64,000 nt of DNA from the human T2T-CHM13v2.0 reference genome, Homo sapiens. The notes under the pieces were generated by a model, which searched no databases, had not been told where the DNA came from, and was given only the letters and a program-made list of their open reading frames with translations. The position numbers and the translations under genes were made by a program. The stretch lies in the NCBI RefSeq assembly GCF_009914755.1, contig NC_060933.1. One strand, given 5' to 3'. Positions within the stretch are counted from its first letter, which is position 1. Each line of letters opens with the position of its first letter. Positions 1 through 64,000 of this stretch are shown here, in pieces.

Positions 1-1062
1 TCTCCTACTGAAGGATATCTTGGTTGCTCCCATGTTTTGGCAATTATGAATAAAGCTGCTATAATCATCCATATGCAGGTTTCTGTGTAGACATTAGTTT
101 TCAATTAACTTGGGTTAATCAAGGAGAAAACTGCTAGATCATATGGTAAGAGTATGTTTAATTTTGTAAGACAAACTGTCTTTCAAAGTAGCTGTATCAT
201 TTTGCATTCCCACCAGCAATGAATAAAAGTTCTTGCCCTTCCACATCCTAACATTTGTTGTCGTCAGTATTCTGAATTTTGGCCATTCTAATAGTTGTGT
301 AGTGGTTTCTGATTGTTGTTTTAATTTGCACTTCCCTGATGACATATGACATGGAGCATCTTTTCTTATGCTTTTTCACCACTTATATTATTGTCTTTGG
401 TGAGGTATCTGTTAAGGCCTTTGGCCAATCTTTTAATCAAATTATGTCTTTATTATTGAGTTTTAAAGGTTCTTTAGACATTTTTAAGTAACAGTCCTCC
501 ATCAGGTATGTTTTATTGAGTTTTAAAGGTTCTTTAGACATTTTAAGTAACAGTACTCCATCAGGTATGTTTTTTTTCAGATGTTTTCCCCCAGTCTGTG
601 GCTTGTTTTTTCATTCCATTGACAGTGTTTTTAACAGAAGAGAAGTTTTAATTTTGATGAAGTCCAGCTTATTAATTCATTGTTTCACAGATTGTGCCTT
701 TGGTGTTGTATCTAAAACATCATGCCATCATACCCAAGGTCATCTATGTTTTCTCCTTTGTTATCTTTTAGGAGTTTTATAGTTTTTCATTTCACATTTA
801 GGTCTGTGATCCATTTCAAGTTAATCTTTGTGACGGATATAAGGTCCCTGTCTTGATTCATTTTTTTGCATATTGATGTCTAGTTGTTCCAGCACCACCT
901 GTTGAAAGAAAAGACTGTTTCCTGCATCTTACTGCCTTTTCTCCTATGTCAAAGATCAGTTGACGGCATTTACAAGGATCTAATTCTAGGCTGTCTATTC
1001 GGTCCTACTGATCTACTTGTCTGTTCTTTGGCCAATACCACACTGTCTTGATTATGGTACCC
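1..1062 (-). mobile_element. Old L1M-type LINE-1 fragment (3' ORF2 region)
   Basis: Antisense L1 motifs such as TTTGCATTCCCACCAGCAATG, GTTGTTCCAGCACCACCTGTTGAA and CCAATACCACACTGTCTTGATTA. Confidence 0.85.
454..572. repeat. ~60 bp tandem duplication (2 copies) inside the L1
   Basis: TATTGAGTTTTAAAGGTTCTTTAGACA...CCATCAGGTATGTTT repeated with 1 substitution and a 1-nt indel. Confidence 0.9.
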
Positions 1063-1849
1063 TCACAGAGATTTGTTTAACATGATGAGATCTGCCATTA
1101 CATTTTTCCATATGTACAACTCAAATTGAAAAGGATGCCCCAAATGAGATAAAGTAATGTACTCTGCTGACACAGAATTACAAAAAAAACACTAAGACAG
1201 GGTCACTTTCCTCTAGAATCTGGAGGGAGACAGATCAGGAAATAAACTAATGTACTTACTACATTAGAGAAAAGCATCAACAAGGTGCTAATGGGAACCC
1301 GGAGGCAGGAGTGATACATCTCTCTAGGGGTATGATGAAAACTTCACAATCAAAAGTAGCATTTGAGCTCCGTTTTGAAGTGGTAGGCTACCGACAGGCA
1401 GAGAAAAGGCAGGAGTAGAAAGTGCATTCTAGACCGACACAGTAGCATGTACAAAGACATGGTAGCATAAAAGCATGGGTTTTCTAAAAACATTAGTAAT
1501 TGTGTGTAGCTAGAGTTTAAGTACATGACACTGAATGTCAGGAGGAGACAGGAATGTTGAAGAAGGCCAGATTGGGAAAGGTCTTATATACCAGGCTAAA
1601 AAGCTGGAATTCTTCCTATAGGTGGGAATAACACATACTTACTGTAGCTACCATTTATTAAATATCTATTACATACTAGGCAAGGTGTTGTACATACTTT
1701 ACTGCACTTAACGCTCAAAACTCTGCCATATAGGTATTTTCTCCTCATTGTACATGCAAGAAAAAAAGACTCAAGAGAGGTTAGGTAACTTTCTCAAATC
1801 AAGTCTGACTCCAAACTCTACACCATCTCCCAGAAAAAGAACTCCAACT

Positions 1850-2196
<347 letters not shown>

Positions 2197-2203
2197 TTAA
2201 ATG

Positions 2204-2520
2204 GGGCTGCGCATGATAGCTCATGCTTGTAATCCCAGCACTGTGGGAGGCTTAGGCAGGAGGAGGATAGCCTGAGTCCAGGAGTTCTGGACCAGCCTGG
2301 ACAATACAGTGAGATCCCATCTCTACAAAAAATTAAAATTTAAAAATTAGCTGGGTGTGGTGGCTTGTGTACCTGTAGTCCTAGCTACTCAGGAGGCTAA
2401 AGCAGAAGGATTGCTTGAGCCTAGGAGTTTGATGTTACAGTGAGCTATGATCACACCACTGCACTCCAACCTGGGTAGAGTGAGACATCTGTCTCTTTGG
2501 TGTTTAAAAAAAAAAAAAAA
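2204..2520 (+). mobile_element. Alu (AluJ-like)
   Basis: Diverged Alu with GTGAGCTATGAT and an A tail. Confidence 0.9.
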
Positions 2521-2819
2521 GTTCAAGGACCCTTTGAAATCGCTGGCATAGGCATCAGACTGGATAGGCTCATCTACTTACTTTTTCTTAGCAGTCTCTA
2601 AAACACAGAAATAATAAGAAATCTAAGACCAATTTTTCCTATGGTCTTTTACTGACGGTTTTCTCTCTCCTGACATTACTACAGCATTTGACATCAATAG
2701 CTATTTCAGGAGACAAGGTAGACAGAGTTCCCAAAGCAAAGACAGGAACAGAACAAGATTGTGGCTTGTGTATCATCAAATCTGACACCTGACCAAAATT
2801 CACTAGTGCAATGCTTTGT

Positions 2820-3800
2820 AAAAATATGCATTCAGGCTCTGAAGATCATGGGCTGCTTGAATTTGGTCATATTACTTAAGCTTTCTGAGCCTCAGGTTTC
2901 TTACATTTAAAATGAAATGCTAAGTACCACCTTTCACAATAGTTATGAAAGTTAAAATGGAATAAATAATGAGAAGGAAGACCCAATGACTACAACATGA
3001 TAGGCATGCAACCTACCTTTCCTACTTATGCAGACAATTACTAGCACTGTTTACCTCATAGGATTTTTGTGAGGCTCAAATAAGGTGATGCTTGTGAAAG
3101 CCCTTAAGTGAAATATAATTATCCAACTAAGTTTTGCCATACTATTCAAGATACAAGAATGAATATAGTATAATCCTTGTCTTTACGGGAAGCTGATTTT
3201 CTAAAAAGGGAGCTACAAGTACATAGGTAAGTATAACACAGGTAAGCAGAAAGTGCTAGAAGAGTAGCCATAATAGTTAACACAATTGAGCACTTATGGG
3301 CCGGACCTAGTCTAGGTGTTTTACCTATATTCTTATTTAATCCTTAAACAAACTCTATGGAACAAGTACTATTATATTTCTAGATAACCGAAACTGAAGT
3401 AAGTACATGCTGGATAGGTAATCTGCTTAAGTTAATACAACTAGTTAGTGGTGGAGCTAAGGATTTAAATCCAAGAATTCTGACTCCATAGCTCATACAA
3501 TTAAAAATGCAGGGGTGTGTATTTTTAAAATGGAGAAAGAACATGCCAACAATAACGAGGTCACTAACGTTTACTGAGCACTCACAGTGTGCCAGGTCCT
3601 ATGCTAAGCACTTTACATGTAAACTCTTACTGAAGCCCAGCAATCCTCTGTGAGCTAGACATAGACAGCATCCCGATTTTACAAATGAGGCCAAAGACTA
3701 AATGAGGCTGGTTTACTTTGCTCAAGGTCTCATGGCTAGTTACCAAAAGAACCAAATCTCAAACTTAGCCCTATCAAGTATGTCAAGTAAATGTTCTTAA
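2820..3800. mobile_element. Cluster of MIR fragments
   Basis: MIR core motifs such as CTGAGCCTCAG..., TTTACTGAGCACTCACAGTGTGCCAGG and ATTTTACAAATGAGG. Confidence 0.6.
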
Positions 3801-3829
3801 CCTCTCTACTGTCTGGTTCAGTGTAGACA

Positions 3830-4115
3830 GGGACAGTAGGAGAGCTAACCTCAGAAAGAATTAGCAAAGGAGTAGCCAGTGAGGTAAGAAGAGGACCAAC
3901 AGAGAGCAACATTCTGAAAGGCAAGGGAAGAGTCTTTCAAGGAGGAGGGCAAATGGATCAATTATCAAATGCTGCTGAGAGGCTGAGTAAGATGAGCACT
4001 GAGAATTTAAACACATTTTAGCAATGCAGAGGTCTGTGGTCACCTTGACCAAGTTGTTTCAATAGTATGGTGAGTTCAGAAGCCTCACTGGAGTGTGTTA
4101 AAGAGAGAAAGGAAG
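3830..4115 (+). mobile_element. L2 fragment
   Basis: TCAAATGCTGCTGAGAGG...GGTCACCTTGAC...CAGAAGCC resembles the L2 body. Confidence 0.6.
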
Positions 4116-4649
4116 CAGCAGCAGAAACAATTAGTATATACAACATTAGAACATTTTTCACTTAGATAGCAGGGCTGTACAAAACACCCTGTCATACAGG
4201 GTAATGTGTTGATGAACCCATGTTTTAAAATTTGATATGTAACACCTCTGGGTGTTCAGTTTATTTCCATTTTTAAAATGCATAAAAAGAAATTAAGTGG
4301 AAATTTGAGAAAAAACATATGGAAGCGCTGAAGAACATCCATGGCGTCCTAGGGTCCTGCAGAACACACTTTGAAAACAATTATCTTAATCCAGAGGAAT
4401 GAAATTCTGAGATGGAATTCAGCCAGTTGCAAACTAGGTTTAAGAAAGATATTTTTAGGATTTAGAGGGAATCTCCTAATGCTCTTCAGATTCTGCTACC
4501 TATTACTCAGGAAAGATAACCTTAGAACATTCCTTTCTTTCATCAAATGCTTTACCTTAAGATCTTTTGAATAAAAGGGATGTTTGTATATGGTATTTTC
4601 CACAAATGTTTGGTACTGAAGGATGCTAACTTTTATTCTGTGTTATTTT

Positions 4650-4925
4650 GGTTTTGTTTTTAGAGGAAGGTTCTCATGTCACCCAGGCTAGAATGCAGTG
4701 GAGTGATCGTAGCTCACTGTAACCATGAACTCATGGGCTCAAGCAATGTTCCTACCTCAGCCTCCCAAGTGGCTAGGGCTACAGGAGTATGCCACTATGC
4801 CTGACTACTTTTAAAATTTTTTGTAGCCATGGGGTCTCGCTGTGTTGCCCAGGCTAGTCTTGAATTACTGGCCTCAAGCAATCCTGCTTTGGCCTCCCAA
4901 AGCACTAGGATTACAAAGCATGAGC
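4650..4925 (-). mobile_element. Alu (AluJ-like)
   Basis: Antisense Alu consensus. Confidence 0.9.
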
Positions 4926-5311
4926 TAGAGTTTACCACCCCCAGTCCAATCTTTTTTACACACATATACATCTCTCTCTCCTTGCCAGCACCCAAGCAGG
5001 ATTACAGGCATGCACCACCACACCCAGCTAATTTTTGTATTTTTTGTAGCAATACACACAGAGTATTTTAAATAAAAATGTAAGATCACTTTACTTTGTG
5101 ATCCCTAATTCTATAAATGGGCTTGATTACCCTTTTGCCTTCATTCAAAATAACCTTTTAAATTACAACAGCAGTCCCTATAGACAAGCTAAAATAAGAA
5201 GTTAAGAAACTGAATTATGTTAAGCATTTCATATGTTATTTTGTTCTGACAGCAACCATTTACATGGGTCTTACCACCCCCATTTTATAGATAATAAATA
5301 AAACACAAAGT

Positions 5312-5935
<624 letters not shown>

Positions 5936-6290
5936 GAGAGAGGGGAGAGCTGTGGGAAATTAGTTGGGAAGGTAGGTCAGGAACTGACTGCAGTGTCCTT
6001 GGCTTAAATAAATGCCAGGCTGGGAAACTAAAGCTACGCTCTATATGCAGTAAAAGATTGTTAACATATTATGCAGCATAATTAGAGCCTTATTCTGTGC
6101 TTAAGACAGGGTTAAATGGAGAGACAAGAGGCAAAGGGATCAGATAGGAGCTCACTGTAATAGTACAGGTAAAACATACAGGCCTGAGTTACGTTTAGGT
6201 TGCCTATCATGGCCCAATATAAGCTCAGGCTCTAAGTTTGAACTTGGCTCTATCACTACCACTTAACAGCTGAGTGAGTTTGTGTGCTTC

Positions 6291-6601
<311 letters not shown>

Positions 6602-6687
6602 TTATTTATTATCTATAAAATGGGGATGGTAAGACCCATGTAAATGGTTGCTGTCAGAACAAAATAACATATGAAATGCTTAACATA

Positions 6688-6886
6688 ATTTCTCAACTTC
6701 TACACTATTCACCTTTCAGGTGAAATAATTTTTTTTAATGGGCAACTGTTTTATGCATTATAAAATATTTAGCAGAATCCCTGGCCTCTACTTACTAGAC
6801 ACCAATAACAATTCTTTTCTATCCCCTGTCGTGACAACCAAAAAATGTCTTCATATTGCCAAATCAACCCCAGTTGAGAGCCATGT
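6688..6886 (-). mobile_element. MER20 (hAT-Charlie) DNA transposon fossil
   Basis: TTTAGCAGAATCCCTGGCCTCTAC...GTGACAACCAAAAAATGTCT...GTTGAGAGCCA resembles the MER20 consensus. Confidence 0.8.
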
Positions 6887-7421
6887 AACACTGTTTCTGG
6901 CATATAAAGTGACCAATGGAGGCAAGCTTTAAAAAATAACTGTGGGGCAGGGTGGTGGAGGGAGAAGGTGGTCATTTGGTGATGAAGACAGAAATATAAA
7001 AGACAACGTGTAGAGTGAGATGACCAAATTGGCTGGTTAGATGTGGAAGCCATGAGAGAGGGAGGTAGCAGGGGAGACCACAGCTTTAATTCTGTGTGTC
7101 TAGTCCTACTAAAGAAATAAGAAAGATAAGAAAGTGGGCAGGCTTGAAGAACCAGAGGGTCAGGTGGATGGAAATATTTGAAAGATATTAAGAATTGTGG
7201 CCTGGATCCAGAAAGAACGATTGGTGTAGGTCTCAAAGGCCAAAATCATTCTTCATGTCTCTTGAGCTTTTTATGATTTTAGCTTTATCTAGCACCTCTC
7301 AAGTGAGTACCAGTTACATGCCTTAACTATAAAGCCCTCGGGTGGGGGGGGGGAACAAAAACAAGCTAAAAGACATGACTGACAATGAATATATATTACC
7401 TTTAAAAATCAAAGAAAACGG

Positions 7422-8020
<599 letters not shown>

Positions 8021-8110
8021 AGAGAGAGAGAAAGGGTACTCTTTTCATTTTTTTAAAATCAGAAAAAATTAAATATATTTTAAAAATCACTATAAATTTG
8101 TACATAGTAA

Positions 8111-8442
<332 letters not shown>

Positions 8443-8513
8443 CTAATTTTCCATCCTTTCACCAGACAACTGAAGAAGAGGTGTATACTGATCCTCTTGA
8501 AGATTAAGTCTTC

Positions 8514-8924
<411 letters not shown>

Positions 8925-9329
8925 TGATTCTACATTCTCCAGCCCCTACTGGTCTCTATGACAGTTTTTACAGCCTTTGTCAAGCTACCTGAACAAATAA
9001 GACTGCATCCCTGCCCTTTACCTATGAAACAGTGTGTACCCCAAGGACCCTCCAAGCACTAGCCAAAGCAAATTAGCATTGGAACTGACCTGAGGCATCT
9101 ACATACAACGACTGTACTTCAGATTTTCCAGGAATATTCTGTTTTGTGGTATTCGTGAAACCGATGTTCTCCAAATTCCAATATTCAGGAATGCACACTA
9201 AACCTCCACATAAAAATTCCAAGTCATGTCATTACACATTTGCCAAAACACATTGAACGTACAACATCAAGTGCAAATCCTAACGGAAACAAAATGAATG
9301 ACAGCAAAATAGACTTGGATTGGTTATAA

Positions 9330-11148
9330 ATATATACTGCAATCTCTAGTGAAACAACTAAAAAACTTTTAAAAGTACAATTGTTATACTAAGAAATGAG
9401 AGAAAATGGAAACACATAAAATGCTCAATTAAAACCACAAAAGAAACAAAAAAACACAAAACACAGGAAATGTGTAGAAGAGAAAAAGAGAACAAGGACA
9501 ACAAAAAACAATAAATATATAGCAGGTATTAATCAACTACATCAGTAATCACTTTGAACATCAATGGTTTAAATGTACCAATTAAAAGGCAGATTGTTAG
9601 AGTGAATCAGGAAACAAGACCCAACTATATGTTGTCTACAAGAAACCTACTTTAAGTAGAAAGACACATAAAGAATAAAAATGAAGGGATGGAGAAATAC
9701 ATACCATCCTAACACCAACTGAAAGAAAGTGGAAGCAGCTATGCTAATTTCAGACAGAGCAGACTTTAGAGTGAGGAAAGTTATCAGGAGAAAGAGGGGC
9801 ATTACTAATGATAAAGGAGTCAATACTCTAAGAAGACATAACAATCCTAATGTGTATGCACCTAGTAACAGAATGTCAAAATACCTGAAGCAAAACCTGA
9901 TAGAACTACAAGAAAAAAACAGATAAATCCACCCTCTATCAAAAATGGACAGATCCAGAAGGCAGAAATTCATTAAAAACATGTTGAACTCAACAGCACT
10001 ACCAATCTTTTGGATATAACTGACACCTATAGAATACTTCATCCAATTCAATAGCAGCAGATTTCACATTCTTCTCAAGTTGACATGAAACATTTACCAA
10101 AACAGACCACATTCTGGCCCATAAACCACATCTTAACAAATTTAGAATAATAGAAATCGTACAATGTTTGCTCTCAGACCACAATGGAATTAAACTAGCA
10201 TAACAGAAAGATATCTGGAACATCTCAAATACATAAAGATTAAACAATACAATTCTAAATAAAAACATGGGTCAAAGAAGTCATCTCAAGAGAAAAATAT
10301 TTTGAACTAAATAAAAATAAAAATATAATTCATCAAAATTTGTGGGATGCAATGAAAGTAGTGCTTGGAGGAAAGTTACAGCACTGAATGCATATGTTAG
10401 AAAAGACAACCTAAAACCAAGCTTCCACCTTAGGAAGCTAGAAAAAGACAAAATTAAACCCAAAGTAGGCAGAAGAAAAGAAATAATAAAAATTAGAGCA
10501 GAAATCGATGAAATTAAGAACAGGGAAGCAATAAAGAAAATTAACAAAACCAAAAATCAACAAAAGCTGGTTCTTTGAAAAGATCAATAAAATCCATAAG
10601 CCTCTAGCAAGGCTAACTAACGAAAAAAGAAAGAGGACACAAATTACTAGTATCAGAAATAAAACAGTGTCTGTCAATCGTACCTCAATAAAGCTCAAAA
10701 AAATGAAATAGGGGACCTCACTATGGATCCTATAGACATTAAAAGGAAAATAAAGGAATATAATGAATGAATAAGTCTATGTCCACAAATTTGATAACCT
10801 AGATCAGAGGTGTCCAATCTTTAAGCTTCCCTGGGCCACATTGGAAGAATAAGTGTCTTAGGCCACACATAAAATACCTAACACTAACACTAACACTAAC
10901 AATAGCTAATGAGCTTTAAAAAAAATGCAAAAAATTTCATGTTTTAAGAAAGTTTACGAACTTGTGTTGGGCCACATTCAAAGCCATCCTGGGTTGTGGG
11001 TTGGACAGGCTTGACCTAGATGAAACAAACCAATTCTTTGAAAGGCACAATCTGCCAAAACACATACAAAAAAATAGAGACAATCTAAATAGGCCTACAG
11101 GTATTAAAGAAATTGAATTAACAATTAATAACTTACCAAAACAAAAAG
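9330..11148 (+). mobile_element. Old L1M LINE-1, 5' part of ORF2 (endonuclease region), degenerate; resumes at 14992-15095
   Basis: ORF2-like residual peptides (NVYAPSNR..KYLKQ, LDETNQFFERHNLPK) broken by frameshifts and stops. Confidence 0.88.
10805..11013 (+). mobile_element. MER30 (hAT-Charlie) inserted in the L1
   Basis: MER30-like sequence with a perfect 8-bp TSD ACCTAGAT (10797-10804 and 11014-11021). Confidence 0.88.
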
Positions 11149-11169
11149 TTGTGGGTGTGGAGTTTTTAA

Positions 11170-11475
<306 letters not shown>

Positions 11476-11691
11476 TAGATAAACAAAATTGACCAATTGT
11501 TAGCTAGACTAAGAAAAAAAAGAGAGAAGTTTCAAATAAAGACCCAAATCAGAGATGAAAAGGGAGACATTTCAGAAATACAAAGCATCATTAGAGACTA
11601 TTATGAACAACTAACTACATGCCAATAACTTGGAAAATCTAAAAGAAATGGACATACACAACCTACCAAGATTAAAACATAAAGAAATGGG

Positions 11692-12010
<319 letters not shown>

Positions 12011-12447
12011 AGAAATAGAAAACCTTAACAGAACAATAATGAGTAGCAAGAAAGAGGCAGTAATAAAAAGTTTCCCATCAAAGAAAAGCCCAGGACATGA
12101 TGGTTTTGCTGCTGAATTATATGAAACACTTAAAGAACTAATACCAATGGTATGCAAAACTATTCCAAAAAATTGAAGAGGAACACTTCCAAACTCATTC
12201 TAAAAGGCCATCCTTACCCTGATACCAAAGCCAAAGACACAACAACAACAGAAACTACAGGCTAGTATCTCTGATGAACACAGATGCAAAAATCCTCAAT
12301 AGAATACTAGGCAAACTGAATTCAGCAACACATTAAAAAAAATCATTCACCATGATCAAGTGGGATTCATCCCAGGGATGCAAGGATAATTCAACATATA
12401 CAAATCCATAAACAGGATATGTTACATTAACAGAATCAAGAACAAAA

Positions 12448-12602
12448 ACCAGGTGAGACATAGTGGTTGTAATCCACCACAAGCCTGTAATCCAGCACTT
12501 TGGGTGGCCAACACAGGAGGACTGCTCGAGTCCAGGAGTTCGAGACCAGCCTGGGCAACATAGCGAGACCCCATCTCTACCAAAATAAATAAATAAATAA
12601 AA
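12448..12602 (+). mobile_element. Alu monomer (FLAM/left arm) in L1
   Basis: Left-arm consensus with (TAAA)n tail. Confidence 0.85.
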
Positions 12603-15303
12603 TACATGTGATCATTTTAAAAGATGCTAAAAAGTATTTAATAAAATTCAATACCACTTCATAATAAAAACTCAAAAACTGTGTATAGAAGGAACATACC
12701 TTAAAATACAATAAAGACCACATATCCATGACAAACTCACAGCTGGCATCATACTGGATGGGGGTAAACTGAAAGCCTGGAACATGAATGCCGACTTTCA
12801 TCCTTTTATTCAAATAGTACTGAATGTATAAGCCAGAGCAATTAAAATTAGACAAGAGAAAGAAATAAAGGGCAGCCAAACTGTAAAAGAAGAAGTCAAA
12901 CTGTCCTTGTTTGCAGACATGATCTTTTATTTGGAAAACCTAAAGATACTGCTAAAAAAAAAAAAGGCATTAGAACTCAGAAACAAAATAAGTAATGCTG
13001 TAGGATACAAAATCAACATACAAAAATCGGTAGCATTTCTATATGCCAACAGCAAACAATAAGAAAACAAAATCAGGAAAGCAATCCCACTTACAAAAGC
13101 TCTAAAAAATAAAAAATAAAATACCTAGAAATAGAATTAACCAAAAAAGTGAAAGATCTCGACAATGAAAACTATAAAACACTGATGAAATTGTGGGATT
13201 ACACACAAAAAAGGAAAGACATCCCATGTTCATAAAGTGAAAGGATATTGTTAAAATATCCACACTATCCAAAGAGATCTACAGATAAAATGCAATTCCT
13301 ATCAAAATACCAATGACATTCTTCGCAGAAATAGAAAAATCCTAAAATTCATATGAAACCTCAAAAGACCCCAAATAGCCAAAGCAATCCTGAACTAAAA
13401 GAACACAGGTGGAGGTATCACACTACCTGACTTCAAAATATACTACCAAAGCTATAGTAAGAAAGTGTGGTACTGGCACAAAAAAAAAAAAAAAAAAAAA
13501 AGACACATAGACCGATGGAACAGAATAGAGAACCCAGAATAAATCCACACATTTACAGTCAAATCATTTTCAATAAAGGCATCAAGAACATTCATTGGCA
13601 AAAGGACAGTCACTCCAATAAATGGCACTGGGAAAGCGAGATGTCCATATGCAGAAGAAAGAAACTAGATCCTGTTCTCTTACTACATAAAAAAATCAAA
13701 TCAAAATGGGTTGAAGACTTATATGTAAGACCTGAGACTACACTACTACTACAAGAAAACACTGGGGAAATGCTTCAGGACACGGGTCTGGCAAAGATTC
13801 TTTGAGTTAGACCTCAAAAGCACAGGCAACAAAAGCAGAAATTGACAAATGGGGTTATATCAAGCTAAAAAGCTTCTGCATAGCAAAGAAAACAACCGAC
13901 AAAATAAAGAGATAACCTAAAGAATGGGAGAAAATATTTGCAAATTATCCCACTGACAAGAGATGAATAACTAAATATACACGGAACTCAATAGCAAAAA
14001 GCTCCAAATAATCCAATTTTAAAATGGGAAAAAAAGATGAAGAGACATTTCTCAAAAGCAGACACACAAATGGCTAACAGATATATTTTTAAAAATACTC
14101 AACATCATTAATCATTGAAGGAATAAAAATCAAAACTACAAGATATTATCTCACCCCATTAAAATGGCTATTATAAAAAAGACTGGTGCTGGTGAGGATG
14201 CAGAGAAAAGGGGAACACTTCTACACTGTTGATGGGAATGTAAATTAGTTCACCCATTATGGAAAACAGTATGGAAGTTCCTCAAATAACTAAAAATAGA
14301 ACTACCATATGATCCAGCAATCCTACTGCTGGCTATATTTCCAAAAGAAAGGAAATCCGTATATCAAAGAGATATCTGCACTCTCATGTTTATTGCACCA
14401 CTATTCACAACAGCCAAGATATCAGACATGAAATCAACCTAAGGGTCCATCACCAAATGAGCGGATAAATAAAATGTGCATAAGTACACAATGGAGTATT
14501 ATTCAGCCATAAAAAAGAATAAAATCCCATCATTTGCAGCAACATGGATGGAACTGTTAAGTGAATAAGCTGGGCACCGAAAGACAAATATCACATGTTC
14601 CCACTCATACATGGGAGCTTAAAAAAAAACAACTGATCTCATGGAAGTAATGAATAGAATGGTGATCACCAGAGGCTGGGAAGGGTAGAGGGACAGTGGG
14701 GGATGAAGAGAGGTTGGTTAATAGGTACAAAAATACAGTTAGAGAGAAGGAATAAGTTCTAGTATTTGATAGCACAGTAGGGCAACTGTGGTTCACAACA
14801 ATTTACCGCATATTTCAAAATGGATAGAAGAGAGTATTTGGAATGTTCCAAGACAAACAGCTGATAAATGTTGTAGGTGATTTCCCTATTACCCCAATTT
14901 GATCATTACACATTGTATGCATGTATCAAAATATCACATGTACCCTATAAATATATACAATTATATATCAATTGAAGTAACAACAACAACAAATAACTTT
15001 CCAAAACAGAAAGCAGTAGGCCCAGATGGGCTCACTGGTGAATTCTAGTAAACACTTAAGGAAGAAATTATACCAATTCTCTACCATCTCTTTTTAAACT
15101 TGAAACATTCAGGAATAGTCTGTCACTTTAGAAAAAAGTCTGTCCTAAGGGGTATAATCACCACCACCACTCTCCAAACCCTGGCAATGCCCCCAAAAGG
15201 CACTGGCAATGCTTTAGTGAAGACTATAAATAGGTAATAGAAAGAAAGGACTTTGGAGACCAAAAAACAAGCAAACAACAATCTGAATTGGGTTACTAGC
15301 TCT

Positions 15304-15620
<317 letters not shown>

Positions 15621-16589
15621 TAATCTTTTATCTCAGCCAAAAATTGAATTTGATTACTGGCTTTGTCTTATGAACCTTGGAGAAGTTAGTTAACCATGTC
15701 ACATCTCAATTTCCAAATACTTATGGAAGAGGAAATGACAATACCAACTTAATAAGAATGCTGTAAGAATTCAAAGTAACAATTTTACAAAGTACCTACC
15801 ATAGGGGTTGGCCCCACAGTGGTTCCCTTCTCCCTTTCTTTTTGCCCAATCTACTTTGCCATCTTTGCCCAGATGATAAAACTGGGGACAAAAATACAAA
15901 GTAAAAATACGAAGTTCTACTATATATACGGTTTACACTAAAATAGGCCTCATTACATATCTAAAGAAATTATCCAAAATCCATGGCTTTAATTATACAA
16001 TCAAAGCATTAACACCGGACTAGTCTCTTTTGCAAAGAAAATATGCATTTTCCTGGCAGCCATAGAGTAATAGTTTAAGATCTGTGCCTCCACCCCAATC
16101 CTACCCACACAATTTGATCCTCTTCCCAAGTAGACATTGGCACCTGACCATTTCTGCCTCTCCCAAGAAACAAAGAGGCCCAAAAGCTTGACAGCCAATC
16201 TAATTTAAGTCCAAAGGAGAAGAAAACGATGTCCAAGTAACGGCAGAATAAAGGAAAAAAACAAACAAATCTGAGCTAGTTAAAAAAGGAAACCAGCAGA
16301 AGACTAACCTCCTGTTTTTTATTGAAAAGCGACTGCATGAAGACTAAAAAACTAGCCCCAACCCCTAAGTCTGGATTGATTTAAAGTGGTGGAGGTAGGT
16401 ATTCCAGGCAAATCCCTCAATGCACAAGAGTAAAGAAGCAGCTCTATTTCCACACTGTTGGATTTTCATGGGCTTCCTCTGATATAACCTATTATTTCCA
16501 AGGCCTAGGAATGTCCCCTCCTCAACTGTCTTATCAGCTTGGGGTTACAACCCAGCTCTAAGGAGAAGGGTATGACTTTTAAAATTAAG

Positions 16590-16790
16590 GTGTAATGAAG
16601 TTTCTCTCCTAATCTCATTACTACCTGGCTGTGTGACTGCTTATGAATCATTTCCTCTCTCTGAGCCTCAATATTACTTCTCTGCAAAATGAGGATAATA
16701 CTGTTCCCCTGACAGCACTGTTATGAGAATTAATTCAAAAACCAATGTCAAATGTGCCTAGTACAGTGCATGGCTCATAGCAGACAACAA
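16590..16790 (+). mobile_element. MIR
   Basis: CTGTGTGAC...CTCTGAGCCTCA...GCAAAATGAGGATAATA core. Confidence 0.7.
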
Positions 16791-17657
16791 CGGGAATTAA
16801 TTTCCTTCCTTTCCCTTTGACACAGCCTTATCCTCCAAGAAGAAAAAGGGACATCATTCCTTCTTTCCATAAAATTAACTCAGTACCATGACCAGGTCAG
16901 AAATGCCAGGGCTGGAGCCAGACTCTAGATACAGCCCTTCCCATATCTGAGCATGAACTCCAAGTCACATTGCAACAGCACACTTTTGAGAGGCCACACA
17001 CTCACGCAGAAGCTAGGTCTCACACCCAGCTATTACTTTAAAAAGCCAAGATTAGCTCAAGGCTAGGTGAGTAATGAGATGTAAGTGCTCTGGGAATCTG
17101 TCCATTCCCAGCATAACTAATGAGTAGCGTCAGTTGTATTCTGCCCCAGAGAGGGACCAACAACTCCAGATGGCCAACAACTCTGAAAAATGCTGAGGCA
17201 ATGATCAGAGGAAGAATATTTCTGCCCCTTCCTACAGCCTCTGCTTTGGGAAATTTACATTTTGTATAATCATTATTAAAGGTTATTTGTGCTTTTTTTT
17301 CCCTTCAGTTTCATTAATAGAGAATCTATATAACATAGTACGAGCAAGAACTTTGGAATCAAGCTCTGGTTCAAGTCTCAGCTCTGCCTCTTCCTTGCTA
17401 TGTGACACTGGACAAGTCATTTAACCACCAGAGCCTCAGTTTTCTCACCTTTTGTGCTTTCCAAAGTTCTGGCTGCCCCTTCAGTAAGCTGTGAAATCAA
17501 CTGAGTAGCTTGCAAGTAACTTTTTTTTTTTTTTAGTAAAAAGAAGAAAGTATCAGATGACACTACATGATATTTTACTATGAAAATACTAGATGTCACT
17601 TGCCTATAAAATGGGACTATCAGGTGTATGCTGTTATTTTCTGTATTTGTCAGAGGT

Positions 17658-17953
17658 TTGTTTTGTTGTTGTTTTTTAAGAGACAGAGTCTCTGTCACCA
17701 TCCTGGAGTATGGTGGCATCATCATAGCTCACTGCAGCCTTGAACTCCTGCACTCAAGTGACCCTCTCTCCTCACCCTCACAAGTAACTAGAACTACAGG
17801 CACATATCATCAAGCCAGGCAAATTTATTTTTTGTAGATATGGGGGTCTTACTATGTTGCTAAGGCTGGTCTCGAACTCCTGGCCTCAAGCAATCCTTCC
17901 ACCATGGCGTCCCAAAGCACTGGCATTACAGGCATGAGCCAAGGCCCCTGGCC
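17658..17953 (-). mobile_element. Alu (AluJo-like)
   Basis: Antisense dimer. Confidence 0.9.
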
Positions 17954-18529
17954 TATACTTTTCAGAGTTTTTGAGAAATTGAAAAAATAAAATAATGTAG
18001 GTCAAATGTTAGCAATTAACCCTACTAGAGTCAGAATAGCTGAATACAACCTTATTTATGAATAGTAAGAAAGTTCCTCTTCACTTATCAATTTCAGATT
18101 TCCAGAAGTATGTCTTCAAGAACATATTATTAACCAAACAGTCAGCCAACATTATGTGCCGAGGACATATGCTTCTAAATTATTGACAAAGAAAGATCAG
18201 GTCTAATTAATAACTGAATTTTATCCTAAATTAATACAGAGAATCAGGCTGCAAAACCCTACCCAGGCAACAGTGATGTATGAAAATGCTGGAAGAAGCT
18301 CTCGTTGAACAAACCCTCTCTGTTGTGGAAAGGGCAATGAAACCAATGTTAGCCCCAAAATGGTTATAAAAGAAATATGATTCTTCTAGGACACTCAAAG
18401 GTGGCCACTGACATGTGAGAACCTTGGCAAGATTCTCAGCTTGGGAGGAACCCCAGTTAAAGATAGTGTCAAGGGGGCCTCAGAGGACTAAACATAGACA
18501 AGAACTGCACACAAGGACTTCTTCGGCCT

Positions 18530-19095
18530 GCAGAACAAGTTACCATTCTGCTTAAAACCTTCCAATGTCCTACTATTTGGGGGGAAAAAAACAAATTTGG
18601 GAAAAAATACACTTGGAAAAAACCCAAATTTCTTACTATAGCTTACAAGGTCCTATGTGATAGGGCCCCATCCCACCTCTCCAACATCACCCCTACTTGC
18701 ATTCACTCCATTTTAGCCATACTACCCTTTTGGCTCCTCAAGCACACTAAGCTCAATCCCACATGAGAGCTCTTGCATTTCTTGTTGCCACTACCCAGTT
18801 CATTCTTCTGGCTCTTTGTAGGCTGAGGTTCTTCATGTCATGACTTGGCTCTCAGCTTGCATACTTTGGTTCCTCAGAGAGGCATAGCCCGATACTTCCT
18901 CATTCAAGATGTCTCCCAATCCACCACATCCCACCAGTCAGTCATTCTCCATCACCACACTACCCTATTTTCTTCACAGTGTAGCTTCATGTTTCACTTC
19001 ATAGTACTTTGAGAATTCATTTTTCTGTCTCCCCATTAGAATGTAAGCTCCATAAAAACCTTTGTTTTGTTCCTGATACCTAGATACTGGTTGCT
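18530..19095. mobile_element. L2 fragment
   Basis: CTGCTTAAAACCTTCCAATG...TAGAATGTAAGCTCCAT typical of the L2 3' region. Confidence 0.7.
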
Positions 19096-19119
19096 TTTAT
19101 ACATACATTTTTTTTTTTT

Positions 19120-19121
<2 letters not shown>

Positions 19122-19161
<40 letters not shown>
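19122..19161. repeat. (CA)n microsatellite, about 20 units
   Basis: Direct observation. Confidence 0.97.
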
Positions 19162-19163
<2 letters not shown>

Positions 19164-20175
19164 GCCAAACAAACAGAATAAAGAAAACTGATGCATCCAT
19201 TCCAGGGCCACATCATGTATGTTAGAATTTAACTGCACTTTCAAAATAACATGTGAAAGAGGATTTACCCACAGAAGAGCCTTTGCCAACTGAGTTCAGC
19301 AATTAGTTGTTCAGCTAAAGTCCCTATAAAAGGTCCAAGTAACTAACGAGCCAAGCTTTCCTCTGAGCATCCATTCATGAGCCATATCAGAAGGGTATAG
19401 TTCCTAATGCCCAATGAAAGAGTATTTAATTTGGAGCCGATGCCTGAGCTAAATTTCATGTTTCCAAACCCACTGATCATCAACTGACTATGAAGTCTGC
19501 CTCTAACATAATGGCTCTTGAGTCAAGCGAGAACAAGCAATTTGAACAAAGGTTCAAATCCCAGTTATACATTTTACATCTCTGAGGCCTTTGACAAGTT
19601 CCCTCATCTATTAAATGAAGATAACAATATGTATCTGAAAGGACTGTTTTGAAGATTAAATTAGCTAAATGTATTCAAAACATCTGGCACATAAAAACCC
19701 AATACAAATTATTATTTACTAATTCACATTTTTTCCAACTAATATTTATTGATATCTACTTCATAATAGGCCCTGTGCCTATACAGAGGCACAAGGCACA
19801 ACTCAAGAGAAACTGGCCATCGTCCCAGCCCAGGAAGGGCTCACAGTGTAACAGGAAAGATGAACCCATAAATCTTAAGTATAACAGAATTACTAGGAAT
19901 ATAGTATGTATTAGGTGTCATCCAGGAAGGCTGGAAAGAATCTTCCCTTCTCTAGCAAACCTGATGTTAGGGACTAGCTGGTCTCTAGAGTTAAAAGGCC
20001 CATCAAAACCCTTACAACTTATAAAGTGAAAAGAGCTTCTGAGATGGGTCAGAACAGCTCTGTAAAGAAGCCCTCACATGATTTTAAGAATAGTCAAGAA
20101 AAACTGTCTTGATAGCAAAAAAGTGGAAGCTACTTAAGTGTCCATTGACAGATGAATGGATAAACAAAATGTGGT

Positions 20176-20613
20176 TGCTACAGTTTGGATGTAATTTGTT
20201 TGCTCCCCCCTCATTGAGTCTCATGCTGAAATCTAACCCCTTATGTTGGTGGTGGGGCCTGGTGGGAGGTGTCTGGGTCATGAAGGCAGATCCCTCATGA
20301 ATGTCTTGGTGCCATTCTTGCAGTAGTCAGTGAGTGCTGGCTCTATAACTCCCTGCAAAAGCTGATGGTTTTAAAGTAGTCTGGCACCTCCTTCTTCTCT
20401 CTCTTGCCTCCTCCTCTCCTACCATGTGATCTCTGCACACACCAGCTCCCTTTCACCTTGTGCCATGAATGGAGGCAGCTTGAGGCCCTCACCAGAAGCT
20501 GGTGCCATGCTTCTTGTACAGCTTGCAGAACCATGAGCCAAATAAACCTCTTTTCTTTATAAATTACCCAGCCTCAGGTATTCCTTTACAGCAACACTAA
20601 AGGGACTAAGACA
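20176..20613. mobile_element. MST-family (ERVL-MaLR) solo LTR inserted in an L1MB 3' end
   Basis: TG...CA termini, AATAAACCTCTTTTCTTTATAAATTACCCAGCCTCAGGTATT, 5-bp TSD GTGGT/GTAGT. Confidence 0.88.
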
Positions 20614-20796
20614 GTAGTATACACATGCAATGGTATATTATTCAGCCTTAAAACGTAAGGAAATTCTGACATGCGACAACATGCATGAACCTTGAGGACA
20701 CCATGCTAAGTGAAATAAGCCTGTCAAAAGGGAACACATCTTGTATTATTCCACTTATATGAGGTATCTAGAGTAGTCAAAAAGCAAACAGACAGA

Positions 20797-21100
<304 letters not shown>

Positions 21101-22449
21101 TCAAAGAGAAAGTAGAATGATGGTTGTCCCCAGGGCCTGGGGGAGGGAAGAATGGCAAGTTAGTGTTTAACAGGTAGGTAGAGAATTTCAGTTTTGCAAG
21201 AGGAGAAGAGTTCTGTGGTGGATGGATGGTGGTGAAGGCTGCAAAACAACGTGAATGCACTTAACACCACAGAACTATACACTTAAAAATTATTACAACA
21301 GTCAATTTTATGTTACATATACCTTACCACAACTTAGAAAAAAAAAAGATTGTCTTGTGGCTTACAAAAAGCAAGAGAGTGCTCATCTCCTCTTCTTTCG
21401 AACATTCTTATATCTAATAGTGCATCAAAACAGCTTTTCTCGGGTTAAGACAAGAGAATAATTCTGGGGTAGTCCTCATATGGAAGGTGCTGCATAATAT
21501 AGTCAACATCTAAAAAATTCCAAGTACAAACATCCAAACCCAAAATTTACAGCAAAAGAGACAGATGGAATTATTTCAACAACTGTGAGAAAGGCAAGAA
21601 ATAAACAGAACTATTGGTATGTTTAAGTATCAATTTAGGACTCTATAAGCTAATTTCTAAAGAGACAAGAAAGTCCACGGAAAAAAATGATTGGTCCATG
21701 TAGAGTAGATTTCATATATCAGAGTCAAGGTCTCACAAAACAACTTTACTGTTTTGAAACTTTAAAGAAGTGTCAACTTGCATTAAATAAACAAAGCAAC
21801 TGCCATGTACTAAACAAAAATGTCACAAATGACAGTCCTGTATAATGACCTGGTTTCCCAGTGGCTCAGAAAGATGGAAAATAAACCCCAAGGACCCTAG
21901 TTCAGACAGACTGAAGAGAGCAGACCGTGGCTGTCTTGCATGATTAAAGGCTATGTCACAGCTCAGTAGGGTCCATGCTTTCATAGCTTCCCCCCCCCAG
22001 CAACCCCTAATGTGACTAGGACTGGGACAAGAGTGACAGTCTCACAAAGGGGATAAAAAGACATAAAGCTTCTTCCTCATACATCCAAACACTCCAGAAT
22101 CTAAAACTTCACTTCTCTGTTGTCCATCTATCCAATTTTCATTAAGAGCAATTTATATCATATAGAGGCTTCAAAGTCAAATATGCCACTTTTATTTTTA
22201 CCTTATCAAACCTATAAAATCAAGACCAAGGGTTGGTCTGGATATGAAGCTTGGTTAGGATCACAATAAATTTTCAAATCAAATAATTGGTTTCAGTTAG
22301 AGCCAAGTTTATCAACAATAGGGTGATTTAGGATTCAGGAAAAATCGGCTGCCTATTTGTATTTCAGAAAGACTAGTATTTCTTCTGACACAAGTAGAGA
22401 GGTGTAAGCAACCTCTGGGTGGGTAATGCCACCAAACAAAAGCAACACC

Positions 22450-22700
22450 TTCAAAGTCTCTCAGTGACTAGAGGCAGCCAGACACTCAAACTGCCAGTCC
22501 TGAATTACGGCCTCTGAATGGTGAGGGCTTCACATTTCACCGATCAGGGCACAGCCCAATCAGAAGACAAACCCCTGCACTGCCAGGGACCAGCAAATCC
22601 GCTTTCTTCCAGTGTGCACATGACTAAATGTGCTTCTGTCCATCATCTGGGTCATATATAGTTCAATGCGAGCTGAGCAGACAGGGCTGCAAGGAAATCT
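22450..22700 (+). promoter_or_regulatory. Core promoter of the pri-miR-181a-2/b-2 host gene: CCAAT (22556-22560), AP-1-like TGACTAA (22621-22627), TATATA (22655-22660) inside a DR5 element
   Basis: Motif order and spacing fit a CCAAT/TATA promoter upstream of a strong donor, within a 4.6 kb repeat-free island with locally raised CpG. Confidence 0.65.
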
Positions 22701-22989
22701 GGCGCGGTTCAATACCTCGTCTAGCCTGGGTTCCAGTATCTAATTTTTTTTTTGTTTTAACTGACAAACTCATTTCTCTACTGGGACAGGATGCTGTGCT
22801 GGCTGGAAGTTCCATTTCTACAGCAAGAATCCTATCTGGAAACACAGAAGTTGTCCTCTAGCCACAGCAGCTCGAACTTTTTTGATTGTCGTTGCTGCTT
22901 TCTCCCATCACCCCCATCCCCTTTTGACAAAGATCCAACTGTAAAAAGTCTTACGTAACAGTTCAGGACTACTTCGGTTCTTTTACTGG
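22684..22989 (+). ncRNA. MIR181A2HG: MIR181A2HG exon 1 (TSS approximate)
   Basis: Starts ~30 nt after TATATA (22655-22660) and ends at the strong donor CTGG|GTAAGC. Repeat-free. Confidence 0.7.
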
Positions 22990-23379
22990 GTAAGCACTTT
23001 CAATTTTTTTTTTTTAACTAAAAGCCATTTTAAAATTGAATCTGTTGAGGGGCTTGACTAAAATCTTTTAAGTAATTTGTGTAATGGAATACTGTCAGTG
23101 GATTTTTTCGTCTCATTTCTGCACGTGCTCCTTTGTTCTCAGAACAGAAGCTTTTTATACACATCCCATAACGCAGCTGGAGAGAGTTATGAAGTCAGTT
23201 ATTATAAGGAACACAAAGGTTGCTTTCCATTCTTTGCCTTTAGATAATTAATTTTTTTGTTTTCTTAAAATGGAGTATTTAAAGAAGGAAGAAATTCACA
23301 AGAAATAAACTGTTGGAGAATTTAGAAAAGTTTGAAGTTTTTACCACCTTTTCTATCTCTAGTTTTGTGTGGCCAAACA

Positions 23380-23860
23380 CTTGTGCCGCCTGGGGCGGTG
23401 GGGGTAGAGGCAAGCATAGACAGAGAGGAACTAAGCCAGACATGGACAAAGGCACGAGCCAAAACCAGACAGTCCTGGCCGTTCGATAGGCCAGCAGTGG
23501 GTGAGACAGGTCAGCCAGCTGCAGGGGCGGGAGCGGGGGGGCGGGTAGGGACATGGATGTGTGAGGTGCTCATGCGTGCGATCGTGACTAGATTCTGAAA
23601 CTGCCAGCCATTTTCCCAGCTCCGCTTTGTGCAATCTAAAGGAATGCATCCCCTCTGAAGCAGTCTTGCCAGAGCCTAGTGAGGGAGAGAAGTATGGTAA
23701 ATACCACAACATATGGAATCAGAAAATACCGGGAACTGGAGTGGGCAAGGGGGAATGCAGAGGGTGTGGAAATTTTTTAGTGATCTGGAATGTGTTGAGT
23801 GACAGGAAGTGCCCCAAGCTTCTCCCCCACCAACTCTTCTCAGTCGCGCCTGCTTTTGTC
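23380..23860. promoter_or_regulatory. GC-rich first-intron regulatory segment: GC boxes, G4 motif 23524-23550, ETS site ACAGGAAGTG 23802-23811
   Basis: GGGGCGG motifs and CpG enrichment relative to the AT-rich surroundings. Confidence 0.5.
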
Positions 23861-25979
23861 TAACTCTTGTAATCTACACACTACTGCTTACAAAGCTGTC
23901 TGAGTTTAAGACAAAAAGAAACCTAAAAGTCTCCTTACTTCATAGTACCTGTGATATGGAAGGAATGTAAAAGCATGACCCTTTAAGCCTATGGACATTT
24001 TTTCAGGTATACAGGAGAAAGATAAAATAATTTTCCACAGAAAAATGAGAATTATGAATTATATAGTTCAGGTTCCAAATCTAATTTTTAAAAGAATTCT
24101 GATTCTGCTACACTTTACAAATGCTTAGGTTGGTTCCTAATTTGAAGCAGACTTGTTTTATTTGGTTAATGCATTGCATTTGAACTTGTTTCTATTTTCT
24201 TTGCATAAATTTGGACTTTGGGAGAAAAATGCAAAGTAATAAGTAGAATGCACTTGGGGGAAAAAAGGAGGATTTTTCCCTTCATGGGTTGGAAAGTATT
24301 TTAAAGGGTTGTTTTCTTGAAAAAACAAGCTCTCTCTTACTTTCTGCATCTATGCTATAAAGATAACTATGCTATAATAAATGTAAGGTAGAAAACTTTA
24401 AAGAGAAAATAACAGTGTTCTAAGTGAAAAGCTACTTAGCATTTTCCCAAACTTACACATTATCAACAGAAACACTAAAAATTAAGAGAAAAGCAGCCAA
24501 CTAATTAAATAGCTAGCCTTATTTTGGGGGTATGGGATAGAAAATTAAGTGTGAATAAAATGATACTTGGGAATGTTTCTCCCTCGTACCACAAAGGATG
24601 TTAGTGGTCAGCCTACGAGTTAATCCTTCCTAGCATGGCTCTGAGCCTTCATGCCGAGCAGACGTTATTCACATGACGATTCGAAAAGTCCATTCATATA
24701 TCTCGCTACCTGGATTTGAATAGAAACCAGACAGCAATTCTTTAGTTCCAGCCACCATTCGCCCCACTGGACAATAGCGATTTGTTAGCACAGAGTCACA
24801 GGCTGTGGGACACAAAGCTTGGAGCTGCAGAAAGATGGGGGATTCAGAGAACAGGAAATTACAGGCTCGATGCACTCCTGGCAGCTCTGAGAATACAAAA
24901 AAAAAAAAAAAAAAAAGGCAACACAGAGATGCCATGTTTAAGAGCTACTTCTAGCTTTTTTAACCACCTCCAATGTCATAAAAGCTCTATTGTTGGAGTA
25001 CATAAAGTCACGAGTCCCATGTGCTCGCTTTTCTCACTACAGGGAACTTCATTCAATGCCCTTGGCACAGTAAGAAATATCAAAAGCATCCAGAGTTGAT
25101 TAGCTGTACACTCTGGTAGAAAGGAGAGCATTTTATAAATAAAATGTCAGGAAAAAAATACGCTTAGTAACACAAGTGACATGTAATAAAATTAGTATCT
25201 TTTTAAAATTCCAAAAGAAAATAATTAAATACATCAAAACTCGAGGGACATTAATTTCTCTCCAAAATATCACATAAAATCTATTATTTAATTCCATCAA
25301 AAGTTTCTTTAGAATATATATACCAATTTAGAGGCTAGCATTATACAGAAAACTTCCGAGTTCTGGGTTGTATTTTCCAAAACAAAGAATTAAAATCAAA
25401 GCCCCAAGAATTTATTCTGGAATACTAGAAAAAAAAACTACACTTTATTATCAAATTAGTGTAGCTCCCTGGCTAAATCAGAAATTGCCTCTACTTCCTT
25501 AAGACCTAAAAAATAAATTTAATGGATATTCTAAGTGAATGAGGGAGAGATACTTCTCCAATCTCAAGAAACGAGCAGGGGGAAACAGTACATGGATTCT
25601 TGTCCAGGCCCTCATGCTGCAACCTGAGCACCAACAGGCCAGACTGGTGTCCATTTCAACAGGAGGAGGAGACCCTGCACAAGGAAGCTATAAATGGTTT
25701 TGCTCTTCTGCCCTTCTTCTGTGATCCATTAGTAAACACAAGTTCGAAATGATATCATATCTGAAAGATTTATCAAATGAGACCATGAATGGTCAAAAAA
25801 GGCTTTGGAAACATCAATTATTCTAATCTATTTGGTCCCATGATAATACGGTGTGAAGCTGAACACGTGCCAGATTTAATGGTGCTGGTAAACATAATAG
25901 CAACCTTTAAGCTACCAACAATTGGGCTTCCTCAAATACTATTATTACTCACCAAACACAAACATCAGTTACTATCCCA

Positions 25980-26184
25980 AAGTGCGTTGTCCAATACAGT
26001 AGCAACTAGCTCTATGTGGCTATTTTGATTTAAATTAATCAAAATTAAATAAAACAGAAAACTCAGTTCTTTAGTTATACACACCACATTTCAAGCACTC
26101 AATAGCCTCATGTGACTATCATATGGGATAGCCCAGATATAAGACATTTCTATCACTGCAGAAAGTTCTACTGGACAGTGCTGA
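25980..26184. mobile_element. MER3/MER33-like hAT-Charlie fossil
   Basis: Termini GCGTTGTCCAATA / TACTGGACAGTGCTG and a typical internal sequence. Confidence 0.75.
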
Positions 26185-26589
26185 TCTGGGCTATGCTTAT
26201 ATCCAGCATACCCATCTTCAACTACACATCCAGCTGGACATGAAAAAATTTAAGTAAAAAATACAATGACAAGTATGACAAGATAGCTAGTGCCATAATA
26301 CTTGAGAAATACCTTTAAAAAAAAAAAAAGCATTTGAAACCAAGGATGAGAAAAGAGGTCCAGGTCCATTTTTTTCCCCCTTGGTTGCAATGAAGAAGTT
26401 ACAAAGAATATTAGATAGTACTGGAAGACAGGTAGTCATGGCCAGAGTACGTGAAATGCTCCAGAATGGTACTAATTTAGTGTCAAAAACTTCTTCCTAA
26501 ACATATGAGACAATTAATTCAATAGTTTCATGGTATCACAGCAATGGACAATATGTGTAACAAAAAACCAGGACCTAGAAGTCACTTGG

Positions 26590-26800
26590 TCTTGAGTAGG
26601 TTTATGAGTATCAACTTTGCTAGCTAGATGATATTAGGCAAATTAATTTACCCCTCTGAAACTTAGTATCCTTACCTGCAAAATGGGGAAATAGACACCC
26701 TGCAGGATTTATATAGAACGGCTCGCAGTGAAGTATGTAAAGTATCTAGTAAGGTGCCAGGCACATGGTAGAGATTCCAAAAAAGAGTAGCTATTATTAT
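26590..26800 (+). mobile_element. MIR
   Basis: GCAAAATGGGG core and GTGCCAGGCACATGGTAG 3' part. Confidence 0.7.
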
Positions 26801-27639
26801 TACATTTTTCCCCTTAAATACTCACAATGTGACTCCTTGTAGACTATCAGATAGATACTATTCAAAACACAAGGCAAGCCTTCATAAACAAGTATCCTAA
26901 AATATTAATGCTGGCCATGTCAGCAATTCAACTGGAATAAAATGAAACATTTGGACAGGAGATTGCTTTACCAGCCGATGTGTGACCATGCTGTCCCATG
27001 CAGGCTGCTTTGTCAAAAAAAATCTCATGTCATATTTGGCTTACATAATCAGCATGTTCTCTTGTGTTCAGTCTTATACTTAGGGATGTAGGGTTAGATT
27101 TTAGATAAGACGACAAAGGTCTATAAACAGAAAGCAAATTTTTATCTGAGTACAAAGCAATGATCTCCAAATACTGGGAAGCTGATATCTGTTCAGGAAA
27201 ACTTAAAAAGCTATATTAGAAATACAATGATAAGAAGCCTTATTCTCCCTTGCTGAGATGACAGAAGCATACAGAAAAACTTTAAATGAAAATCCTTAAA
27301 GAAATGATGAATTAGGTCTTTTTTCCAAGAAACATTTTAAACAATCTAGATTGTATAATAGTAACAGTAGTAATGAATTGGCAAAACACCCAGTGCATCA
27401 TAGCCTTCGATTACTGTGAACTTGGTTTATGGTCAAGACCGAGTGCAACAAATGGTACTACCCACAAGCTTCTGTGGTTTTAAAAAAAAATTTAGAAAGC
27501 CAAAGGACTTCTATGATGACCACGTCTTAACCCCCAAATCTACCATCAAATAAATTGGACGTGATAAACATGCATGTGAGATTCTTAAATTCGGATGCCA
27601 TTCTCAGCCTATCTTATGCCTGCTTGGTGCAAGAAACAT

Positions 27640-27880
27640 GAGTCTTAGGGTCAAGTGAACAGGGGCTGGAATCCTGGCTCTGCCCCTTATTTACTACAGG
27701 ATCTTGTACAAGTCACTTCCCCTCTTTGTCTCAGACTCTTCATTCATAAAATACAAATATCAATCCCTTCCTGCCAGGCTGTTTTCAGAGTCAAGGATAT
27801 GTATATAAACACTGACCAGTGTTTCTGGTACATGGAAAACACTCTGGAAATGCCAATTCTGTGAACACTCAGTAAGGGCT
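27640..27880 (+). mobile_element. MIR
   Basis: AATCCTGGCTCTGCC...CAAGTCACTT. Confidence 0.65.
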
Positions 27881-29122
27881 TGAGGTTCTGTTCATCGTCT
27901 GAGACCACAAAGAATGGAAATAGAAGGGTTCCAGGCTGGTTCATAGCACAGGCCATTCTCCATTTAAATTTTAAATTAAAACAAACATATGAATGTAAAA
28001 ACTGTCAACACTGCACAAATAACTTGAAATCTTAGAAACATAAATATTGAATGAACTGAATGAATACAGAAAAAGTATTATTTGAAAAGTGAGGTGGAAT
28101 GTCAGACTTCAATAATGTAAGGTATAATTTAATGCTGATACAAAGTTAGTACCATTAAGTATAAAAAAAAAGAACCCTTTTCTTAAAATAAGAATTAATA
28201 TTTCCTAGAGACTCTTCTGAGTAAGATTTCTACGACCTCCTCTTGGTGATTAAAACAACAACATCAAAGTCCTAAAATACTGTCCAAGAATGAGAAATTA
28301 AAATAATTTGAAAACACAGAAAATTCATGTCTTAAAATCAAAGATTTAAGAAGGAATTCCTGGGCAAGGTATTTTCCTACTACATCTGTGGATTCATTTT
28401 AAAGTTGATAATAATCCAGCAGGAATGAGAAATCAGTGTTTCTTAATGATGCCAAATAAGTGAAAAATGCTGGATATACCACATAACCTTTTGGAGGACA
28501 TAAGGCAGTAGATTCTCTAAAGCAAACAGCGGAAGTGTAAGGGAGATTGTGCGATGTAGTTTAGAAGGAGGGTTTTCTCCCAGAAATTGGCTGAACTAGA
28601 TATGATGTCATATCTTAGCTCTGCCACTGTTGAGCTAGATGACTTTTAACAAGTTGCTTCTCTCTGAGTCTCTATTACCACTGGTGGTCCAAAGAACACA
28701 TTCATACTAAAAGCTAAAGAACAGACAGCACTTAAAGGTAAGAATCTGGATATGCCAGAGGGTTCTCCATCCTGTCTCTCCAATACCTCACCACCACAAA
28801 ATGTTTTACAGGACTGCTGAAGCAGACAGACGGATTAGACAGATAAATAAATAGATAATGAATGAATGGATGAATGAATGATTCTGATAAATCACAAAAG
28901 CTCTCCAGAGGAAAGGTTCCTCAAGAACCTCAGCAGATGGTACTGGGTTCTTACTGAATGCTAATCAAGCAGAACCTTTTTTCCAGTCATTCATCTAATC
29001 AATATTAAGCTTCTAATATGTATCATGTACAGTATTAGACACAGGTTGACCAAATATATTACCTGCCTTCATGGAGCTAACAAGCTATAAACTGGGATAA
29101 CCATGGGCCAGAAGCCCTATCA

Positions 29123-29460
<338 letters not shown>

Positions 29461-30494
29461 ACGGCAGTGAGCTGAGTTCAGAAATTTTGGGAATGGTCCA
29501 ATGATTTGGGAAACTGCCTTGCCATTTGTTGAAGTCAAACTAACATAATTCATAAAATAATGGAAAAATACGCTCAGCTCCATTTCATTCAACCAAAGAA
29601 TTATGCTAAACTATAAGATCTTAACAGACTTTCAATGGAGTCATCAAGCCATTAAGAAAATAAAATACCTTCAAATACACAGGCTGGTTCCATAATGACC
29701 ATTAGTCAGATCTATGGTAAACCACTCTCTCATATAAAAACTGAGTCACCTTTTAATAGATGTTTAAGAACAAGATAATTTCTGGAGAGGATGAAATAAA
29801 GCGAGTCTGGGTATGAAATGATGTTGCAGGAGCAGATCATGATACACAGGAGCATTAAATGTAAAGCATGTTTCCTTCATCTCCTTCCTGAAGACTATGT
29901 TCTCAGCAGTTACCATTTCCTTTAATGACACATGCTATAATGATCATGATTACACAGCTAGGTAGTACTCAACCCATGACTAATCTGGGCTCTTAACAAC
30001 CAAGAATATTTGAGACATGGACGATAACTATGAACAGAATGAGAGACCAGAGTCACTATTGGGTTTCTGTGGCAATTAATCTTACGAACCAGAAAGACGC
30101 CTACAGAGTGTCTAAATATTAACCCCTCTTCCAATTGGAATTTACTCTTTGTTGTCCTAGGACTAATACAATGAAGTTGTTGTTACCAATGGGGTAAAGT
30201 ACACGCATTTGCCACAATGAAGCAATATTATCTCCACAGAGCAGGAAGCTCCCAAGATCCAAAAGTTCCAATTAAGAAATTTATATTCCAGTTACCTGAT
30301 ATTAAAGATGTTGGATTTCCACCTAGATTTTTCTCACTAGTAGACTCAATATCATGTGGCTTTTTCTTTTTCTTTGTTCACTGAATATCAAAGTCAAGTG
30401 GAAAAGAGGTCTGGCAAATGTATTCAGAGCAAATTAGACAGTTACACCAAAAAAAAAGAAGACCCCAATTTGGTTATCTGTTATTGTGACCTAG

Positions 30495-30923
<429 letters not shown>

Positions 30924-31287
30924 TAAGAGCTTCTAGGTATAGTTTAATCATTCAAAGGATATCTGTTGACAGCTTAGTATATCCCAAACCCTGTTCTAGG
31001 CACCAGGCACACAGCAATAAACAAGACAAAGGTGTTGTACTCGGGCACTATAGTCACAGAGACTTGACTCTGTATCAGCTTGAGCACTTACTGACATTGT
31101 GAAATGTGCCTCTCTGAATCTCAGGTTCCTTCCCTGGCGGGGGCGGGGGAAATAATACCACTTTATAGGGCTGTTGTAAGAATTATATGTTTGCCTGTGT
31201 CTAGCATAGCACCTAGAACACCACAGATGCTTCGTATGTAGTAGCTATGGTTTTACAAATTGCGAATATTACTATTATCCACCCTAC

Positions 31288-31582
31288 TTTTTTTTTTTTT
31301 TGAGACAGAATCTCACTCTGTCACCCAGGCTGGAGTGCAGTGGCGCAATGTCGGCTCACTGCAACCTCTGCCTCCTGGGTTCAAGCAATTCTTTGCCTCA
31401 GCCTCCTGAGTAGCTGGGATTACAGGCACCCGCCACGCCTGGCTAAATTTTTGTATTTTCAGTAGATACAGGGTTTCGCCATCTTGGCCAGGCTGGTCTT
31501 GAACTCCTGACCTCATGATCCACCCACCCCAGCGTCCCAAAGTGCTGGGATTACAGGTGTGAGCCACTGCGTCCGCCTGGCT
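31288..31582 (-). mobile_element. Alu (AluSg-like)
   Basis: Antisense dimer with TSD TATCCACCCTACTTT. Confidence 0.95.
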
Positions 31583-32224
31583 TATCCACCCTACTTTCAT
31601 ATTCATGTATATGAGAATATACATGAATATAGTTTTAAAAAATAACAGGTTTCAAAGGCATAAGTATATCTAAAATACGTGCTACAGGTGTTAAGAGCCA
31701 AGCAGAACCATTAATGAATGAAATGCTACTGTATATCCCAAACACAAAACTACTTTAAAGTTGGGATATTAATGGTGAAGTAGATCACTGTCCTCACACA
31801 GATTTCAAAGGGTAGGGCAATTTCTCTCTAGTAGTATTACTATTTCAACAAATTTAATCAGAAATTGTATAGAAGAAAAATATCTAAAAGATTTGGAGTC
31901 TCATGTCCTACCACAGCCATCAAGAAGGGCATAGAAAGCATGTCTTTCCTCTGAAGACTATTATAAAAGCCTCATAAAAATGTTCTCTGAAGGAATATTC
32001 TTAGGCTGACTGTAGTGATATACCTTGTAAAATAACTTACTTTTTCATCTTATCGTAGCAGTATGCTTACTACAGATGAACTGAGAACAAAAATATAAAG
32101 ACAAAAATTTAATCATAACTTTTTAAGTTATTTATAATCTCACAAGCTAAAGATACCTGCTGTCAACATTTGAGAAATTTCCTTCTAGTCTCATTCATTT
32201 TAATTATGAGTGACTTTTAAAATA

Positions 32225-32701
32225 CACTTGATCCTTAAACATCACAAGGGGTTAGGGGGACCAACCTCCCATGCAGTCAAAAATCCATGTATAATTTTTG
32301 ACTCCCCCAAAACTTTACTAATAGCCTACTGTTGACCAGAAGCCTTACTGATAAGTTGGTTAATACATATTTTATATGTTATATGTGTTATATATTGTAT
32401 TACTATAATAAACTAGAGAAAAGAAAATGTTATTAAGAAAATCATAAGGAACACAAAATATATTTACTATTCATTAAGGGGAAGTATATTGTCACAAAGG
32501 CCTTCATCCTCACTGCCTTCACACTGAGTAGGCCAAAGAGGAGGAGGAAGAGAAGGGGTTGGTCTTGCTGTCACAAGGGTGGCAGAAGAGGTGGAAGGGG
32601 AGGCAGAAGAGGCAGCCATACTTAGTGTAACTTTTATTGAAAAATATCCACATATAAGTGGACCTGCGTGATTCAAATTCATGTTGTTCAAGGGTCAACT
32701 G
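32225..32701. mobile_element. Tigger2a/MER28-like TcMar-Tigger element
   Basis: Terminal inverted repeats CACTTGATCCTTAAACA / TGTTCAAGGGTCAACTG with TA target duplications. Confidence 0.85.
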
Positions 32702-33956
32702 TACTAGGAGTTTTTCTGCCACTATACAAATGACACTGATATATTAATATGTAGAAAACTTAGATAATACAGAAAAACATAAAAAGGAAAATTTGTCACC
32801 TATAATCTCACTCACAGAAAAAATTCTTACTAATATCTTAGTGTAGTTCATACACAATGGAATCCATTCTCAACACCGATTTTTCACAATCATTTGTTCA
32901 CTTACAAGCATATTTTCAAGTCATTAAAAATGGTTTTTGTAGATATCTGGATGGTTTCCAATTATTCTCTAATATAAATATTAATTCAATGAACACACTT
33001 ATACAGAAATCACTGTCCATATTTCTGACAATTTTTTTTGGTCTGACCAATGTACATCCCTGCCAGCAGGGACTGACAGTATCTGTCTCATCCTAAGCTC
33101 GCAAACACTGAGAATGTGCTATACATAATTAGCTGCTACCCAAATATAATACAGTTTCTGTTTACTCAATAAAGAGAAAAAAAGGGAGTTTTAAAGGAAA
33201 ACTCAAAATGAAATAAACATAAGTAGGGATCTCCCTAAGAAGACAAATTATACATCCCTAACAAATACCAGGCAGTTGATAGCAATATTGAAAACCCTCT
33301 AACAGGACACAGTATAATATTAGGTTCTAGAAATCTCAGAAGTAAAAACAAATCAAAACATTCTTCTCATAGATGTATTTCATTAGTTGGAACTGATGAA
33401 ATGAATCAAGAATCACTCTCACCATTGGAGAAAAAAACTGACATCGAAAACACTGTTCATAAATTAAGATGCATAAAAATCAATGTTTTTATGTCTGAAT
33501 TATTTCAAATTTTTGTCAGCAAACAGTATTAAATATGGATATATACTTTGGTTTCCCAAATATAACAGAAAATTCTATAAATTCTTATCAAGGTAAACAA
33601 ATAACCAAAAATGGCATTTATTCAACAAATACTTACTGAACAACTTTGTTTTGGGTACTTTTATATATAAGAGACTCAAAGTTGTCAGAAAGAGTTCTTT
33701 CTTCAAAAATCCTGCCTTCAGTACCTTCACAATGTGGCCCTCTTATATCACAGAACATTTGCCCTGCCTACCTGTTGAAATATCACATGTCTCAGACTGT
33801 GGCTAGAAAAAGGAAAACATTTCAAGACAATGAATAATCAACTTAAATATCAAAATTTCTTGGGAGGAGGAAAAGAGGCAATACAATCCAACGGGATAGA
33901 TTCCATTAGCATGGCCTCTTACCAGCACACAGGAATGTTTACCCAAGTACCTATAG

Positions 33957-34160
<204 letters not shown>

Positions 34161-34346
34161 TAGGAATAAATATGTCTAGTAGGCCCTCGATAAATACTTA
34201 CTGAATTAAGATTACAGCAAGTTAGAGAAACTTGATGTCTTATTTGTTAAAGGGCCAAGTAGAATAAAGACTTTAAAATAAGAAACTTACATACCATTTT
34301 TCCCCCTACCCTTCCCCTCACATAAATTTGGTCAACATACTTCTTA

Positions 34347-34652
34347 GCCTGGCAGAGCGGTTCATGCCTGTAATCCCAGCACTTTGGGAAACTGAGGCAG
34401 GAGGACTGCTTGAAGCCAGGAGTTTGAGACCAGCCCAGCCAACATAGCAAGACCTCATCTCTGCAAAAAAAAAAAAAAAAAATCAAAAAATTAGCCAGCT
34501 GTGATGGCACATGCCTACCGTCCCAGCTACTTGAGAGGCTGAGGCAGGAGGATGGCTCAAGCCCAGGAGTTGGAGGCTGCAGTGGGCTATCAGGCCATTG
34601 TACTCCAACCTAAAAGACCAAGTGAGACACTTTCAAAGAACAAAAAACAAAA
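34347..34652 (+). mobile_element. Alu (AluJ-like)
   Basis: Dimer with TSD ACATACTTCT. Confidence 0.92.
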
Positions 34653-35209
34653 ACACATACTTCTCGAATTTCTTTTATTTGTCTATTTTCAGATCAGATT
34701 ATTTTTAGTTGTTGAGAAAAGGTCTAAAAAGCTAGGAAATGAAAAGTCTTAGTATTAAATTATTATATTCTGACATTATGTCTCCAGGTTAGCTCCACGC
34801 AGAGGCAGCTGACAAACACAGCTTCAGCAAAAGTCATGATCCATTTATGGTTCACTGTCAACAAATAGTGACCGGGGACATGAAACAGCATGATCAGGGA
34901 AGAAATTCAGAGTGGATGAAACAAAGGGTGTGTTTAAGAGCAGTGAGGAAAAGATGTGGCCTAGCAGTAGGATATTGGGGGCCCAAAAATAAAAGCCCAT
35001 GTCAGGTTAAAGCATTTAGATTTTTATCTAAAGATTGTCAGGGTATCAGGTTGTCAAGCAAAGTTAAATTTGCATTTAGCAACTGGATAGAAGATAGATA
35101 AGAATTGGGAAGACTGGAAGCAAGGAGACCACTTGGGCCGTTGCAGTTATTCAGATGAAAAAAAATGGTTTTGACCACAGTGGTGGCAGTAGAGATGCAA
35201 AGGGCTGTC

Positions 35210-35525
35210 ACATACTACAACATAAGTGAATTTTGAGGACATTATGCTAAATGAAATCACAAAACGACACATACTGTATGATTCTACTTATATAAGATAT
35301 CTAAAGTAGTCAAATACATAGAAACAAAGTAGAATGGTGATTACCAGGAACTGGAACGAGGGGAAATGGGAGTTGTTTTAATGGGTACAGAATTTCAGTT
35401 TTGCAAGGTGAAAAAGATCTGGAGATCTGTTGCACAACAAAGTGAATATATACTACTGAACTGTATATTTTAAAAGGGTTAAGATGGTAAATTTCTTACA
35501 GTCTTAATCCACAACTTTTTTAAAA
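35210..35525 (+). mobile_element. L1MB-type 3' end fragment
   Basis: GAGGACATTATGCTAAATGAAAT...GGGTACAGAATTTCAGTTTTGCAAG. Confidence 0.75.
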
Positions 35526-36059
35526 AGATGCAAACTGGAGTGCTTTTGTGTGTGTGTTTTACATTTTGCTCTATTCAACCTCTGAAAAACATCTACTGCT
35601 ATTTTCCTGAGCTGTAAAATGAGTTATCACCAAATGGTATCTGATTTGCAAGGCACCATAAGGTTTCACACGACCCCAAATATCTTACTGTATTACTTTG
35701 TCATGGTACTTAATATTTCCTCCAAAGACATTTATTCTTTTTTAAAAAGGAACACGCTTAAAATATTAACTGAAAAATAACTCAAATATAAGAAGTATTA
35801 TAGAATAAAAAGTGGAACCTCATCAACCTTCTCACAACCCTACTCCTGGCCTAAAAGTATTATTAATTAGATCAACTAAGTTTACCTAATGTAAATACAC
35901 AGGAAAATATAAATATAAAGGAAAAAGTCATTCTTTAAGGCCACTCTTAAGTGACTAACACAAAGTCATTAACTAGAGATGGTATTTTAACACAAGTACT
36001 TGAGTCCTATGTTTTACCTCAAACTTTTAAACCCAGTTGCTGTCTAGCTTTTTCTTAAA

Positions 36060-37070
<1,011 letters not shown>

Positions 37071-37277
37071 CTTGGGCTAGATTCTGATAGATATTTGAGG
37101 GGCAGACTTAATGAATCTTAGTAACCAATTGGTTGGAGAGAAAGAAGAGGAAAAATCTAGAATGACAGAAAAATAAAAGACATTTGGGGAAAGGGAGGGA
37201 ACAGAAAACACATTCATTTCTGAAATGATTAGGTTGTGTTTGCCCAAGAGTGAGTGACATGTAAGATTCAAGAGTTA

Positions 37278-37565
<288 letters not shown>

Positions 37566-38199
37566 TTAACCACAACTACTGAAGACTCAGTGAGACATAT
37601 GAAGGTTCTCCCATAAAACTCCCATAATTTAAAAGACAAAAAAACTTCAACACAATACCGCCATATCTCAGGTGGTAAAGAAAATAAATTTACAATCCTA
37701 AGGAGGAAAAATAAACTAAAGTACAATACCTCAAAACCAGAATCTCAACCTGGGTACGGTGGCATGTGCCTGCAGTCCTAGCTACTTGGGAGGCTGAGGC
37801 AGAAATAAATATCATAGATGCTTAAAAATGCCCCACTATGACTTTTAGGAATGCCTGTGAAGATATAAAAAAGAAATCTATAGAGTAATGAATCCTAGGC
37901 AAATATAATTAAAGAAAAAAGTTAAAGCTTTCATAAAAGACAAGTTCACTAACTGCATGGTTTCATGAAGACATCAGTTAGACAAAAATCTCCTATTTTC
38001 AGACAAGAAGGTCATCTCCGACACCTATCAAATTTCTCTATTGTGAGCGCCTAAAGAAGATAAGCAAGGGCAATAATTAATCAACAAATATACGAGGATT
38101 AAGGATGAGGAACAAGATTTGGAACTAGGCTCTGTCCTCTGAGATTCACCTCATTGTTGGAATTTCTAGCTAATTACTATTTTCCATCACATATTAGGT

Positions 38200-38860
38200 G
38201 GTAATTAAGATCTTGGCATCTGTCTTCAAATCTCAGCTCTGTCCCTTCTTAGCTATGTGACCCTCAGCAAACGACTTTTCTCTAGCTTCAGTTTTCTCAT
38301 TTCCAAAATGAGAATAATCATCCACATAACTACTGTCAACATTAAATGAGGTAATATAAGTAAACCACTTAGTACAATGCCTGACCCATAGTAAGTGCTC
38401 CATAAATGTTAGCTGATATTATCATATTATCATCTGTAAAATGGAGACCAATTCACACACCCTTAAGATTGAAAAGAAGTAAAATGACACATACAATGCC
38501 TAGGTACACAGGAGGCACTCAAATGGTAGATGTTACCCCTTACACTCTTTGGGAACTCCATATCATTCAGTATCAAACTGAGTATGAAATGGTACAGTGC
38601 AGCAATTAACGCTATGAAGCTGGATTTCCTGAGTTCAAATCCTGGCTCTGCCACTTAATACCTGTGTGATCTTGGGCAATTTATTTCCCTTACTGTGTCT
38701 TTCTATTTTCATCTGTAAAATGGGAAAAATAATAAGTATCTATCTTACTGGGTTGTTATGGGGATAAGACAAGCCCTCTTTTAAGTGCTTTACATATAAA
38801 GTCCTAAAAATAAAACCTGGAACATAAGTGCTATATAAATATTAACTATTATTATCTTAA
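38200..38860 (+). mobile_element. Tandem MIR elements
   Basis: Repeated MIR cores (CATCTGTAAAATGG, GTTCAAATCCTGGCTCTGCCACTT). Confidence 0.75.
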
Positions 38861-41477
38861 TAACAGAGGTACACATGCTTTGAGGCTGCTGCACATCAAA
38901 GAAATGAATTTGGACATAAGCAACTTAATATTTTTCTTGTATTTAAGAGAGGCCCAATGGAAATATTCATATACCCATCTTCAAAAATGGGAGGAAAAAA
39001 GGCTGAAGGAATAGCAAATTACAACACAGGAACTATATAACTACTAAGTAAATGTGACCTCATCCATCCAGAAACAGGTATGAAGGAAATGTATTTTCTA
39101 GCTCCGCCTTAACCATGTAATCACTCAGATAAAGGAGTCCTACATTCCAGAGAGATAGAGGAAAATGATTTTTCTTGCTCTTACCTTACAACAAACTGAT
39201 AACCAACACAGCTAACCTTTGTGCATTCTCACATAATTTTTAAGTGAAGAAAACATCTCTTAGGACAAAATAATCAATTCTGGAAGCTTTCTTAGAAATG
39301 CCTTCCTGCCTTATACTAGTCTTTTCTTCCCATACTCCACAAACTTCATCCCTGGGCAAGTCAGAAGAGGTATCTAAAGACGCAAAAATGCAAGCAAGTA
39401 AACATTCTTTAGAACTGAAAGGAAATCCTATGCTTGTTCTTACTTAGAAAGTTATGGAGTTAATCCTGTGGACTGGCTTATGTTGCTGACTTACAAAGCA
39501 AACAAAATACTAAATTGTATAAGCAACAAATAAAATCAGTGAATTGTAATTTATCTGTCTAAGAGCCTGTGCCTCCTACCAGACTGTAACTTCTCGAAAA
39601 AATACTTTATTCATCACCAGCATCTAGCACATTGCCTGGCACACACAGAAGGTGTTCAATAAGTGTTGACTGAATACAGTCAGAGAGCACCTCCTCCTTG
39701 TACAAGGTACTGTTAGGTGGCAGACAGCCAATAATGGTTCACTTAGGTTGATGTCAAAGATTTCTGTTTGAAATTTAAATAAAGCCAGGTCTGGCTAAAG
39801 AGCTGCAGCTGTAGTTGTACCTGCTCTCAACCCAGATTTATTCCCAATAGCAAGGCTACCCTCTTCTGCATGCCTGCTGATATTTCTCTCAAATGATGAG
39901 AAGCCACTTCCCATGTGGCCCTAGTGTGTAATTCTTTCTGCTCAACAAAGGAGGCAGTCTAGAATCTTTGGTCATAAAAATATGATGGTTAGCAACAGGA
40001 AGCAACTGCTGGGCAAGCCTGGTACACTTCCAAATGAAATCTTTCCATCTAGAATTCTCAATTGAAGGTGCCAAACTCAATCCAGAACATCTGGATTTGC
40101 TCCTCTGGCTTCAAGCGTTCTCCAAGAGAGGCTAGGAAAAAGTACGCTCTTGCCGGTACGTGTAGGTGTAATTGTATACTCAAATATTGTACTTTGGATA
40201 AGAGTCCAAGACTTGGCAAATGGATGGAATGTAGCACATGGAACTGCCTGAATAGATACCCACGCTAAGAGAAGGGTTTTCTTGCAAAATATAAACAGGC
40301 AAGGTGTGAATTGCCCCTCTGTGTCACAAGTTAGAAGAATTCACCCAGGAGAATAAGTTCTTAGGAATCAGTGGGGGAATAATGCTCAGAAGCATGTGAC
40401 AGGCAAAACAGCACCATTCCCTAGGAAAACGGCAAATTTATCAAACAATAACTCTTTACTTCTCCTACCCCAATAAGATAAATATATGTGATTATAATTT
40501 GATCCATACAGAAAAAAATATTGAGCTGCAAACTCTGGCAAACAGACAGTGCTGAAATTAAACATTATGAGCTTTGGCAGCTGCACTATGTACTCTCAGA
40601 TTCTTACATCATTACTCTGGTAAGGGCCCCGTACCAAGCTGGCATAGTTCTGATGTGGTCTGGAGGGAGACTTTCTTGCCTTTTATTTAAAAAAAAAAAT
40701 GACCTACATATAGCCTCTTTTCATGCCACAGGGAAATAAATATTTTCCTTTCCTCCAGATTTTGTTTTAAATGACAAAGCCATACTGCCAAGTTATTAAG
40801 AAAGTGTTAGAAATTATTATGAGATTTTTAAAGGCCACTTAGTACAAGCTCTAAAAAGACTTCTAAAACAGTAGACTTCAAAAACAGGATCTCTCCTAAA
40901 GTAGTGATAATCCATTTGTGGCAATAAAGAATCAGTTTATAGAGTGATGATTACTTTCTTGTTTATATTCTGACATTGGAAGTTTAAGTATCCAGATCCT
41001 CAGTAACCTCAAATGCAAAATGAAATAGTAATGTCACCGTTTGGGACAGTTCTTCTCACAATATCAGATATATGGCAAGTCCTCAGTAAGTACTAGACAA
41101 ACTTATGAACGATAGAACCTTTAAAATTCGTGACTAGAGCAATCATATACTTAACAGAGCTAAGTGGTTACCTTTACTTCACTCATATTCAAGACTGAAA
41201 AGAATTTACACATAAGCTAGTTTCAAGATCAAAACTGCGTTTGTCCCTTTCAACAACTGATACCACACAAACAAGACTTCATTCTCTATTTCCCTCCAGT
41301 GGCATCCAAGAAAAACATAAAAATTCCAAATCTCAAAAATAACAGGTTAAAGAAGAAAAAAAAAGGCCTTAGTGCTCATAAACTAGATATATAATTTGAC
41401 ATGTTTAGAGTGATAGGATTATGTTTCCTATCATGAAATATTTCAAATTTTCATATATGGTCAAAATAGTATAGTAA

Positions 41478-41810
<333 letters not shown>

Positions 41811-43184
41811 TTATTTTACCTTTTGAGATATAATTTACATATGGTAAGGTAAACAAATCTTAAGTCTGATAAAGTTTTCTCATATGTATTATATATGTTA
41901 ACTACTATCCAGATCAAAATATGAGCACACATTTATTGCAGCCCACAGGATTCCCTCGTGACCTTTCTCTCCAAAACATACTTATCATTCTAATCTCAGA
42001 TAGTATTCCTTTCACCACTAATAATCAAATCCAGCCTTTACTTTCCTGTTTTCTTTATAGTTTGCCAATGTCTATTTCAATCATAAGTATTTTGGCTACA
42101 GTGACCCCATGAAACAGAGAAAGTCTATGTAACATGCAAAAGACCTTACAATTTAGAATGCATACAAGCTTCCCAACATTTTTAAAGGGACAGAAGACTC
42201 AGAATGCTACCGTAAAAGAGAACAAAGGGAAACATGGAATTCATTTTGACTTAAATCCTAAAGAAAATACACTAGACTGTTTCTTGAAAAAAGCCTGTAA
42301 TGAGTATAGATTTCTAAATCAGTTTTGAGAGAATATTTGGCTGAATATTTAAACCTAAATGTTTTTATTGGCTGTCAGTAGGTATCTGAGTAAATCCCAT
42401 TCCAATTGCATTTTCCTTAAAGTTCACAACCATCTTAAGGCCATGCTCCCATGCCTAGAGGCTGACAACCTTCCTAAAAGAGCTAGATTCCTACACGGTC
42501 TTAGCCCCAGTATATACATACAAATTAAAAGAGAACCCTAATCACCACTTTCTCTTGGAGTAACGTCCTAAGTCTGAATAATGTACATATCATCACCCTT
42601 CGTTAACTGTAGAACTTAGTATTTCAATCAAATGACACAACCTAGCTGATGTGACATATTTAGCAATGTGCACCACTGTTGATATGCTCATGCAAACCAA
42701 GCACTTCTGGGGACAACTGGAGAACAATGGAGTGAGACAGAAGATGTAAGTGTAATAACAAATGCAACAACCACCACCTTATCAGAAAGGTTGTTGGAAG
42801 CATTTACTAAGATAATACAAAGAAAGGCTGTTACTGTTCTTACCTCACCTCCTCAGACTTACCTGGACTAAGTTATGACTTGAGAGAAATGCTCCCCCTC
42901 CCCTCACTTCCAAATCCTGGAGCAGCACAAATAAGGATCTGCTTCTAACAGTCAAACTCTCTCTAGTTCATTTATATAACTGAATATCCCTGGACGAGTT
43001 ACAAAGGGGATATTTGGATAAATTCTTTTAATCAGTTTGCTTTCATATAGCCTAGTTAAGACCTCACTCAGGAAATAAAATTTTAAGAAAGTAGTAAGAA
43101 AGCCCCAAAAGGGAGCGACCCAGTCCTAATAACTTTCTAGAAGCAAAAAAGTTATGCTGAGGGCATTCTAGGAAGAAAAGCAGC

Positions 43185-43300
43185 TGGCCCCGGTGGTTCG
43201 TGCCTATAATCCCAGCTACTCAGGAGGCTGAGGTAGGAGGTTTGCTTGGAAACTAGCCTAAGCAACACAGCAAGACCCCTGTCTCTAAAAATAAAAGAAA
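43185..43300 (+). mobile_element. Alu monomer (FLAM-like)
   Basis: Monomer consensus with A-rich tail. Confidence 0.8.
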
Positions 43301-43856
43301 AGGCCCCCATTTTGCATGTGGCTTATAAAGAACTTACAATTCTCTGTCCTCTATCCTCACCTCAAGTTCCCATTCAAGATACTAGCTAGGTATTTATAGT
43401 TAGTTCCTTATATATACATGTTACTCTTGAAGTTAATCTCACAGAGACTGTACAAAAATAGAGCAATTTCCATAACTGGTTGCTTCTGATCAGTGTTCAT
43501 TTTGGAGACATCGATAATCACCTGCCAATTACTGGCTATATTGTGACTGACATCTTATGGATGCTTTGTTCTCCAAACTGATTTGTTAAGCTGTAAACTG
43601 ACTACTTCCTATGTTAAAACGACTAGCAAGCTAGACCTGTACAACTTTTTCTATCTGCCTTAATCTAAAAACTAAATGTAGTATCAACTCAACTCAGCAG
43701 ATCCGCACCTGCCCCCTGATTATCTTGTCATAAAACCATCCGTAGGGAGCCAAAGAGGGTACTATTTAACAATGACACAATTGCTTGCAGTATAACATTA
43801 GCAGTATAAACAAAAGCATTTTTCATTGCTTTTCAAATCTTAAGAGTTTGAAAAAA

Positions 43857-44165
43857 GGCTGGGCACAGTGGCTGATGCCTGTAATTCCAGCACTTTGAGA
43901 GGCCAAGGCAGTGGATCACTTGAGGTCAGGAGTTCGAGACCAGCCTGGCCAACATGGTAAAACCCCATCTCTACTAAAAATACAAAAAAAAAAAATTAGC
44001 CGGTCATGGTGGCGAATGCCTTTAATCTCAGCTTCATGGGTGGCTAAGGTAGGAGGATAGCTTGAACCAGGGAGGTGGTGGTTGCAGTGAACCAAGCTCA
44101 TACCACTGCACTCCAGCCTGGACAACGGAGAGAGGTTCCATCTCAAAGAGAAAAAAAAAAAAAAA
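43857..44165 (+). mobile_element. Alu
   Basis: Dimer with TSD TAAGAGTTT.AAAAA. Confidence 0.93.
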
Positions 44166-44311
44166 GTAAGAGTTTAAAAAAAGACCTAACACCCACCAAA
44201 ATTATGGATGCCTATTGCAACTTCCAAAACAGACAAGATTATAGGGTGATTATTTATATCTCAAAAGGAAATTATGAGTTATACATTATATGTAATTATA
44301 CATACAGTCAA

Positions 44312-44334
44312 ATGTGTTTATGTGTCTGTGTGTA

Positions 44335-44371
<37 letters not shown>

Positions 44372-44385
44372 ATGTATGTATATGT
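44312..44385. repeat. (TG)n / (TATG)n microsatellite
   Basis: Direct observation. Confidence 0.95.
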
Positions 44386-45577
44386 AAATCGTGATGTGTG
44401 ACATTGAAAGAATGTTCCAAAAAAGGAGCTATTTCTTACAAATAGCTACTAAATGCTGAACCCTGCACCAGGCACTATTAACCTCTGCATCTGGACACTG
44501 TTTGGCATGCTGTATAACTGCTCATTTTCCCAAAACCATAAAAAAGCAAATGCCATGTGATTTACTTCTTATTCCCCCACAACCAGAATAAAACCCACAT
44601 AGTAACAATATTGTCCAATCAATATCTATTAAATAAACTGAACTGACTTAATTATAAAAAGATAACCTTGAGCAGAGGGATCAGTGAGACTCAGAAAATA
44701 CATAGTGTTTACAGTATGAACACACACAAAAAAAACGGAGTGTACAAAGTACAGAGGAAAAATGAAGTCGCTAAATATTTAGGCAATAAGCATTGATAGA
44801 TCAACCTTTATTGAGCTCCACTGTACAAACGAGCCCTTAAATACTATGGTAAAGCTCCAGGGGGATGCCAAAATAATACACGGTTTGTCTCCTCTGCTAT
44901 AGCCCACTGCAGCCATAAATGTTAGCTCTGAAGGGACTACGAGAGTTTCCCACCATTTGCCTAGAGTTTCCTAACATATGAACTCCAAAGCAGTGGTTCT
45001 CAAAGTATGGCCCACATATGTTTCCCAGACTCTTCCTGGGAGTCTGAAAAGTCAAAACTATTTCTATACTAACTCTAAGACATTATTTGCCTTTTTCACT
45101 ATGTTGACATTTGTAATGATGGTACAAAGTCAATGCTGGGTTAAACTGCTGCCCTTGGCAGTAATTTAGTAGTGTCACCAAAATGTACCAGTAGTCACTG
45201 TATTTGTCACTGTCACACACTACAGAAAAAAGGAGGGAAAGCCATTTTAACTTAATAATGTCCTTGATGAAGCAGTAAGATTTAGTGATTTTATTCAATC
45301 TTGACCCTGAGCAAACATCTTTTAAAATATTCTGTGTGACAAAACAGTAGGTACACATAAAGCACTTCTGCACAGTGGCTGCTTCAAGAAGCAGCACTGG
45401 AGTTATTGTTACGTTGTAAGCTGAACTAGCCCATTTTTTTCATTGACTATCATTTTACTTACTAAACAAATTGTGGTTATTCACACTTGGGTATCTGATG
45501 GATATTTTCTTGAAAATGAACAAAGTGAGTATGTCACTTCAAGGAAAACAAGTGACAGTATTTGTTGCCAATGATAA

Positions 45578-45887
<310 letters not shown>

Positions 45888-46216
45888 CAACATTTGAGCT
45901 TTTAAGCCAAAATTAGAATTTTGGGATATTTTTATCTGTCACTGTGAGCTTCACAGGTTCCAAATATTTAAAGATGTATCTGATGAGTTCAATGATATTT
46001 ACAAACTTAATTTTTTGATATTATGAAATGTGTCAATATTTAGAAAATCCGCATAACTCAGTGAACAAGTATTTTCCAAATGACCAATGTATGATGTCAC
46101 AAAATCATGCTTGGGTAAAAGATCCATGAAAAATGCAAGATAGACAAATGAATTTTAATAAAATCGAGTATGAAAAGTTCATTGATACAGTTTCTGATTC
46201 CATACCGCAACTAACC

Positions 46217-46583
<367 letters not shown>

Positions 46584-47171
46584 TAGTACGGTATCAAAAG
46601 AAGAATATGCAAAATTGTCTGAACTGACTATTAAAAAATCTTTTTTTATATATCTACGTAAAACCAGATTTTCTTCATATACTTTAACCCAAACAGTATA
46701 TTGTAACAGACATATGCAGATATGAGAATTCAGCTATCCTTTATGAAGTCAGACATTAAAGAGATCTGCAAAAATGTAAAACAATGTCATTCTTCTCACC
46801 AATTTTTAAAAAAATAGCTATTTTTACAGCTTTATTTTAAAATGTTACTTATGTTAATATATAATGGTTTATCATTTTTATTTAATCTTTAAATGAATTA
46901 AAATACTTTTAAGTTTCTCTGTTTAATTTCTAGAAAGTAGCTATAGCCCATATAAATAAAAGCTCTTGGGAATCTCAATGATTTTTATGAATGTAAGGGG
47001 GTCACTGGGACCAGAAAGTTTGAAAAACATTGCTCTATGGACAATAATTCTTTCTTTGTTTGGCAAGAGATCTTAGGGGTCCTGATTCTGTTTGGTTTGG
47101 GCTGGTATAATTTTTTATGAAAAAGTATGGAAATTGAAGTAACATATAGCACAGTCAAGACTTGAATCCAA

Positions 47172-47595
<424 letters not shown>

Positions 47596-47756
47596 TTACT
47601 AAGATGATAATTTAGAAACCCCTCGTTCCATTCTTTACAGCAAGCTGGAAGTTTGGTCAAGTAATTACAATAATAGTAACAAATTTGAATATTATATGCC
47701 AGGTGTTTTTCATTCCTGCTCTCACTTAATTCTCACCACTCTGATATAAATACAAT

Positions 47757-48055
<299 letters not shown>

Positions 48056-49394
48056 ATAAATAAATACAATTACTCACTAACCTTCATTTTACAGATGAAA
48101 ACCTGAGGTTAAACCACTTGCCAAAAGTCACACGGCTACTAAATGGCAGAACCAGGATTTGAAAACAATACTTCTAATAGATGTATTAGCAAAAAAGTCT
48201 CACAACTGCCAATCAAAACATTTGTGTGGATACTAGCAAAGTGGCATTTTTGGAAACAGAGCACCTATGACTCTTGCCCAGTGTGCCTTCAAATATAGAC
48301 AGAACAAAACACTAGCCTCGAGTATCGCCATACAAATTTAGTTCTACACAGACAACAGCAAGAAAACAAGCAAATAGGGAGATGTGCTAGGTATGACCAA
48401 GCTGCCTCTCTTCCTTACCCATCCAGCATTTCTACCATCACCCACTAAAAAGGAGTGACAGAAGTCAAGGATGAAGGATGCATCACCAACAGCCGGGACA
48501 GTGAAAACTCTTGGCAGGTGTTCTCTAAGCTCTAACTCCCTGCCTATGCAAACTAAACCCCAAGCCAAGTCCTCTTGGCTTTATCACACTGAGTGTTCAC
48601 AAGAGCCATCATTAATGTCCAAGCTCCACTTTTTCCAGGCTGATGACATGTGTCAGCCCTTGATTCCTGGTGCCACTCTTGCCTGTCAACTCAGGAAAGG
48701 CTTCTGTAATGCCTTTGGCTTTTCTGAAATACCTTCAAGACACAAGGCAGCAGCTGACACCAACTCTCTCCTGAGGATGGACACTTGGCCAGGAGCCCAA
48801 GCTGAAGTGGATTAGGAGGTTCTTGATCTTTATTAAAATCATTCCTACCTTCTTACTGGCAATTAAAATAAATTCCTCCCCAGAGAGCAGCCAGGGGTTC
48901 CTCGAGCCTCTTCCATCCAGTGGTAGTCATCTTTGATTAAAGAAAAGCGGTAAAGTGTAGCAGCAGCTGATAAATGTCAGACCCTGGAGGACCATCACAG
49001 AGTTTAGATCACTTTACAGCTATTTCTCATTTCATACCATGGACGGATTTTAACCCAACACCACTCAGTACTGCTTACTTAGTTAAATGCTTCAGGAAAG
49101 CCTCCCAAATCCAAGTCAATGGTCCATTTACAATAGTTTTGGGTGCATCCCTGAGGCTAAGATGTTTGACTCATCAGGCAGATTTTGACTTGAAGGCTAT
49201 ATCATCTATCTTGCAGATGGCCAATAGGAAACTTCTGCAAAAAAAAAAAAATTCTTTTTCATGATGAAGAGACAGAGTGGTATAATTATGATAAACACAC
49301 ATACATGTAGTCAAAGATTTCAATTCTGACCCTGCTGTGTGACTTAGAATCTTCATTTCCCTTCTAAATCTGTTTCTTCATCTGTTAAATTAAG

Positions 49395-49918
49395 ATATTT
49401 AGCCTAAATAAGAGATTCCCAAATGTCCACTTTTTAAATTACTGCACCAGAATAATATGAACGCTTTTGAAAAATACAGAATTTACTCCTAGAAAAGCTG
49501 ATTTACTAAGTCTGGGATGATGCCTAGGAATCTGCACTTTTAGCAGGCTACATTTCCCATCGCTACCACTTTTTCTGGGAGGAGTTGGGGGAGACAGGGT
49601 CTCACTCCGTCGCCCAGGCTGGAGTGCAGTTGCACAAGCACGGCTCACTGCAGCCTTGACCAAGTCTTGGGCTCAAGCCAATATTGCCACCTCAGCCTCC
49701 TATGTAGCTAGAACTACTGGCAGACATCACAATGCCGGGCTAATTTTTTCAATTTTTAGTAGAGATGGGGTCTCCTTATGTTGCCCTGGCTGGTCTCAAA
49801 CTCCTGGGCCCAAGTGATCCTCTTGCTGTGGACTCCCAAAGTACTGAGATTACAGGTGTAAGCCACTGTGCCCAGCCTACACTTTTAATTCTGATGCAAA
49901 GCAGGTTTGGAAACCATG
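49395..49918. mobile_element. MER5-like fossil interrupted by an antisense AluJ (49590-49877)
   Basis: GCCTAGGAATCTGCACTTTTAGCAGG and ATTCTGATGCA...TTTGGAAACCA; Alu consensus in between. Confidence 0.7.
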
Positions 49919-50952
49919 AGACTAAATGACCTCTAACACTCCTGATAGTCTGAAAGTTACAAAATTGTAGGTTGAAACTTATTTTCTATTTATTCAACCC
50001 AGAATTATTTCCCCATTCATGATTAGCATTCCCACTCAAACATCGGCATTGTCAATTTCAGGTTAGCAATGGAGAGATAGGTCCAAAAACAATAAACCAA
50101 GTATCAATAGTTTGCCCAAACTAGTACAGTATTATTTCATTTATGAAAGTATGAGGTAGATCTAAGCATAGCTTTTCTACAGAACACACATTTTTAAATA
50201 AAAGTTTTAAGACATCATATTTTGGAAAAACTCAACTATCTGCTGGAAATAACCAAGAAAGGCAACATTAAAAAGCATTTTCCCTGTTATGAATAACTCA
50301 AAATAGTTATGAAATGAATATGTCTACTTACCAATAACTTACAAAGCCTTAACACAAATCTATACTCTACCTGAGGCAATAATAAACTTTCTAAGAACAG
50401 AGCTCAAGTTTTTAAAGTATAAATTACTATAAGACTAAAATTAACCCAATAAACAAAAATAAGTCAGAGGAAGAAATAGTCTTATATCACTGATACATCA
50501 TCTGCGCTTCATAATTGTAAAAAAGGAAAGATTGAGTTCTTTGGTAACTGTTCTTGTTTATTTCATTAACTGGTTGTTGCAAAACACACGCCTATTGGCT
50601 TTAAAGAACTTTTAAAATCTCGGCCAACACTTTTCACACACTACAATACAAACCAAGATTCTCTCCAGTTCATTCTTCAATTTCCATGAATATCACCTAC
50701 TGCATGATATTGGTTCCTATTGCTTTTACAGCTTTATATTCCCAACTTATTATTTCAGCTTAACTTGAACAATAATCGCTGGTAGAGTAACTCAGAAGAG
50801 TTTTTCACTGATTACAAATATCCTGATTTACCATGAAAAAAAACGAGTCCTGCTTCCTGTGGGTTTGCAAAATAATCTAAAATAGTAATACCTCAAACAC
50901 GTGAAGTCACTGCAACAAGGGGATGGAGAAATCATGTGCTTCTTTAAAAGTC

Positions 50953-51252
50953 TTTTTTTTTTTTTTTTTGTGACAGGGTCACTCTGTGTTCCCCAGGCTG
51001 GAGTGCAGTGGCACAAACACGGCTGACTGCAGCCTCAACCTCCTGGGTTCAACTGATCCTCCTGCCTCAGCCTCCTGAGTAGCTGGAGCCACAGGCACAC
51101 ACCGCCACGCTCAGCTAATTTTTTATTTTTTGTAGAGATGGGGTTCTTGCCATGTTGCCCAGGCTGGTCTTGAAATCCTGGGCTCAAGCAATACCTCCCT
51201 CCTCGGCCACCTAAAGTGCTGGGATTACAGGCATGAGCCACTGTGCCAGGCC
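50953..51252 (-). mobile_element. Alu (AluJb-like)
   Basis: Antisense dimer. Confidence 0.93.
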
Positions 51253-51356
51253 AAAATATTTTGAAAGGCTTTGAAGTATGTGTCCCATTTGAAGAGAAAT
51301 ACTGCCCTAGCACTAGGCCAATTTGCTATCTCAGTTACTTGGCCTGTCCACATCCT

Positions 51357-51537
51357 TTTTTTTTTTTCTTTCCTTTTAAGAGATCAGGTCAGGTCACACT
51401 CTGTCACTCAGGCTAGAGTGAAGTGGCGGCACAATTAGAGCTCACTGTAGCCTCAAACTCCTGAACTCAAGCAATCCTCCACCTCAGCCTCCTAAATAGC
51501 TGGGACTACAGGCACATGCCACCACAGCCAGCTAATT

Positions 51538-51568
<31 letters not shown>

Positions 51569-51681
51569 GGTAGAGACAAGGTCTTGCTATGTTGCCCAGG
51601 CTGGTCTCAAACTCCTGGCCTCAAGTGATACCCCTATCTCAGCTCCCAAAGTGCTGGCATTATACATCAGCCACCATGCCC
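51357..51681 (-). mobile_element. Alu (AluJo-like) with a (TTTA)n linker
   Basis: Antisense dimer. Confidence 0.92.
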
Positions 51682-52103
51682 CCAACATCCCAAACAGCTA
51701 AAGTAACCTGATATAAAGTTGCCATGTAAAATTTTAAAATGTTCCAAGCTACTGAGTTTAAATTTCTAATTCTACCTCTCAACTCCTTGGTAAAACCTTA
51801 GGCAGACTAAATATAAGAATGACCATTATCCCATATACAACTTAACCTTTGAGATTCTTTTTTTCTCCTTCCTAACACTCAAGTAAACACTCTAGATTCA
51901 GCAGGCTCCTTTATGACCAGTACCTTAAAACAACACATTATTTTGGCCTAACTTAAAACCAGAATTAGTAGTCAAAGTGCTGGGATCAGATGCAAACCAA
52001 ATGGTTGCTGGGAAAGTGGGGGCAGATGGGAAACTTGCAAAATAAGATAGCTAAATGCATTCAAATATTTGTATAACTTCTCATTTGACAATTTCTTTTA
52101 GAA

Positions 52104-52705
52104 GAGGATCTGTTCCAAGACTCCCAGCAGACGCCTGAAACTTCGAATAGTACACAACTCCATATATATTATGTTTCTGCCTATACATACATACCTATGG
52201 CAAAGTTTAATTTATAAATTAGGCACAGTAAGACAGTAACAATAACTGATAATAAAATGGAACAATTAAAACAATATGGTATAAGTTGGCTGGGCACAGT
52301 GGCTCATGCCTGGAATCTCACCACTTTGGGAGGCCTAGGTGGGAGGACTGTTTGAGGCATGGAGTTTGAGACCAGCCTGGGGAACATAGTGAGACCCTGT
52401 CTGTACAAAAAAAAATTTCTAAATCAGCCAGGCATGGTGGCATGCACCTGCAGTTCTAGCTACTCAGGAGGCTGAGGCGGGAGGATTACTTGAGCCCAGG
52501 AGTTTCAGGATACAGTGAGCTGTGACTGCACCACTGCACCTCAGCCTGGGCAACACAGCAAGAGACCCTGTCTTTAAAAAAGAAAAAAAAAAAAGTTATG
52601 TGAATGTGGTCTCTCTCTCAGAATATCTTATTGTACCGTACTCACCTATTTTTGAAAGTAACTGAAACCACAGAAAGCGAAAACGCATATAATGAGGGAC
52701 TACTA
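52104..52705. mobile_element. MER44A-like (TcMar-Tigger) element interrupted by an AluJ (52288-52594, + strand)
   Basis: GTTCCAAGAC...AAAGTTTAATTTATAAATTAGGCACAGTAAGA and terminal GGGACTACT.TA. Confidence 0.82.
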
Positions 52706-54789
52706 TAATTGTGTAAGCACAGAGTTACCAATTAATGGTTGGTATCTGCAATTGGTACAGAACTTGGTGAAGTCTAAATAATTACTTTTCCTGGAACCAC
52801 TGCTACTGGGTTATACATTATGCTTCAGGGAAAGGTGATGGCAAGAGTATTCACTGCTACTGGCCAAGTAGCCACTCGTAACAAGATGGAGATCAAAGCT
52901 TCCAAAAAAAGCAACATCGTATCAGTGACAAGACTAGATTGAGAAATCCTGCTCTATAGCTATGGTCAGAATTTCCTAATCTGAAGTTCACAGACAAACC
53001 CACCAAGGAGGTGATAAATGAGTTCCTGGATTCCATAATTGAAACTGCTTTCAAAATGTGTTTATGTACATGTATTTAGGGAGAGAATCCATAGCGGATT
53101 TTTAAATATTATCATCTAATTTAATTAGATAGGGAGAGTTTTAAATAATGTTATCTAATTTAATCCTCACAATCAATGAAGAAGGTACTAATATTCTCAT
53201 TTTATAGACTCAGGAAACTAAAACGTTATGGGAAATGAAAACCTTACCAAAAAAGTGGTAGAGCATTAATTCCAAATATGTCCTTAAAACACATATATGT
53301 ACACATACAATACAACAGCTAGTCAGAGATTGTTTTAACTATAAAAGAACAGGTTTTTTATTAGCATATATGGCCTGGAAGCCAAATACTGGGGAAAACA
53401 AGCAATTTTATTTATTAACATAGAAATAATAGTTGTAAATTATCTTAACAACTTAAATACCTTTAAAATAACATATAAATCTCCATTTTATAGATAAGGA
53501 AGCAAAGAAATGGAGAGGTTAAGTAATTTGTCAAAGATCACATAGCTAGTAAAATTCAAAGTCACGATTCTGGCTCCAAAATCTGCTCTTTACTATGCTG
53601 TAAATACTGCTTCTCCAAACATTTAATACATGAAATTTTTTAACTATGGTCATTTTAAAGGGAAAAAAAGCAAGAAGGCCAAAGAATCATCCAATTTGGA
53701 AAAGTTTATTATAATAAGGTATTTCATTTATTCTATTCTCGCACATATGAAACAAAAGCAATGGGAGACAAGAGAAGCAATTACATTTGCATGCTCTTTC
53801 AGATACATAACCTTATTGGATTTTCATGGCTGTGTGTGCAGGAAGGGCAAGTGCTATTTGTCTCACATTTTAAAGATGAGTTAACTGACACTCTGAGACA
53901 TTAATCTCACTACTCACCATTACCTAAACATTTCTGCCTCTAAGATTTCCTGTACATGGTTTTCCATTGGAATTAGCCCCCTTTCTCTGTCTAGTAAAAA
54001 TTCAACTAACCTTTTAAAGCTCAAACCAGGTTAACCTACTTAGATATACCTTTCCTGGCACTTGTAGGCAGAATTAACCCCTCTTTTCTCTGTTCTCCCT
54101 TAATATAGTTCACACCAATCCACCAGGCATCCTCTTTGTCATCAGTTATATTTACGTGTAGCTCCCTAGTCAGATAGTGGGCTCCAGGATGGCAAGGGTT
54201 TTATATACAGGAAAAACAATCCCTAGGATTCTACTGCCGAATCAGTAAAAGGATGAATCAGAAAACTAGCACAGTTTGGCAAAAAGAAACATGAATTCAC
54301 ACTGACATGCTGTTGTTATCTTCATAACTTAAGAATTTATCCTCACGGCTAGCAGCATTACCCCCAAACACTTATAGTGATGCTTCCTGCATGGTGCTTG
54401 GGAAACACCTAGGCAGACGGCACCTGAGACGATGACTCCTCTTCTATTAGCTACTAATCACTCAATTTTAGTTATGTGCTGCTGAAGCAAACATGCTACT
54501 AATCATCCAGATACATTGTTTTATTGAGTTTATGCTTATTTCTTCCAAGTATATCAAGAAGTCCCAGGAAGACTATGAAAACATTTACATCCCCATGTTG
54601 GAGACATGTGGGTTTCAATATTTCATGGTTTCTCTGGAATATTGGAAACCACCAATATTTCGTGGTTTCTCTGGAAAAGAAAGGAGGTATGTGAAATTAA
54701 GGAATGGCATGGTGAGTTCTAACAAACTCAAAACCAATCTAAATCAAGAGTTAAATAGTTGGATTGGCTTGTTAAATGTCAGCCTATAA

Positions 54790-54942
54790 TTTTTTTTTTT
54801 AGAGACAGATTCTCACTCTGTCACCCAGGCTGGAGTGCAGTGGTGGATCACAACTCACTGTAACCTCAAACTCTTGGGCTTAAGGAATCCTCCCTCCTCA
54901 GCCTCCGAAAGTGCTGGGATTACATGTGCCACCCTGCCTGGT
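54790..54942 (-). mobile_element. Alu monomer/fragment
   Basis: Antisense Alu-like sequence. Confidence 0.85.
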
Positions 54943-56689
54943 CACTCTTAGCTAATTTAACCCTTAACTTTTTTTAACCCTTAGACTTTATCCTTGCACC
55001 GAGTATATAAACCCCTTAGCCAAACTCACTTAAAAAACCCAAATGTGTGCTCAAACTTGCTTGATGATAAAAACTAAAGAACTTAAAGGAATGAGGATGA
55101 TGAAGGCCATTATGCCATGATACACAATTATTTCAAATACAGTGGGCAACACCCCATGTCATTCCAGAAACCTACCTTTCTGTAGTTTTTCAAGTCTGTG
55201 AAAAGCATTCTTTTTAGAATGCTATGAATTTAAGGAATAATATTTTGTAAGCATCTAAAGGTTTGGTGAAGTCAAAATCAGTATTTTTTTTAAAGTCTAA
55301 ATATTTATCCAAATAGTATAAGGCTTGACATCGCTTTATATTATTGGACCAAGAGGAAGACTTTTTAAAATAAACCCATTAAAAAGTTTTAAACATATTA
55401 CACAGTTACAGTTGCCTGATTTTTTGTGTGTGTATACAATTTACTGTCATAACACTGAAAACTCAACAAAGCTGGCTAATGCAGAGTTTTGACAGAGGGT
55501 GAATTAAACTGATATAGAAGGTAAACAGTTTACATTCAAACCTAAATCTCAGTGGTTGATATTTTTTCTTTTAACGTGTACCATTTGGCTGCTTTAAAAA
55601 TGAATTTGAGACCAGTCAGCCTTTAGTATTTAAACCTAAAGCAAATAGTAATAACTATCCCCATTTAGAGATTAACTTCAATTCAGCAGGCAGTTCTGTA
55701 AGCCCTTTTCCTATTAAGTATTCCTAGATCTGTCCCATTGTAAATCACATATTCTGAAGATTCATATTATTAATTCATTTTTCAAATTTTTCATCACAGA
55801 CATTCAACAGAATCAAAAATAACCACTATGTCCTATAATGTACTGGTATCGTTTCAGCCAGAACAAATGACATCTGACATTTTAGTTACACTCTGTGTTC
55901 TCAACTAAGAAGAAATGCAAGCTTTACATTAGGTGGTGGGTTTTTGGTTTATTTTTTGCTTTTTCAATATGGAAAATAGCTTGTGGACTATCACTAACAC
56001 CTCTGTGGTAACTTAGTAATGCAGGATCTCAGCAAAGGAGATCATCAATCATGGAGGTCGAGGTTTTTCATCTTCCCCTATGACCTCACCTATAGACCTA
56101 CCTGCTATTATTATAGGCAAACAAGTAGAAGAAATTTACATGTTTGACTTTGGCTCTGCAGTGATGGGTCTACTCCTAGATATCAACAGTAAGTTCTGTA
56201 GTAGACAACAGAAGCAGTATGATGAGTGAGCACTGGAAACATGAAGTCCAGTATTCAAATTCTGGCTTATAACCTTGGCTCCTGGCAATGTAACTTTAGG
56301 CAAATCACTTCAAGTTTTTTCATCAGGAAAATGTGGGTTGTTGAGAATTTAATGAGATAAAATATACAAATCCTAGTATATAGCAGATCCCCAATATATG
56401 TTAATCTCTTACCCTTGTTAACAATTAAAATACTACTGCAAAATCAGGTATTTTACATTTTTAGAATCACAAAATAATACCATTCAAAGACATTTTCTCA
56501 GACATTCATTTGAGTCTGCTTGTACAAATTACTGCACAGTCTATCCCACAGTTCATTAGTTCTCTGCTGCACACAAATTGATTTTATAATTTAAATACTC
56601 TCGACTTGAAACCCAGAGAGGAATGTAAGAGCATCCATCAGCGGTGGTCTCACTGCTCACTGGTTCTTGGGATGTGGATGGGAGAATGA

Positions 56690-56799
56690 AGAAGGGCTAT
56701 CAGGCCAGCCTTCAGAGGACTCCAAGGAACATTCAACGCTGTCGGTGAGTTTGGGATTTGAAAAAACCACTGACCGTTGACTGTACCTTGGGGTCCTTA
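56690..56799 (+). ncRNA. MIR181A2: pre-miR-181a-2 hairpin; mature miR-181a-5p at 56728-56750 (AACATTCAACGCTGTCGGTGAGT), miR-181a-2-3p at 56766-56787 (ACCACTGACCGTTGACTGTACC)
   Basis: Matches the miR-181a mature and 181a-2 precursor sequences as I recall them. The arms are complementary (AGGACTCCAAGG...CCTTGGGGTCCT). A CNNC motif (CGAC, 56804-56807) lies ~17 nt past the 3p end. Confidence 0.98.
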
Positions 56800-57359
56800 C
56801 AGACGACACTACATTTCCTGAAGCAAAAGAGCAAGCTGTACCTTCACATGTCACATGAGTTCACCAGAAATGGTCCTGCAATCCCCCAAATGTGGTCCAG
56901 TGAATTTTATTCCTACTGCTCACTGTTCCTTGCTTTCTGTTGTGTGTTTTATTATTATTTGTTTGTTTTTACAAAAAAAGTGTTTCATTTCAACAAGGTA
57001 AGGAGCAGTCCATGATGATATCTAATGTACCTACATGTCTCCTAGATATGCACCATTCTGGTGAGAAACAGGACGTAGCAAGTAAAAATTTATTAAAAAT
57101 ACGTATTTTGTTTTGGAATAAAATCCAGTTAAATAATTACTCCCATTTCTCCCACATCCTCTCAAAATTTTTAATTAGGGGCAAGGGGAGGATTTAATAA
57201 GCAAAAATAGCACAAAATTATCCAATTGTGACAGTTCTTATCACATTTCACTTTGAATTATAGTTAATATGGTTAATTTTTGATATCCCAGTTAGAGCAT
57301 GAGCTATTGCCTTACTAGTGCCCACATATCCCCACATATGCTTATTTAAATGTTTGCTA

Positions 57360-57590
57360 AATTCAAGCAAAAACTTAGCCCTGGAGTCAGTCAGATCTGG
57401 GATGAATCTTGGCTCAAGCCCTTAACTAGTTATTTGACCCCCTAAGCAAGTGTCTCAGTTTTCTCACATATAAAACAGAGGCTAAGAGTACCTATCATGG
57501 AGTTTTGAGACTCAATGAGATAATATATAAGGTGCTTTGTACCATTACTAGCCCACAGCAAATGCTCAATATATGTAAGCTGTTATTATT
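57360..57590 (+). mobile_element. MIR between the two miRNA hairpins
   Basis: CTGGAGTCAG...CTCAGTTTTCTCA...GCTCAATA. Confidence 0.75.
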
Positions 57591-57957
57591 AAACTCCAAC
57601 ATAATCTGCTAATTTACCTCAAAAAAGCACTCATACTTCTCAGTTCAAAACAAAGAGGAAAAGCAGGTCCCTCAGCTGTGGTTTACAGGTACTAATATGC
57701 AAGCACTGCCTGTGTGGCGCAGTGCTACCTGTGAGGTTCTCCAAGCACTCCTTCCTTCTCTGAACCACAGCTTCCTCATCTGCAATAACCTCCCAGCTCC
57801 AATGTCAATGTTATGGACACCTGTGTGGGCCCTCAATCATGCAGATGGCTGGTTACTAAGGGAGAAGCCAGACACACAGACTTCAAAGAACTGAGATGGA
57901 AAAGAAGAGCCAGGAGTCAGCCAGGGAGGGCAAAGGCAACCCCACCAACTGAAAACA

Positions 57958-58046
57958 CTGATGGCTGCACTCAACATTCATTGCTGTCGGTGGGTTTGAG
58001 TCTGAATCAACTCACTGATCAATGAATGCAAACTGCGGACCAAACA
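57958..58046 (+). ncRNA. MIR181B2: pre-miR-181b-2 hairpin; mature miR-181b-5p at 57973-57995 (AACATTCATTGCTGTCGGTGGGT), 3p arm at 58011-58030
   Basis: Recognised mature miR-181b sequence with complementary 3p arm CTCACTGATCAATGAATGCA. Basal UG at -14 (57959-57960). Clustered 1.27 kb downstream of mir-181a-2. Confidence 0.98.
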
Positions 58047-59567
58047 ACCCAAAGGAAGCAAAAGCATGTGCAGAGAGTCGCCTGAGTGCAGCAGCTACTG
58101 CTGTGAGTGGGAGCTGCTACTATTTCCAAAACACTAGCTAAAGCTTTTCTTGTTCTCCTTGGTTCTAACATGGAGTAAGTTCTCTAAATTCCTAGTACTT
58201 TTCTCCTTTTTCAATAGTCTAGATTTAAGGAAATGATATTTTATAGGAAGAATTAAATACATATCTGGATATCACATCACATTTTAAAAATCAGTACATT
58301 CAGAATTTCTAAACAGAATCATATGCTTATTATTTAGAAATTCAAATACAAAAATATACAAAGTAAAAATTGAAAATCCCTTCAATCATCATCTGCAATC
58401 CATTTCCTCGGAGGAAAACATGTATAATTATAATAAACTTATTAAGATAATAAATATCATAACTAGAATTTATTTTATATCCTTGAAGACCTTTATCCAT
58501 ACATACACAGATAAATAGCTGTAATTTTGCATGTTTTGGGGGGAGAGTGGCTTAGACAAAAATAAGCTCATTTTTACCTATTGTTCTATAATCTATTTTG
58601 TTATTCAGCTATATATCATAGACTTCCACAACAGTCTTTTATGTACTCGTCATTCTTTTAAATGGCTATATAGTATGACTTAATATGAATGTTCTGGTTA
58701 TTATTCAGATGTACATCAATATTCTCTTTTGACAAAAACTATGAGGCTCATTCATTCTAACCTTTGCAAACCATGTCCCTCAAACAGGAAAAACACCTAA
58801 GTGAGATAGAAGATGTACATTTTTCTTAACAAAAAATTTAAATGTAGTATCAACTCTCTAAATCCTGTAACATGAGATAAGCCACTAAATCCCATGTTAA
58901 AGAAAGAAAAACAAGGCCCTTGGTCATGAATAATTTATCATACACTTAAGTCTAAGAAGAAGCAGATTCTCATAGCAAAAGTCAAATAAGACAGTAAGAG
59001 AAGAGTCTTGTCAAATTAGCCTTGACAATTAAGCAAGCCTTAATTTGACAAGGCTTTCCTGTCAAATTAGGAAGGAGAAGTGATGGGGTAATGAGACAAG
59101 AACCAGAAAGAGAAATCAAAGCCAAAAGAAAAATCTAAAGAAAACTATGAGAGTTCAGAGAAAATATCAGGTTCAAGCCAGTGTTTCCCAAACTTCTTGT
59201 ACACCAGAATCATCTAGAGTTGCTTTTAAAATGGCAAATTCCTGAGCCCTACTCTAGACGAGGTGATTTTGGGTCACTGGAAGCTGGAAGCAAAGTAAAT
59301 AAAGTTCACTAGCTTAACATCGGCTTCCTGCCCCCATCCCACCACCACATTTCATGTCATCCACTTTTCAACTATTGCCCAACCTTTTGTGTCACCACCT
59401 GAAATCGCCACTATTCTGCTGAGTGCAGACAGGTAGAGTCACATTTGTGCTGCTTTTAAGTATCTCCAGACTACATAAAATTTTGCACCATGTTTGGTGG
59501 CCAAATATACATCAAATTGTGTCTGATGTTTTATGGAAATGAATGGATTTGGATTTACGCTATCTAA

Positions 59568-59916
<349 letters not shown>

Positions 59917-60757
59917 CCGAGGGGGTCTTTATAGAAGAGTTTTTTGTGAGACTGGTAGACACACAGAAGGTACTCCACGCAGTCTTGTTTTTCAAGATGC
60001 TGTGCATTCTAGGCATTTATTTTTAACCAATTATTTCCAAAATTTCTGAAAACATTAGAAAAGAATGTCTGACACGTACTTTGAAAAATGTACACTTGAA
60101 CAAGCATGCTATTTATTTACAGACTATTACATAGTCTTTAAATATGCCAATGAAACAATTATATATTTCATTAAACCAAATCCAAGTTTTCTCTTGGATA
60201 AAACTAAGTACTACAAGAAGGGAGACAATTATGTAAGTTAAAGGGTGTTTTCTGCAGATAGGCCTCAAAATAAATACCTGTAACAGAAAAATTACATGGC
60301 ATGTATAGGGGACAGGAAGAGAATAGTCCAGAGACTGTATTAGGGAGTCATAAGGAATGGCACTGAAAAGGTAAAAGGACATATTACAGAAGGACTTGTG
60401 AGCAAGGCGCAAAGTCAATTAGTCCAACAGAGAGCCGTTTTAAATGCTAAACTCAGCAAGGAGACAATGAAAGCAAGACTGGGAAGAGTCACTAAGCAGA
60501 TGAAGTGAGGGGAAGAAAAGAGAAAAAAGAGAACTTTCTTGCACAAGTTAGCAGGGGTAGAACTGAGTCAACAGGAATGGAATGAAAGGAAAGGTTATCT
60601 CAAAAAGGCATACTTTGGCTTTTGTTTTTCAAAATAAAAGCCTACTGGCTGACCCCCTTCCATCATCCTGTTCGGTGTATAGCCTCACAGATATTTCAAG
60701 ATACTTAAAATGCATGTATTTATACTTAGAGAAAATAACATCACAAATTATACATAA

Positions 60758-61206
<449 letters not shown>

Positions 61207-61299
61207 TGAAATCTTTCTTCACTTAAAATATTGTGGCCATCTTTCCATATCGATATATCAGAACCACCTTCCAAAGAACTGGCTCAAACAGAAAAGAAA

Positions 61300-61990
61300 G
61301 CAAAGAGTCAAGAATGATGCCAAACTTTCCTGACTAGATTAGGAGCCTGGAGTGTACTAAGAAAGAAATGGGCAATTTCACAATGGAAGAAAGAGGATTC
61401 CACTTTTGGAACAGATATCAGAACAAGGAATGCACATTTATGATTCATAAGCATGGATCTGAGAAAGAATGATCTAAGTGCAGAAAGAAAAAGGTAACAA
61501 ATACTTATTGGACACCTAGTGTATACCTGGACTGCAACAGGAGCCAGGAGACATGGAAGAAACAAAAGTATATAACGTAAAAGGCAGAACTAATTCTAAC
61601 GAACAAATAGCTAATTGCAAGTGTGAAGAGCTCTGCAGAAGATAAAAGTAAGGTACTATGAGAGCAAATAATAGGAGGGACCAATCCAGTCTTGGTGGTA
61701 AGAAGGGTCAGGGAACTTCCTTGAGGAAGTGATGTATAAGTAAAGACTTCAAGGGTATGTGTAACTACCTTGGTGAAATAGAGTAAGCATTCCAAGCATA
61801 GAGAATGGATGGTATGTTGTGTAGGCCAAAGAAGCAGTGTTTTTACAAAACAGAAATTGTGACTAAAGCACATAAAAAGATGGTGAAAAAGTCATGAGAC
61901 AAGGCCAGAAAAGAAGGTAGGATTTAAAAAAAAAAAAAACAGATTACTAATAGTTTTGGAAAGAACAATTTTGGCGTTCTAGTCATTGTG
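61300..61990. mobile_element. L2 fragments
   Basis: GAGTCAAGAATGATGCC, GGTCAGGGAACTTCCTTGAGGAAGTGA. Confidence 0.55.
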
Positions 61991-62029
61991 GAAATAGATT
62001 TCTGGAAAGGTAGTGATGAAGAGCTTGGG

Positions 62030-62210
62030 CTAAATGAGGGTAAAAATCTCAGCTGTTACTTAGCAACTATATGAACTTGAGCAAATTACTTAACCTTTAA
62101 ATCTGTGTCATCTGTAAATAGGAGATACAACAATAGTATTTGCTTCACAGGGCTGCTTGAAGATTAAGAATACATGTAAAGAATTTCACACAAGATCTGA
62201 CACACAAAAT
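62030..62210 (+). mobile_element. MIR
   Basis: GCAAATTACTTAACCT...CATCTGTAAA. Confidence 0.7.
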
Positions 62211-62566
62211 ATTAAGATCTTAGTGTATGTGCATGTGTTGTGTGTGTGTTTTGTAAGCGCTGCCAAGCATGACTGGCTGATAGGAGACAAAAAGCAGACA
62301 GGAAGTTCAAACAGACTAGAAGCAAAGACGTTAACAACTGTGATCTCAAAGTTGTAGAATTATAGGTAATTTTTATGTTTATTATTTATACTCTTATAGA
62401 TCTTCCAAGTATTTACCAATAAGCATAAACTATTTCAACAATTAAGAAAAAGTTAATTTTAAATCATGTCTTTCTACTCTGGTTTCTCTTCAGATCATAT
62501 AAATCTTTCGCCTTTTAAATCATGTATTAAAAAAAAAGAAAAAGGAAAAACAAAGATTTCTTTTAG

Positions 62567-62880
62567 ATGCAGAATCTACCTACATTCGGCTGAAAATCAG
62601 ATGGAAGAATCCACAGAGGAAAGGAAGGAAAGGCGAACTGTCCTGTGGAAAGCACAGCTGCAGGGATAGTAGAAAGTAACAGGCTCTCGATCCGTGGGAG
62701 GTGGTCACTTTGGAGGACAGATAAGTCATCCTCAGAGAACGAACACAATGAAGGAAATTCCAGCCTATTCATGTTCTCCTCTCAGGCTGTACCTCAACAA
62801 GATCCAACTGGACTTTGTGATCTCATAACCTGTCAAGGGGCCTGGCATGGAGTAGATAATAAATGTTTTTTTTAATCAAA
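62567..62880 (+). ncRNA. MIR181A2HG: MIR181A2HG terminal exon (an alternative acceptor at 62493|62494 is possible)
   Basis: Acceptor TTTCTTTTAG|ATG, a purine-rich exon-like body, then AATAAA at 62858-62863 followed by T-rich sequence. Confidence 0.6.
62858..62863 (+). terminator. Polyadenylation signal AATAAA of the host transcript
   Basis: Canonical hexamer followed by T-rich downstream tracts (62865-62920). Confidence 0.6.
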
Positions 62881-63861
62881 TGAATTTTTAACTTTTTTTA
62901 TCAAACGAATTTTCTTGTAATTTCTAGCACAATTATATTTATAACTTAGGAAGTAATCTTCTCCTTGAACCAAGCACAGGATACCTTCAGCTATCTATCT
63001 GTCCCACACATTGCAGTTTCAGCCTATATATAATTTTAATAGCTACCAAATATCAGGATAAAATTATCCTGGCTATACTTGCCACAGAACCCATGAACTT
63101 ACACTGTAGCCCAACTTCCCTTCCTGTTCTTCAGACTAAATCTACTGAAAAACACACAACCAATCAAAATCGTATGCCCTTTTCTCTCCTCTTCCCAGTA
63201 AGTAGTTGGGGCAAAAAACGGTAGGTATAGAAGAAATCGCTTGAAATACAAGAGTCAGAAAATCTGAATTTAAGTTCAGCTAAGTTCAGCTCTGCCCTGA
63301 TTATGTATTCGTGGTCAAGCCAGTCACCCTGTTTAAGTCTTACTTCTCTGTAAAAGGACGACTAAATATACCCTCTCCATCTCAGATGTGAAAAAGCGCT
63401 CTGCAAACAGCACAAGGTATAGGCCAAAGTATCCTAGTCTCTGATGGTGCTGCTCCACAGGTACAGACAAGTAGTTCAGACAAGATCCTCTCACTACCCA
63501 AACTCTTGCCTACTTGTCAACCAGCAGTATATGTGTGCAAGATGTCTGGATAAAGTTAACCCATAACCCAGGGTTAAAAGAAGGCCTTTTCTGCATGTAA
63601 GTGTCATCAGACTGGATGGGAAATATCATTCACTCTAGGTCCATCAGTAGCAACTCCAAACACTTGAGTCACCTCCCAAACAAGAAGTTGCTATTATACT
63701 CTGTAGTGGGGTAGGACACAGGGTAAGGCTTTGGGATTATAAGCTTCCAAGGTGAAGAATAATGACATAGCAAATAATCAGTGGGGCCCCATCTGATCAA
63801 TGAACTTAAATCATTTTGTCAAGACGTCCCTTCCTTTTCCTGCTTCCAGCCAATCTTAAAT

Positions 63862-64000
63862 ATTTCTTTAAACAGCTTTGTTTAGGTATAATTCACATGC
63901 AATTAAATTCGCCTGTTGTAAGTGTATAATTCAATGACTTTTATTCATTCATTTATAGACTTGTGCAAGCATCACCAAAATCTAATTTCGAACCTTTGCA
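63862..64000 (-). mobile_element. L1M 3' end fragment
   Basis: AACAGCTTT...GGTATAATTCACAT...AAGTGTATAATTCAATG. Confidence 0.65.

What the first reader, a model, noticed from the sequence alone, without database searches (positions are those of the whole stretch)
22645..22665. The host-gene TATA box is the spacer of a perfect DR5 retinoic-acid response element
Seen: GGGTCA-TATAT-AGTTCA (22649-22665) fits RGKTCA-N5-RGKTCA exactly, and the candidate TATA box (TATATA, 22655-22660, ~30 nt before the inferred TSS) occupies the spacer. The first half-site with its 5' flank, ATCTGGGTCA, also fits the ROR/REV-ERB motif AWNTRGGTCA. Known: DR5 is the canonical RAR/RXR element, and the RARB2 DR5 sits next to its TATA box. 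Inference: RAR/RXR (or PML-RARA, ROR, REV-ERB) and TBP contact the same 20 bp, giving a core-promoter switch for miR-181a/b inside a nuclear-receptor gene. I cannot confirm whether this element has already been described.
Basis: partly seen in the sequence, partly recalled or inferred. Interest (0 to 1): 0.8.

Follow-up and report, generated by a model that had tools for sequence, protein, structure and literature searches.

The report
DR5 motif straddling MIR181A2HG TATA box
The TATA box of the human miR-181a2/b2 host-gene promoter really does sit between two hexamers that spell a textbook retinoic-acid-receptor site, but nothing available here shows that a receptor uses it, so for now it is a TATA promoter with an untested motif match.

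Summary
The sequence is as described. GGGTCA-TATAT-AGTTCA lies at 22649-22665 (+). TATATA starts 29 nt upstream of the RefSeq MIR181A2HG start at 22684, so the DR5 spans -35 to -19.

As a motif it is not above chance:
- One DR5 in 64 kb arose in 19 of 100 shuffles.
- The genome holds 5,867 such DR5s against 8,318 for a backwards control.
- It holds 26 with a TATAW spacer against 26 for the control.
- The ROR/REV-ERB-type match is also at chance (5 found, 3.62 expected).

Only the position is unusual. The element overlaps the core promoter of a CpG-poor, unique-sequence TATA promoter. In RARB2 the DR5 ends 6 nt before the TATA box.

No other vertebrate genome was available for conservation, and no occupancy data could be reached.

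The indirect literature leans against a locus-specific RARE. ATRA lowers all four miR-181 members in NB4 cells and none significantly in HL60 or U937. PML-RARA is reported to raise miR-181a, which is the opposite of simple TATA occlusion. The chr1 paralogue's promoter region has no such element.

Best reading: an ordinary TATA core promoter whose flanks are an untested candidate nuclear-receptor site. No searchable paper prints the sequence.

The parts
22649..22654 (+). 5' hexamer GGGTCA (position -35 to -30). It would take RXR if the element is a DR5 RARE.
   Evidence: for the sequence. RXR-5'/RAR-3' polarity on DR5 is from passages of PMC7515732.
22655..22660 (+). TATATA, the candidate TATA box. 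Bases 22655-22659 are the 5-nt DR5 spacer. An 8-bp TBP site (22655-22662, TATATAGT) runs 3 nt into the 3' hexamer.
   Evidence: The first T is 29 nt upstream of the RefSeq TSS at 22684 (hub annotation). It is one of 97 TATAWA on the + strand of the window.
22660..22665 (+). 3' hexamer AGTTCA (position -24 to -19). It is identical to the 3' hexamer of the RARB2/HOXA1-type DR5 and would take RAR.
22645..22654 (+).
   Evidence: one of 5 matches in the window against 3.62 expected, so not enriched.
22706..22711 (+). Third same-strand hexamer GGTTCA at +23 to +28. Like the 3' hexamer, it is followed by AT, so the heptamer GTTCAAT occurs twice.
   Evidence: 22649-22711 is the only stretch of the window with 3 same-strand hexamers within 63 bp. 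My back-of-envelope expectation is about 0.3 such clusters per window.
22684..22989 (+). MIR181A2HG exon 1. Its 5' end is the TSS that the TATA box would position.
   Evidence: Hub annotation (NR_038975.1). The donor gtaagc directly follows 22989. The TSS lies 34,006 nt upstream of the MIR181A2 hairpin at 56690.
22556..22560 (+). CCAAT box (agcCCAATcag) at about -128. This is ordinary upstream promoter furniture.
   Evidence: read directly. The motif name is recalled.
22616..22627 (+). E-box-like CACATG (22616-22621) overlapping an AP-1-like TGACTAA (22621-22627), at about -68 to -57.
   Evidence: read directly. The motif names are recalled and were not tested.

Best explanation
The element is the TATA-box core promoter of MIR181A2HG, the primary transcript of miR-181a-2 and miR-181b-2. 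TATATA at -29 positions TBP/TFIID so that RNA polymerase II starts at about 22683-22684. Promoter strength and inducibility come from upstream sequences; a SMAD3/4-dependent region at -402 to -301 has been published. The two hexamers flanking the TATA box spell a perfect DR5, but this is most likely an incidental motif match, or at most a secondary site. If a receptor dimer does bind, the DR5 (-35 to -19) covers the DNA that TBP and TFIIB need, so binding should exclude the pre-initiation complex and repress rather than activate.

Shown: the sequence, its register to the annotated TSS, the CpG-poor unique-sequence context, and motif frequencies at chance level.

Inferred: TBP use of the TATA box, mutual exclusion, and absence of receptor function.
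For: - Sequence and register: plus the hub annotation.
- The promoter is CpG-poor: CpG o/e 0.22-0.36 and GC 0.43-0.47. I recall this as the class in which TATA boxes are typical.
- A consensus donor follows exon 1.
- In passages of PMC12054384, the Lutz group is said to have mapped the MIR181A2B2 TSS and found SMAD3/4 transactivation.
- In section 7 of PMC7840179, -402 to -301 is needed, and the -150 construct is 2600-fold weaker than the -606 construct.
- In passages of PMC9498520, deleting or CRISPR-activating the mouse host-gene promoter changes miR-181a2/b2 expression.
- Motif counts at chance.
- No DR0-DR10 element in the 10 kb around the expected promoter of the chr1 paralogue.
- ATRA lowers all four family members in NB4 and none significantly in HL60 or U937.
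Against: - The register is rare. A perfect DR5 whose spacer is the TATA box of a real TSS is expected well under once per genome by my rough estimate.
- Both hexamers are strong RAR/RXR types. The 3' hexamer is identical to that of RARB2.
- A third hexamer lies 40 nt downstream, in the only such cluster of the window.
- A perfect motif in an active, accessible promoter is the kind most often occupied in ChIP-seq. This is recalled general knowledge.
- miR-181a/b do respond to ATRA and PML/RARalpha in APL cells.
- Neither conservation nor occupancy was tested, so non-function is not shown.
Confidence: 0.6

Rival explanations
1. This is a real DR5 retinoic-acid response element. RXR (5' hexamer) and RAR (3' hexamer), or PML-RARA oligomers, bind at -35 to -19 and compete with TBP/TFIIB for the core promoter. 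Receptor occupancy then gates transcription of pri-miR-181a2/b2.
For: - Exact fit to (A/G)G(G/T)TCA-N5-(A/G)G(G/T)TCA (consensus as stated in PMC7515732).
- The 3' hexamer equals that of RARB2.
- Rare register over a true TATA/TSS (hub annotation).
- miR-181a/b fall with ATRA in NB4 and depend on PML/RARalpha.
- No earlier study reached here examined this promoter for RAR. The APL study's 'miR-181a2 promoter' primer maps to 56204-56230, beside the hairpin.
Against: - Motif frequency equals chance, both genome-wide and for TATAW spacers.
- The direction is wrong for occlusion. PML/RARalpha is reported to raise miR-181a and ATRA to lower it.
- All of miR-181a-d fall together, and HL60 and U937, which I recall as expressing RARA, show no significant change.
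- The paralogue has no counterpart.
- No paper links MIR181A2HG to retinoic acid in its title or abstract, and none prints the sequence.
Confidence: 0.2
2. Another nuclear receptor uses the hexamers. One option is ROR or REV-ERB as a monomer on ATCTGGGTCA. Another is a DR5-tolerant dimer such as NR4A-RXR, COUP-TF, TR2/TR4 or CAR-RXR; that list is recalled. The receptor could either block the TATA box or help pre-initiation complex assembly, as described for NURR1 on the TH promoter.
For: - ATCTGGGTCA fits AWNTRGGTCA.
- Precedent: in the passages of PMC13359966 that I read, the NURR1 site NL1 overlaps the TH TATA box, is positionally conserved in human, mouse and rat, and was the site most needed for transactivation of rat Th.
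- Three same-strand hexamers lie within 63 bp.
Against: - The RORE pattern is at chance (5 against 3.62).
- The distal A/T-rich part of the fuller ROR consensus, as I recall it, is only partly met (TCATCT).
- No occupancy or expression data were reached for any of these receptors at this locus.
Confidence: 0.12
3. The A/T core with its flanks (TCATATATAG) serves a different A/T-binding factor, such as a MEF2- or SRF-like one, in some tissues. The hexamers are irrelevant.
For: By eye only: CATATATAG is one mismatch from a MEF2-type YTAWWWWTAR and two from a CArG box. Both consensuses are recalled.
Against: There is no exact match to either consensus, and no supporting data of any kind were found.
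Confidence: 0.03

Closest known systems
RARB2 promoter betaRARE (DR5 next to the TATA box)
   Same: Both are a direct repeat of RGKTCA hexamers with a 5-nt spacer. The 3' hexamer AGTTCA is identical. Both lie in the proximal promoter of a TATA-containing gene.
   Different: In RARB2 the DR5 (GGTTCA-CCGAA-AGTTCA) ends 6 nt (CTCGCA) before TATATTAG, so receptor and TBP can sit side by side. Here the TATA box is the spacer itself, so co-occupancy is unlikely. The RARB2 element is experimentally established (recalled); this one is untested.
NURR1 (NR4A2) site NL1 overlapping the TATA box of tyrosine hydroxylase
   Same: A nuclear-receptor hexamer element overlaps a TATA box at about -30/-35 (passages of PMC13359966).
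   Different: NL1 is a monomer NBRE, not a DR5. It is reported as positionally conserved in human, mouse and rat, and as needed for transactivation. None of this is known for the MIR181A2HG element.
Ordinary CpG-poor TATA-box core promoters of tissue-restricted genes
   Same: TATAWA lies about 29 nt upstream of the TSS, with a CCAAT box upstream, low CpG o/e and unique sequence.
   Different: Nothing, except that the flanks happen to match receptor hexamers.
Published MIR181A2B2 / lnc-Nr6a1 promoter (SMAD3/4- and TGF-beta-responsive)
   Same: It is the same promoter. The TSS is 34,006 nt upstream of the hairpin, which matches the 34.0 kb I recall from the Presnell 2015 abstract. The review passage confirms TSS mapping and the SMAD3/4 response.
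   Different: In everything I could read, the published regulation concerns -402 to -301 and SMAD/TGF-beta. No retinoid or nuclear-receptor site at the TATA box is mentioned. Presnell 2015 itself could not be read.

Membership tests
DR5-type retinoic acid response element (RXR-RAR) | Two (A/G)G(G/T)TCA hexamers in direct orientation separated by exactly 5 nt | tested here: met
   exact match at 22649-22665. The consensus is as stated in PMC7515732.
DR5-type retinoic acid response element (RXR-RAR) | Occurrence above chance expectation | tested here: not met
   19 of 100 shuffles gave at least 1 DR5. Genome counts are 5,867 against 8,318 for the control. With a TATAW spacer they are 26 against 26.
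DR5-type retinoic acid response element (RXR-RAR) | RXR-RAR binding in vitro and occupancy in cells | not testable with these tools
   No ChIP-seq or EMSA data were reachable. The mouse F9 RAR/RXR supplements mention Nr6a1 only in expression tables. One of the 11 files was not searched.
DR5-type retinoic acid response element (RXR-RAR) | Confers retinoic-acid responsiveness on the linked gene | tested here: inconclusive
   Literature only. miR-181a-d fall with ATRA in NB4 but not in HL60 or U937, and results in neuroblastoma are mixed. Mature miRNAs also come from chr1, so the locus is not resolved.
DR5-type retinoic acid response element (RXR-RAR) | Conservation of hexamers and spacing in other vertebrates | not testable with these tools
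   Only the human assembly is held. The Lalevee 2011 list of conserved DR5s is not held. The supplement with mouse guide RNAs could not be read. The paralogous chr1 promoter region has no DR0-10.
TATA-box core promoter | TATAWA motif 25-35 nt upstream of a transcription start site | tested here: met
   TATATA at 22655-22660 and the RefSeq TSS at 22684 (hub annotation). The TSS was not verified independently by CAGE here.
TATA-box core promoter | The start site belongs to a real spliced transcript | tested here: met
   Exon 1 ends at 22989 before gtaagc. The host promoter drives the miRNAs in mouse. Human promoter constructs are active.
TATA-box core promoter | TBP/TFIID binding and TATA-dependent initiation | not testable with these tools
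   This needs a TBP footprint or ChIP and TATA mutation.
   The pattern is met at 22645-22654 but is at chance: 5 against 3.62 expected, and 33 of 100 shuffles gave at least 5.

The most novel reading that the evidence does not exclude
The MIR181A2HG core promoter is a built-in either/or switch. An RXR-RAR (or PML-RARA, or other DR5-binding receptor) dimer and the TBP-TFIIB complex compete for the same 17-20 bp. Retinoid-receptor occupancy would then directly gate initiation of pri-miR-181a2/b2 from inside the NR6A1 gene. A DR5 whose spacer is the TATA box does not appear in any paper I could search.
Probability: 0.12. Interest if true: 0.6.

Novelty: new member of a known kind. Interest (0 to 1): 0.3.

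Why it matters
miR-181a/b tune T-cell receptor sensitivity, NK-cell and endothelial biology, and leukaemia. How the chr9 locus is switched on and off is only partly known (SMAD/TGF-beta). A receptor site lying on the TATA box would give a direct, drug-addressable control of one of the two loci through retinoids or rexinoids. It would also be a clean natural case of competition between a nuclear receptor and TBP. If the hexamers are incidental, which is the likelier case, the finding is a reminder that a perfect DR5 occurs about 5,900 times in the genome and is not evidence of retinoid control.

Tried and rejected
- **Conservation.** The supplement of PMC9498520, which has mouse guide RNAs within -300/+100 of the TSS, was too large to read.
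- **Primary papers not held.** Presnell 2015, Brauer-Hartmann 2015, Lalevee 2011 and a Blood 2021 PML/RARalpha target atlas, whose DOI I recalled.
- **Sequence in print.** The 17-mer, its reverse complement and two substrings were found in 0 papers. That search covers CC-licensed PMC and bioRxiv full text only.
- **Literature links to retinoic acid.**
  - MIR181A2HG plus 'retinoic': 6 papers, none with both terms in title or abstract.
  - miR-181 plus 'retinoic acid response element': 14 papers, none about this site judging by the listing. One of them was read and was irrelevant.
  - miR-181 plus TATA box plus NR6A1: 4 papers, none relevant by title.
  - miR-181 plus retinoic acid plus RARalpha: 109 papers, 25 listed. 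Three of those were opened and none gives a cis mechanism.
- **Repeat or transposon origin of the promoter: rejected.** 22500-22760 and 22350-22990 match only themselves in the genome.
- **Paralogue test.** The 10 kb around the expected MIR181A1HG start has no DR0-DR10, and none of its 20 TATAWA has a hexamer nearby. The TSS position there rests on a recalled distance of 78.3 kb, so this negative is soft.
- **PPARalpha 'DR3' of miR-181a2 (PMC5645307).** It lies in the pre-miRNA and is a different element.
- **C/EBPalpha sites of Zhuang 2014.** One primer maps to 56204-56230 and the other primer tried found no match. This is a different region.
- **F9 RAR/RXR ChIP-seq supplements.** Nr6a1 appears only in expression and GO tables, and there are no Mir181 entries.
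- **Other genomic DR5-TATAT loci.** The other 13 share no flanks with this one. Across all 14 matches, 9 have two identical hexamers; this locus does not.

Full report
**Observation.** The window reads ...ccatcatctGGGTCATATATAGTTCAatgcgagctgagcagacagggctg....
- GGGTCA-TATAT-AGTTCA at 22649-22665 (+) is the only match to RGKTCA-N5-RGKTCA on either strand of the 64 kb.
- TATATA occupies 22655-22660. With the RefSeq start of MIR181A2HG at 22684 (hub annotation), its first T is 29 nt upstream and the DR5 spans -35 to -19.
- An 8-bp TBP-type site (22655-22662) runs 3 nt into the 3' hexamer.
- Exon 1 ends at 22989 directly before gtaagc, a consensus donor.
- The TSS lies 34,006 nt upstream of the MIR181A2 hairpin. 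I recall 34.0 kb from the abstract of Presnell 2015, which I could not read.

**Chance.** As a motif, the element is unremarkable.
- One DR5 per window arose in 19 of 100 dinucleotide shuffles (mean 0.21) and in 17% of 200 first-order Markov simulations.
- The RORE-type pattern occurs 5 times against 3.62 expected (33 of 100 shuffles gave at least 5).
- All DR, IR and ER arrangements with spacers 0-10 together give 6 matches against a simulated mean of 4.24 (27.5% of simulations reached 6). Four are DR2s with the AGGTCAGGAGTTCA-type sequence that I recall as the Alu DR2, and one is a DR4 at 63273.
- In the whole assembly there are 5,867 DR5 matches against 8,318 for the same pattern read backwards.
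- With a TATAT spacer there are 14 against 21. With a TATAA spacer there are 12 against 5. That makes 26 against 26.
- The other 13 TATAT-spacer loci share no flanks with this one. Of all 14 matches, 9 have two identical hexamers; this locus does not.

What is unusual is only the register, a perfect DR5 whose spacer is the TATA box of an annotated TSS. My rough estimate, which is not a tool result, multiplies a few thousand TATA promoters by about 2-4e-6 per register. That gives about 0.02-0.05 expected cases for DR5, and perhaps 0.1-0.2 if any receptor-dimer arrangement would have been accepted. This is suggestive, not decisive.

**Context.**
- The promoter is CpG-poor: CpG o/e 0.22 over -500..0 and 0.36 over -200..+200, with GC 0.43-0.47.
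- It is unique in the genome. 22500-22760 and 22350-22990 match only themselves, so it is not a recognisable repeat or LTR.
- Upstream lie a CCAAT box (22556-22560) and an E-box/AP-1-like pair (22616-22627), read with motif names recalled.
- A third same-strand hexamer, GGTTCA, lies at +23..+28 (22706-22711). 22649-22711 is the only stretch of the window with three same-strand hexamers within 63 bp. I estimate about 0.3 such clusters per window by chance.

**What is published about this promoter (as far as I could read).**
- A review (passages) states that the Lutz group mapped the miR-181a transcription start sites and that the MIR181A2B2 promoter is strongly transactivated by SMAD3/SMAD4.
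- Section 7 of PMC7840179 used -606 constructs. The region -402 to -301 is required, and truncation to -301 or -150 lowered activity 30- to 2600-fold. The core region that should still hold the DR5/TATA is therefore nearly silent alone in HEK293T. I could not verify that their +1 equals 22684.
- In mouse (passages of PMC9498520), deleting or CRISPR-activating the lnc-Nr6a1 promoter changes miR-181a2/b2, and no separate promoter marks were found at the hairpins.
- Two earlier 'miR-181a2 promoter' studies looked elsewhere. The PPARalpha DR3 lies in the pre-miRNA. The C/EBPalpha ChIP primer of the APL study maps to 56204-56230, beside the hairpin.
- No searchable paper prints the element or substrings of it (0 papers). 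None of 6 papers containing both MIR181A2HG and 'retinoic' has both terms in title or abstract.

**Retinoid evidence.** This comes from review passages only.
- ATRA lowers miR-181a/b in NB4 cells, and PML/RARalpha raises miR-181a.
- All four family members (a-d, three loci) fall together in NB4.
- HL60 and U937 show no significant change.
- In SK-N-BE neuroblastoma cells, ATRA raised miR-181a and lowered miR-181b.

This pattern fits a trans or differentiation-linked effect better than one cis element on chr9. The direction is also opposite to what a receptor sitting on the TATA box would predict. The primary paper (Brauer-Hartmann 2015) was not held. Whether it reports PML/RARalpha binding at either locus remains open.

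**Comparison with RARB2.** The DR5 I recalled for RARB2/HOXA1, GGTTCA-CCGAA-AGTTCA, occurs twice in the assembly, on contigs 3 and 7. At the contig 3 locus, the DR5 is followed by CTCGCA (6 nt) and then TATATTAG.

On a DR5, RXR takes the 5' hexamer and RAR the 3' hexamer. The two DNA-binding domains touch each other, and RXR touches the backbone of the last spacer nucleotide (passages of PMC7515732). From established knowledge, TBP binds and sharply bends the minor groove of the 8-bp TATA element, and TFIIB contacts both flanks. I therefore infer that receptor dimer and pre-initiation complex cannot share this DNA. If the site is used, it should act by exclusion.

There is a precedent for a receptor element overlapping a TATA box and still activating. 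The NURR1 site NL1 of tyrosine hydroxylase is reported as positionally conserved in human, mouse and rat (passages of PMC13359966).

**Paralogue.** The MIR181A1 hairpin lies on contig 1. The 10 kb around its expected host-gene start has no DR0-DR10 on either strand, and none of 20 TATAWA has a hexamer within -25/+40. The start position rests on a recalled distance of 78.3 kb upstream, so this negative is soft.

**What could not be done.** No other vertebrate genome is held. The list of conserved DR5s in Lalevee 2011 is not held. The mouse guide-RNA supplement could not be read. The F9 RAR/RXR supplements mention Nr6a1 only in expression and GO tables, and one file was not searched.

**Verdict.** On the interpretation I cannot tell.
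- Most likely (0.6): an ordinary TATA core promoter of a known gene whose flanks happen to spell a DR5.
- About 0.2: a real RXR-RAR site acting by competition with TBP.
- About 0.12: use by another receptor.
- About 0.03: a different A/T-binding factor.

The candidate element itself appears undescribed in the literature I could search. It is cheap to test with an alignment and public ChIP-seq tracks.

Noticed in passing
window 63273-63288 (+): A perfect DR4, AGTTCA-GCTA-AGTTCA (I recall DR4 as the thyroid-hormone/LXR-type spacing), lies about 400 nt downstream of the last MIR181A2HG exon (62567-62877). It is the only DR4 in the window, and the total count of receptor-dimer motifs is at chance.
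   Followed up: no
window 22661-22667 and 22707-22713 (+): The heptamer GTTCAAT occurs twice, 46 nt apart, once in the 3' hexamer of the DR5 and once in the +23 hexamer (AGTTCAATgc and GGTTCAATac). I do not know whether this reflects a small duplication or a shared factor site.
   Followed up: no
window 22615-22633 (+): A short inverted repeat, GCACAT...ATGTGC, encloses an AP-1-like TGACTAA and overlaps an E-box-like CACATG at about -60. It could be a composite upstream factor site (motif names recalled).
   Followed up: no
window 47827 (+), 31500, 34064, 45809 (-): Four DR2 matches of the AGGTCA-GG-AGTTCA type (TGAACTCCTGACCT, plus one variant). I recall this as the well-known Alu DR2. They make up 4 of the 6 receptor-dimer motif matches in the window.
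   Followed up: partly
L016 1474-1490 (own genome, contig 3): In the RARB2 promoter, a second DR5-like element, GGGTCA-TTTGA-AGGTTA, lies about 11 nt upstream of the canonical DR5. Its 5' hexamer is the same GGGTCA as in the window's element.
   Followed up: no
own genome, 12 places listed and 13: Twenty-five other DR5 matches genome-wide have a TATAT or TATAA spacer. No annotation was available to see whether any of them also sits at a transcription start.
   Followed up: partly
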